The notes under the pieces are model-generated. The model searched no databases, was not told the DNA's origin, and saw nothing but the letters and a program-made list of their open reading frames with translations. From a virus (lineage: Duplodnaviria > Caudoviricetes), in the IMG/VR virus record IMGVR_UViG_3300019872_000004, positions 1-45,045 of that record: 45,045 bases of DNA. One strand, written 5' to 3'. The translations under genes were made by a program, and so were the position numbers. Positions 1 through 45,045 of this stretch are shown one piece after another (the first letter of the stretch is position 1; every line of letters starts with the position of its first letter).

Positions 1-117
1 AAAAGGGCTTGAAGTCTGTTTTGAGGCCGAACCCATACAGGAGCGGTGGGAAAAAGAAGGCCAGAAACACAGCGCGGTGAAATTCGTTGTTGACGGATGG
101 GTTCGAATACTCGCACC
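1..117. repeat. Terminal direct repeat, copy 1 (circularisation overlap with 44909-45025)
   Basis: Bases 1-117 are identical to 44909-45025. Confidence 0.95.
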
Positions 118-163
118 GGATACGAACGAGCCAGCGCAGACGGCGGACGATTCGCCGTTTTGA
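1..163 (+). CDS. ssb: 3' part of single-stranded DNA-binding protein (continues from 44718 across the junction)
   Basis: Hand translation ...KGLEVCFEAEPIQERWEKEGQKHSAVKFVVDGWVRILAPDTNEPAQTADDSPF*; acidic DDSPF tail typical of SSB. Confidence 0.85.
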   Translation, partial: KGLEVCFEAEPIQERWEKEGQKHSAVKFVVDGWVRILAPDTNEPAQTADDSPF

Positions 164-175
164 AAGGGGAAATAA

Positions 176-364
176 ATGATCGATATCAAACAAGCATCCG
201 CAATTCTCGGCGTCGACGACGCCAGCGCACGTATCGTGCTGAGGTTCTTCAAGGTCAGGACTGAAAAGTCAGAGGTCGCGGTTGTCGGGAAACTTAAACC
301 GAAGGCTAAGAACCTGTACGACGAAAATCAAGTCCGGGAAATCGCCGGACTCCGAAAATACTGA
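176..364 (+). CDS. Small putative DNA-binding (excisionase/HTH-like) protein
   Basis: RBS-like AAGGGGA upstream; N-terminus MIDIKQASAILGVD resembles HTH starts. Confidence 0.5.
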   Translation: MIDIKQASAILGVDDASARIVLRFFKVRTEKSEVAVVGKLKPKAKNLYDENQVREIAGLRKY

Positions 365-368
365 ATAT

Positions 369-393
369 GCCGCCTTAGGGCGGCTTTATTTTT
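369..393 (+). terminator. Rho-independent terminator
   Basis: GCCGCC-TTAG-GGCGGC stem-loop followed by TTTATTTTT just after the 176-364 stop. Confidence 0.75.
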
Positions 394-405
394 GACAAAG
401 AAAAG

Positions 406-639
406 ATGAAGCGATTTATAGCGTTCGTTTTTTGGACCGCCGCATGGTGGTGGATGATTACAATTATCATCAACATGGGCGCGCCGCCAATGCCGGAAGA
501 ACCGAAGTTTCCTACGCCAAAAACATGGGACGAAAGACACCCCGATGGCTGGTCAGAATGGGGGAACGAAAAACGAGAGGCAGTGCCAGTTATAAAATGG
601 CCTGAGGAAAATAGCGTTAATGTGAAACCAAACCTATAA
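406..639 (+). CDS. Hypothetical membrane protein
   Basis: N-terminal hydrophobic segment then Pro-rich tail. Confidence 0.45.
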   Translation: MKRFIAFVFWTAAWWWMITIIINMGAPPMPEEPKFPTPKTWDERHPDGWSEWGNEKREAVPVIKWPEENSVNVKPNL

Positions 640-1207
640 AAAGCCCTATTGCGAGGGCTGCACCGCCTACAACAATGCCTAAAATAATTTTATCATTTTG
701 AAGCGCTTGAATTGTTTTGCTCACTTCGCTTTTGTACTGCTCGTATGATGTCCAAAGCGCTTCGCGCGCTGTCGTCAACGCGTCTCGTTCCCCCAATAAT
801 TCCGTCAATGAGTCCTGAGCTATCGTCAACTGACTGTTTGAGTTTTGCAAATCGAGTAGCAAGGTCTGTATATGATTTTCCAAGCCCTGCGATTGCTGTA
901 GTAAGTCCGCGTGCTTCTGTTCGAGTTGTGCCAAGTTCGTTTGCAATTCGGTCGCGGTCGACAATGACAAGGTATAATTGTGCTTCAACGTCTCTAAAGT
1001 CGCGGTCGTTTTTTCGTTCTCTTGCAGAATATTCGTTAAACAATCTTGTAAAATCTTTATCTCTTCGATCGATATCTGATAAATCGGCATGGGGGCCGAG
1101 TAAGGATTTTTGGACTGTATCGAATCCCCTACCAATCCAACCTGCGCCGAAACCGATAATGGAAGCAACGATGATAAACAAAAACTTAAAAATATTTTTT
1201 TGCACAT
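617..1207 (-). CDS. Putative spanin-like protein (signal peptide, coiled coil, C-terminal TM)
   Basis: ATG overlaps holin stop (TAATG); signal-peptide-like N-terminus ending VSA; heptad-rich middle; C-terminal IILGIVVGGAALAIGLFIGLV; last gene of lysis cassette. Confidence 0.55.
   Translation of the reverse strand: MCKKIFLSFCLSSLLPLSVSAQVGLVGDSIQSKNPYSAPMPIYQISIEEIKILQDCLTNILQENEKTTATLETLKHNYTLSLSTATELQTNLAQLEQKHADLLQQSQGLENHIQTLLLDLQNSNSQLTIAQDSLTELLGERDALTTAREALWTSYEQYKSEVSKTIQALQNDKIILGIVVGGAALAIGLFIGLVSH
693..1205 (-). CDS. Putative i-spanin (Rz-like), nested in 617-1207 in another frame
   Basis: GTG start after GGGGGAG RBS; N-terminal TM FLFIIVASIIGFGAGWIG then long charged coiled coil; downstream of holin/endolysin. 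Confidence 0.6.
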   Translation of the reverse strand: MQKNIFKFLFIIVASIIGFGAGWIGRGFDTVQKSLLGPHADLSDIDRRDKDFTRLFNEYSARERKNDRDFRDVEAQLYLVIVDRDRIANELGTTRTEARGLTTAIAGLGKSYTDLATRFAKLKQSVDDSSGLIDGIIGGTRRVDDSARSALDIIRAVQKRSEQNNSSASK

Positions 1208-1473
1208 TACTCCCCCTTGGCTTTATCCGCGATTTCTTTCAAGTCCTGAGCGCTAATATACCCGCCGGTCACGAGCGCGTGAACTACACCGAGTGCCGAT
1301 AGACCGCCACCTGCTGCGAACGGCCACCACTGATTTACGTTAAAAATAATAGCGATTACACTGCATACAAAGCCCAAAAAAACAAGCGCCGATGAAAACC
1401 ATATATACATAACGCGCTTGCTCGAAACACTTTTATCGCTGTTTTGTACAGCGGATATTTTTTCGTCACTCAT
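1207..1473 (-). CDS. Holin-like protein (two TM segments)
   Basis: Start MSDEK at ATGA overlap with amidase stop and AAAGGA RBS; SSKR motif then two hydrophobic helices; adjacent to endolysin. Confidence 0.7.
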   Translation of the reverse strand: MSDEKISAVQNSDKSVSSKRVMYIWFSSALVFLGFVCSVIAIIFNVNQWWPFAAGGGLSALGVVHALVTGGYISAQDLKEIADKAKGE

Positions 1474-2054
1474 GATATTCCTTTCGTTAGGTCGGCGAGT
1501 AATGCTGACCAATCCTCTACATATAGATTGTACCAATGCGGGCAATCTTTGTAGCCAACAATATCCTTGTGCCGATACCAGTCGGCGGCTTTTAAGCCGT
1601 ACTGTTTCGAATATCTAATCATGAGCAAAAGTAACGATGCACGAGCGGCTGTCGTTGGAAAACCTTCCCACGTTTCATGTTCGAATTCTATGCCGATTAA
1701 AATAGAATTCGGTGATTTATGTTGATAATCAAGCGTAAAGTCAGGCCATTTTCTGCGGGCTATGTCTGTGTAATATTGTTCAGAACCCTGATAAATCGGG
1801 GACGTCGCGCCACAATGATAGGCAATTTCGTTCGAAGGAACGCAATGTAAGACCGAACCGTCTCGATCAACAATATCATGCGCTGATCCATACCCATTTG
1901 AGCCGTTCTCGCGATCTGCCCAGTATTTCCTTGTATCCGATGCAGATTGCATAGGTTTAGCGGTCCAGTGAATGACGCCGCCAAGAGTTTTTTGTCGAAC
2001 TGTTCCTGGTCGTATAAATTTGCTTATGGGTAAGAAATCGTTTTTTTCTGTCAT
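1470..2054 (-). CDS. Endolysin, N-acetylmuramoyl-L-alanine amidase (Amidase_2 type)
   Basis: Motifs IHWTA, SAHDIVD, AYHCG, IGIE, RHKD..KDCP. Confidence 0.9.
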   Translation of the reverse strand: MTEKNDFLPISKFIRPGTVRQKTLGGVIHWTAKPMQSASDTRKYWADRENGSNGYGSAHDIVDRDGSVLHCVPSNEIAYHCGATSPIYQGSEQYYTDIARRKWPDFTLDYQHKSPNSILIGIEFEHETWEGFPTTAARASLLLLMIRYSKQYGLKAADWYRHKDIVGYKDCPHWYNLYVEDWSALLADLTKGIS

Positions 2055-2497
2055 TTAATCACCGACAAAAGTACACCACCGATGCCAATTATGCTTGTGA
2101 TAATAAGCCCCCATTTCATCCAAGAATTGTTTGAAAGTTTTTCCACAATTAAAGCTGTTGTTTTTAAGCTATCTATATCGCTTTGCTGTATTCCATTTTC
2201 AACACTCAATTTTTCTATCTTAGCATCAAATTCAAGCCTTAGCTTTTCTGCGCGTTGTTCGATTTCTATTCGAACAGCTCTACCCATGTCATTTATTGTA
2301 TCTGTCTGTTTTCTCAATAATTCGTAAAGATCTTTGTAAGTGTCTCTCGTATTAGCTGCGTTCGTTTGAACTAAAGTTGATAAGACGGAAATTTGATCTT
2401 TTATGCCAGAGATAAGCGGAAGCAAACCGGCCTCCACATGCTTCGATATTCGTTCGATATCATCCAATTTTATTACAATTTCAGCCATGCTAATCAC
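2051..2497 (-). CDS. Coiled-coil protein with C-terminal TM (lysis-associated, holin/XhlA-like)
   Basis: Coiled coil plus WGLIITSIIGIGGVLLSVI; coupled to endolysin start. Confidence 0.55.
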   Translation of the reverse strand: MISMAEIVIKLDDIERISKHVEAGLLPLISGIKDQISVLSTLVQTNAANTRDTYKDLYELLRKQTDTINDMGRAVRIEIEQRAEKLRLEFDAKIEKLSVENGIQQSDIDSLKTTALIVEKLSNNSWMKWGLIITSIIGIGGVLLSVIK

Positions 2498-3599
2498 CTA
2501 TTCTTTCTATTCTCACATAGCAGAGTGTCGTTGCGTTTCCGATAGCGCCTTCGACGTGGGGCCTAATTACGTCGCCAACTTTAAGTCTTCTAATTATACT
2601 GCCTGCTGGTGGATAAGTGGTCCCAAGTGCATTTAAAAAAAGCGCCAATCTATTAGCCGCTGTTATCGTTGAAATTGCCGTTGTAAGTTGGGTTGAATTT
2701 ATACTAAAACCATATCCCAAAGGCGCTGTTGAGTCAGCATCTGCATACTCCAAAACATATCTACCGTCCATATTTATGGTAAAAACACTTCCGTTTGCGG
2801 CGCTTGTTGCGTGTGTCACCGCCGTGCCTGGACCGATATTTGTTGTATTAGTAATGCGACGAATTCTGGTGTCTGTGCTTCCTCGACCGTTTCCAGTGTC
2901 AGCTATTACGCCGTTTTCTATCTGTATTCGAGCACTATTTGTGACTGTAACCTGTACAATAGCGCTGGTCCATGTGCCAGGAGTGGCTTGATTGCTAACA
3001 AAAAACCCTAAGTACCTGATTGCGATATTGGATCTCGCAGTAGTAGAGTACAAAGTCGTTTTGCTATCAGCAGCTCCCGCACCACCTTCGGCAGTGGTCG
3101 TTTGTAAATCAGCCTCGCTAAATGTATTGCTGCTACTCCATGCGAGTTCCACAGTGCCAGCATTATCAATTGCGAACAAATGTACATTTTCGTTTTTTGC
3201 GGCAAAATGCCCTGCTGTACTACCCGAGCTTATAACGGTAGACAAAGCCGCAGTAACAGTTCGAAACACAGTTGCGCCACTCGTCAGCGTCGATGACCGA
3301 AACGCGATTATGACTTTTTTATCTGAGGTGCTACCAGGATCCGTAGCTCCATCTTTTTGTTTCAAAGAAATAGTTAGCCCATTTGTCGGAGTATTAGCCA
3401 CGACAGAAAGTCCAATGTTTGAAAGCAATTTAGCATCATATGCAAGCGCTTGGACAATTTCTTTAAACTTAGCTCCTGTCATTTTTTCGTATAAAAAACT
3501 TCCTCCGCCTTGGTCTGCGTCTACAACTAAAAATGATGTATCTAAAATGTCTGTAGCAGTTATAACTACATCTTTTATTCGAGTTCTTGTCAGGGCCAT
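2490..3599 (-). CDS. Tail fibre / receptor-binding protein
   Basis: Thr/Ser/Gly/Ala-rich beta-strand composition; last gene of the tail block. Confidence 0.65.
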   Translation of the reverse strand: MALTRTRIKDVVITATDILDTSFLVVDADQGGGSFLYEKMTGAKFKEIVQALAYDAKLLSNIGLSVVANTPTNGLTISLKQKDGATDPGSTSDKKVIIAFRSSTLTSGATVFRTVTAALSTVISSGSTAGHFAAKNENVHLFAIDNAGTVELAWSSSNTFSEADLQTTTAEGGAGAADSKTTLYSTTARSNIAIRYLGFFVSNQATPGTWTSAIVQVTVTNSARIQIENGVIADTGNGRGSTDTRIRRITNTTNIGPGTAVTHATSAANGSVFTINMDGRYVLEYADADSTAPLGYGFSINSTQLTTAISTITAANRLALFLNALGTTYPPAGSIIRRLKVGDVIRPHVEGAIGNATTLCYVRIERIGD

Positions 3600-5447
3600 T
3601 TATTCTACCACCTCTAAAAATCCAACTTCATCACCGCCGAAAATGTCTTCACCCTCTGCCGCAAGCAATTCTATGTCTCCGGTATACGTCCTATCGGGTA
3701 TTATTCGCAACCGCATAGCCGTGGTTTTTTGAGAATAATCAGGATCGACCGACAAAACTTGCCCTACTAAAACTCCGAAAAACCCGCGATCGGGCGTTAT
3801 TCCAGCCCATATTTCTGCGTCATCGTCCAGCGCCGTGTTGAATGCGATAACGTCATAAATTTCAGTATTGAAAAAATCTGTTCCTGCGAATATAGGTTCG
3901 GCTATCCGTTGAGGCTGCGAGTATTCAAGGGCCTTAGCCGCTGCCATCGCGGTCGCAAGCGTATCGTCATTCAGAAGCGATTCTATTTCCTCTGTGTTTT
4001 TCCACTGAAAATCATTAATTACATCTGTGGCATAGTCTGAATTAGTGACTCGTTTGAATTTCCCGCCATTATATTCCTTGTTATAAGCAACTGTGACTGC
4101 CTTGAAAAGATAGTCGCTTATTTCGTCTATCTGTAATGATTCTCGATTAAAAATCCTGACCGAGTCAACGAACCGGTCTACAGGCTTCACGCGATTGTCA
4201 ACAATTATTGTTCTTTTGCCGTTCACGTCAACCGAAAAGCGAAAGCCTGGGTAAATCCCGTTTTGAACCTGATTTATTATCTGCATTATGTCTGTAGCGT
4301 CTGATATGACGATTCCGCAGGTGGGTAGCTGTGTTTCTGCGGCCGCCCATGCGCCTATGTTATAGTACAAATCGTTGTAAGGAATTTCCGCAAACCGGTT
4401 GTAAAGATCCTTGGGTATGTCGCTCGCGTAGGTAACGCTAATGCCAGTTACATCGGCTACGCATTCATACGGCGCGTCGTTCGTTGTCGCCCGAGCGTTC
4501 GGTATGGTAAACGTGCCCGTTGCCGCAGTTTCTGAGCTTGGCGTTCTGGTTACCCACGTATCAGCGATTTTAACGTAAACTGTATGCAGGATCGTATAAA
4601 GTTCAGCCACACGAAACGTAGCACTCGTGCTACCCGTCGTGCCTGGATTGGTGGGGGTACATGGCGCGCGCCTGACTTTGCCGTAGATCAGAGGCACGTA
4701 TTTACCCGCGTCGTCCGTATTCAACGTGGGGTAGTCCGCGACCTGAAATGTCCGAGTGGGGACTTTTAGGTCTATTTTCCGGTTATCCTGGACGCTAAAT
4801 TGAACTTCATCCATGCCCCACGTAACTGAATCAATAAACCACGTTGCGAGACGTTGCGCCTTTGATGCGTCAACATTATTGTCAATAATTTCGTTGTCGT
4901 CGACATATGAAAGAAAAGCCGTATTTCCGACAAGTGCTTCTGATCTTAGATCGTCAAGAACTCCGCCTTCATTCGAAATCGTAATTGATGAATTTATATA
5001 TGAGGGCTTGTTGTAGCCGACAATATCCTCTTGCTTGCTGATCGACGGCACGTTTTTTAAGAAAGGTAGACACAGAGTTGAACCAACATAAACAAGGCTG
5101 TTATCAGAAAATCCAAAGCCATTTCCATATTGTATCGTAATTGATTCCGGGGTAACGCCATGCGAAAAATGTATCGAAAGCTGACCGGTTGCAGGAACAT
5201 AAAACCATGAACTTATCGTAGTAAGTGTTTGCGGGTAGGTTTCTGTTTGAATAAGTTTTATACCTTCTATAAAAATATCCGTGATTATTGAAGGCGCATC
5301 AACTGAAATATCGTGTGGGGCTCCGAATGTAGTGTACCACCATGCGGGAACATTGTACTTAAAATATTTTGTTATTACGAAAGAGTCGGTGTAATTGAAT
5401 ATCGAGGTATCGAGGATTGTTGTTTTTGCGAACGTGAAAATTAACAT
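3600..5447 (-). CDS. Baseplate hub / minor tail protein
   Basis: 615 aa downstream of TMP; GKYVPLIYG motif common in siphovirus tail-tip proteins. Confidence 0.65.
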   Translation of the reverse strand: MLIFTFAKTTILDTSIFNYTDSFVITKYFKYNVPAWWYTTFGAPHDISVDAPSIITDIFIEGIKLIQTETYPQTLTTISSWFYVPATGQLSIHFSHGVTPESITIQYGNGFGFSDNSLVYVGSTLCLPFLKNVPSISKQEDIVGYNKPSYINSSITISNEGGVLDDLRSEALVGNTAFLSYVDDNEIIDNNVDASKAQRLATWFIDSVTWGMDEVQFSVQDNRKIDLKVPTRTFQVADYPTLNTDDAGKYVPLIYGKVRRAPCTPTNPGTTGSTSATFRVAELYTILHTVYVKIADTWVTRTPSSETAATGTFTIPNARATTNDAPYECVADVTGISVTYASDIPKDLYNRFAEIPYNDLYYNIGAWAAAETQLPTCGIVISDATDIMQIINQVQNGIYPGFRFSVDVNGKRTIIVDNRVKPVDRFVDSVRIFNRESLQIDEISDYLFKAVTVAYNKEYNGGKFKRVTNSDYATDVINDFQWKNTEEIESLLNDDTLATAMAAAKALEYSQPQRIAEPIFAGTDFFNTEIYDVIAFNTALDDDAEIWAGITPDRGFFGVLVGQVLSVDPDYSQKTTAMRLRIIPDRTYTGDIELLAAEGEDIFGGDEVGFLEVVE

Positions 5448-6287
5448 TTATGGTGATGCGTTCTGAAAAAGCAAGAACGTGCCTTGATAGTTTGGCGTAA
5501 CCGTACCATTTGTCATGGAAAAATTAGTCCCCACACCAGTCGAAAAATCCATGCCTACAAAAGTTAATATATTTACGGTAGACTTATATACACGTTCTAT
5601 AAAAATAACGTCACCCGATGAGTTGTTTTTTAGCCATCCGATACAAGCCCAGGCATTTGTGCTTATACCAAGGGCTGTAAGAGTATCGAAAATGGTATCT
5701 GGAGAATAGGTTGCGAATTCATAAAAAAATATTTGTAAGAATTGTGCCTGTAGATTATTCACCGCTGTTTTGCTAACCACCGTAAATGGCTGTGTTCCCG
5801 TCGTTTGACTAAATGACGCTTTGACCGCTGATAATGTACCTTTTATTTGTAGATCGTTCGAAATGAAAGCAATCTGTCCTTCATTAGTCTTCGGTGCCGA
5901 CACAACACCGTCATAGACGGAACGTGCCTCGTCGAACACATATAAATTGCTCGAACCATCGTAATATCCGGACTGAGCGTCGCTCCAGGTAACGCCCGAC
6001 AAACTTGCGATATAAGCTATTGCTGCCGTAGCGCCCGAAGGCGTTATTTTAACGTATTTCGAAGGTGTACCGCTTATGGCCTGATCTGTCACGGCTTTAT
6101 ACAAAACGCCTGCGATATAAAATACAGTCCCTGCACGGGCGAAGTTATTCGCGAAATCGATACAGGCGTGCGAATTTCCCCGAAGTGCTTGCAAAATAGC
6201 GCCATTCGAAACCGCCAAAATCTGTACATAATCAGCCAGCGCCGCGGGCGCGCTCGGCGTAGGATTGTCTATTCGCGTCAAAGCCAT
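5448..6287 (-). CDS. Minor tail protein
   Basis: Abuts neighbouring tail genes; beta-rich composition. Confidence 0.55.
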   Translation of the reverse strand: MALTRIDNPTPSAPAALADYVQILAVSNGAILQALRGNSHACIDFANNFARAGTVFYIAGVLYKAVTDQAISGTPSKYVKITPSGATAAIAYIASLSGVTWSDAQSGYYDGSSNLYVFDEARSVYDGVVSAPKTNEGQIAFISNDLQIKGTLSAVKASFSQTTGTQPFTVVSKTAVNNLQAQFLQIFFYEFATYSPDTIFDTLTALGISTNAWACIGWLKNNSSGDVIFIERVYKSTVNILTFVGMDFSTGVGTNFSMTNGTVTPNYQGTFLLFQNASP

Positions 6288-7051
6288 TATCGGGCCTCCT
6301 GAATTTCAAAACTATATTTGAACTGAACGGCAGAACGTTTCGGCCCATCGAACTTCGTAATCGCGCAATACAAAGGGTCGTCGTATTCTAAAGTATCCGG
6401 GAAGAAATCCATATAGGTCGGATTTTGAAGCCCGAGCAATTTCAAGTTTGTCAAAAACTCTTGCGCGTCCGCATAGGTTTGAGCAACGAAATCCCATTTT
6501 CGAGCTGCCATAAAAGGAAACTGAGTCGAAATAATCTGACCAGACTTCGAACGAACGCTCGAGGTTTCGGAAAATACACTCAAATCATGGCCATTCAAAG
6601 GCCCCCCGTCCTCTGTCTCGAAATAAACACCTGATCCAAGACCTTTCATTTTTAGATACTGGCCCATATCAACATCGGTGTCGACAAATGATGCCAGCCC
6701 GAGGGAAGCGTCAGCAGATATCTCGATGTACCGACCGGTCACGGTAGATCCAAGATAGATCGGGAGCACTGGGCGCGAGTTCGAATACGCCGATTGTGTG
6801 TAAACAACTGAACTCGCATTATTCCGAATTTCAATATCGAATACTGCGGCGTTGAGGTACGCCAGGAAAACGCAATTCAATTCAGTATCAGCCCCGAGAT
6901 CGACCGTTATAATGTCGTCCGGAAATATCGAAATGTACTGCTCGTTCAAAAAATCAGACGCGAGGTTTGAGGCGGGATAACCCGGAGTTTCGTTGTCTGA
7001 CGTAATCACGGTCGTGCTTTTTTTTACCTTGTCGACAAAAAGAATTCTCAC
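6287..7051 (-). CDS. Distal tail-like protein
   Basis: Immediately after TMP; GYPASNL..ITVDLG discoidin-like pattern. Confidence 0.55.
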   Translation of the reverse strand: MRILFVDKVKKSTTVITSDNETPGYPASNLASDFLNEQYISIFPDDIITVDLGADTELNCVFLAYLNAAVFDIEIRNNASSVVYTQSAYSNSRPVLPIYLGSTVTGRYIEISADASLGLASFVDTDVDMGQYLKMKGLGSGVYFETEDGGPLNGHDLSVFSETSSVRSKSGQIISTQFPFMAARKWDFVAQTYADAQEFLTNLKLLGLQNPTYMDFFPDTLEYDDPLYCAITKFDGPKRSAVQFKYSFEIQEAR

Positions 7052-10000
7052 AGTTTAAGCCTCACTATGCCTTTTTCGAAATACGGCGCGGTAGTCTCTG
7101 CAATCATGCGCCCGTCTACAACCATTTGTAGCACAATATTACCGCCACCGCCTATGCGATCACTTATTAGTGCAGCAAACTGCGAAAGTAACGCTTGACC
7201 TGAATCGCCAGAATTTAGCATTAGCTCGGGACTTCCGTTCTCTGCGGCAACGACTGGAACACCGCCACTTTGAGGCAGTATGATACCGCCGGTTGCCATT
7301 TTTGGCGGGTTTGGTTTAGCGGAAATCACAGCAGCTAGTTGTATGCCCGCAGCCGCAGACGCGAGTCCCCCGAATATTGCGGCCCCTATCGGGCCAAAAA
7401 CCCACCCCGCAGATATGGCGTTTAGAATTGTAACGGGCACTTGCGCAATAGCACCAGCGACTTTCGCTTCCCAAGATGCAAGATTTGCTTGATATTCGAG
7501 TTGTGCCTTTTTCTTTTGGTAAGCTTCATCCGCAGCAATTCTGTCGTCGTTCGCCTTTTTCTCAATCTGAGCCTTTAGCAGCGCTCGTCGCGCCTCAGCC
7601 TCGGCAATCACGTCGCCTGCTGATATAGCAGTTTCAATTTGTGCCTGAGCCTTTTCAACATCGGATTTTTCAGCCAACCCGTTAGCCTCGAGTTCTGCCT
7701 TCAACCGTGCGTCAATAGCCAATACTTGGGCATTATATTGCTCGTCCAATGCATTCTGTTGGTTTTGTATATCGGCTGCGAATAGATCGGCGAGAGCTGA
7801 AATTAGTCCCTGAAAAAGCTGAGATACGGATGAGACATAGCCTTTCCACGCGTCGACGCCCATTTTTATTCTATTAAGTTCTTTTTCTGTGCGTTCTTTA
7901 TTTGATTTATCAATATCGGCATCTGTCGTGACGGATGATTCCGACCTCAATTTGTCGTATTTTACATATGCAGCAGCTGCAACTGTCGCACCAGCAACGC
8001 CCTCTGCTTGTAATCCAAGACGTTCACGTGCAGCATCCCTTTCTGCCTGTATTTGATTATCAAGAGATTCAATAACGGCTTGTTTTATTTCCTGATACGC
8101 TTCTTTGCCTACTTCGGTCTGATCTTCATATGCCAATTGTATTTCAAGAGAAGAATTAGAAAAGCCTTCATTTGCGTTTGAAATTTTGCCTTGTAATGCG
8201 ACGATAGTATCTGCGTTTTCTTTGTTGAGACCTTGGAGCCGTTTAATTTCGGCAATCTGACCGGCGTTAAGGCCCTTGGACTTCTCACCTATCTCTATTA
8301 TTTTGTCTATTTCTTCTTGCCGAAGCTTTATCTTGTTATTTAGGCCCTCTTCCTCCGTGATTATTCCCTTCGCAATAAGATCGTTTTGAAACGAGACCGC
8401 ACGACTTAAAGATGATGTTTCAGCTTCTTTTCGTGCAGCACGCTCTTTTTCGGCAGCCATAAAATCAAGTTCTGCTTGCTTATTCGTTTGAAGTTGCTCG
8501 CCATCTCTAACACGCACGGCCAAAAGTCTTTCTGATTGTGCGACAAGATCTACAAAAGATCGCGCAAGATTTTTTTGTGAATCTGTAGTTTTATCATTAT
8601 TTAGAATAACCTGGGCAAGCTGATCGTTAGTAAGGCCAAGCCCTTTTGCGAGTTGTTCGAATTGTTCTTTTGTCTTTAAAAGTTGATCACCTTTAGCTCG
8701 GTCAAAAATACGAGACAATTGGATATCTGCATTTTTTAGTTTGTCTTTGAAATCATCCAGAGCTTTGCCACTAAGTTTTGTTTCGTCAGAAATCTCCTTG
8801 AACATAGTTGCAACGCGTTTTTTTTCAAGCTCGTCTGCTGCTGCTGCGGCGACCGCAATACCAGTGCCTATCGCAAGGATGCCAGCAACCGCCAGACCAA
8901 TAGGGCCGAGCGATGCGCTAAGAGCTAAGCCGAGACCGCGAGCTGCTAAAGCGGCAGCCAAGAGCCCGCCAGAAAGTAAAACGAAAGCGGCAACTGCTCC
9001 CTGTATAGGGCCAGGCACACCAGATATAAAATTAAGAACTGTCGCACCAATATCGGCCACGCCTTTTAAAGCAGGACTCAACTTTTCAACAAAAGAATTA
9101 GAAGCATTTTCGGCGGCACTGCTTAGTTTCTTAAAATGCCCTTCAAGCGATTCGTTCTTGATTCTCGCTGTCTCGGCTGCGAAACCGGCGTCATTTACTT
9201 TGTCGCCCCATTTGGCGATTCCGGCGGCGCCCTGGTTGTACAAAACGTTTGCCGCTCGTATGGCGTCCGTGCCAAAAATGGTTTGAAGAGTTGAGTTACG
9301 CTGTTGCGAAGACATGTCTTTTAGCGCGTCTTGAAGGTTGCCGGCGAACTTTTCCAGCCCTACAAACTCGCCCGACGCGTTAAACGCAGAAATACCAAGC
9401 TCTGACATGAGCGCTTTGGACTCGTCGCTCGTTCCGTTGAGCGCAAGAAGCATCGTCTTAAAGGATGTACCGGCGTCCGAGCCTTTGAGGCCAGCGGCAC
9501 CGAATGCGGCCAACGCAGCCGTAGTCTCCTCAATAGTGAGCCCAGTCTGAGCCGCGACAAGGCCGACTTGATTCAACGCCTGCGCGTAATCCGATACCTC
9601 GCCCTGAGATTTGCCAGCGGCAGCGGAAAGCAAGTCTGCAATATGGGTCGCGTCCTGCCCGCTTAGACCGAACTGCGTCATAGCTGCGGCTGCTGTCTCG
9701 GCGGCGAAACCTACCTCTATGGACCCGGCAGCGGCCAGCGACAGCGCCCCGGTGAGCGCTCCGCCCATGATATCTGCGTTCGATACACCGGCTTTTGAGA
9801 GCGCTTCTATGCCTTTCAGTGCTTCTTTAGCCGAAAAAGCTGTAGTTTTACCCGCGTCTTTTGCGGCTTGTTCGAGGGCTGCGAGTTCGGACGCGGTTGC
9901 GCGGGTCGCGGCCTTTACATCCGTGAGCGCGGTGTCATATTCGGAAAAACCTTTTACGGCAGAACGGAATGCCGCGACGATGGCGGCGGCGCCCAACGTT

Positions 10001-10176
10001 GCAGCAAGCCCCATTGCGTCAAAGTTTGTTTTTGATTTTTTCGCTGAATCAGAAGTAGTCATGTCTATTTTTTTGCCGAACTCATCAATAGAGCCCTGGG
10101 CTTTTTTTATATCGACGTCGAGTTTATCGAGTCGCAGCCGTACTTCGGCGAATATACTTCCCGCATCTTCTGCCAT
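7048..10176 (-). CDS. Tail tape measure protein (TP901-type core)
   Basis: >1000 aa, Ala-rich, with TTAFSAKEA, GLKGSDAGTSFKTML and TIFGTDAIRAA motifs; hydrophobic segments; probable start MAEDAGSIFAEVRL. Confidence 0.92.
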   Translation of the reverse strand: MAEDAGSIFAEVRLRLDKLDVDIKKAQGSIDEFGKKIDMTTSDSAKKSKTNFDAMGLAATLGAAAIVAAFRSAVKGFSEYDTALTDVKAATRATASELAALEQAAKDAGKTTAFSAKEALKGIEALSKAGVSNADIMGGALTGALSLAAAGSIEVGFAAETAAAAMTQFGLSGQDATHIADLLSAAAGKSQGEVSDYAQALNQVGLVAAQTGLTIEETTAALAAFGAAGLKGSDAGTSFKTMLLALNGTSDESKALMSELGISAFNASGEFVGLEKFAGNLQDALKDMSSQQRNSTLQTIFGTDAIRAANVLYNQGAAGIAKWGDKVNDAGFAAETARIKNESLEGHFKKLSSAAENASNSFVEKLSPALKGVADIGATVLNFISGVPGPIQGAVAAFVLLSGGLLAAALAARGLGLALSASLGPIGLAVAGILAIGTGIAVAAAAADELEKKRVATMFKEISDETKLSGKALDDFKDKLKNADIQLSRIFDRAKGDQLLKTKEQFEQLAKGLGLTNDQLAQVILNNDKTTDSQKNLARSFVDLVAQSERLLAVRVRDGEQLQTNKQAELDFMAAEKERAARKEAETSSLSRAVSFQNDLIAKGIITEEEGLNNKIKLRQEEIDKIIEIGEKSKGLNAGQIAEIKRLQGLNKENADTIVALQGKISNANEGFSNSSLEIQLAYEDQTEVGKEAYQEIKQAVIESLDNQIQAERDAARERLGLQAEGVAGATVAAAAYVKYDKLRSESSVTTDADIDKSNKERTEKELNRIKMGVDAWKGYVSSVSQLFQGLISALADLFAADIQNQQNALDEQYNAQVLAIDARLKAELEANGLAEKSDVEKAQAQIETAISAGDVIAEAEARRALLKAQIEKKANDDRIAADEAYQKKKAQLEYQANLASWEAKVAGAIAQVPVTILNAISAGWVFGPIGAAIFGGLASAAAGIQLAAVISAKPNPPKMATGGIILPQSGGVPVVAAENGSPELMLNSGDSGQALLSQFAALISDRIGGGGNIVLQMVVDGRMIAETTAPYFEKGIVRLKL

Positions 10177-10211
10177 GGGTTCAATATATCCGCATGGAAA
10201 CATTTTGCATA

Positions 10212-10913
10212 TTACCTACGATCTTTTCGATCTTTCATATCCAAATCACCCATGTACCACGACCGATTGTCTATATCGTTTTTGTGCAGCATATCACCCG
10301 GCCAGCGCTCGAAGTTACCCGAAATATGGTCGCTGGGCTTGTCACCCGACCGCTTCGAAGCGTAATAAGCGTCAATAAGGATTTTATCCGTTATTTTCTT
10401 GATATCGGTCTTCGAAATTCCCAAACTGTAATCAACAACAAACGCCATGAAATCAGCGGGCAGAATAAACCGCCTGGCGAGTTCTATCGACTCATATCGG
10501 CGTTTCAAATCCTTCCATGTCTGAGTCCCCCGAGCGCTCGGTGACAAAGTTTGAAACAGTCCCTTTATTTCCTTGAGTTCTCGATCTGTCGCCGCGTCAT
10601 CGATATGAGTTCCAACAATTTTCAAAATATTATCATAGGTCGGGATCGCCATTGCCTCGCGACAAATCTGATGCATGCGCTCTGCATAAGCCACCATTTC
10701 GGTAACGTCTGGCTTTTGGTTTTTGGCCTTGAGCTTGTCGTAGAAAGTGGAAATAAGCGAAATATCACCGATGGCGGCGACCTGGACTTGCGACAACTCG
10801 CGAATCCGAACCATAACAACGGCCCCGTTGAAGGGGGCCGCTATCATAGCGTGAGTCGCTTCATATATTACTCCCTCAGTTGTCTGAGGTGCGCGCTTAG
10901 ACCGTGTCCACAT
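10212..10913 (-). CDS. Tail assembly chaperone-like protein
   Basis: Position between major tail and TMP genes; start uncertain. Confidence 0.5.
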   Translation of the reverse strand: MWTRSKRAPQTTEGVIYEATHAMIAAPFNGAVVMVRIRELSQVQVAAIGDISLISTFYDKLKAKNQKPDVTEMVAYAERMHQICREAMAIPTYDNILKIVGTHIDDAATDRELKEIKGLFQTLSPSARGTQTWKDLKRRYESIELARRFILPADFMAFVVDYSLGISKTDIKKITDKILIDAYYASKRSGDKPSDHISGNFERWPGDMLHKNDIDNRSWYMGDLDMKDRKDRR

Positions 10914-11832
10914 GGAGCGCAAGATATTCCGTTACGGTAAGAAACTGCTTGGTCGCGGTCGCATCTTTTGCCAAGGTCAGCGGATCGCGATACGGAACTG
11001 CCGAGTATGTGTAGCCTACCGTGTGAGCAGATCGGTCGCCGGGATTGTCGGCGCTCGACGTATGCTTGATCGAATTCGCCTTGTAGAAATTGTACCCGAG
11101 CACGTCGCCCTGATTGTTGTCGTCGCTCGCGTAAACTTCGGCGAACCATTCGAGCGTCAACGTAGGTTTGTCAGCACTCGGCAATGGCTCATGGTAACCA
11201 TCATCGGTGTATCCGTCGTCGGTGAAGGTTCCGCCCTCGCTGAATGCGCGTATATTCATATCGTCAGCGTTGTCGACCAAAGTAAGTGTTTTTCCGGTCT
11301 TGTACGACTTAGTAACGATTGCCGACACGTCGCCGGTTCCGTCAACCCATTCAAGCCGTTCGCTGTCATGGTTCACGTCTGCGTCTGCAACACTCGCCAT
11401 GGTGTCGATCTTACGGAATTCGGTCGTGTATCCGTACCCGAACCCCGCATATTTTGCAATCTCGCCGCGTACTTGCAAGTATTTCGCAGACCCAGGGGTA
11501 GTAAGCGTCAGCTTGATACGACCGGTAACGGCCTCGCTCGAGGCGGTCAAGTTCGTTACTGCTGCCGTATTTATCGCAGCGAAAAGCTGCGCAACGGTAA
11601 CGGCAGCGATATTTATCGCCTCGTCATCGAGGTCAACTGTGTCGTTGATCCATGACCCGTTGTCGGTCTTGATCTGGATCGTAACGGCTCCGGGCGCAAC
11701 GGCAGCCGAGAAGTCGAAAGGCCCGATGCCGCCGACGGTTCGGGTCACGAGTGGTATACCCGCATCCGGGTTATTCGGGCGAATACGGGCGAAAATTACC
11801 GGGCCTTCCCGGCGTGCATTAACTGCTAACAT
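10897..11832 (-). CDS. Major tail (tube) protein
   Basis: 311 aa, AGGAG RBS, acidic beta-rich, canonical position after head-tail genes. Confidence 0.65.
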   Translation of the reverse strand: MLAVNARREGPVIFARIRPNNPDAGIPLVTRTVGGIGPFDFSAAVAPGAVTIQIKTDNGSWINDTVDLDDEAINIAAVTVAQLFAAINTAAVTNLTASSEAVTGRIKLTLTTPGSAKYLQVRGEIAKYAGFGYGYTTEFRKIDTMASVADADVNHDSERLEWVDGTGDVSAIVTKSYKTGKTLTLVDNADDMNIRAFSEGGTFTDDGYTDDGYHEPLPSADKPTLTLEWFAEVYASDDNNQGDVLGYNFYKANSIKHTSSADNPGDRSAHTVGYTYSAVPYRDPLTLAKDATATKQFLTVTEYLALHVDTV

Positions 11833-11843
11833 GATCGATTCTC

Positions 11844-12200
11844 CTATCTGAAAACGTCGAAATAATAGAACGTTCGCTCAATCGATACTGTACCATCGTC
11901 GGAAACGACTGACAACGGGGTGAGTTCGGATAGCGACCTCAATTTTCCACACCTGGTGTCCGTACCCACACCGAGCAAAAATACATCGTGAAGCAGCGTA
12001 TATACATCTTTTCGCATATAGAGCCGCATTGCCTGTTGTTGCGCGGGCAGCCAGTGACCTATGACGCGGTACCGCGTGTACGAGCCCTGTACAGGCTCTT
12101 CCTTTACTACGAGGTATGGAGCGGCGGGTCGCGGCATGCCGAACGGTACAACTTGCTTGATTGTTCCGGTCTTGAGCCGGGCTACTACGAGGTCAATAAT
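11844..12200 (-). CDS. Tail terminator-like protein (start uncertain: ATT at 12200 or ATG at 12137)
   Basis: P.APY.VVKEE pattern and position; frame open upstream of the annotated ATG. Confidence 0.5.
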   Translation of the reverse strand: MIDLVVARLKTGTIKQVVPFGMPRPAAPYLVVKEEPVQGSYTRYRVIGHWLPAQQQAMRLYMRKDVYTLLHDVFLLGVGTDTRCGKLRSLSELTPLSVVSDDGTVSIERTFYYFDVFR

Positions 12201-12556
12201 TTTCGTACCCTCTGAATAAATAAATTTCCATACTTTTCTATCAACGGTCTCAGCGCTTCGTTCTGTCTGTCGTTCGCAAGCTCGAGGTACACGCCATAAT
12301 CGATGCCGTGTGCCATAAAAAACCCGACGGCGGTCGCTTGATCTATAACCTCGCTGAAAACTCTATTTCGAGCGTCGCTCGTGATATTCGACCAATATTT
12401 TCCGACCGCGCCTTGCTGTGCCGGTTGATTGGTCAAGAATTCTTCCTGCATTGCGGCTCTATGAGCCTCGGCTAGCGCAAGTATGGTAAATTTGTTTTTA
12501 GCCATCTTGTCAGCGATATTTACGGATACTCTTCGGCTGTCGTCGGTGGCGCTCAT
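12185..12556 (-). CDS. HK97 gp10-like tail completion protein
   Basis: W..ITSDAR and HGIDYGVYLELAN...ALRP motifs. Confidence 0.7.
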   Translation of the reverse strand: MSATDDSRRVSVNIADKMAKNKFTILALAEAHRAAMQEEFLTNQPAQQGAVGKYWSNITSDARNRVFSEVIDQATAVGFFMAHGIDYGVYLELANDRQNEALRPLIEKYGNLFIQRVRKLLTS

Positions 12557-13197
12557 GGCTCAACCTCAAAACTACATGTATCCGTAAACCCGCCCTGAAC
12601 GGTAGTAACCGTAACCACCGCCGTTCCGGGGCCGATAGCCGTAACGAGCCCCGTAGCACTAACAGTCGCCACCAATGGCGCGCTCGATCCCCACGTGACC
12701 GCCTTGTTTATCGCGTTGTCCGGTGCGACGCTGGCCACGAGCTGAAACGTCGTGACCAGCGTCACCGCGTCATCATTTAGCGTCACGCCGGTCACGAGCC
12801 CGGTTTCAACCTCATCGCCGCCGTATAGTGGAGCCTGTAGTCCCTGGACGCCATCGAACTTTCGGAGCGGATCCAGACGGCCTACGCGCTGAACGCGGCC
12901 CGCGAATTCAAACGTGTCATTTTCTCGAACGTCTGCGTCATATGACGCGAGCAACCACAAGGTCAAATTCGTATCAAGCCCTGCGGGTACTTCGCCGACG
13001 GTCTGGACTCCCGCGCGCTCATGACTCACTCGGCAAAGCAATGGTGGCGTAACCGCGACAGGCGTGCCGCTCGGCGTCCAGCCTCCGAAACCATCGCTTA
13101 CAAGCGGCTGACGCATGAGCGTCACGACGGACGGTGATTCTTCAATCTGCCGCTGTATTCCTCGGCGAGCCTGAGCGATCAGTTCACGGTTAAACAT
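12553..13197 (-). CDS. Head-closure/head-tail joining protein with C-terminal Ig-like (Big_2) domain
   Basis: N-terminal DGFGG...DVREND pattern; C-terminal VAPDNAINKAVTWGSSAPLVATVSATGLVTAIGPGTAVVTVTT. Confidence 0.7.
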   Translation of the reverse strand: MFNRELIAQARRGIQRQIEESPSVVTLMRQPLVSDGFGGWTPSGTPVAVTPPLLCRVSHERAGVQTVGEVPAGLDTNLTLWLLASYDADVRENDTFEFAGRVQRVGRLDPLRKFDGVQGLQAPLYGGDEVETGLVTGVTLNDDAVTLVTTFQLVASVAPDNAINKAVTWGSSAPLVATVSATGLVTAIGPGTAVVTVTTVQGGFTDTCSFEVEP

Positions 13198-13663
13198 TTC
13201 CGCCGGCCACCGTGACGCATTTCGTTTCGACCATGACGCCGGTCGCCGTTGAATCTTCTATGGCGTTTTCTTCCTCGTAGTCTGCGAGGGTCTTTTTGTA
13301 AAAATTGTATAGATCGTTTAGCTTTATATACTCGGTCGACTCGGCGCCGTCTTTGAGCGTCACTACCTGCAACCGCGCCGCCAACCCGCGCATTATTGCC
13401 CGGTACGCCTTGCGCGTTGCCTCGAACTCGCCCGATGCGTCGTACCAGTCCGATATGCTGGTATCGCTCACGCTCAAATCGACCGGTACATAGGCGGCAC
13501 CATTCCAGGCAACGTAGGCCCCGGTGCTCACGACCTTATACGCCGTTTGCTGCGCGCTGGTGCCAGGTAGCGCCGCCGGGTCAGCGACAGATACGAGGTC
13601 TATAAACCCGGAAGGGTCTTGTATTGTGAGTCGGACGGTTCGAATTTGGGTGAACGTTGCCAT
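13190..13663 (-). CDS. Head-tail connector/adaptor
   Basis: Probable start MATFTQIRTVRLTIQDP; position after capsid block. Confidence 0.55.
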   Translation of the reverse strand: MATFTQIRTVRLTIQDPSGFIDLVSVADPAALPGTSAQQTAYKVVSTGAYVAWNGAAYVPVDLSVSDTSISDWYDASGEFEATRKAYRAIMRGLAARLQVVTLKDGAESTEYIKLNDLYNFYKKTLADYEEENAIEDSTATGVMVETKCVTVAGGNV

Positions 13664-13704
13664 GTCGAAATAATAATGCGGTACGCAAACGGTGTAAATG
13701 GGGC

Positions 13705-13733
13705 TTGACACTGTGTGTATTTTGGGTTATTTT
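13705..13733 (+). promoter_or_regulatory. Sigma70-type promoter with conserved GTGTA spacer motif
   Basis: TTGACA-ctgt-GTGTA...TATTTT, 17-nt spacer, heads a + strand island. Confidence 0.7.
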
Positions 13734-13779
13734 GGTAGGATGACCTTTAACAACGACTATGAAGAACAGGGGGTATCAT

Positions 13780-14160
13780 ATGACCGACATTGAAAAAGCT
13801 GAAATGCTTCTTGTAAAGGCAAGGTTTCCGTTTTTACGGTGGGATATTAAAATGGGAGACGACTGGTTTAAGCCCAATCCTGATGATTTTCCATTTATGG
13901 TTGAAGCTATTTCTGGTAATTACGGCATAGCATTCGAGTCACTTCAAGAATGGCCCTACCCACCAGAAACCCGCGACGGTATGCAGGTTTGGTGGCGGTA
14001 CATAAACCCAGATTTTTACGAAAACGATTGGAATCGTGGAGTTATCGATGGAACCGTTATGTATTCCATTGGCGAAGATATCTGCGCTACCGAAGTAACT
14101 GATTCTGATATCGAAATTGTCGCCGCCGATCCCCGCAACTTAAAGGAGCCCCCGAAATGA
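13780..14160 (+). CDS. Hypothetical protein (island 1)
   Basis: ORF with AGGGGG RBS after promoter. Confidence 0.6.
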   Translation: MTDIEKAEMLLVKARFPFLRWDIKMGDDWFKPNPDDFPFMVEAISGNYGIAFESLQEWPYPPETRDGMQVWWRYINPDFYENDWNRGVIDGTVMYSIGEDICATEVTDSDIEIVAADPRNLKEPPK

Positions 14161-14333
14161 CCCTTGAAGAAATCAAACAAAAACACATAAAAATAGAATA
14201 TCACCACGGCACGTACGAGGTATGGCTTGTGATAGATCACCAAAGCTTCCAGCTAGTCGCCAGTGGTGAAAGGCCAAAAGCTGAACGATGCGCTGAAATG
14301 CTCGCGATAGCCCTTGAAAGGATTGTGAAATGA
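14157..14333 (+). CDS. Hypothetical 58-aa protein (not in ORF track)
   Basis: MTLEEIKQKHIKIEYHHGTYEVWLVIDHQSF...; AAGGAG RBS and ATGA overlaps at both ends. Confidence 0.55.
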   Translation: MTLEEIKQKHIKIEYHHGTYEVWLVIDHQSFQLVASGERPKAERCAEMLAIALERIVK

Positions 14334-14731
14334 TTGAAACAAACGAAAACTATGATCGAAGGATTGCGGCAGCAACATTTATCAGGGATGCCCCTAAAGG
14401 TTCGTTTTTTGAGTGCTTTAGGGGTGTTGATCGGTGGCAGCGATGCTCACCAGCAGATGCTTTTGGTTGCTTGCATACTCAAACAGCCTCGGTTCGCATC
14501 CAACCCATCCCCCAAAAAGTCCTGCGGCCCGCGTGGGAGATTTTCAAGATCGCGACAGAAAAGGATTTAATTGATGGAAACGGACACATAAACTACACAG
14601 AACATTCAAAAATATCCTTCAAGGACTTACACTGTCTAATAGGCATGACCCTTACGGAGTGCAAATACATCACTTCATACAACGTAGACTGTTGGCCGAG
14701 CTGGTTTTTTACGGACGCCACTGATGAGTGA
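14330..14731 (+). CDS. Hypothetical protein (island 1)
   Basis: Translationally coupled ORF. Confidence 0.55.
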   Translation: MIETNENYDRRIAAATFIRDAPKGSFFECFRGVDRWQRCSPADAFGCLHTQTASVRIQPIPQKVLRPAWEIFKIATEKDLIDGNGHINYTEHSKISFKDLHCLIGMTLTECKYITSYNVDCWPSWFFTDATDE

Positions 14732-14924
14732 AGATTGTTTCCAAGAACGAATAAACGATTTAGAAGAAGTTGTGAGCGCACAAAACGAACTCATAGATTT
14801 TTACGACAAATACATCGCAAAAATCACCCCGTATCTTGTAAGCCATAGGGTAGGGCCGTCGACGGATGAGGTAGATATCTGTGAAAAGCTACAGCTAAAA
14901 GTTTACAAAGCGAAAGGGTTTTGA
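14724..14924 (+). CDS. Hypothetical protein (island 1)
   Basis: Overlapping small ORF. Confidence 0.5.
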   Translation: MSEDCFQERINDLEEVVSAQNELIDFYDKYIAKITPYLVSHRVGPSTDEVDICEKLQLKVYKAKGF

Positions 14925-14925
14925 A

Positions 14926-15114
14926 ATGATCCATCCCCAACAATCCCTCGAAGAAGCCCTCAACGCCGCTTCGGACCTCCGCGCCGAGAACATAAAGCTG
15001 CGGGAGATTGTGAGGGCGCAGGCTGCTTTAATAAGCTGGCTCGAAAAGGGAATTACAGAGGGTGACGCCTGTATACGGGCCGCTTTAGTTACTGCCAAGC
15101 AGGCCTTTGAATGA
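14926..15114 (+). CDS. Hypothetical protein (island 1)
   Basis: Small ORF with RBS-like AAGGG. Confidence 0.5.
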   Translation: MIHPQQSLEEALNAASDLRAENIKLREIVRAQAALISWLEKGITEGDACIRAALVTAKQAFE

Positions 15115-15198
15115 AACCAAACTTCACAGAACGTTTCGGGGGCTTCCAACTCGATTCTATGATTTGGGACTATAACGACGTGATTTCACAGCCAGACG

Positions 15199-15230
15199 AA
15201 AAAGCCGCCCATTTCGGAGCGGCCAATTTT
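15199..15230 (-). terminator. Terminator after major capsid gene (possibly bidirectional)
   Basis: GCCGC/GCGGC stem flanked by AAAAA and AATTTT, between convergent genes. Confidence 0.55.
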
Positions 15231-15231
15231 C

Positions 15232-16443
15232 TTACAGAGTCGGGAGACTGATTTCGACACAGAAACCATGCCCAGCGGTGCCGCCACCAGATCCGCCGAA
15301 GAACTCGGCGTCATACGCCTGGTCAGCGAAGTACCATGCCGTCGCGTTCTGCTCAAGCTTGGTGACATCGCCCTGGCCTACCACAGTCGTAAGCCCGCGC
15401 TTGACAACCGTGTAGTTTGCGACTCTAGGAACGAACAGGTACGCCTTTCCGCTCGCCACACCGGCATATGATACCGTCTTTTTGTTCCAGTAAATTGTAT
15501 CTCCGCGGTATGGTATGATCGCGCCAATCTGAGTAAGAGCCTCGAAGTTTCCGACCTTGCCTTTGCCGCCCTGGTTTAGCTGCCCGCCGATTGCGCGCAT
15601 GAAAGCCCATTCGGTGCCCTTGGGGATTGCCAAGAAAACTTCAGGTGTATTGATCGTCTGAAGCGTCTGGCCGTCTTTGAGCGTATAAAGCAGCTTGAGC
15701 GCCTGAACAAGTGTGTTATAGAGCAGCTCTTCCTTAGTGGCCCCCGCCGTAGCGTCTGCCGCCTGTTGCTGGCCCGCGTTCCATCCTGTCGCCGTGGTTT
15801 TTGCAACCATGCGGCCCAAAACGTTTCGATCATTACGAAGTCCAACGAAGGCGCGCACTACTGCTCTGTTCCGACGTTCGAGGTCGTAGAGCGAGGAAAA
15901 CAAAATTTCCTTGAGAGAAGTTTTGTCCGCGAGCCCCTTGAGGTCGAAGGTCAAATTTCCGGTAGCGCCGCTCTTGTGTTCCATGAGGGGCAGAGGGTCG
16001 TTATTTCCGCTAACGTCTTCGAACACACCGGCCCATTCAAGGAATTCGTCTAGCGTGACGCTCGGTCCTGCCTCGGGCTTCTGAATTTCGATGCCTACAA
16101 GATCGGTAAAGTCGGGTTCTTGAACGCGCCGACGACTTATGTCGATTCGAACGAGGTCTGTCATGGTCGCCCAGTCGTCAGGCAACATTGCCGCGTTTTT
16201 TACTAGTCGCGTACGGTAGTCGCTAAGCCTGTTCCAAACAGCGGCGTACAGCTCGGAGTTTTCGTACTCCAAGGCGTCCATGTGCGCGACGATACCGGTC
16301 TTGCCGGCAGCGTCGGCGAGCGGTGCCATTTGCGGATTGGCGAGGTTGAATTTACCATCGCCCTCGTAAACGCGGTCGACCTTAGAGTATTTGTTCTCGA
16401 TGCGGAACTTCCGCAGTCCCATTTTGTCAAGTAAAAGTGCCAT
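15232..16443 (-). CDS. Major capsid protein
   Basis: ~400 aa with AGGAG RBS (MALLLDKMG), after protease and decoration genes, followed by terminator. Confidence 0.7.
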   Translation of the reverse strand: MALLLDKMGLRKFRIENKYSKVDRVYEGDGKFNLANPQMAPLADAAGKTGIVAHMDALEYENSELYAAVWNRLSDYRTRLVKNAAMLPDDWATMTDLVRIDISRRRVQEPDFTDLVGIEIQKPEAGPSVTLDEFLEWAGVFEDVSGNNDPLPLMEHKSGATGNLTFDLKGLADKTSLKEILFSSLYDLERRNRAVVRAFVGLRNDRNVLGRMVAKTTATGWNAGQQQAADATAGATKEELLYNTLVQALKLLYTLKDGQTLQTINTPEVFLAIPKGTEWAFMRAIGGQLNQGGKGKVGNFEALTQIGAIIPYRGDTIYWNKKTVSYAGVASGKAYLFVPRVANYTVVKRGLTTVVGQGDVTKLEQNATAWYFADQAYDAEFFGGSGGGTAGHGFCVEISLPTL

Positions 16444-16459
16444 TTTCTCAATGCTCCTA

Positions 16460-16879
16460 TTAGCTGGCCGCGATAAACGCGAGCGTCGGGAAGATGCCAA
16501 CGAATTCCCAAGTGGCTTCACTCGCGGAACCGACACGGCTTACAACACCGACAAGATGGCGAGTTGTACTTGCGTCTGCTTCGTAAAACTTTCCGTCAGA
16601 AGTGTCATAAAAAACGTCCTGATTTTCGGTGTAGAACGTCTGGCTTGTTCCGGTCTGTGCAGCACCTACTATGTAGCAGGCTCCGACATGTATAGTCCCT
16701 GTGCCAGTAGTCGCCGCAATATCTTCGTCAGCGATTCCGAAGAATCTGCCGAACTTAACGAAATCGCCCTGATTGATCGCAGACCCGGCGTTTATCACCT
16801 TTTGGTGAAAACCTTGTGGTTCTTTTTTGACAGCGCCCTGACGGAGCGTAGTCGTATTTTCGCTTGCAGGTAAGCTCAT
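16460..16879 (-). CDS. Capsid decoration/cement protein (DUF2190-like)
   Basis: AINQGDFVKFGRFFGIADEDIAA pattern; between protease and capsid genes. Confidence 0.6.
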   Translation of the reverse strand: MSLPASENTTTLRQGAVKKEPQGFHQKVINAGSAINQGDFVKFGRFFGIADEDIAATTGTGTIHVGACYIVGAAQTGTSQTFYTENQDVFYDTSDGKFYEADASTTRHLVGVVSRVGSASEATWEFVGIFPTLAFIAAS

Positions 16880-16880
16880 T

Positions 16881-18098
16881 TCATACCCTCAGTTTCGCGA
16901 GCGGGTCAGCCTGTTCGGCTGCCTCTCGGCTATTAATGCGATTGAGCGGCGAAGTAACGTCAGCCATGGCGGCTGCTACATTTTTCGCGCTGTCTGTTTT
17001 TTCGAACTCTGCCATTCGTACCGCGAGGTCTGCAAACTTGATGCCTACCAGCATGTCAGTAGCCAGCGTAAGCAAGGCCCCTGAATACTTTTTAGCAAGC
17101 GCGTTTCTTACGCGGTCTGCGTCGAACTCGGTGAGCTGCGCCTGTACGGTCAAAAGCTGCACCTTTGTTGCGGTCAATTCCTCGCCTACCTTATTTTGGA
17201 TTTCTCCGACGAGCTGGGAACTGAGCCCCAGGGCGTTCGCGATTTCCTTGAGCGTAAGCTGGTTGTTGTCGACGGCGACTTTTGCGGCGTCCAAAATTTC
17301 TTGTTTTGTCACTTTCTTATCGTCCTTTCGGTCAATCAATTTGACCAAATCGTCCGCTTGCTTTTTTATTGCCGGATCGGTTGCGCGGGCCGCAATGGAG
17401 CGGAGCGCGGAACGGAAGACGACGCCATTTTTAGCGTACGGATATTCTCCAATATATTCGAGTGCATCGTTTTTTGTAAATGACCATGCAGAATGCATAT
17501 CTACTGCTCCTGAAATAATGGCGGCAGCAGGGTCTATTTTTTGTGCTCGAGCAGAGTTCGTTACCTTGATTTTTGCCTGCGCCATAGCGAGTGCGGCCGC
17601 ACGCGTTGTAGCCTGTCCGCTGGTTTGTATTTCGTCTGCAATCCCAAAGTCTACAATCTCCTGACCAAAAAGCCATGTTTCTTCGTCCATGAATTTACGG
17701 ATTGCAGCCGGAGTTTTCCCGGTCTTTGCCGCGTACATATCCGCGATCATGACAGACCACGCTTCGAGCTGGTCGGCGAGCTTTCGCATATCGTTCTGGT
17801 CCCCAAACTCCCCTGACTGCGCGTTGTGTATCATGACGGTCGAATTGTCTCGAGCTATGATTTTGTCGAACCCAAGGGCAATAACGGTACCGGCGCTGGC
17901 GACAAGCGCACCCAGCGTTACGGTCTTGGATCCGGCATACGCTTTCAAAACGGTATTGATATTTATGCCCGCGAAAAAGTCACCGCCTGGTGTATTTAGT
18001 TCAACCTCTATAGGTCCGCCACCTGCCTGGCGTAGCGCCTCGTCAACAATTTGACTCGTAATTTCCCAACCTACTTCGCCGCTCCAATTAAATTTCAT
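16881..18098 (-). CDS. ClpP-type head maturation protease with scaffold-like C-terminus
   Basis: LNTPGGD, VASAGT (catalytic Ser), MIHNA (His), MDEETWL, GIADEI motifs. Confidence 0.9.
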   Translation of the reverse strand: MKFNWSGEVGWEITSQIVDEALRQAGGGPIEVELNTPGGDFFAGININTVLKAYAGSKTVTLGALVASAGTVIALGFDKIIARDNSTVMIHNAQSGEFGDQNDMRKLADQLEAWSVMIADMYAAKTGKTPAAIRKFMDEETWLFGQEIVDFGIADEIQTSGQATTRAAALAMAQAKIKVTNSARAQKIDPAAAIISGAVDMHSAWSFTKNDALEYIGEYPYAKNGVVFRSALRSIAARATDPAIKKQADDLVKLIDRKDDKKVTKQEILDAAKVAVDNNQLTLKEIANALGLSSQLVGEIQNKVGEELTATKVQLLTVQAQLTEFDADRVRNALAKKYSGALLTLATDMLVGIKFADLAVRMAEFEKTDSAKNVAAAMADVTSPLNRINSREAAEQADPLAKLRV

Positions 18099-19060
18099 GA
18101 CATGCTCCTGTATCGCGCCGCCCATTCGTCGAGGTATTCGACCTGTTCGCCATTATGCCATCGTGCGATATCGTCTGCAACGGTGTTTAGATCCCGAAGG
18201 CGCGCACGTAGCTGGCACATGCAATTTGCATGCGGCCTCGCTGGTACGTCTGGCCTATCAAGGGTAGTTCCAGGCGATTTATAAGGTGACCCCGATGCCA
18301 ATTCTGGACATATACATTCGTGGATTTGCGTATTTATACGGACCCAGTCGAAAAGCTGCGTAGCCGCCGGATTATTTAACCCCTGTTCAATCGACGCCTC
18401 TTGCATGCTGGCCCCGAGTTCCGACCGAGCAATACGCAGCGCCCGCCAGTCAACTTTTTTGGCTATAACGTCGCCGAATTTCGCATTACCATATTCGACT
18501 GGCACCCCGCCCCGGCCCTTTGCCACGTAGTCCTGAATGTCCTTGGCTATCTTGATCGTTCCGCGCCCCTGGGCTATCCCGGAAGCAACCAGACGTTTTA
18601 TCTGTTCCTGATAGTCCCCGCCGACCTGAAAAACTCGCTCGCTGAAAGTATACCCGTCCTGCCATGTTCGATTCAGCAGATTAGCTATCAGTCGATTATT
18701 TACAGCAACGGTCATAGACGCCAGGCCGACGGCGCTGACCGTCGTGCCCATGAGTTCGGCAATCATCGCGTTATCGATCTTTGCATATTGAGAATACCCA
18801 GCCGTGACCATGATCGGTATTTCGGATTGCAGTCGCGCGGCTATTGCTTCTACCGCGCTCATGAGCTGCGCCTGTAAGTCGGCGAGCATATCGATTGTGA
18901 GCTGTGACCGGCCTGCGGCGGCGGCCGCGCGGAGCTGTGCCGCGATTTTGTTCGCGCTATCTTCGTATACGATTTTCAATTCGCGCATCACAGACCGGAC
19001 GAGTTTCGGCCATTTGCCTCGGGCGGCTATATATAGTTTTTCATATTCTGAGGCTGTCAC
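18095..19060 (-). CDS. Minor head protein (SPP1 gp7 / Mu gpF-like)
   Basis: DGYTFSERV, ALRIARSE and PHANCMC motifs; probable GTG start at 19060. Confidence 0.75.
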   Translation of the reverse strand: MTASEYEKLYIAARGKWPKLVRSVMRELKIVYEDSANKIAAQLRAAAAAGRSQLTIDMLADLQAQLMSAVEAIAARLQSEIPIMVTAGYSQYAKIDNAMIAELMGTTVSAVGLASMTVAVNNRLIANLLNRTWQDGYTFSERVFQVGGDYQEQIKRLVASGIAQGRGTIKIAKDIQDYVAKGRGGVPVEYGNAKFGDVIAKKVDWRALRIARSELGASMQEASIEQGLNNPAATQLFDWVRINTQIHECICPELASGSPYKSPGTTLDRPDVPARPHANCMCQLRARLRDLNTVADDIARWHNGEQVEYLDEWAARYRSMS

Positions 19061-19101
19061 CGTTCCATGATAAAATATTTTGATAAATGTTGCGATACGT
19101 G

Positions 19102-19130
19102 TTGACACAGTGTGTATAGTATTGTATATT
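19102..19130 (+). promoter_or_regulatory. Sigma70-type promoter with conserved GTGTA spacer motif
   Basis: TTGACA-cagt-GTGTA...TG-TATATT, 17-nt spacer. Confidence 0.8.
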
Positions 19131-19170
19131 ATATACATGGTGATTGAGAGATTGCCGTAAGGAGTTTCAA

Positions 19171-19335
19171 ATGAACGCAGCCGAAATTATCGAACGATCG
19201 CAGACTAAGAAAGACTTTTCTAACCAGGAATGGCAGAACGGATTTGTGCACGGCGTTGACGGAACATCTCCGCGTAGAGAAACCGAGGAATACAAAAACG
19301 GTTACGCTCACGGATGCATGGCCGACACCGAATAA
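19171..19335 (+). CDS. Hypothetical protein (island 2)
   Basis: TAAGGAG RBS. Confidence 0.55.
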   Translation: MNAAEIIERSQTKKDFSNQEWQNGFVHGVDGTSPRRETEEYKNGYAHGCMADTE

Positions 19336-19405
19336 GCCGAAATGGTGATAGCAGCTCTTCGGAGCTGTAAACCGCAAGCCCCGTCTAAAGCCGAGGGCAA
19401 AAAGG

Positions 19406-19654
19406 ATGGAAAGAATGACCAGGAAATACAAGTGGACAGTAGAAATAACTGTTGACGAAACATGGGTAGCCGACGGCTTTGATCTACAAGATGGGCAGGA
19501 CGTAGCCGAGCGCCTGAAGGCTGGTATCTTATCCTACGCGACAAATGGTGAATTCACCGCGCGTGTTAAGACGGGCCCGGTCCGCGAACTTGTCGCAAAA
19601 GTACAAGGGTTTGATAGTGTTTACGCCATGGACAGTTCGAATAAAGGAAATTGA
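19406..19654 (+). CDS. Hypothetical protein (island 2)
   Basis: ORF with WTVEITVDETWVADGFDL, typical of small phage early proteins. Confidence 0.6.
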   Translation: MERMTRKYKWTVEITVDETWVADGFDLQDGQDVAERLKAGILSYATNGEFTARVKTGPVRELVAKVQGFDSVYAMDSSNKGN

Positions 19655-19740
19655 ATAAGCCGAAACGGGGTTCCCGCGCCCCGTCTGTGAGACCTGATCT
19701 ACTCACACTGAGGATGGCAGATCACAAAGGAGGATTGAGG

Positions 19741-19878
19741 ATGAAACGATGGGAAATAACAATCTATACCGAATGTGAAGCGGAAACCTACGATGAGGCT
19801 GTCGATAAAGCGCGTGCTTTGGCTGATGAGTTATCTGAACACGCGGTGTATGGATCGGTTGAGGAGGCCGAAGAATGA
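19741..19878 (+). CDS. Hypothetical protein (island 2)
   Basis: AGGAGG RBS before ATG 19741. Confidence 0.5.
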   Translation: MKRWEITIYTECEAETYDEAVDKARALADELSEHAVYGSVEEAEE

Positions 19879-20175
19879 AAATTGAAATATACCGCCGAGC
19901 GCGGTCGGTAACATCAAGTTTTTGTATACGTAAATCGGAGCGTGTTCTTACAGAAGGCGGCTATAAATGGTCGCACTACACGTGGCTGTTTTGTAACATT
20001 ATCACCGGGAGGAAGGAGAAATCATGAGTACAGCGTTACTTATCATATGGCCACTGTGCCAATACAGTTTACAAGATGATGGATTCGGGAATCTTGTACC
20101 TGATTGTAACTGGACAGCCGCTTTTTATTTTGCCTACGGGGCGCTAAACAGCTATGAAATGCCGGAGGTGAAAAA

Positions 20176-20406
20176 TTGAAAGTTTCCTTCGACGGAATCA
20201 GAAAGAACATTGCCCGGTCGTATAACGAGGTTGTACGCTGTTTTGTTGACGAAAGCGAGCAAGAAACAGAAGAAGCTCTTATGGAACTCCGGCAAAGATT
20301 GCGAGCCCTAATGGCTTGTTATGATCCAGAAAAGCAGCCGGAAGATTTCAACGATCTCGACGACATTATTATATTAACGAGTCTTCGGGATGACATAGAT
20401 GATTAA
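20176..20406 (+). CDS. Hypothetical protein (island 2)
   Basis: GGAGGT RBS and TTG start. Confidence 0.55.
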   Translation: MKVSFDGIRKNIARSYNEVVRCFVDESEQETEEALMELRQRLRALMACYDPEKQPEDFNDLDDIIILTSLRDDIDD

Positions 20407-20556
20407 ACCGCAGATCGAAAGGAGAAAGAAAATGTATGACTACATATTGAGAATGTTGGCTCACTGCGAAGCCGAATTGAAGCGAGCTGAATCAGAACGT
20501 AACCCGGTGCTTATCAACTACTATACCGCGAGGATTGAGGAGATGGAGGAAAACCG

Positions 20557-20955
20557 ATGAAAAAGATTGAGGTTCCAAACAGCGATATTATTAGCCAATG
20601 GTATTATAGCATTCCAGGCGGCTACAGTAAAAAGCTTGAATTCTACGACGTTTACACACGAGGTGTAAAGGCTGGCATTGACCACGCAAACGAGCAGCTT
20701 GCCGATACCACCAACGCCACATGGCAACCCACCCCCGATATGGTATGCGCGTTTTGGGGCGGTGGGCCCCAATGGGCCCACGCAACAAGCGTTTTTATCT
20801 ATAGAAAAACAGATGATGGTATCTACGTAGGTTGTATTAACGTTGGCGGAGCTAGGGAATTTATTTTTACCGGCGAACACGTAGCAGAACTCGATACCAT
20901 CGACGAAATCGGTAAACCGCCGAGTTATTTCATAGCTCGCGGCCGCTCAGCTTAA
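20557..20955 (+). CDS. Hypothetical protein (island 2)
   Basis: GGAGG RBS; converges on 20947-21441. Confidence 0.55.
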   Translation: MKKIEVPNSDIISQWYYSIPGGYSKKLEFYDVYTRGVKAGIDHANEQLADTTNATWQPTPDMVCAFWGGGPQWAHATSVFIYRKTDDGIYVGCINVGGAREFIFTGEHVAELDTIDEIGKPPSYFIARGRSA

Positions 20956-21441
20956 CCCATTCCCGACCCGACGCTTAACAACATTCTCCGGGTACTCGCC
21001 CCATTCAAAATCAACACCAGCGCCTTCAACGCTGGTGACTTTTATTCCACGCGCCGTAGCGATTCCGGCGAAGTACGCCATACTCTCCCGCTGCGCGAGC
21101 TGACCCGACGTGAGGCAGTCGCAACCGTTGACCATTATTTCGTTCACACCGAGTTCGATTGCGTGGCACATCATCCAGGCAGACGAGGAGCCGAAGACAC
21201 GGCCCCACCGTTTCAAATATTCATCCCGCGGCATTATAACTGCGCCAAGCAAACCCATATACGGGTACATGAGCCACGTCTGTGATGTGTTCGGCAACCA
21301 GTGCTCAACGAACTTATGCAAACTGAATATGAGGTCGTTAGACCGCCACGCCTTCGGCTCGGCGGTTGAGATCCACCACGTTTGATATTCAGGGTTCGGC
21401 GGCCGATGGTTCGGACCTCTTCCTACGATTTCAATTCGCAC
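20947..21441 (-). CDS. Uncharacterised Rossmann-like protein (Maf/sialyltransferase-like pattern)
   Basis: IEIVGRGP N-terminus and SSAWMMCHAIELGVNEIMVNGCD motif; overlaps portal stop. Confidence 0.5.
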   Translation of the reverse strand: MRIEIVGRGPNHRPPNPEYQTWWISTAEPKAWRSNDLIFSLHKFVEHWLPNTSQTWLMYPYMGLLGAVIMPRDEYLKRWGRVFGSSSAWMMCHAIELGVNEIMVNGCDCLTSGQLAQRESMAYFAGIATARGIKVTSVEGAGVDFEWGEYPENVVKRRVGNGLS

Positions 21442-22795
21442 CAGCAGCGTCCAAAGCGTCGATATACGTCGCTGTCAAAAATTGCTTGTATTTCGCGCCA
21501 CGATTCCATTGAGCTTCAAATATTTTGAAATCATTCTCGGTCGCGCTCGGATATTGCTGCAAAAATACCTTATGTACGAATTCCATTGGGGCGCCTGTTC
21601 CGATAAGAGCCGCGACCGAGGTAGCGAACCGTTCGAATATCTGCGACTTTGTATCCTCGCTCAACGCGCTCAATTCATCCCATGTAGTCGTAATGTCGTC
21701 TGATCGGACGACGCGCATCGAAGCAACGCCCTTGAGTATCAACGAATACCGGTACAGCGTCCGCCATGAGTCGGTATGCTGGCTCTGTTTTTTCTTGCAG
21801 AACTTGACGAGTATAGACATTTGTTCTTCGGCGCTTGCGTGGTTGCCGGTCGTTACGAGGCCCCAGCAGATTTCAGGGATCCCGGAGCCCTGTGGAAGAT
21901 TGTAGTAGGTGAGGTTCAAGAATTTCTCAAACTCTTCACCAGCGCCTTGCAAGAAAACAACTTCGGTCGACTCTTTATCTTTAAGGTTTATAACAAAGTC
22001 ACGCTGACCAATATCGAAATCAGAAAAGCTTGTTATATTATTTGTCTTTTTCCATTCTTCAACGTCTTGCGTTTCCTGGATCCACTTTGGCCTGAACTTA
22101 GACAGAGTTTCTGCCCAGTTCAGTTTTACATCGTGGTACGATTTCAAATCGGGGATTATTCTCTCGAGATCAGAATGACCTCGACGGCCCTCGCCATTTA
22201 TAAACGGCACCGGCATGATGCCGAACTGGTTCCTGAATGTTTCCGTAGGTAGCGATCCGCCGTAGCTGAAAACGACGCGATCCGGCTTGAATGATCTTTT
22301 GCGGTCGATAGTCCGTATGTCGTTCTCGGCAAACTTGTAGCTTATCTGCTCGGTAAAAATGACTTCCGTTATCTCTCCGGTCTTGAGGTCTTCGATAATG
22401 TCTGAGCACGAATCATCCGGTATTTCTTCCCATCGCAAGCGCCCGCCGGATATGGATGGATAAACCCAAACCGAACCACTGACATGTGATTCTGTGTGAA
22501 TGGCATCGAACCTGTTTTGAAACTGCTCGGTTATCTCGTCTATGACGTCCTGCGCGGTCTCGCTTGTTACAACTGGCCAGCCCATAAAAGCGACAGGCGT
22601 CGCGATTGGAGCATACGCGAGAGCGCCCGCGAGTTTGAAACCAGGATACGAATTGTGGAAAATGCCGCGAGCAAGGACGCCGTTTACTTTTATAGAATTC
22701 GTGAAATCAACTACGTTCGGGCGGCGCTCTATGGTTGTGACTGGATTGTGTGCGTCTTGATTCTGTTTCGAACGAAACCAACTAAATAAAGCCAT
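21431..22795 (-). CDS. Portal protein
   Basis: 454 aa between terminase and minor head genes; GHSDLERII and SGIPEICWG patterns. Confidence 0.75.
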   Translation of the reverse strand: MALFSWFRSKQNQDAHNPVTTIERRPNVVDFTNSIKVNGVLARGIFHNSYPGFKLAGALAYAPIATPVAFMGWPVVTSETAQDVIDEITEQFQNRFDAIHTESHVSGSVWVYPSISGGRLRWEEIPDDSCSDIIEDLKTGEITEVIFTEQISYKFAENDIRTIDRKRSFKPDRVVFSYGGSLPTETFRNQFGIMPVPFINGEGRRGHSDLERIIPDLKSYHDVKLNWAETLSKFRPKWIQETQDVEEWKKTNNITSFSDFDIGQRDFVINLKDKESTEVVFLQGAGEEFEKFLNLTYYNLPQGSGIPEICWGLVTTGNHASAEEQMSILVKFCKKKQSQHTDSWRTLYRYSLILKGVASMRVVRSDDITTTWDELSALSEDTKSQIFERFATSVAALIGTGAPMEFVHKVFLQQYPSATENDFKIFEAQWNRGAKYKQFLTATYIDALDAAGAN

Positions 22796-22828
22796 GACAC
22801 CAATATTAATCTGCTGACAGGCTTTGGT

Positions 22829-23494
22829 CTACCGGGCGTGAATTCTGTTTAAAATATCAGGATAATATTCTCACTCCCATTCTGTTCTTCCGAAACCATC
22901 GGCAGTAGATCCGGCAAGACTATGTGTTCTGATCTTATCTCTCGGCCATCTGCCGCCGCCGAGATAGCCATAGACAGGACAAAGCGGTAATTCATTTTGA
23001 TGGATATAGGCGAATATTTCTTGATTTTTCCAAAGAGAAAGCGGCCTGAAAGAAAAGTTGGATTCAAAACGGTACATTTTGTAAATCATAAGCCGCCTAC
23101 CCGATTCATCGTTACGAATACCTGTCATGCGATGACCGGAATATTTTTTTGCAACCGCCTTCCAATGTTTATCGCCTTTTCTAACTTCTGCATAATCGCA
23201 ACATTCCTCATGATAATCAATATTGAATCTCTCCAAGAATTCGCAGTCTGGGTTATGTCGATCATTGAATTTCACATAGACAAAAGGTATTTTTTGACCC
23301 GCCATAATCGACAGATGCATGAGCACAACGGAGTCTTTGCCCCAAGAAGTATAGGCTACTCCGTCGGTTCGCCAACTTTTGATAAGTGCTATGCTTTGTT
23401 TGGCATGCGAAACCGTTGATGCATTGTCCATATCCTCATAGTCCCGCCAAAGTTCGAGGTCTTCCGGTTTGTGCCTGTCAGTTACTATCAACAT
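22829..23494 (-). pseudogene. cysH: PAPS-reductase-family (CysH-like) protein of the type IV-B CRISPR-associated kind, with in-frame TGA near the C-terminus (ORF to 22871, read-through to 22829)
   Basis: SWGKDS PP-loop, TGIRNDES, RPLSLW..QEIFAYI...LPLCPVY; after GRTEWE* the frame continues EYYPDILNRIHAR*. Confidence 0.7.
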
Positions 23495-23649
23495 GGTATA
23501 GCAATCTCCTTAAAAGTCCCTGGATGCCAGTACGGTGGGAATGCTCCACCGAATCCCCTACGATAACCCGTCATATTTTGACAGTCCGCCCCACAGTAGT
23601 AGCAAACGAATGAACCTGAATCTAAAGTAAAAATCGAACTTGCAGTCAT
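23488..23649 (-). pseudogene. 53-aa Csf1(N)-Csf3(C)-like fusion remnant (not in ORF track)
   Basis: Hand translation MTASSIFTLDSGSFVCYYCGADCQNMTGYRRGFGGAFPPYWHPGTFKEIAIPC*; ATGA overlap upstream, overlaps cysH start downstream. Confidence 0.6.
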
Positions 23650-23870
23650 TCCGTGGACTTCTTTCGTTCCTCAACAGCGCGCCTATTATGACGCTGCGAG
23701 TTCGCCCGTCTGCATCCTGAAGAATACGCGACGAGAAAATCCGGGAAACTCATGTCACCGCGTTTTTTAAGTGCTGCGCGCGGGCGATTGGCATATCCGC
23801 ATTCGCCTATAGGTCCGTCCGACTGGCTGTACGAAAAATCGTTAGCCATGAAGTTTCTGCTCTCGCTCAT
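23646..23870 (-). CDS. Hypothetical protein (island 3)
   Basis: ATGA-coupled ORF. Confidence 0.5.
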   Translation of the reverse strand: MSESRNFMANDFSYSQSDGPIGECGYANRPRAALKKRGDMSFPDFLVAYSSGCRRANSQRHNRRAVEERKKSTE

Positions 23871-24058
23871 TCTAAAGCCGTCTTGAGTTCGGCGAGGGCT
23901 TCGGGTGACATTGTTTCTTTTAATAGAAAGGCAATTTCTGTAGCGTTTTGAGAACCAAAAAACTCGATGAGCTGTCCGCCGTTAAGGACCTGAACTATCT
24001 TGTCAAAGCCAATTTCATCTATGACTTTTTTGACATCGACCTCAATTTTTGCGCGCAT
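23867..24058 (-). CDS. Hypothetical protein (island 3)
   Basis: AGGAG RBS; coupled. Confidence 0.55.
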   Translation of the reverse strand: MRAKIEVDVKKVIDEIGFDKIVQVLNGGQLIEFFGSQNATEIAFLLKETMSPEALAELKTALE

Positions 24059-24281
24059 AAGCGATTCTCCTCTCTGCCTTCTTGGCCACTCGTTTCAGAT
24101 TCCGGTTCTGAAACCGAATGAACTCCGAAATTTTTGTCTCTCGCCATTTTGCCAAATATTTAGGACCACGAAGCCGTACCCAGAATCCCGGCTTGAGCTT
24201 CGCTGTATACTCGTCGAATTGTTTACGCGCGAGTTCTGATAACTGGCCACGAAGTGCTCGGAGCGCTCGTTTGATTTTCAT
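24042..24281 (-). CDS. Basic hypothetical protein (island 3)
   Basis: ATGA-coupled ORF. Confidence 0.5.
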   Translation of the reverse strand: MKIKRALRALRGQLSELARKQFDEYTAKLKPGFWVRLRGPKYLAKWRETKISEFIRFQNRNLKRVAKKAERRIAYARKN

Positions 24282-24919
24282 ACTATGCCAAATTCCTTAC
24301 ATTTTTTTGTTATCAACCTGTTTAATTCTGGCCACAAAACAACTTCTCTGATTATTTGACAATGTTTTGCCCACGAAGCAGCCCGATAAGCAGCCCGCGA
24401 AGAAGCCCGCGAAGCAGCCCACGAAGCAGCCCACGAAGCCCGATAAGCAGCCCGATAAGCAGCCCGATAAGCAGCCCGCGAAGCAGACCACGAAGCGGCC
24501 TCCGAAGCCCACGAAGCAGCCCGATAAGCAGCCCGCGAAGAAGCCCGCGAAGCAGCCCACGAAGCGGCCTCCGAAGCAGCCCGATAAGCAGACCGGCGCT
24601 CTGCTATACTTATGTCCTCGCCCATTGCATATCGTTCGGTTATCAAAAAAGGAGCTTTCGCATCTTCGGGCAAGATATCGAATACCGTTTTACTCCCGTC
24701 AATCATCGTTTCGCGAACGCACCGGACCGCTATTAAGGTCAATTTTCTCTGGTTATTATACCCTGTTTTTTCAAGCAGCCAGCACATCCAGTCCGGTCGA
24801 GCAAATTCAAACCATGCCTCTTTTAGGCTGACAAACTGTGTTACAAATTCCATGCCATCTGCACAGGCTATAGGGTTGGCGAATCTCTTATCTATCAGTA
24901 ATCGAAAATGTTTGTGCAT
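24278..24919 (-). CDS. Phage protein with Ala-rich AAxR/AASW repeat tract
   Basis: ACADG, RPDWMCWLL and AVRCVR motifs followed by tetrapeptide repeats; AAAGGA RBS; first gene after promoter. Confidence 0.7.
   Translation of the reverse strand: MHKHFRLLIDKRFANPIACADGMEFVTQFVSLKEAWFEFARPDWMCWLLEKTGYNNQRKLTLIAVRCVRETMIDGSKTVFDILPEDAKAPFLITERYAMGEDISIAERRSAYRAASEAASWAASRASSRAAYRAASWASEAASWSASRAAYRAAYRAAYRASWAASWAASRASSRAAYRAASWAKHCQIIREVVLWPELNRLITKKCKEFGIV
24369..24590. repeat. Degenerate 12-bp tandem repeat (about 19 units, e.g. GCCCGATAAGCA / GCCCACGAAGCA)
   Basis: Directly visible; encodes AAYR/AASW/AASR units on the minus strand. Confidence 0.9.
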
Positions 24920-24939
24920 TTAGAATTTTCCTTTCCTAA

Positions 24940-24968
24940 ACTGTACACCTAAATACACATACTGTCAA
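24940..24968 (-). promoter_or_regulatory. Sigma70-type promoter with conserved GTGTA spacer motif
   Basis: Minus strand TTGACA-gtat-GTGTA...TG-TACAGT, 17-nt spacer; heads island 3. Confidence 0.7.
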
Positions 24969-26317
24969 CCATATCTCGCGCCTATTTCTTTCCTGCTCTG
25001 TTCTGATATTTTCACCCGGTTTTTCGGCTGATATAAAGCGAGAAGTGTCGCGTCTGCTTTGTCCGGCGATTTTCCATGACGTTTCTTATATTCCTTCTTT
25101 GGCTCGATCTTTCTTTGATTTTTAGTGGTGTAATCGAAAAGCCTGTTCGTCAACTGCGCCATTAGTTCTATATCGTCGAAAAGCTCAAGCTCTGGATCAT
25201 CAAGGGGGAAATCGAACCATTGTTCATCAGCGACCGTGGTGTATTTGTCCTGGTCGTCCGCAGGCATTCCGTTTCGCACAGGTATAACGTTCGCGCCGAA
25301 CTGAAACCGGAGATAGTCCGTCACGCCGCCGCCTACCCCGTCGTCGTCGACTTTTATAGGAATCGATTTATCCCGTCCTGCGGCGTACCACGCACGATTT
25401 GCCGTCCTGATAATGTCCTGCTGTACAAACTCATCAAGCGCCGTTTGCCTCATGCCCTGAAATACCGAAATTATTGTCTTATCATCGCCGAATCGCGCCA
25501 CGTCTACACCGACCTGTTTCAAGCCGCCGGTTTTTCCTGACCGGCGCTCCATGGCTCGGCGTATGAGCACGCGAGACATAACCGCGTTTTGACCTTTCTT
25601 CCGAGGCTGCCCGCCGTATACATGTTCCCACAGATCAGCGTCGACAAGTTTCATTTTGTCAGATAACTTTTGAGCCGCGGAATTCCACCACGGGTTGTCA
25701 AGGCCCTCGGGCCGCATGTCCAGCAAAAGAGCGTCGGGGTCGTTCGAATATGGGATCCAAACCTTTTCAGCTATAGGATCAATTTCTGTTTCGGGGTTAT
25801 ATGCGAAAAACAGCCGCGCGCCGGCGGCTTTCCCGAGTAGCGGCAGCAATACGTCAAGCGAGTCGCCCGCGATAGTAGCAGCCTCATCGAGCAAAAAACG
25901 GTCGAAACCTTGCAAGCCCTTCGTATTCCTCGCGGCCCTCATATCCTTCAAACCCTTGAAAATCCATTTCGACCCGGCTGGTGACTCACAATACCCTTGG
26001 GACCGTGGAAACTTCCAACCCGGGTACCGAAGCTTGTCTACAGCTTCCTCAACGGCTTGATACAGCGATTCTTCAAGCGAGTCTTGAATCTCACGCAGAC
26101 ACGCTACACGGTGAAATTCCCGGTTTGACTCCTGAACGTTAAGCGATACCATACCCGTCGTCTTTGCGCCGGCAGATCGCCCGCCTCGCGCGCCAATGAT
26201 GTTGCCCTTGAAATTCCTAGCGAGTTCCATTTTCGGGCTCACCCGCTCCCGGTCCTCCTGCTCAAGCAGTTCGAGCAGTTCCGTTTCTGCCGCCACTCGG
26301 TCCAATATTTTTGTCAT
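24965..26317 (-). CDS. terL: Terminase large subunit
   Basis: GGRSAGAKT Walker A, CLREIQDSL, LLDEA Walker B, GVDVARFGDDKT and SPDKADA nuclease motifs. Confidence 0.95.
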   Translation of the reverse strand: MTKILDRVAAETELLELLEQEDRERVSPKMELARNFKGNIIGARGGRSAGAKTTGMVSLNVQESNREFHRVACLREIQDSLEESLYQAVEEAVDKLRYPGWKFPRSQGYCESPAGSKWIFKGLKDMRAARNTKGLQGFDRFLLDEAATIAGDSLDVLLPLLGKAAGARLFFAYNPETEIDPIAEKVWIPYSNDPDALLLDMRPEGLDNPWWNSAAQKLSDKMKLVDADLWEHVYGGQPRKKGQNAVMSRVLIRRAMERRSGKTGGLKQVGVDVARFGDDKTIISVFQGMRQTALDEFVQQDIIRTANRAWYAAGRDKSIPIKVDDDGVGGGVTDYLRFQFGANVIPVRNGMPADDQDKYTTVADEQWFDFPLDDPELELFDDIELMAQLTNRLFDYTTKNQRKIEPKKEYKKRHGKSPDKADATLLALYQPKNRVKISEQSRKEIGARYG

Positions 26318-26868
26318 AGCCCCAACTGTTTTTTCAATTCAAGGATCCGGTTAAGACGGTCCTCTCGGCTCATCGTCTGCCCCTGCTCGTTCGGCACCTC
26401 GCGCGATGGGTCACCATCAAGACCCATAAACTTTTGAAGCATAGCGAGCGCCGCCGCCTTACTGTGCATTTTTACTTTTATGCCATCCTTGGTCTGGCTG
26501 ATTTCTTCGATGCCGATTCGGACGGACTTAGGGAGTTTTCTGGTTATGGCGACAGCGACGTATTTTGATACCTGGCCGGTTTCTTCATCCGGCTCGGTCT
26601 CTTCGACGTTGACTATGTCGGTTGCATCAGAGAAGGCGAGCGCCGTGGTCTCGGCGATCCATTTGAGTTTCAGCTCGTCGAGGTTGGTGAGGGAATCGCG
26701 TATTAGTTTTTGGATATAGGCTTTGGTGTCGGCTTTAGCAAAAAGTACAGAGACACGGGTTTTCAGACCGTTTCCATCCTTGTAACCCGCATCTAAAGCG
26801 GCTTCCCTGCCGTTCCGGCATCCGTTTGCTACATAAATCTCACAGAAGACCCGTTGTTTTGCATTCAT
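26314..26868 (-). CDS. terS: Terminase small subunit
   Basis: KQRVFCEIY...NGREAALDAGY N-terminus; GIKVKMHSKAAAL; coupled to terL. Confidence 0.9.
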   Translation of the reverse strand: MNAKQRVFCEIYVANGCRNGREAALDAGYKDGNGLKTRVSVLFAKADTKAYIQKLIRDSLTNLDELKLKWIAETTALAFSDATDIVNVEETEPDEETGQVSKYVAVAITRKLPKSVRIGIEEISQTKDGIKVKMHSKAAALAMLQKFMGLDGDPSREVPNEQGQTMSREDRLNRILELKKQLGL

Positions 26869-27002
26869 GCTTATCTAAACTTACCCGCTTTGTCAAAGAG
26901 TTTCAAGGTATGTTTTTATAGCAATAATCGTGCCAAGAAGTATAGAAAAAACAACTAAATACTACTATTTTCGCTTAGTCAAATGGTTGTTTAACAATTT
27001 TA

Positions 27003-27398
27003 GTGTCAGGTTGGAGCGTTTGTGTCAGTTTGATTCCAAAGCCATTTTTAAAAATAAGTTGTTATGTTATATAGAAATGACTATTTTTTTGTGTCAGGTG
27101 TGTCAGTTTGATTCCAAAGCACTTAAATATATATAATACAAGTATTTAAGTCTATTTTGTGTCAGCTTTGTCAGGCTAAACAACTTACGCGCCCGCGCGG
27201 GCGCGCGCGGATGAACAATTTTTTGACGTGTGTCGCGCGCGCGCACCTGCATGGGGTCCATTTTACCTGACACACCTGACACAACTTTTTAATTCGTTAT
27301 GGTGTAAGTAATAAAAAAATCGTTGCCTGACACTCAGCCTGACACTAACCTGACACAAACTCGTAAGTTGTTGTGTGGTAGTAGTTTAAACCTGACAC
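27003..27398. repeat. Symmetric iteron-like array, probable replication origin
   Basis: Six (G)TGTCAG on the left and six CTGACAC on the right of an 18-bp GC palindrome (27188-27205); upstream of primase-helicase. Confidence 0.7.
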
Positions 27399-27565
27399 AA
27401 CTTTTTTGTTGACAGACAGCGTAGTATTGCGTATACATAGTTCGAGCACTCGCGCTGCTCAAACAAGACCGTTTGCACGGTCGGTGCCTGTGTTCGGACA
27501 AAATCGAACACGGGGCGCGACACCGACTTTGCAAACGGTTTTTTATTTCCCTGGGGGTTACACGC

Positions 27566-27850
27566 ATGGAACTTTGGCGAACGCATTTGCCGTACTGTCT
27601 CAAGGAATTGAAAAACGGATATTGGATATTACTAAATCGATTGTACAAACCTATTGGAGTTACAGACGGTTGGAAACACGTTGACTACGAAACACACGAG
27701 TCTAAGTTCAAATTTTCACGTCGACCGAAGTTACCGTTTACCGAAAATTCAAACGGTCTGAGCTACCATTTTTACAGGGACATTACGGGTCCGTTGACAA
27801 AAGAATATTTCAAAAGAATCGAGAAGGTATACAGCCGTATCATCAAATGA
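27566..27850 (+). CDS. Hypothetical protein
   Basis: MELWRTHLPYCL..LLNRLYKPIG; GGGGG RBS; ATGA-coupled to primase. Confidence 0.55.
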   Translation: MELWRTHLPYCLKELKNGYWILLNRLYKPIGVTDGWKHVDYETHESKFKFSRRPKLPFTENSNGLSYHFYRDITGPLTKEYFKRIEKVYSRIIK

Positions 27851-30336
27851 AAATATCAACAAACGATGTCTATCAAAAATTCAGTCAGCCATACGGGTAT
27901 CGAGTGGTTGAATTCGAAACAACAGAACAGCTCGCAGAAATAGCAAAGCTCGACTGGTCGCCGGCAACATATTCGGCTTTTACGAAAGAAGACGAAGCAT
28001 GGAGCAAAAACGAGGGGAAAATAGGTTTTGACGACTTCATACCAGACCTTGAAAAATATATCGGCACTGGGTATCGCGATAAGCAAAAACATTGGCTGTC
28101 TTCCGCGTGGCTATTGTGCGACATAGACAACGTTGAGGGCGAACAGTGTTCGATAGATCGGTTCAAGGAAATTTTCGGGCGCTATGAATATTTCATAGTA
28201 ACGAGTCGAAACCACGGTAAGTTCAAGAAGGTAAGCAAACAAGTAGCGCTACGCACGGGCTCTGACCTGGCGCAACCATCGGATAGGTATCACGCACTGT
28301 TCCCGCTCGAGCTGACTGTGACCGACCGGGACGCCATGGACTACGCTCAAAAGGCGTTTATCGAGTCGTACCCGTTCATGGACGACGGCGCCAAAGACAT
28401 AAGCCGTTTTTTCTTCGGGAACAAGACGCCGATAGTTATACACAACGAGGGTGAATATATTTCACTGGCTGTCCGGCCTGTCGAAGAAAGGGCTGTTAAA
28501 AAGACCGCTAAGCGGCCTGAGCGCGCATTCAAGGACAAACGGGTATCTATCCTTGAAAAACTCCAAACGGCAGCGGATGGCGGGGCTTTCGATAGCTATA
28601 GCGACTGGATCCGGCTCGGGATGGCGCTCAAAAATGACGGTTACACGCTCGACGACTGGGAAATGCTTTCTCACCCTGGGCAGGCTCAGGGGGAAATGCG
28701 CTACAAGTGGGACACGTTCGACCCGACTGAGATAACCGGCGGCAGCCTCGTTTTCTTCGCTCGGCTCGCTGACCCTGATTTTTTGAAGCGTTTTCAGTAC
28801 GCAAAAAAGAACCTTGAGGGACTAACCTACGATGAGGGTTGGAAACAAGGGGACTACGTTGACCCGAAAATAATGTTCAAAATATTTTTGAGTGTGTACT
28901 ACCCCAACGACGGGTATTTCGCACACAACGGAATGCACTACACGTGGAATGGGTTGCACTGGGAATCGAGGTTGTATGATGGCGTTGTCGAAGAGTTTTA
29001 CCAATGGTCAATGACGGGTGACACCACCTTTTTGACCGTTGTAGAAAACATGAACATTCTCGAAAGTAAGGATCCGGAATTCCCTAAGTACAGCCCGCAG
29101 TTCATTTTTGAAACAGCCTGCAAGAATATGAAAAAGTTCAGAGGGAACCGGTTAATGTCCAACGAAAACCCGTTTTCTATGATCGAAAATATAAACCCGT
29201 ATTGGAATTTTCCGAACGGGGCTTTGAAAATAGGCGCTGACGGCGTGACGTGGTTTGACAGAAAAGATAATAGCGAACAATTTTTTATGTCAATATTTCC
29301 TTTGAACGTTATGGGATTCAAATACGACTCGACGAAAAAAGAAGCGCCACTGTTTAGAGCGACGGTAAATAGACTACTTCCGAAAAACCATAAGGACGAG
29401 CACGGCCTTAAATTCATACTTGAGACGTTCGCGTATTCGTTGCTACCAGAAAAAACGGTGCCGTATTATTTCATTTGTTACGGTAACGAGGGTTCAGGAA
29501 AATCGTCCCTGGCGGAAGTCCTCAAAGAACTTGCCGGCGGATATTTCATCGCTAAAGCCATGAAGGAAGTTTTTTCAGAGTTTGGGAAATCATCGCTCGT
29601 CGGGAAACTGATAGTGTACGATGACGACATTTCAGACGATTACGTTTTGCCGACTGAGATAAAAAAACTGTCTGGTGATACAGTTTTAACGATAAACGAG
29701 AAGCAAAAACCGCATTATCAAGCACGATTGAACTTGGCACCGTGGATGATAGGAAACAAAGCCCCGAAGACGACCGGCAGCGCCGGTCATAGCAGGCGGG
29801 CAATAGTTATGAACTTCAACTCAGACGAGCGCAGGGATCCTTTCCACATGAAAAAAATGTTCGGGAAAATAGTGGGTAACACCGACGAGCGACCGGCTAT
29901 TTTGAATATGGTTTTAGAGGTATTGCCGGAGTTTGTAAAACGCGGCCTGGTGTTCGACGCGCCGCCGTGGGCTGTCGACGACCACGACGAATGGATAGGC
30001 ACGTCAAACAGCATCGGGGCTTACTTCAAGGAAATGAATTCCGCCGGGGACGGTGAGCCTCGGTATTACAATCGGATATTTGTTTACAGTCACTATTCAA
30101 AATGGTCAGAGCTGAACGGTTACAAGCCGTTGTCGAGCGAGAATTTCTATCGGGGTTTGGATGGGGAGAAGATAAAAACGAAGCGAACTGCGAACTGTCG
30201 TACGGTGTGCTGTCATTTCGACCTACCGAAAATAGCAAGCGAGGACAGACATATTTTGAAGGGCAACGAAAATATTGGTTTCGAACAACAAATTTCAGTG
30301 GGGCTATTTGATGAGCAAAATGACACACCGTTCTGA
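27847..30336 (+). CDS. Primase-helicase (primase domain, PriCT-like domain, D5/SF3 helicase)
   Basis: LCDID, TSRNH, DRYHALFPL primase motifs; YSDWIRLGMALK (PriCT_2-like); GNEGSGKS Walker A; IVYDDD; INEKQKP. Confidence 0.9.
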   Translation: MKISTNDVYQKFSQPYGYRVVEFETTEQLAEIAKLDWSPATYSAFTKEDEAWSKNEGKIGFDDFIPDLEKYIGTGYRDKQKHWLSSAWLLCDIDNVEGEQCSIDRFKEIFGRYEYFIVTSRNHGKFKKVSKQVALRTGSDLAQPSDRYHALFPLELTVTDRDAMDYAQKAFIESYPFMDDGAKDISRFFFGNKTPIVIHNEGEYISLAVRPVEERAVKKTAKRPERAFKDKRVSILEKLQTAADGGAFDSYSDWIRLGMALKNDGYTLDDWEMLSHPGQAQGEMRYKWDTFDPTEITGGSLVFFARLADPDFLKRFQYAKKNLEGLTYDEGWKQGDYVDPKIMFKIFLSVYYPNDGYFAHNGMHYTWNGLHWESRLYDGVVEEFYQWSMTGDTTFLTVVENMNILESKDPEFPKYSPQFIFETACKNMKKFRGNRLMSNENPFSMIENINPYWNFPNGALKIGADGVTWFDRKDNSEQFFMSIFPLNVMGFKYDSTKKEAPLFRATVNRLLPKNHKDEHGLKFILETFAYSLLPEKTVPYYFICYGNEGSGKSSLAEVLKELAGGYFIAKAMKEVFSEFGKSSLVGKLIVYDDDISDDYVLPTEIKKLSGDTVLTINEKQKPHYQARLNLAPWMIGNKAPKTTGSAGHSRRAIVMNFNSDERRDPFHMKKMFGKIVGNTDERPAILNMVLEVLPEFVKRGLVFDAPPWAVDDHDEWIGTSNSIGAYFKEMNSAGDGEPRYYNRIFVYSHYSKWSELNGYKPLSSENFYRGLDGEKIKTKRTANCRTVCCHFDLPKIASEDRHILKGNENIGFEQQISVGLFDEQNDTPF

Positions 30337-30541
30337 CGCCGTCCGCGACATCGTTGGCCACTGGCTCGACAAAGCCGTCAAAGCCGGTCAATTCCAACTT
30401 TGGGACGATTATTGGTACCTCTACGACCTCGCGTGTGGCCGCGTTTTGCCCCTCGACCGCGCGCGAAAGTTCGTCGCAAAAATGGACGCCAGCAAGGAAA
30501 AGGTTCGCGTAGTACTTGACTGGCTGTGTAAATTGGAGTAG
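30311..30541 (+). CDS. Hypothetical protein
   Basis: ORF overlapping primase end. Confidence 0.5.
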   Translation: MSKMTHRSDAVRDIVGHWLDKAVKAGQFQLWDDYWYLYDLACGRVLPLDRARKFVAKMDASKEKVRVVLDWLCKLE

Positions 30542-30550
30542 GGTGGAATA

Positions 30551-31141
30551 GTGAACGAAAAAGGCAAAAACTACAGCCGAAACAACGCGTCTGGCGAACG
30601 TAGATCATCCGATTTTTACGAAACTCCGTACAGCATGACGCGCCAGCTTCTTGAGGTAGAAAAGTTCGATTATCGTAAAATGTGCTTCGAAATGGCCTGC
30701 GGGAATGGCGCTCAGGTAAAGATACTGGAAGAAAAATTCGAAACAGTTATCGGAAACGATATTTCAGACGGACTTGATTCTTTATTGTGGCCCGCGAAAA
30801 TGCCATACGTAATAACGAACCCGCCGTATTCCTTGTCATTCGAATTTATCCAGCATGCAAAAATCATAGCTCAAAAGAAGTTTGCTTTTTTGCTTCCGCT
30901 GACATATCTACAAGGTCAGAATCGTTTCGACAGAATCTATCAGGACCGAAAATTCCCGCTTGCGCGTGTTTGGGTTTTCATCCGTTATCCAATGCTCGGC
31001 GATCCCCTACGACCTGACGGAAAATACCGCACGGGTATGCAAACTTATGCTTGGTTCGTATGGGATCTGAAACACCGAGGGCCGCCGCAAATAGGCTGGA
31101 TCGACAACAGGAAATTTGTTTTGAATGCGAGGGATTTATGA
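30551..31141 (+). CDS. DNA N6-adenine methyltransferase
   Basis: DFYETP, EMACGNG (motif I), ITNPPY (motif IV), YAWFVW. Confidence 0.88.
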   Translation: MNEKGKNYSRNNASGERRSSDFYETPYSMTRQLLEVEKFDYRKMCFEMACGNGAQVKILEEKFETVIGNDISDGLDSLLWPAKMPYVITNPPYSLSFEFIQHAKIIAQKKFAFLLPLTYLQGQNRFDRIYQDRKFPLARVWVFIRYPMLGDPLRPDGKYRTGMQTYAWFVWDLKHRGPPQIGWIDNRKFVLNARDL

Positions 31142-31341
31142 ACATCGAAGATGTATTAGAGGAATTTTATTCAGACACCTGCGTCTGGACGCGCTCGAAT
31201 ATCGACATGGGACGATCCGAAAAAATATACGCTCTGGCATGCGAAAAAACAGCGGCATTCATGGCGGTTCCACCGCATGTTTCGGGCGAGACGCATTGTC
31301 ATTGTTGCGGGCGGCGGATTGTGGAGGAATTTTTAATATGA
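31138..31341 (+). CDS. Small Cys-rich hypothetical protein
   Basis: CVW...C...HCHCCGRRI zinc-finger-like pattern; ATGA-coupled. Confidence 0.55.
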   Translation: MNIEDVLEEFYSDTCVWTRSNIDMGRSEKIYALACEKTAAFMAVPPHVSGETHCHCCGRRIVEEFLI

Positions 31342-31934
31342 AAGAGCGACCGATTCTTTTTTCCAGCCCAATGGTGCGGGCTATTCTGGATGGGCGAAAG
31401 ACACAGACTCGGCGGGTTGCGAAGATAGAAAATCATGAAGGCCATCCGATGCTCGATGAGTCGCGTCGAAATCCTGGATATAATGTACGAACGGTCATTC
31501 AAGGTATTATCGAAAAATGTCCCTATGGGACCGTCGGCGACCGCCTTTGGGTTCGAGAAACGCACACGGATATTCCATCCTATGACGTAGGAGGTGAACC
31601 CACTGTGGCATTGATGTATAAGGCCGATTTTGATTACGTCTATAGTCCACCCGGCGGATGGACACCTTCTATTTTCATGCCTCGCATGGCCTCGCGAATT
31701 ACCCTCGAAATCACAAATATCCGCGTCGAACGATTGCAAGATATTTCTGAATCGGATGCAAAAAAGGAGGGTGTACATCATAGCGATGGCAAGCCTGACG
31801 AATATGGATTTCCAACCGAAATGGTTGCCACCGCACGCGGCGAATTTTCGCATCTTTGGGACCACATAAACGGCAAAAAAATACCGTGGGATTCTAACCC
31901 CTGGGTGTGGGTAATCGAGTTCAAACGTCTATGA
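31338..31934 (+). CDS. ASCH/PUA-like conserved phage protein
   Basis: MKERPILFSSPMVRAILDGRKTQTRR...GDRLWVRET...WTPSIFMPRMASRI...WDSNPWVWVIEF. Confidence 0.8.
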   Translation: MKERPILFSSPMVRAILDGRKTQTRRVAKIENHEGHPMLDESRRNPGYNVRTVIQGIIEKCPYGTVGDRLWVRETHTDIPSYDVGGEPTVALMYKADFDYVYSPPGGWTPSIFMPRMASRITLEITNIRVERLQDISESDAKKEGVHHSDGKPDEYGFPTEMVATARGEFSHLWDHINGKKIPWDSNPWVWVIEFKRL

Positions 31935-33355
31935 AATTATTTGACTACCAAGAAGAAAACCTAGCCGCAACCCTCGATTTCTTCGCCCACGGCGGACGGT
32001 CCATGGTTTCGGTGCTCGCCACCGGAACCGGAAAATCGGTCATAGCAAAAGCATTCATGCGCGCCGTCCGTGCTGAAAACAAACTCGTGTATTTTCTCAC
32101 GCATTCGAAACAACTCTTGAGACAGTTCAGCGACCACCTGGCAGCGATAGATATCCGACATGGCATCATTGCCCCCGGATATCCGGTACTCCGCTACCGC
32201 GTCCAGGTAATCAGCGTTCAATCGCTGGCCACTCGGTACACGATGCTTGACGCCCCTGATTTCCTGATATTCGAAGAGTGCCACCACGCGCCGGCCAATA
32301 TGTTTAAGCGCGTTTTGGATTACTGGCCAGCCGCTCGCCTGCTCGGCTACACCGCGACACCTGGCCGTCCAGACGGAACGCCGCTTGATATGTTCGAGCA
32401 TATGGAATTTCGCCGCCAAGTACGATGGTACATTGACGAGGGATACTTAGCTGACTTCGACTATTACGCGCCTGCGGAACTCGATACGTCGATGCTGCAC
32501 CACACAGCCGGTGATTTCAACAAAAAAGAACTTGCCGAGGTCAACAAGGGTCGAGTGAAATCGTTCGTACAGGCATATCGAAAATACGCTCACGGAAAAT
32601 CAGGTATCGCCTTTGGCATCGATATCGCCGACTGCGAGCGCATCGCAACAGAATTCAGCGACTCAGGCCACGCTATGACCGCTATTCACAGCAAACTATC
32701 AGACGCGCATTCGGTTCTTGATCGAGTAAAAGACACGCCCGGCGTGCTGGTGGCAAGTGCTGACATGGTGGGCGAGGGCGTGGACATAAAGGGTCTCACC
32801 GTCGAGATTGACGCGCGGCCTACCGAATCAATCGTCATAAAGATGCAGCACTCGGGCCGCGTGCTCCGGGCTAACTACGCGCCGGGCCACGACTTATATA
32901 CCCGTTCCGGACGCCTAGCCGCACTTGCCGAAAATGGTAAGCGCGCGAAGATCTTGGATTTTTGTTCGAACTTCGTACGTCATGGGCTGCCAGACGATGA
33001 CCGGGAGTGGAGTTTGAAGCCGGTAAAAAAGATAGAAAAGGGAGTTTCAGAACTTAAAAAATGCCCACAGTGCGAGCGCCCGGTACTGCGGGTGCTCATG
33101 AAATGCCCGCATTGCCAATATGTTTGGCAATGCGGTATACCGTCCCCGCGCGTCATAAAGGAAAAGGAAGGCGAACTCTCAAAAATAGACAGGGTAAATC
33201 ACTCTATACTTCAAATTCTCATAAAAGACATAGCTATTAATGCCAAAACATTATCAGATGCCTCTTTTATATCTATGAATCAAAAATATAATGGTTACTC
33301 ATCCATGGATTTAGTAAATAAAATTTGGTTCAAATATCTTAAAAACAAGGCTTAA
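31931..33355 (+). CDS. Superfamily 2 helicase (YejH/Res-like) with C-terminal zinc finger
   Basis: LATGTGKS, EECHH, YTATPGR, EGVDI, QHSGRVLR, CPQC..CPHC. Confidence 0.88.
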   Translation: MKLFDYQEENLAATLDFFAHGGRSMVSVLATGTGKSVIAKAFMRAVRAENKLVYFLTHSKQLLRQFSDHLAAIDIRHGIIAPGYPVLRYRVQVISVQSLATRYTMLDAPDFLIFEECHHAPANMFKRVLDYWPAARLLGYTATPGRPDGTPLDMFEHMEFRRQVRWYIDEGYLADFDYYAPAELDTSMLHHTAGDFNKKELAEVNKGRVKSFVQAYRKYAHGKSGIAFGIDIADCERIATEFSDSGHAMTAIHSKLSDAHSVLDRVKDTPGVLVASADMVGEGVDIKGLTVEIDARPTESIVIKMQHSGRVLRANYAPGHDLYTRSGRLAALAENGKRAKILDFCSNFVRHGLPDDDREWSLKPVKKIEKGVSELKKCPQCERPVLRVLMKCPHCQYVWQCGIPSPRVIKEKEGELSKIDRVNHSILQILIKDIAINAKTLSDASFISMNQKYNGYSSMDLVNKIWFKYLKNKA

Positions 33356-33357
33356 AA

Positions 33358-33876
33358 ATGGAAAAAAAATATTATTTACACAAAAGAGACGGAATTTATT
33401 ACGCGGAAATTGTTAATAAGATTGATGGAAAGAAAATGACAGCAAAAAGCACGAGAATGCGTGATGTAGAAAGCGCTGAAAAAGTTGTTGCTAAATGGCT
33501 TTCTGGTGAAGAATCTGACACTATAAAAAAAGGTTTTGATATTTTGAGTGCCGTTCGTAATTCTGAAATATCAATTGAAGAATCAAGAAAAATAATAGAA
33601 ATATTGAAATCAAAAAACTTAATAAATCAATCAAAAGATTATGAAGATTACACAAAATATGAGGAATATATAGAGTATTCAAAAATATTAAAAAGAATTA
33701 ATCATAGGAAAAGAATAAAATCTAAGAATAATAAAATTAATATTTTGCAATATAACGCTACTATTGAAGATATTAATATCTTAGAGTCTGTGTGTAAAAA
33801 AGCATTTCTATTAATAAAAAGACTATCTCCGAAAGCAGCGTACTATGATGAGGTTTTTAATGATATTTTCAAATAA
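33358..33876 (+). CDS. AT-rich hypothetical protein; N-terminus resembles integrase arm domains
   Basis: YYLHKRDGIYYAE...TAKST; no tyrosine-recombinase catalytic domain. Confidence 0.5.
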   Translation: MEKKYYLHKRDGIYYAEIVNKIDGKKMTAKSTRMRDVESAEKVVAKWLSGEESDTIKKGFDILSAVRNSEISIEESRKIIEILKSKNLINQSKDYEDYTKYEEYIEYSKILKRINHRKRIKSKNNKINILQYNATIEDINILESVCKKAFLLIKRLSPKAAYYDEVFNDIFK

Positions 33877-33889
33877 TAGATATATTACT

Positions 33890-34075
33890 ATGACGACCTT
33901 TGAACGTGAAATGAAGGATCAAGGCTTCAAAGACGCCTTCGAGCGTGAATACGAAGATTTCCTTATCTCTGAGTTACTTTGCCAAGCGATGGACGAACAG
34001 ATTTTGATTCGTCGTATCGCGAGGGAGGCCCGTAACTCGTTACAAGCTGGGTGTTCCGGACGCGCGGGCGATTGA
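33890..34075 (+). CDS. Truncated antitoxin-like (HigA/Xre N-terminal helix) protein
   Basis: MTTFEREMKDQGFKDAFEREYEDFLISELL pattern; no clear complete HTH. Confidence 0.4.
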   Translation: MTTFEREMKDQGFKDAFEREYEDFLISELLCQAMDEQILIRRIAREARNSLQAGCSGRAGD

Positions 34076-34102
34076 GATATGGACGAAAGTTCTTAAAAAC
34101 AG

Positions 34103-34131
34103 TTGACACAGCGTGTATTTAGTTGTATATT
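34103..34131 (+). promoter_or_regulatory. Sigma70-type promoter with conserved GTGTA spacer motif
   Basis: TTGACA-cagc-GTGTA...TG-TATATT, 17-nt spacer. Confidence 0.8.
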
Positions 34132-34137
34132 AGACAG

Positions 34138-34377
34138 ATGGAGAACGAAATGAGCGATATAAAGTTTGTTTGGGCAAAAGAGTGGAACGGTCAGTGGGTA
34201 GCGTCCGCCGAAGTTTCTGAACTCGGATCGCACCTTCCTAAAGCGGGCGATCAAATAAACGTATATAAACGTGACGGTTCATTTCAGACAAAAATTGTGA
34301 AAAAGGCCCAGGCATTACAGGGTGTCGGTGGCCTTGCTAAGGGTATCTCTTGTTTCGTTCTTCATTATATCGTTTAA
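34138..34377 (+). CDS. Hypothetical protein
   Basis: First ORF after promoter. Confidence 0.55.
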   Translation: MENEMSDIKFVWAKEWNGQWVASAEVSELGSHLPKAGDQINVYKRDGSFQTKIVKKAQALQGVGGLAKGISCFVLHYIV

Positions 34378-34387
34378 GGAGTTTTTT

Positions 34388-34579
34388 ATGAAATACGACA
34401 TAAAGCACATCGGTTCCGGCAATTGGGTGATTGTTCTAAAATCGGACGATGAACAAGTTGACGGCATCGTCTATACCGCCGCGAACATCGCCCGCGCAGT
34501 CATTCGCACGATGATTCGTGACGAAAGTCGGATAGAGCCGACATTACTACATGTGACAGACATACGGTCGGTAGATTAA
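34388..34579 (+). CDS. Hypothetical protein
   Basis: TAAGGAG RBS. Confidence 0.55.
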   Translation: MKYDIKHIGSGNWVIVLKSDDEQVDGIVYTAANIARAVIRTMIRDESRIEPTLLHVTDIRSVD

Positions 34580-35205
34580 TGCATAAATCAAGCGTCGAAC
34601 AAAGAACAAAAACAGCCGTTGAATCCTTCGGTAGCGCCGCCCTGGCCATCGGCGATATCCATCCGGGCATGTCGCTTTTCTCCGTCACGCGCGGCCAATG
34701 GTCCATGATTGATGCCATTTCACATGTGCTCGATAAAGTCGGCACGTCGAAAATATCCTTATGGACCTGGACGGTCGCGGAATATGAGGTTCAGACCCTT
34801 ACACGACTGCGAAATGACCGCCGTCTTACTTCCGGTCGCTTGGTCATCGATAGCGGCGCGCGCGTGAAAAATATGGGTCTTATCCAGGAATGGAAAGGCA
34901 CGTTCGGACCCGATTCAGTTCGATACGTGGCAAACCATGCAAAAATATGCCGAATAGAAAGCGAATCTGGGCTGCGCCTTTTGCTTCGTGGGTCGATGAA
35001 CTTGAATTTCAATCCACGTTTCGAGCAATTTGATATCACCGAAGGTGGTGCAGACTTCGACCTTGTTGAACAAATTGAGAACGAAATAGAACCCTTGCCA
35101 GACTCTGCGACGGGAAAACAGGTTTGGAAGGCAAGTCGTGTAAGCGAGGCATTCGACAGCGAACAGCTCGCACTATTCGCCGGCTTGAAAGTGTGGTCAA
35201 AATGA
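34579..35205 (+). CDS. Phospholipase D-superfamily (single HxK motif) nuclease-like protein
   Basis: NHAKICRIE...RGSMNLN matches HxK(x4)D/E...GSxN. Confidence 0.7.
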   Translation: MHKSSVEQRTKTAVESFGSAALAIGDIHPGMSLFSVTRGQWSMIDAISHVLDKVGTSKISLWTWTVAEYEVQTLTRLRNDRRLTSGRLVIDSGARVKNMGLIQEWKGTFGPDSVRYVANHAKICRIESESGLRLLLRGSMNLNFNPRFEQFDITEGGADFDLVEQIENEIEPLPDSATGKQVWKASRVSEAFDSEQLALFAGLKVWSK

Positions 35206-35489
35206 CACGAGACGAAATAATGAAAATGCTTAAAACTCAGAACCCGCGCGGTAATTTCGCCGACATGACGATGTATACAGACTATTTTTTTGACTACCAA
35301 GAAGCAAGCGAAAATATCTCCAAGAACGGTACAATCGTCGCGCACCCTCGAACCGGTTCGCCTATCGAAAACCCGTATGTCAAAATAAAGGCAACATGTG
35401 TCGCGCAATTGTTGAAGATCGGCGCAAAATTGAAAGTCAATGTGCTTTGGGGTGGAACCGAGCCAGCGCAAAAAAGGAAAATACCATGA
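35202..35489 (+). CDS. P27-family small-terminase-like protein
   Basis: Y.D....YQEASENISKNGTIVAHPRTGSPIENPY pattern; ATGA-coupled to PLD gene. Confidence 0.55.
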   Translation: MTRDEIMKMLKTQNPRGNFADMTMYTDYFFDYQEASENISKNGTIVAHPRTGSPIENPYVKIKATCVAQLLKIGAKLKVNVLWGGTEPAQKRKIP

Positions 35490-35779
35490 ATGATTTAAAT
35501 TCTGTTCTTCTCGAAGGCAAAATACACGTCTCTCCCGTTTTGGGTCTATTAAACAAAACGAAACGATCTTGCACTTTAGTTGTGGCGTCGTCTCTCTTGT
35601 ACAAAATAGGTGATACACCAAACGAGGAATTGACAATGGTAAGAGTAGAAACAACCGGGTCGCTCGCTGAACGATGCGCCGGTCTCACGATTGGAAGAAA
35701 AGTTAGGGTTATAGGTCGAATAAAATTCGATACAGAAATTTACATCGAAGCTGAGCACGTGGAATTCAAACCGGCTTGA
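35486..35779 (+). CDS. Short SSB-like OB-fold protein lacking an acidic tail
   Basis: MNDLNSVLLEG...LAERC..L.IGRKVRVIGRIK...IEAEHVEFKP. Confidence 0.75.
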   Translation: MNDLNSVLLEGKIHVSPVLGLLNKTKRSCTLVVASSLLYKIGDTPNEELTMVRVETTGSLAERCAGLTIGRKVRVIGRIKFDTEIYIEAEHVEFKPA

Positions 35780-35804
35780 CAACCAGTGTACGACCGGGTA
35801 ACAT
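35776..35804 (+). promoter_or_regulatory. Sigma70-type promoter with GTGTA motif, probably leaderless
   Basis: TTGACA-acca-GTGTA...TAACAT, 17-nt spacer; ATG 35811 lies 6 nt after -10 with no RBS. Confidence 0.7.
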
Positions 35805-35810
35805 AAAAAA

Positions 35811-36161
35811 ATGACCTTAAAAGAGCTTATCACAATAAAAAATCTTACGAACACGAGCGTAGCCAAAATACTCGGCGTGAGCCGGGACATAGTTCAAAAC
35901 TATCTGAGCGGAAAAACACCTATACCGCCCGATGTGCTCGAAAAGATACAGTACGAGCCGGTAAATGAAACGGCGTATATTACGCGAGGCGAATTGCTCG
36001 CGTTGATGACCCGGCTAAGACTCACGTCCGACGACATAGCATGCGCTCTGTCGAAGCACCACGACCGGGCCGGGAAATGGTGCGACCCGGCACGGGGGCA
36101 TGCTGCGCGTGTGCCGATTACTGCCGCTGATGTTCGGCGGATTGAGCAATCTGTTTTATAA
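35811..36161 (+). CDS. Xre/Cro-like HTH regulator
   Basis: LTNTSVAKILGVSRDIVQNYLSGKTPIP. Confidence 0.75.
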   Translation: MTLKELITIKNLTNTSVAKILGVSRDIVQNYLSGKTPIPPDVLEKIQYEPVNETAYITRGELLALMTRLRLTSDDIACALSKHHDRAGKWCDPARGHAARVPITAADVRRIEQSVL

Positions 36162-36191
36162 AAAGGGAAATAAATCCCAAGGGGGTATCCA

Positions 36192-36539
36192 TTGGACTAC
36201 AAAGTCATGACTCTGGAGAACTTGAATTCTGGCGCAGTAACCGAATTGTTTGACGAGGAGTTTTCGAAATTACTCAAGAACATTGCGGACGACAATACGG
36301 AGCCGGATAAGGTTCGGTCAATCACGATCAAGCTTATGGTGAAACCAAGCAAAGATCGCAGCAAAGCAGATACGAGGGTCGCTGTAACGAGTATACTTGC
36401 GCCGCTGAAACCCCACGAGTCGTATATCTTGCTCGAAAACAACGGTTCTCGTTTGGCCGCTTATACTACCGACGTGAAACAGCCCGAACTCGGTGACAAC
36501 GAAAGATTGTTCCCCGAAGTCAAAAAAGGTGGTGCCTAA
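36192..36539 (+). CDS. Conserved phage protein (first of a common gene pair)
   Basis: GAVTELFDEE..NIADDNT..KVRSITIKL..KP..DR pattern. Confidence 0.65.
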   Translation: MDYKVMTLENLNSGAVTELFDEEFSKLLKNIADDNTEPDKVRSITIKLMVKPSKDRSKADTRVAVTSILAPLKPHESYILLENNGSRLAAYTTDVKQPELGDNERLFPEVKKGGA

Positions 36540-37294
36540 TGGATGGCGAAGCAGTTAAGGAAATTTCAGCACTCGGCGAACGTGTTGCATCAATGGAGAT
36601 CGACGGGCTTAAGTTCGCCCGTACCAATGGCGGTGCAGGCGACTTCACGGCTGTTCGTGACAAGATTTATCGACCTGCGGCCCTGAATGGTCAAACTCTT
36701 TCGGGTTTGGTCGATTTCATAAAGTCGAACCGCGACAAAATCGACCTGGCAAAATCGAGCATCATGGTAAATTCCTTCGACCAGGTAACCCTATTCCAAG
36801 CCGTATCCGGCTACGACAATGGCAGGTCGACGATTTTTGTATCAAGACTTGATTCGAACCTTCCTAAGTTCAAATTCGAGCAATATATGTCAATCGAGGA
36901 ATTTATCATCAAGACCCGCGCGCTTTTCCAGAAAACGGGCGACCTTGACGAAATTATTTCGATAATCAGCAAGGTCACGAACCAGAACGAGATCAAGCTG
37001 AACGACGACGGTATTTCTCAAGAATTATCAGTTAAACGCGGGGTTTCCGGCGGCTTGAAAGACAAGGCAGAAACGAACGGTATCTACAAACTCGCACCGT
37101 TCAGAACCTTCCGGGAAATCAAGCAGCCGGAATCAAGCTTTATTCTCCGCCTGAAATCGTCCGGGGAGGATTCGTTACCTACCGTTGCATTGTTCGACGC
37201 CGAAGGAGAAATCTGGAGGTATCAAGCGGTACTCGATATCCGCGATTACCTCAAGGAAGCGCTGGGAGCAATAGATATCCCAGTAATCGCATAA
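36539..37294 (+). CDS. Conserved phage protein (second of pair, DUF2303-like context)
   Basis: TLSGLVDFI, DDGISQ, LAPFRTFREIKQPES.FILR, ALFDAEG motifs. Confidence 0.7.
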   Translation: MDGEAVKEISALGERVASMEIDGLKFARTNGGAGDFTAVRDKIYRPAALNGQTLSGLVDFIKSNRDKIDLAKSSIMVNSFDQVTLFQAVSGYDNGRSTIFVSRLDSNLPKFKFEQYMSIEEFIIKTRALFQKTGDLDEIISIISKVTNQNEIKLNDDGISQELSVKRGVSGGLKDKAETNGIYKLAPFRTFREIKQPESSFILRLKSSGEDSLPTVALFDAEGEIWRYQAVLDIRDYLKEALGAIDIPVIA

Positions 37295-37295
37295 A

Positions 37296-37682
37296 GTGAA
37301 CATCCGCGAACTCGACGACCGCGCGTGGCTTGAGCACCCGACGACATGGCCAAACAACCGGGGCGTGACTCGCGATACGCACATTCCATACGGCCTGCCG
37401 CCGCCCAAAATACGGCGACAGGCAGACGGCGGGTTCCGCGAGGATGACGAAGCCAAGAAAGGCGGCGACCGTATTGGGTTTAAGCCTGTAGTGATAACCC
37501 CCGACATGGTCGGCAATACGGTCGCGGTGTTTGTTTCTATCGAAGAAAAAACGGTAAACGACCGGCTCTCAACCGGACAAAAGAAGTGGCATGATTTTGT
37601 GATCGATAACGGCGGTATTTCGGAAATATGGCAGGTTCGGAAAGACGGTGAGATTGAGGTTATAAAGGGGAAAATAGATTGA
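37296..37682 (+). CDS. VRR-NUC-like (PD-(D/E)xK) nuclease
   Basis: GGDRIG..VITPDMVG..VAVFVSIEEK...LSTGQKKW. Confidence 0.75.
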   Translation: MNIRELDDRAWLEHPTTWPNNRGVTRDTHIPYGLPPPKIRRQADGGFREDDEAKKGGDRIGFKPVVITPDMVGNTVAVFVSIEEKTVNDRLSTGQKKWHDFVIDNGGISEIWQVRKDGEIEVIKGKID

Positions 37683-37888
37683 ATACTTTAGGCGATGAAC
37701 TACCGAAAGAACAGGCGCGCGTCAGAGCCTTGATAGTGCAATATCGAGACCCGATTCTACACGGTGCAGGAGAAATCGCGGCGAGGATGATGGAAGCTTC
37801 ACTCCAAGCCGCTGATAAAGCCGTGATAAGTGGCGACGTTGTGGCCATGATATCGGCGCACAAGGATTTGCAGGGTTATACCTCGTGA
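37679..37888 (+). CDS. Hypothetical protein
   Basis: Coupled ORF LGDELPKEQARVR. Confidence 0.6.
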   Translation: MNTLGDELPKEQARVRALIVQYRDPILHGAGEIAARMMEASLQAADKAVISGDVVAMISAHKDLQGYTS

Positions 37889-38139
37889 AAAAATTCACCT
37901 GGCTACTTAGAAAAATCAAACAAACGAGCATCGACTACAAAAAAATATCTGAAACATTCGACTCGAGAGACGAACTATACCGATTGCTGGAAAAGCATTT
38001 TGTGGATCATGGAAACGTCCCTGCGAAATACGAACACGATTGGAACGTGCATTTACGCGACGTAAGGCCATGGCGTAAAATACATGGAATGAGGTTCGGT
38101 CTTTGGTTTTCGTGTTTTCGTGGATCCGAAGTAAAATAG
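37885..38139 (+). CDS. Hypothetical protein
   Basis: GTGA-coupled ORF. Confidence 0.5.
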   Translation: MKKFTWLLRKIKQTSIDYKKISETFDSRDELYRLLEKHFVDHGNVPAKYEHDWNVHLRDVRPWRKIHGMRFGLWFSCFRGSEVK

Positions 38140-38204
38140 ACTGTATCCGCGCGCCGGGGTAGTTTTAACTCCTTTACTTCCTCGGCGCTTTTTTGGAGGA
38201 AGAA

Positions 38205-38453
38205 ATGAAGACACCAATGATCGACCGGGCTTTTTCGCAGTTGTACAAGCAATACCCGCCGAGAACACCCGCCGAAGTTATGGATGAGTTTTCGGACTCG
38301 GTGGAAATTTCGAAGGAAGCCGTAAACAAAAGTTCGCGCACCGCGCTTATACACTCAATTATCCGGGGCCTTGAATGCCTTCTCGAAGATACCCCTTCGC
38401 CGGACTGCCCGAAAATTATCGCGGCGATTGAGGCTGTAAAGGCCATACCATGA
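38205..38453 (+). CDS. Hypothetical protein
   Basis: GGAGG RBS. Confidence 0.55.
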   Translation: MKTPMIDRAFSQLYKQYPPRTPAEVMDEFSDSVEISKEAVNKSSRTALIHSIIRGLECLLEDTPSPDCPKIIAAIEAVKAIP

Positions 38454-38650
38454 GATATACCCTTGAAATTCCCGACAAAATCGCCGAAGTTTTGAAAAAC
38501 ATAGCCACAGAGAAAGAAATTTCAATGGCAGAACTTATGCGAAAGGCGCTCATGACCTACGCTGTTTTGACGAAAGAAATTTCAAAGGGCAAAAGTGTTT
38601 GTCTTACCATCGAAGGAAAAATTGAAAAGGAACTGGTGCTCATACGATGA
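38450..38650 (+). CDS. Ribbon-helix-helix (CopG-like) regulator
   Basis: RYTLEIPDKIAEVLKNIATEKEISMAELMRKAL. Confidence 0.7.
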   Translation: MRYTLEIPDKIAEVLKNIATEKEISMAELMRKALMTYAVLTKEISKGKSVCLTIEGKIEKELVLIR

Positions 38651-38738
38651 ACTTCCGCAAACGCTGGTACCGAAAAAATATTGACTGGCAGTCCGTCGTA
38701 ATATTGATATCGACGGTCCTATTTATATTTTTTGCTTC

Positions 38739-39656
38739 TTGTATCGTAATAGGTGGATTAAAATAAAACTAAACTCCCCAACCCTAAATAAGATCCTTGA
38801 CGGCTACGGCCTTATCGTAGCCCTTGCGATCGATATCCTCATCGTGGGTATTTGTTTCGTCGTCGTATCGCCTGGGGTGATAGAGGCAATAGCCATGGCA
38901 GCGCTGTCGCTTGTCGTGGTACTGTTCGGCGTCCGCGCATGGATCAAGGGCAATAAAGTCTTATGGGCAATGTTCGCCTTCGTCGCCTTTTTCTTCGACC
39001 TGAGTTTCGTACTCGTGAGTACGGACGTGCAATCAAAATCGACCGGGCCTGATACAGAACTCGTGCGGCTCACGACGAAACAGGACGAGGCAGACGCCGA
39101 CGTACGGGATCTGCAACGCCAGTACGACGAGGCAGGTAAGCGCGAGACCATGGACCAGATTTACGGTCAGCTTTTGATTGCTCGCGATGTTTCCGCCGCC
39201 GCAAAAATAGACCGTGACGAACGTCTTCGAGCAAAAGAAAACGCGAAGCCGCCCATAACCGCAGACGGTCTTTTCAGCGCCATACCAGACGCCGTAAAAC
39301 CTAAAAGATGGATACCGCTTATCGTATTCGCTATTCTATTTTCCGGCCTACAACTCACAATCATAAGTGCCGCTACAGACGCGCCCGTTGCCCGCGTCCG
39401 CCGCCGTGACGCCCCCGAAGTCAAAGAGGACGTAGAAAACTGGGTATGGTCAAATTGGGCCGGTAAAAATGGCCGCATTATTTCGTTCGAATCGTTCCGA
39501 AAGTTTTGGGACAGCAAGGGCGGTTTCGACGAAGACATGTACAAAAAAATCAAACAGGCAGCAATTGACTCGGGCGTAATTTCGCCGGGCGACGAAATAT
39601 TGATCGAAGATAAGGCAGAAGCGCAAAGAATTATAGAAATCTCTCTTGACAAATAG
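38739..39656 (+). CDS. Multi-pass membrane protein with coiled coil
   Basis: Three N-terminal hydrophobic helices, coiled coil, a further TM, then soluble tail; start uncertain. Confidence 0.65.
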   Translation: MYRNRWIKIKLNSPTLNKILDGYGLIVALAIDILIVGICFVVVSPGVIEAIAMAALSLVVVLFGVRAWIKGNKVLWAMFAFVAFFFDLSFVLVSTDVQSKSTGPDTELVRLTTKQDEADADVRDLQRQYDEAGKRETMDQIYGQLLIARDVSAAAKIDRDERLRAKENAKPPITADGLFSAIPDAVKPKRWIPLIVFAILFSGLQLTIISAATDAPVARVRRRDAPEVKEDVENWVWSNWAGKNGRIISFESFRKFWDSKGGFDEDMYKKIKQAAIDSGVISPGDEILIEDKAEAQRIIEISLDK

Positions 39657-39673
39657 TGTATAAGGTTTATACT
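39646..39673 (+). promoter_or_regulatory. Sigma70-type promoter with GTGTA motif
   Basis: TTGACA-aata-GTGTA...TATACT, 16-nt spacer, followed by AAGGAG RBS. Confidence 0.7.
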
Positions 39674-39934
39674 GTATTCAAGGAGATTTTACGTGTCAAA
39701 TGACGAACTTATACGCCGTATCGAGCTACTTGTCGACGCGGCTACATGCTGCCTTGACGCAGGCAGACAAGCAATGGCGCTCATATGGTTCAGGCACGCT
39801 CGTGCCTTGGGAGATCGTGTAAATGTCAAATAACGCCGCCCGCCAAATGACGCACATGGTCAAAACACAGGGCTTAATAGCCCGTATGCGCCAGCTCTGC
39901 GACGAGATGGAACAAGAACTAAAGGAGGCAGAAA

Positions 39935-40123
39935 TTGCCAGAAATAACGACGGAGAACACGCGGGTGCGCCTGAGCTACAAGATCAGCGCTAAGGGAAAT
40001 TTTCAGCCTGATATCACGAGCGAGGCGCCGACGGTAGCGGAAGCGATCGCCAATTTGAAGGCAGCGAAGACAGAAATGTCAAAATTCGCGACCGAAAACG
40101 GTTACAAGGAAGGTTCCGAATGA
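39935..40123 (+). CDS. Hypothetical protein
   Basis: AAGGAGG RBS, TTG start. Confidence 0.55.
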   Translation: MPEITTENTRVRLSYKISAKGNFQPDITSEAPTVAEAIANLKAAKTEMSKFATENGYKEGSE

Positions 40124-41283
40124 TCGTCGGAAACGCTGAGACAATAGCCCGCTCTAAAAAAGCGGGCGCGGGCGACAAATCAAACCACGTAAATTGGGAT
40201 GCAATCGAACAGCTCCCCGAGGAATACGAGGCGGTCATAACGGAAATTAAGTACAATCCCGGCAACCTCAAGGAATCCTTTTCCGACGTCGGCAATGACA
40301 CCTACATGCCGAAGCCCGAACTTATGTACGCCATTGCCGAAGCATGTGGTGTCGTCGGTGGCGAAAATTCGGTTACCGAGGCGATGCTTGAGGAAGTCGA
40401 TTGGAACCGAATAAAGGCAAGGATCGGCGAGGCACCGAATCTGGTTCGCGCCAAGGTCGGCGCACGTGTTCGAAAATATGCGTCTGTCATGCAGGAAGAC
40501 GGCACGTTTCGAAAATCAGACGTGTGCACCAGCGAATACAACGCCTATGACCGTTGCTGCGAGTTATGGAGTAAAGAAGAGTCGGACACGAACGGCTACA
40601 GCGTCGAAATCAAAGACGGAAAATATCGAGCGTTCGACAAGGACTTTTATGGCCCGCATTACTTCAAGGGCGACTACGCATACGGCCTGAAATACCGAAC
40701 TCAGTACCAGCGCCAGGCACACTTCGATTCTGAAATGAAATTCGCTCACGCAAAGGCCGAAACAAAGGCGCACTTGAAAACGATTCGGGTACTCGCCGGA
40801 CTCATGACGGGCTACAAAAAAGACGACCTCAAAAGCGGCGTTCTCGTGTTCAGCAAAATTCGGCGGTCGCGCGCAGTCCTGAAAATGGAAACTGGCGCCC
40901 GTCTCGCAGCCCTATCCCGTGGTGAAATCGCAAGCACGCCGACCGTATCACTGTTCGGCCCGCAGGCCGCGCCGACGGAATCTGAACCTCCTGAGCCACG
41001 CGTAGAGGATGCGGTATCGGAACGTATTGACGAAGACTCGCCATTCGGCGCCGAGCCCGAACCGAAAAAAGATCCACGCGCCGAATACATCGCTGTTCTC
41101 GGAAACTATTTCCCAAAGATGATCGCGGCAGACAAGCAAGAAAAAGCCGGTAAAATCATGAATTGGGCAAAGACCAGCATGGACGCAGCGGCGCACAAAG
41201 ATTGGCCCCGTGCTATTGCTTTCCTCAAAGAAGTCGAGGCTGCCCTGCCCGACGAAATGCGCCTGACCCACAAACTCTATTAA
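40120..41283 (+). CDS. Putative single-strand annealing / recombination protein
   Basis: HAKAETKA..KTIR..AGL..GY..DDL motif, acidic Pro-rich linker, next to SbcCD and SSB; function inferred from context. Confidence 0.45.
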   Translation: MIVGNAETIARSKKAGAGDKSNHVNWDAIEQLPEEYEAVITEIKYNPGNLKESFSDVGNDTYMPKPELMYAIAEACGVVGGENSVTEAMLEEVDWNRIKARIGEAPNLVRAKVGARVRKYASVMQEDGTFRKSDVCTSEYNAYDRCCELWSKEESDTNGYSVEIKDGKYRAFDKDFYGPHYFKGDYAYGLKYRTQYQRQAHFDSEMKFAHAKAETKAHLKTIRVLAGLMTGYKKDDLKSGVLVFSKIRRSRAVLKMETGARLAALSRGEIASTPTVSLFGPQAAPTESEPPEPRVEDAVSERIDEDSPFGAEPEPKKDPRAEYIAVLGNYFPKMIAADKQEKAGKIMNWAKTSMDAAAHKDWPRAIAFLKEVEAALPDEMRLTHKLY

Positions 41284-41287
41284 ATTT

Positions 41288-41354
41288 CGCCCCGACGTAA
41301 CGCATTGACAACACACGCGGAGGACGTTTTCTGGTTCAAATCCAGACGGGGCTT
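41288..41354 (+). ncRNA. Degenerate tRNA-like element
   Basis: GCCCCG/CGGGGC acceptor-like stem and perfect T-arm TCTGG-TTCAAAT-CCAGA; D and anticodon arms poor. Confidence 0.4.
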
Positions 41355-41380
41355 GACTAACTGTGTAAATGTTGTACACT
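41353..41380 (+). promoter_or_regulatory. Sigma70-type promoter with GTGTA motif
   Basis: TTGACT-aact-GTGTA...TG-TACACT, 16-nt spacer, then AAGGAG RBS. Confidence 0.65.
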
Positions 41381-41398
41381 GATTCAAAGGAGAATCCA

Positions 41399-44300
41399 TT
41401 GTTAAAATTCATCGAATCCCCCGACATACACGCAGACCCGCGATGGCCAGATATCGTAGAAAAACAGTTCGACGCGATCATAGCGGCCGCACGCACGCAT
41501 GGCGTTGACTTCGTAGCCTTCCCCGGCGACTTGTTCAACAAGCCGTTTGTTGCGACCGACAAAGGCGGCGTCAACCTGCTCCGCCGAAAAATGCGCGAAC
41601 TCGTGGCATTCTGTCCCGTGGTAGCTATTGAGGGCACGCCGGGGCATGAGCCGAAGGGAAGCTACGGCTTTTTGCAGGACGTTGGGCTTGTTTTGTTGGA
41701 GCCTGGGAAAATTTACGCGTACATGTCTCCCGACTTTCCAAATGCCATCGAAGAAATTACCAGCAAAAATGAATCTGCAAACCATGCGGCCATCCTCTTC
41801 GGCATACCCGAACTCAATACCGAGCACATCCTCGCCGACAAATCTCTATCTGCCGAGGAAGCGAACCGCGCCGCCGAAAACTTGTTCGAAAAATACATCG
41901 ACGAATTCGTAGCCCCGCAGCGCGCCCGGTACGCGAACATACCAGCCGTTGGCCTGCTTCACGGCGTCGTATCCGACGTCGAACGCGAACACTCGACGGA
42001 CAGAATCGTCCGCAGCTCGCGAATCCTTGTGCGAACGGAAGTGCTCGCCCGCGCGAACCTCACGCGCTGGTCCCTGGGAGATCAGCATATACCGTGGGAA
42101 TCAGAAAAGATTTTCGGTGGCTACGCAGGATATGCCGGTATGGACGATCATGTGTGGAATTACCTTGATTTCGTGCCGTCTATGAACCTCATCGAAGGCA
42201 ACACCGTAACACGCACCCCCTACGGACTCCCTGAGCGCCGAAAAATATACCGACCACTCGCAGAATACGAACTAGACGTAGCCTACTGGCTCGAAACAGA
42301 CGACGAATCAGCCACGGCCCCCGACGGCCACGCATGGAGCCGCCTGACCTACAAACCGAAACCGAAATCTGAACGACGAGTGGTTCAGACAGAAAAAGAA
42401 CTTACGCTATCTGAACTTTTCAGGATCTACAAACCGGACGTTTCAGAAGCGATAATTTCAAAGGTCGAAACACTGTCCAAATCGGTAAAGCCTGTCGTGA
42501 CCGAGCCTATCGCCGTTTCCGTCATGTCCGTCGAGGTCTTCGGCTCTATTTTCTGGCGCGGAGGTCATATAAAGTACATCCCGGACGCTCCGGGCCTTGT
42601 CGGTATCGGTGGCGACATGGGCGACGGAAAGTCAGCGCTACTCAGTTTTCTCACTCCCTACCCGGTAGTCGTGGGTAAGGACACAGAGTCCGGGAGAAAC
42701 TCCGCGATAAAAGAATTCTTCAACGGCCCGGACGCTCGCATAGAAAAGATCGTGTCACGCAACGGCGTCGAGCACCGGCACGTTATCCAGATTAAGGGCG
42801 CGCACACAAACAGCGCAAGCACGCAATGCTACCTGTATGTCGGCGACACGAACCAGCTTGAAACGACGAGCTTTGACGAAATGATGACGAAATGCGAAGC
42901 CCTATATGGATCGTTTGACGATTACCTTTTGACCACGTTTTATGTGCAGCCGCTACAATCGAAACAAGGTTCGTCCCTCATGTCCGCCACAAAGACCGAC
43001 GCAGGCAAGGTCGTACAGGCAATCGCCGGTGTTGACCGCGAAGCAGAGTCACGTTCGGCGCTCGACCGGGTCTCCGACGCTAAAAAACAGGTCGAAGCGA
43101 AAGAAAGCTGGATCGCTGGGGCCACGGAGTTTATGGCCGATCCCGCGGAACTCGAGGCGACGCTGAAAACTCAGGAAGCCGGAGCCGTAGACGGAAAGAA
43201 AGCACTGGACGCAATAGAAGTCATGGGCAGGGCCGTCGCCGAGCGTGTGGCAGCGTTGCAGGCGTCGAAATTGACGTACGACGCTGAAAATCATCGGAAG
43301 GCCACGGATGAGGCGCGCAACGTCGAAATTGACCGACGTAAGTCGTCTTTGTCTGGCGTCGTCCAACGCCTTGCCACGAACCGTTCCGAACTCAAAATTA
43401 TCGAAGCATGGCGCGCTACGTCTCTGAAAAATCAAGAGCTGAAAAACGGCTACGACTCGGCGGTTATCGCCTGGAATTCTAAACTCGAAGCGGCTCGCAA
43501 AAAAGTGAGGGACTTGAACACCGCCGTTTACGCCGAACAGCGCGCATGGGACACGGAACTTGCAAACGCCAAGCAGGAGGCGTCAGAGCAGAATCAAGAA
43601 CAAGACCGTAACTATCAGAACGCAACCGCCGAGTATCACCGTCGTAAAAACGACCTTGAGGCCAATATTGCGCGGAATAAGCTCGTAATCGTCGAATTAT
43701 GCCCGAAATGCGGATACATAGCGCCAGACGCGCAGGAACGGTTCACGTTGGCACAAACTTTGATAGCCGAGGCCGAGCAATTGCTGTCTGCGCTGTCGGT
43801 TCCCGTCGAACCGACGATATACGTCGAAGTTCCTGCCGCGCTCAATCGACCTCGTCCCGTATCGCTTACAGAACCCGATACTATCCCCGATCCGCTCCCT
43901 ACTCAGCCAGTTTACGGCACGGCTCCGGCTCCGACCCGCGACGAATCAGAAGTCCGGGATGAAATTCAGTCCGCCGAGGCAGCAAGCGTCGAAATTACCG
44001 CGCTTGACAGCGAATTCGCTCGCCTGATAGCTCAGACCTACAACATTGATGAAACTGTACCCGAACGGCTAACCATTGCGCAAAACGAACATGCGCGCCT
44101 CAAGATCGAATATTCAGACGCGCGCGACGCGCTGGCTACGGTCAAAGCGAATATCGAATCAACGAAACTCGCGATAGCCGAGGCCGTGAAACGCAAAGGC
44201 GACATCGACGCCGCTCGCGCTGACCTCGTTGCGCTCGTCAATAACCTGGAAGAATGGCAAACCATCGCGCAGGCGCTACAGGCTAAAAATATCCCAGCTA

Positions 44301-44716
44301 TGGAACTCGAAATAAGCCTCGACGCGATTGACAACGAGGCTACGCGCATCCTTTCACCATTCCAGGCCGGACGGTACACCGTTCGAACCGACACGACTGG
44401 CAAATTCGATATCATGATCTACGACGCCGAGACTGCGCTTGAAACCTCTCTTTTTGCCCGGAACCCTGGCCACAAGTCGTTTTTCTCAGACGCCTACGTA
44501 AAGGCGCTCATACGTCGCCGGAACGAGCGACAGCATCGGTCGTATGACCCTATAATCTACGACGAGGCAGACGCGCCAGTAGGGCAGTCTCATCTTGCCG
44601 CGTATTATCAAGTGCAAGAATCGTATTTCCAGGGCAGCAACACGCATGTTCTCGTCGTGAGCCATAAGGGAAGCGAGTACATAAAAAACGTCATTGACGT
44701 AAAGGAGCTTTACTAA
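41399..44716 (+). CDS. Fused Mre11/SbcD phosphoesterase - Rad50/SbcC ATPase
   Basis: DIH, GDLF, GTPGHE, LHG, LGDQH nuclease motifs; GDMGDGKS Walker A; coiled coils with CPKCG hook; IIYDEAD Walker B; VVSH H-loop. Confidence 0.85.
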   Translation: MLKFIESPDIHADPRWPDIVEKQFDAIIAAARTHGVDFVAFPGDLFNKPFVATDKGGVNLLRRKMRELVAFCPVVAIEGTPGHEPKGSYGFLQDVGLVLLEPGKIYAYMSPDFPNAIEEITSKNESANHAAILFGIPELNTEHILADKSLSAEEANRAAENLFEKYIDEFVAPQRARYANIPAVGLLHGVVSDVEREHSTDRIVRSSRILVRTEVLARANLTRWSLGDQHIPWESEKIFGGYAGYAGMDDHVWNYLDFVPSMNLIEGNTVTRTPYGLPERRKIYRPLAEYELDVAYWLETDDESATAPDGHAWSRLTYKPKPKSERRVVQTEKELTLSELFRIYKPDVSEAIISKVETLSKSVKPVVTEPIAVSVMSVEVFGSIFWRGGHIKYIPDAPGLVGIGGDMGDGKSALLSFLTPYPVVVGKDTESGRNSAIKEFFNGPDARIEKIVSRNGVEHRHVIQIKGAHTNSASTQCYLYVGDTNQLETTSFDEMMTKCEALYGSFDDYLLTTFYVQPLQSKQGSSLMSATKTDAGKVVQAIAGVDREAESRSALDRVSDAKKQVEAKESWIAGATEFMADPAELEATLKTQEAGAVDGKKALDAIEVMGRAVAERVAALQASKLTYDAENHRKATDEARNVEIDRRKSSLSGVVQRLATNRSELKIIEAWRATSLKNQELKNGYDSAVIAWNSKLEAARKKVRDLNTAVYAEQRAWDTELANAKQEASEQNQEQDRNYQNATAEYHRRKNDLEANIARNKLVIVELCPKCGYIAPDAQERFTLAQTLIAEAEQLLSALSVPVEPTIYVEVPAALNRPRPVSLTEPDTIPDPLPTQPVYGTAPAPTRDESEVRDEIQSAEAASVEITALDSEFARLIAQTYNIDETVPERLTIAQNEHARLKIEYSDARDALATVKANIESTKLAIAEAVKRKGDIDAARADLVALVNNLEEWQTIAQALQAKNIPAMELEISLDAIDNEATRILSPFQAGRYTVRTDTTGKFDIMIYDAETALETSLFARNPGHKSFFSDAYVKALIRRRNERQHRSYDPIIYDEADAPVGQSHLAAYYQVQESYFQGSNTHVLVVSHKGSEYIKNVIDVKELY

Positions 44717-44717
44717 A

Positions 44718-45025
44718 ATGCAAGGCTGGATTTGCACGGACCCGGAAGTTAAAGACGTCGGCGGAAAGACCGTCATACGATTTCAACTTTCGGTGTCAGC
44801 GAAATACAAGAAAGACGGCGACAAAAAATGGAAGTCGTTTTTCAGCATCGATTATTGGCCGGTCGACCGCGTGGCCGGCAACGTACAAAGGGAGGTAGCG
44901 AAGCTCAGAAAAGGGCTTGAAGTCTGTTTTGAGGCCGAACCCATACAGGAGCGGTGGGAAAAAGAAGGCCAGAAACACAGCGCGGTGAAATTCGTTGTTG
45001 ACGGATGGGTTCGAATACTCGCACC
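44718..45025 (+). CDS. ssb: Single-stranded DNA-binding protein, 5' part (continues at 118-163; 117 aa total)
   Basis: AAGGAG RBS; MQGWICTDPEVKDVGGKTVIRFQLSV...LRKGLEVCFEAE..QERWEKEGQKHS OB-fold pattern. Confidence 0.85.
44909..45025. repeat. Terminal direct repeat, copy 2
   Basis: Identical to 1-117. Confidence 0.95.
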
Positions 45026-45045
45026 CATCCGTCAACAACGAATTT

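Follow-up and report, generated by a model that had tools for sequence, protein, structure and literature searches.

A minus-strand open reading frame (ORF) of 53 aa at 23488..23649 joins the beginning of Csf1 to the end of Csf3, and we read it, with a probability of about 0.82, as a scar without function, left when one deletion cut a type IV-B CRISPR-Cas operon carried by the phage. It lies in a stretch of 45,045 nucleotides (the window), a 45-kb tailed-phage record that encodes TerS, TerL, portal, Clp protease, and tape measure proteins. The ORF is present from 23649 to 23488, with exactly the peptide quoted by an earlier reading made from the letters alone (the sequence-only reading). Its ATG shares an ATGA with the TGA of a 74-aa ORF upstream (23646..23870, minus strand), and its final 7 nt overlap the start of a cysH-like gene at 23494; this coupling and this overlap had both been described correctly. 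The same 7-nt overlap between csf3 and cysH is seen in two relatives, L022 and L029. The locus sits between terL (24965-26317) and portal (21431..22795, minus strand), and the peptide is likely translated.

Both ends of the peptide were assigned with PADLOC and with profiles of our own. Against the 5,027 PADLOC models, the 53-aa peptide gave three matches, all to type IV Cas8 or Cas5 and weak taken alone. Residues 2-26 aligned with positions 3-30 of the 213-position typeIV_Cas8 model (E 0.006), while residues 19-53 and 22-53 aligned with two typeIV_Cas5 models (E 0.007 and 0.018) and reached the last model position, in one case as positions 195-228 of 228. Because these matches were weak alone, we gathered relatives through cysH for profiles of our own: 16 viral, 58 metagenomic, and 8 genomic loci, the window's own contig among the metagenomic ones being left out. 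Genes upstream of the relatives' cysH gave strong PADLOC matches to type IV Cas8, Cas11, Cas7, and Cas5, and matched the NCBIfam Csf1-3 models under the model cut-offs. The resulting profiles (21 Csf1, 22 Cas11, 39 Csf2, and 46 Csf3 rows) were run on the window's 1,592 six-frame segments. The fusion ORF ranked top with the Csf1 profile (positions 4-32 of 262, E 4e-5; runner-up E 1.0) and again with the Csf3 profile (positions 200-232 of 232, E 8e-11; runner-up E 1.4). Neither cas11 nor csf2 was matched among the same 1,592 segments (best E 2.3 with the Cas11 profile and 4.3 with the Csf2 profile). The N-terminal half is Csf1/Cas8 and the C-terminal half is Csf3/Cas5, as the sequence-only reading had proposed. 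Pfam and NCBIfam held no match for the peptide, and one unnamed PHROGs family matches its C-terminus.

We then delimited the two parts. The csf1 remnant consists of codons 1-23 (23581..23649, minus strand) and keeps only one of the zinc finger's CxxC pairs, the first; the second, present in 18 of 21 Csf1 sequences, is deleted. In type IV-A, the N-terminal zinc-finger domain of Csf1 is described as reading the PAM together with Cas5 (PMC11519345). Residues 1-20 score 25.8 bits on a Csf1 N-terminal profile, a score equaled by 0 of 1,000 shuffles. The csf3 remnant consists of the last 34 codons (23488..23592, minus strand). Within it cysH has both its ribosome-binding site and its start, with AAGGAG preceding the cysH ATG. 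This tail shows no decay of its own: it keeps 10 of 10 invariant columns of the Csf3 alignment and is 88% identical to a Csf3 fragment (P0002) over residues 20-53. Since Csf3 of L001 likewise matches from residue 20, and Csf1 of L024 is identical at residues 17-23, we place the join in codons 20-23 (23581..23592, minus strand), a zone compatible with both parents. The split had been put at residue 25/26; the fusion of two halves stands, but the join lies slightly upstream of that point.

The distance between the two parts is known from intact relatives. In L001, L002, and L003, the two halves match where csf1 starts and where csf3 ends, ~2.6-2.7 kb apart, and the codons equivalent to the junction are 2,629 nt apart in L001. 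Every test that was run upheld the proposal that, in a type IV-B operon, a single in-frame deletion set the 5' end of csf1 onto the csf3 3' end. A single deletion of ~2.6 kb would have removed the rest of csf1, cas11, csf2, and most of csf3. It may have run between short look-alike stretches (G-x-D/E-C codons) found in both csf1 and csf3; a deletion across such a short shared stretch is probably the simplest mechanism, and the parent sequence would be needed to show microhomology. Exact shared runs on the junction diagonal measured 1-7 nt in intact relatives (17 loci, then 14, some of them mis-anchored), and no universal DNA hotspot was found at the junction among those compared.

The cysH-like gene that follows (22829..23494, minus strand) is broken. 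Its 207-aa product belongs to the PAPS-reductase family (PF01507, E 1.6e-14), and the gene is 54-62% identical to the cysH of intact operons. First, it carries an in-frame gap of 5 codons after residue 85, in a block that is filled in 119 of 119 homologues (V 99%, R 93%, and D 92%). Second, its N-terminal region is ~5 codons short, with a spacing of 48 as against 52-54 in 50 of the 51 measured. Third, a TGA at 22873-22871 stops it fourteen codons ahead of the natural stop. The frame past this TGA still encodes the conserved C-terminal motif, and the E-Y-Y lost beyond it is 96-99% conserved in the 119 homologues; TGA terminates ordinary genes of this genome. Lesions of cysH are also carried by P0003, on another contig.

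With cysH broken and the Csf1 zinc finger halved, decay is the best reading of the locus. The sequence-only reading had left the choice between a decaying relic and a retained Cas mimic; the cysH lesions, which it did not report, and the lack of a 53-aa family favor the relic, and the mimic is favored less. Without a Csf complex, cysH would have lost its job and started to decay. The frame has probably been kept open since an in-frame join would let ribosomes continue along the coupled transcript toward portal, in which case the open frame would not be owed to any action of the peptide, which is expected to lack structure and to be inert. The fusion and cysH together show three deletions, all of them in frame, and a single, late stop, a pattern that would fit a filter for translation toward portal and not for protein function. 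The numbers are thin, with only three in-frame deletions and one late stop, and a separate collapse in another locus (L081) is out of frame, which runs counter to the argument. Three further points weigh against a scar: a second fusion in the same register (P0128), the undecayed tail, and a junction bridged only by the likely source sample.

The sequence-only reading had suggested that relatives could have the complete system here. L089 (portal 80%, TerS 72%), the phage relative nearest to the window, has homologues of the window's 79-, 63-, and 74-aa ORFs, the last of them 44% identical and directly adjoining portal, with no cassette at the site; no Csf3 match was found in the L089 record, which is 78% complete. 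The 74-aa ORF is thus an upstream neighbor outside the cassette. The spacer from the preceding stop to the portal start is 33 nt in both the window and L089, so the cassette fills exactly the gap between two phage genes. Neither csf nor cysH was found in any of 14 portal-related viral loci (1.3-8 kb upstream of portal). More distant phages bear the expectation out in part: L024 (portal 27%) has the order csf1-cas11-csf2-csf3-HTH-cysH-portal, and L030 (portal 39%) has the 3' end of the operon directly ahead of portal, as csf3 tail-x-cysH-portal. Intact operons are the rule elsewhere. With duplicates included, 28 of 32 cysH-anchored loci with at least 4 kb upstream have csf1, csf2, and csf3, and the other 4 of 32 have csf2 and csf3 at full length. 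Of 20 viral loci that the Csf3 tail recovered, 16 have all four genes and 4 are cut by contig ends.

A sigma-70-like promoter motif (24940..24969, minus strand; score 10/12) follows terL. Three similar copies lie elsewhere in the genome (3 pattern matches, where 0.07 were expected), and the motif would drive a transcription unit of ORF213-79-63-74-fusion-cysH. The sequence-only reading had placed the fusion behind a conserved phage promoter; the site at 24969 (-) stands four ORFs and 1.3 kb upstream, and what was shown of it is repetition within this genome. The four copies lie at 19101(+), 27408(+), 34102(+), and 24969(-); that at 19101 faces a plus-strand island (~19144-20955) within the minus-strand head gene block.

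The alternative that survives best, which we consider improbable, takes the fusion for a selected, zinc-bound mini-protein that imitates the complex at its Csf1/Csf3 end. In this small module, the Csf1 CxxC pair would combine with two residues of the Csf3 tail, a conserved His and the terminal Cys, and the module would poison a type IV (or type I) complex of a rival or of the host, in the manner of AcrIB3 and AcrIB4. The case for it draws on P0128, a 63-aa sequence, one of 15 matches in 1.84 billion representatives, in which Csf1 through CxxCG is joined to the last 33 residues of Csf3. P0128 has the register of the fusion ORF (17 residues from CxxCG to PPYWH), keeps C, C, H, and C, and arose independently, from another Csf3 clade. 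The tails of P0128 and the fusion ORF are identical at 12 of 33 residues, versus 26 of 33 and 29 of 33 with different intact Csf3 sequences (L019 and P0002, respectively). In a tree of 34 columns, whose support values are rough, P0128 fell in a 99/99 clade without the fusion ORF, and the two fusions were joined in 0% of 200 bootstrap trees. With uniform breakpoints, the chance of the same register is 0.7-34% for an assumed number of 50-3,000 scars. WH...PC is kept in 28 of 46 Csf3, and a promoter-like site precedes the ORF, which is coupled to the gene upstream of it.

Several observations count against such a protein. P0128 could be found only through the register of both halves, its tail alone giving E 2.3, and the search selects for that register: only 11 of 46 intact Csf3 would pass. 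Only one such sequence was found, on a contig of 1,445 nt, and the join is seen in none of the 20 viral loci anchored by the Csf3 tail. AlphaFold gave no confident fold for the 53-aa peptide (mean pLDDT 44.6, pTM 0.18), a weak result from a 10-row alignment without metal, and the neighboring cysH is in decay. P0128 is the one result against plain decay, discounted for search selection, single sequence, and chance. The broader claim, that IV-B operons were repeatedly reduced in the same register to a 50-60-residue zinc-knuckle Cas-mimic inhibitor kept by phages, we find similarly doubtful. If it were true, an anti-CRISPR born in a single deletion would have been caught twice in unrelated lineages, and selection of the same-register fusion would show how a Cas operon can yield a small inhibitor in one step. 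It would also point at, and map, the Csf1-Csf3 interface of IV-B; Csf1 and Csf3 were left unresolved in the cryo-EM map of the IV-B structure as published (PMC8175902), and the solved Csf1 and Csf3 relatives are from IV-A only.

The precedent for a Cas-derived inhibitor is given by AcrIB3 (Cas5-like) and AcrIB4 (the C-terminal 90 aa of Cas8b), which are reported as Cas-derived, tested inhibitors (10.1101/2023.06.24.545427). Like them, the fusion is carried by a phage and is homologous to part of a Cas protein, with no working locus around it. Unlike them, it has no family: 45 and 49 homologues in clades of their own are reported for AcrIB3 and AcrIB4, whereas the fusion peptide has one independent look-alike in the 1.84 billion representatives and no homologue clade of its own.

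Collapses of type IV-B operons have arisen more than once, and we found three other independent ones: L081, P0136, and P0128. In L081 (1843-2601), csf1 codons 1-169 are joined out of frame to the 3' end of cysH, and no Csf3 match was found in that genome. In P0136 (152 aa), the distal part of Csf1 continues in frame into the final 64 residues of Csf3. The junctions of L081 and P0136 both differ from that of the fusion ORF. A promoter motif like that of the window follows the collapsed csf1 of L081 (2587-2617).

Searches for the 53-aa peptide itself returned little. No short homologue (29-93 aa) was found by a word search, the Atlas gave no match, and tblastn of the peptide gave none in phage and plasmid records. 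In the phylum of G002, 0 of 168 genomes matched, in a scan with no positive control. Scanning viral contigs with single proteins for cysH plus portal found nothing; alignments were needed. Several candidates were rejected. A degenerate CxxCG...PPYW pattern matched viral contigs twice, both times in a non-coding frame of another gene, and P0128 as a query recovered intact Csf3 loci (L085 and L086) and two unrelated stretches. L117, an apparent longer match, is intact; P0124 is a repeat protein and a false match, and the profile table omits P0132 and P0134, likely repeat proteins of the same kind. P0130 belongs, as a truncated member, to a full Csf3 cluster, and P0131 lacks a Csf1 part.

We also weighed the chance that the assembler collapsed an intact operon, or merged two strains, at 23581-23592. 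Two separately assembled runs (X1 and X2) cross the junction in single contigs, unchanged, at a depth of ~10. X1 and X2 come from one sample, perhaps the source, and a second sample lacks the bridge: its X3 contigs, ~150 nt long, cover 23417-23571 and 23589-23739 and leave a gap at 23572-23588. This second sample shows no differences on either side, and no run compared has a joint or loose end at the junction. The possible shared stretch of ~12 nt would be too short for a repeat collapse. The lesions of cysH are independent ones and occur also in P0003, and csf2 and cas11 are nowhere else in the genome. Mis-assembly is unlikely, with a score we set very low, on spanning contigs that come only from the probable source sample. 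Least credible is the view that csf3 alone, by its 3' end, accounts for the entire ORF and that the resemblance to Csf1 is chance. This view starts from a likeness of residues 5-15 to a stretch ahead of the Csf3 tail and from tblastn alignments in which some Csf3 sequences match residues 5-53 over their full length (42% in L024 and 50% in L001), and it is in large part refuted by a match that begins at the Csf1 start codon, by the score of residues 1-20 on a Csf3 pre-tail profile (-1.3, with 231 of 1,000 shuffles as high, against the 25.8 bits on Csf1), and by residues 1-15, which are cysteine-free and still score 7.1 on the Csf1 profile (3 of 1,000 shuffles).

Read as a scar, the locus can be set beside known type IV systems. 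Subtype IV-B comprises csf1-3, cas11, and a cysH-like gene without an array, as described for the Csf complex of Mycobacterium sp. JS623 (PMC8175902; 10.1101/780106). The window resembles it in the remnant order csf1...csf3-cysH, in having no array, and in its place on a mobile element, here a virus record with terminase, portal, and tape measure genes. It differs in lacking cas11, csf2, more than 90% of csf1 (only codons 1-23 remain), and ~85% of csf3 (only the last 34 codons remain), and in that the adjacent cysH-like gene is broken. No CRISPR array was found among the 20 largest of at least 60 repeat families, Rfam and tRNA searches of the window gave no match, and the 34 proteins scanned had no Pfam match to Cas6 or DinG. 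With cas11 and csf2 absent, a Csf2/Cas11 ribonucleoprotein filament cannot form from this genome, nor can any complex be built from what remains, and the window is not a functional IV-B locus. In subtype IV-E, whole Csf3 and Csf1 are reported as fused, in the order Csf3-Csf1, in a working locus (10.1101/780106). The window likewise has Csf1 and Csf3 sequence in one chain, but as 23 + 34 residues, in the opposite order, and from a deletion; the PADLOC model of the IV-E fusion (PDLC01726, 479 positions) did not match the 53-aa peptide. Fuxiviridae are described as archaeal viruses that carry a type IV-B system, a cysH-like gene, a complete operon, and a mini-array (PMC10848311). They share with the window type IV-B genes and a cysH-like gene on a virus, whereas the window holds a collapsed remnant in a tailed phage. 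The literature searched, which takes in few subscription papers, held nothing relevant on IV-B remnants or a Csf1-Csf3 mini-fusion, though supplementary locus tables may list some.

As a scar, the ORF would provide one clean case for phages gaining and shedding the IV-B cassette as a unit. L089 (empty), the window (scar), and L024 (full) would form a natural series of full, scar, and absent states, drawn from distant phages. The scar would also add a case in which loss of the Csf genes is followed by decay of cysH, supporting the idea that cysH works only with the complex.

Some further features of the record and its relatives were seen along the way. The left and right ends of the window share a 117-nt terminal direct repeat (1-117 / 44909-45025), which marks the assembly as circular; the right end (44988-45045) also has a hairpin-like inverted repeat of 27 nt, possibly an assembly artefact. 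A 213-aa ORF at 24278-24919 (minus strand) contains an 18-copy tandem repeat of 9-12 nt (24345-24613), where one X2 contig skips 138 nt. Directly after portal, at 20947-21441 (minus strand), lies a 164-aa ORF that is 76% identical in L089 and has no Pfam or PHROGs match. The terL of L089 (4637-6124) has no tblastn match to the window's TerL despite the common TerS and portal, a terminase swap. In this clade, a small HTH-like gene often lies between csf3 and cysH (L024:2738-3007, L002:3998-4264, and L105:4099-4365, with weak Pfam matches), and the window has none between its csf3 remnant and cysH. In L105 (4099-5630), the intact csf1-cas11-csf2-csf3 is followed by the HTH gene and then by a radical SAM gene (PF04055), behind which the last 18 codons of cysH remain in another frame; the PF04055 gene appears to have taken over the position of cysH.
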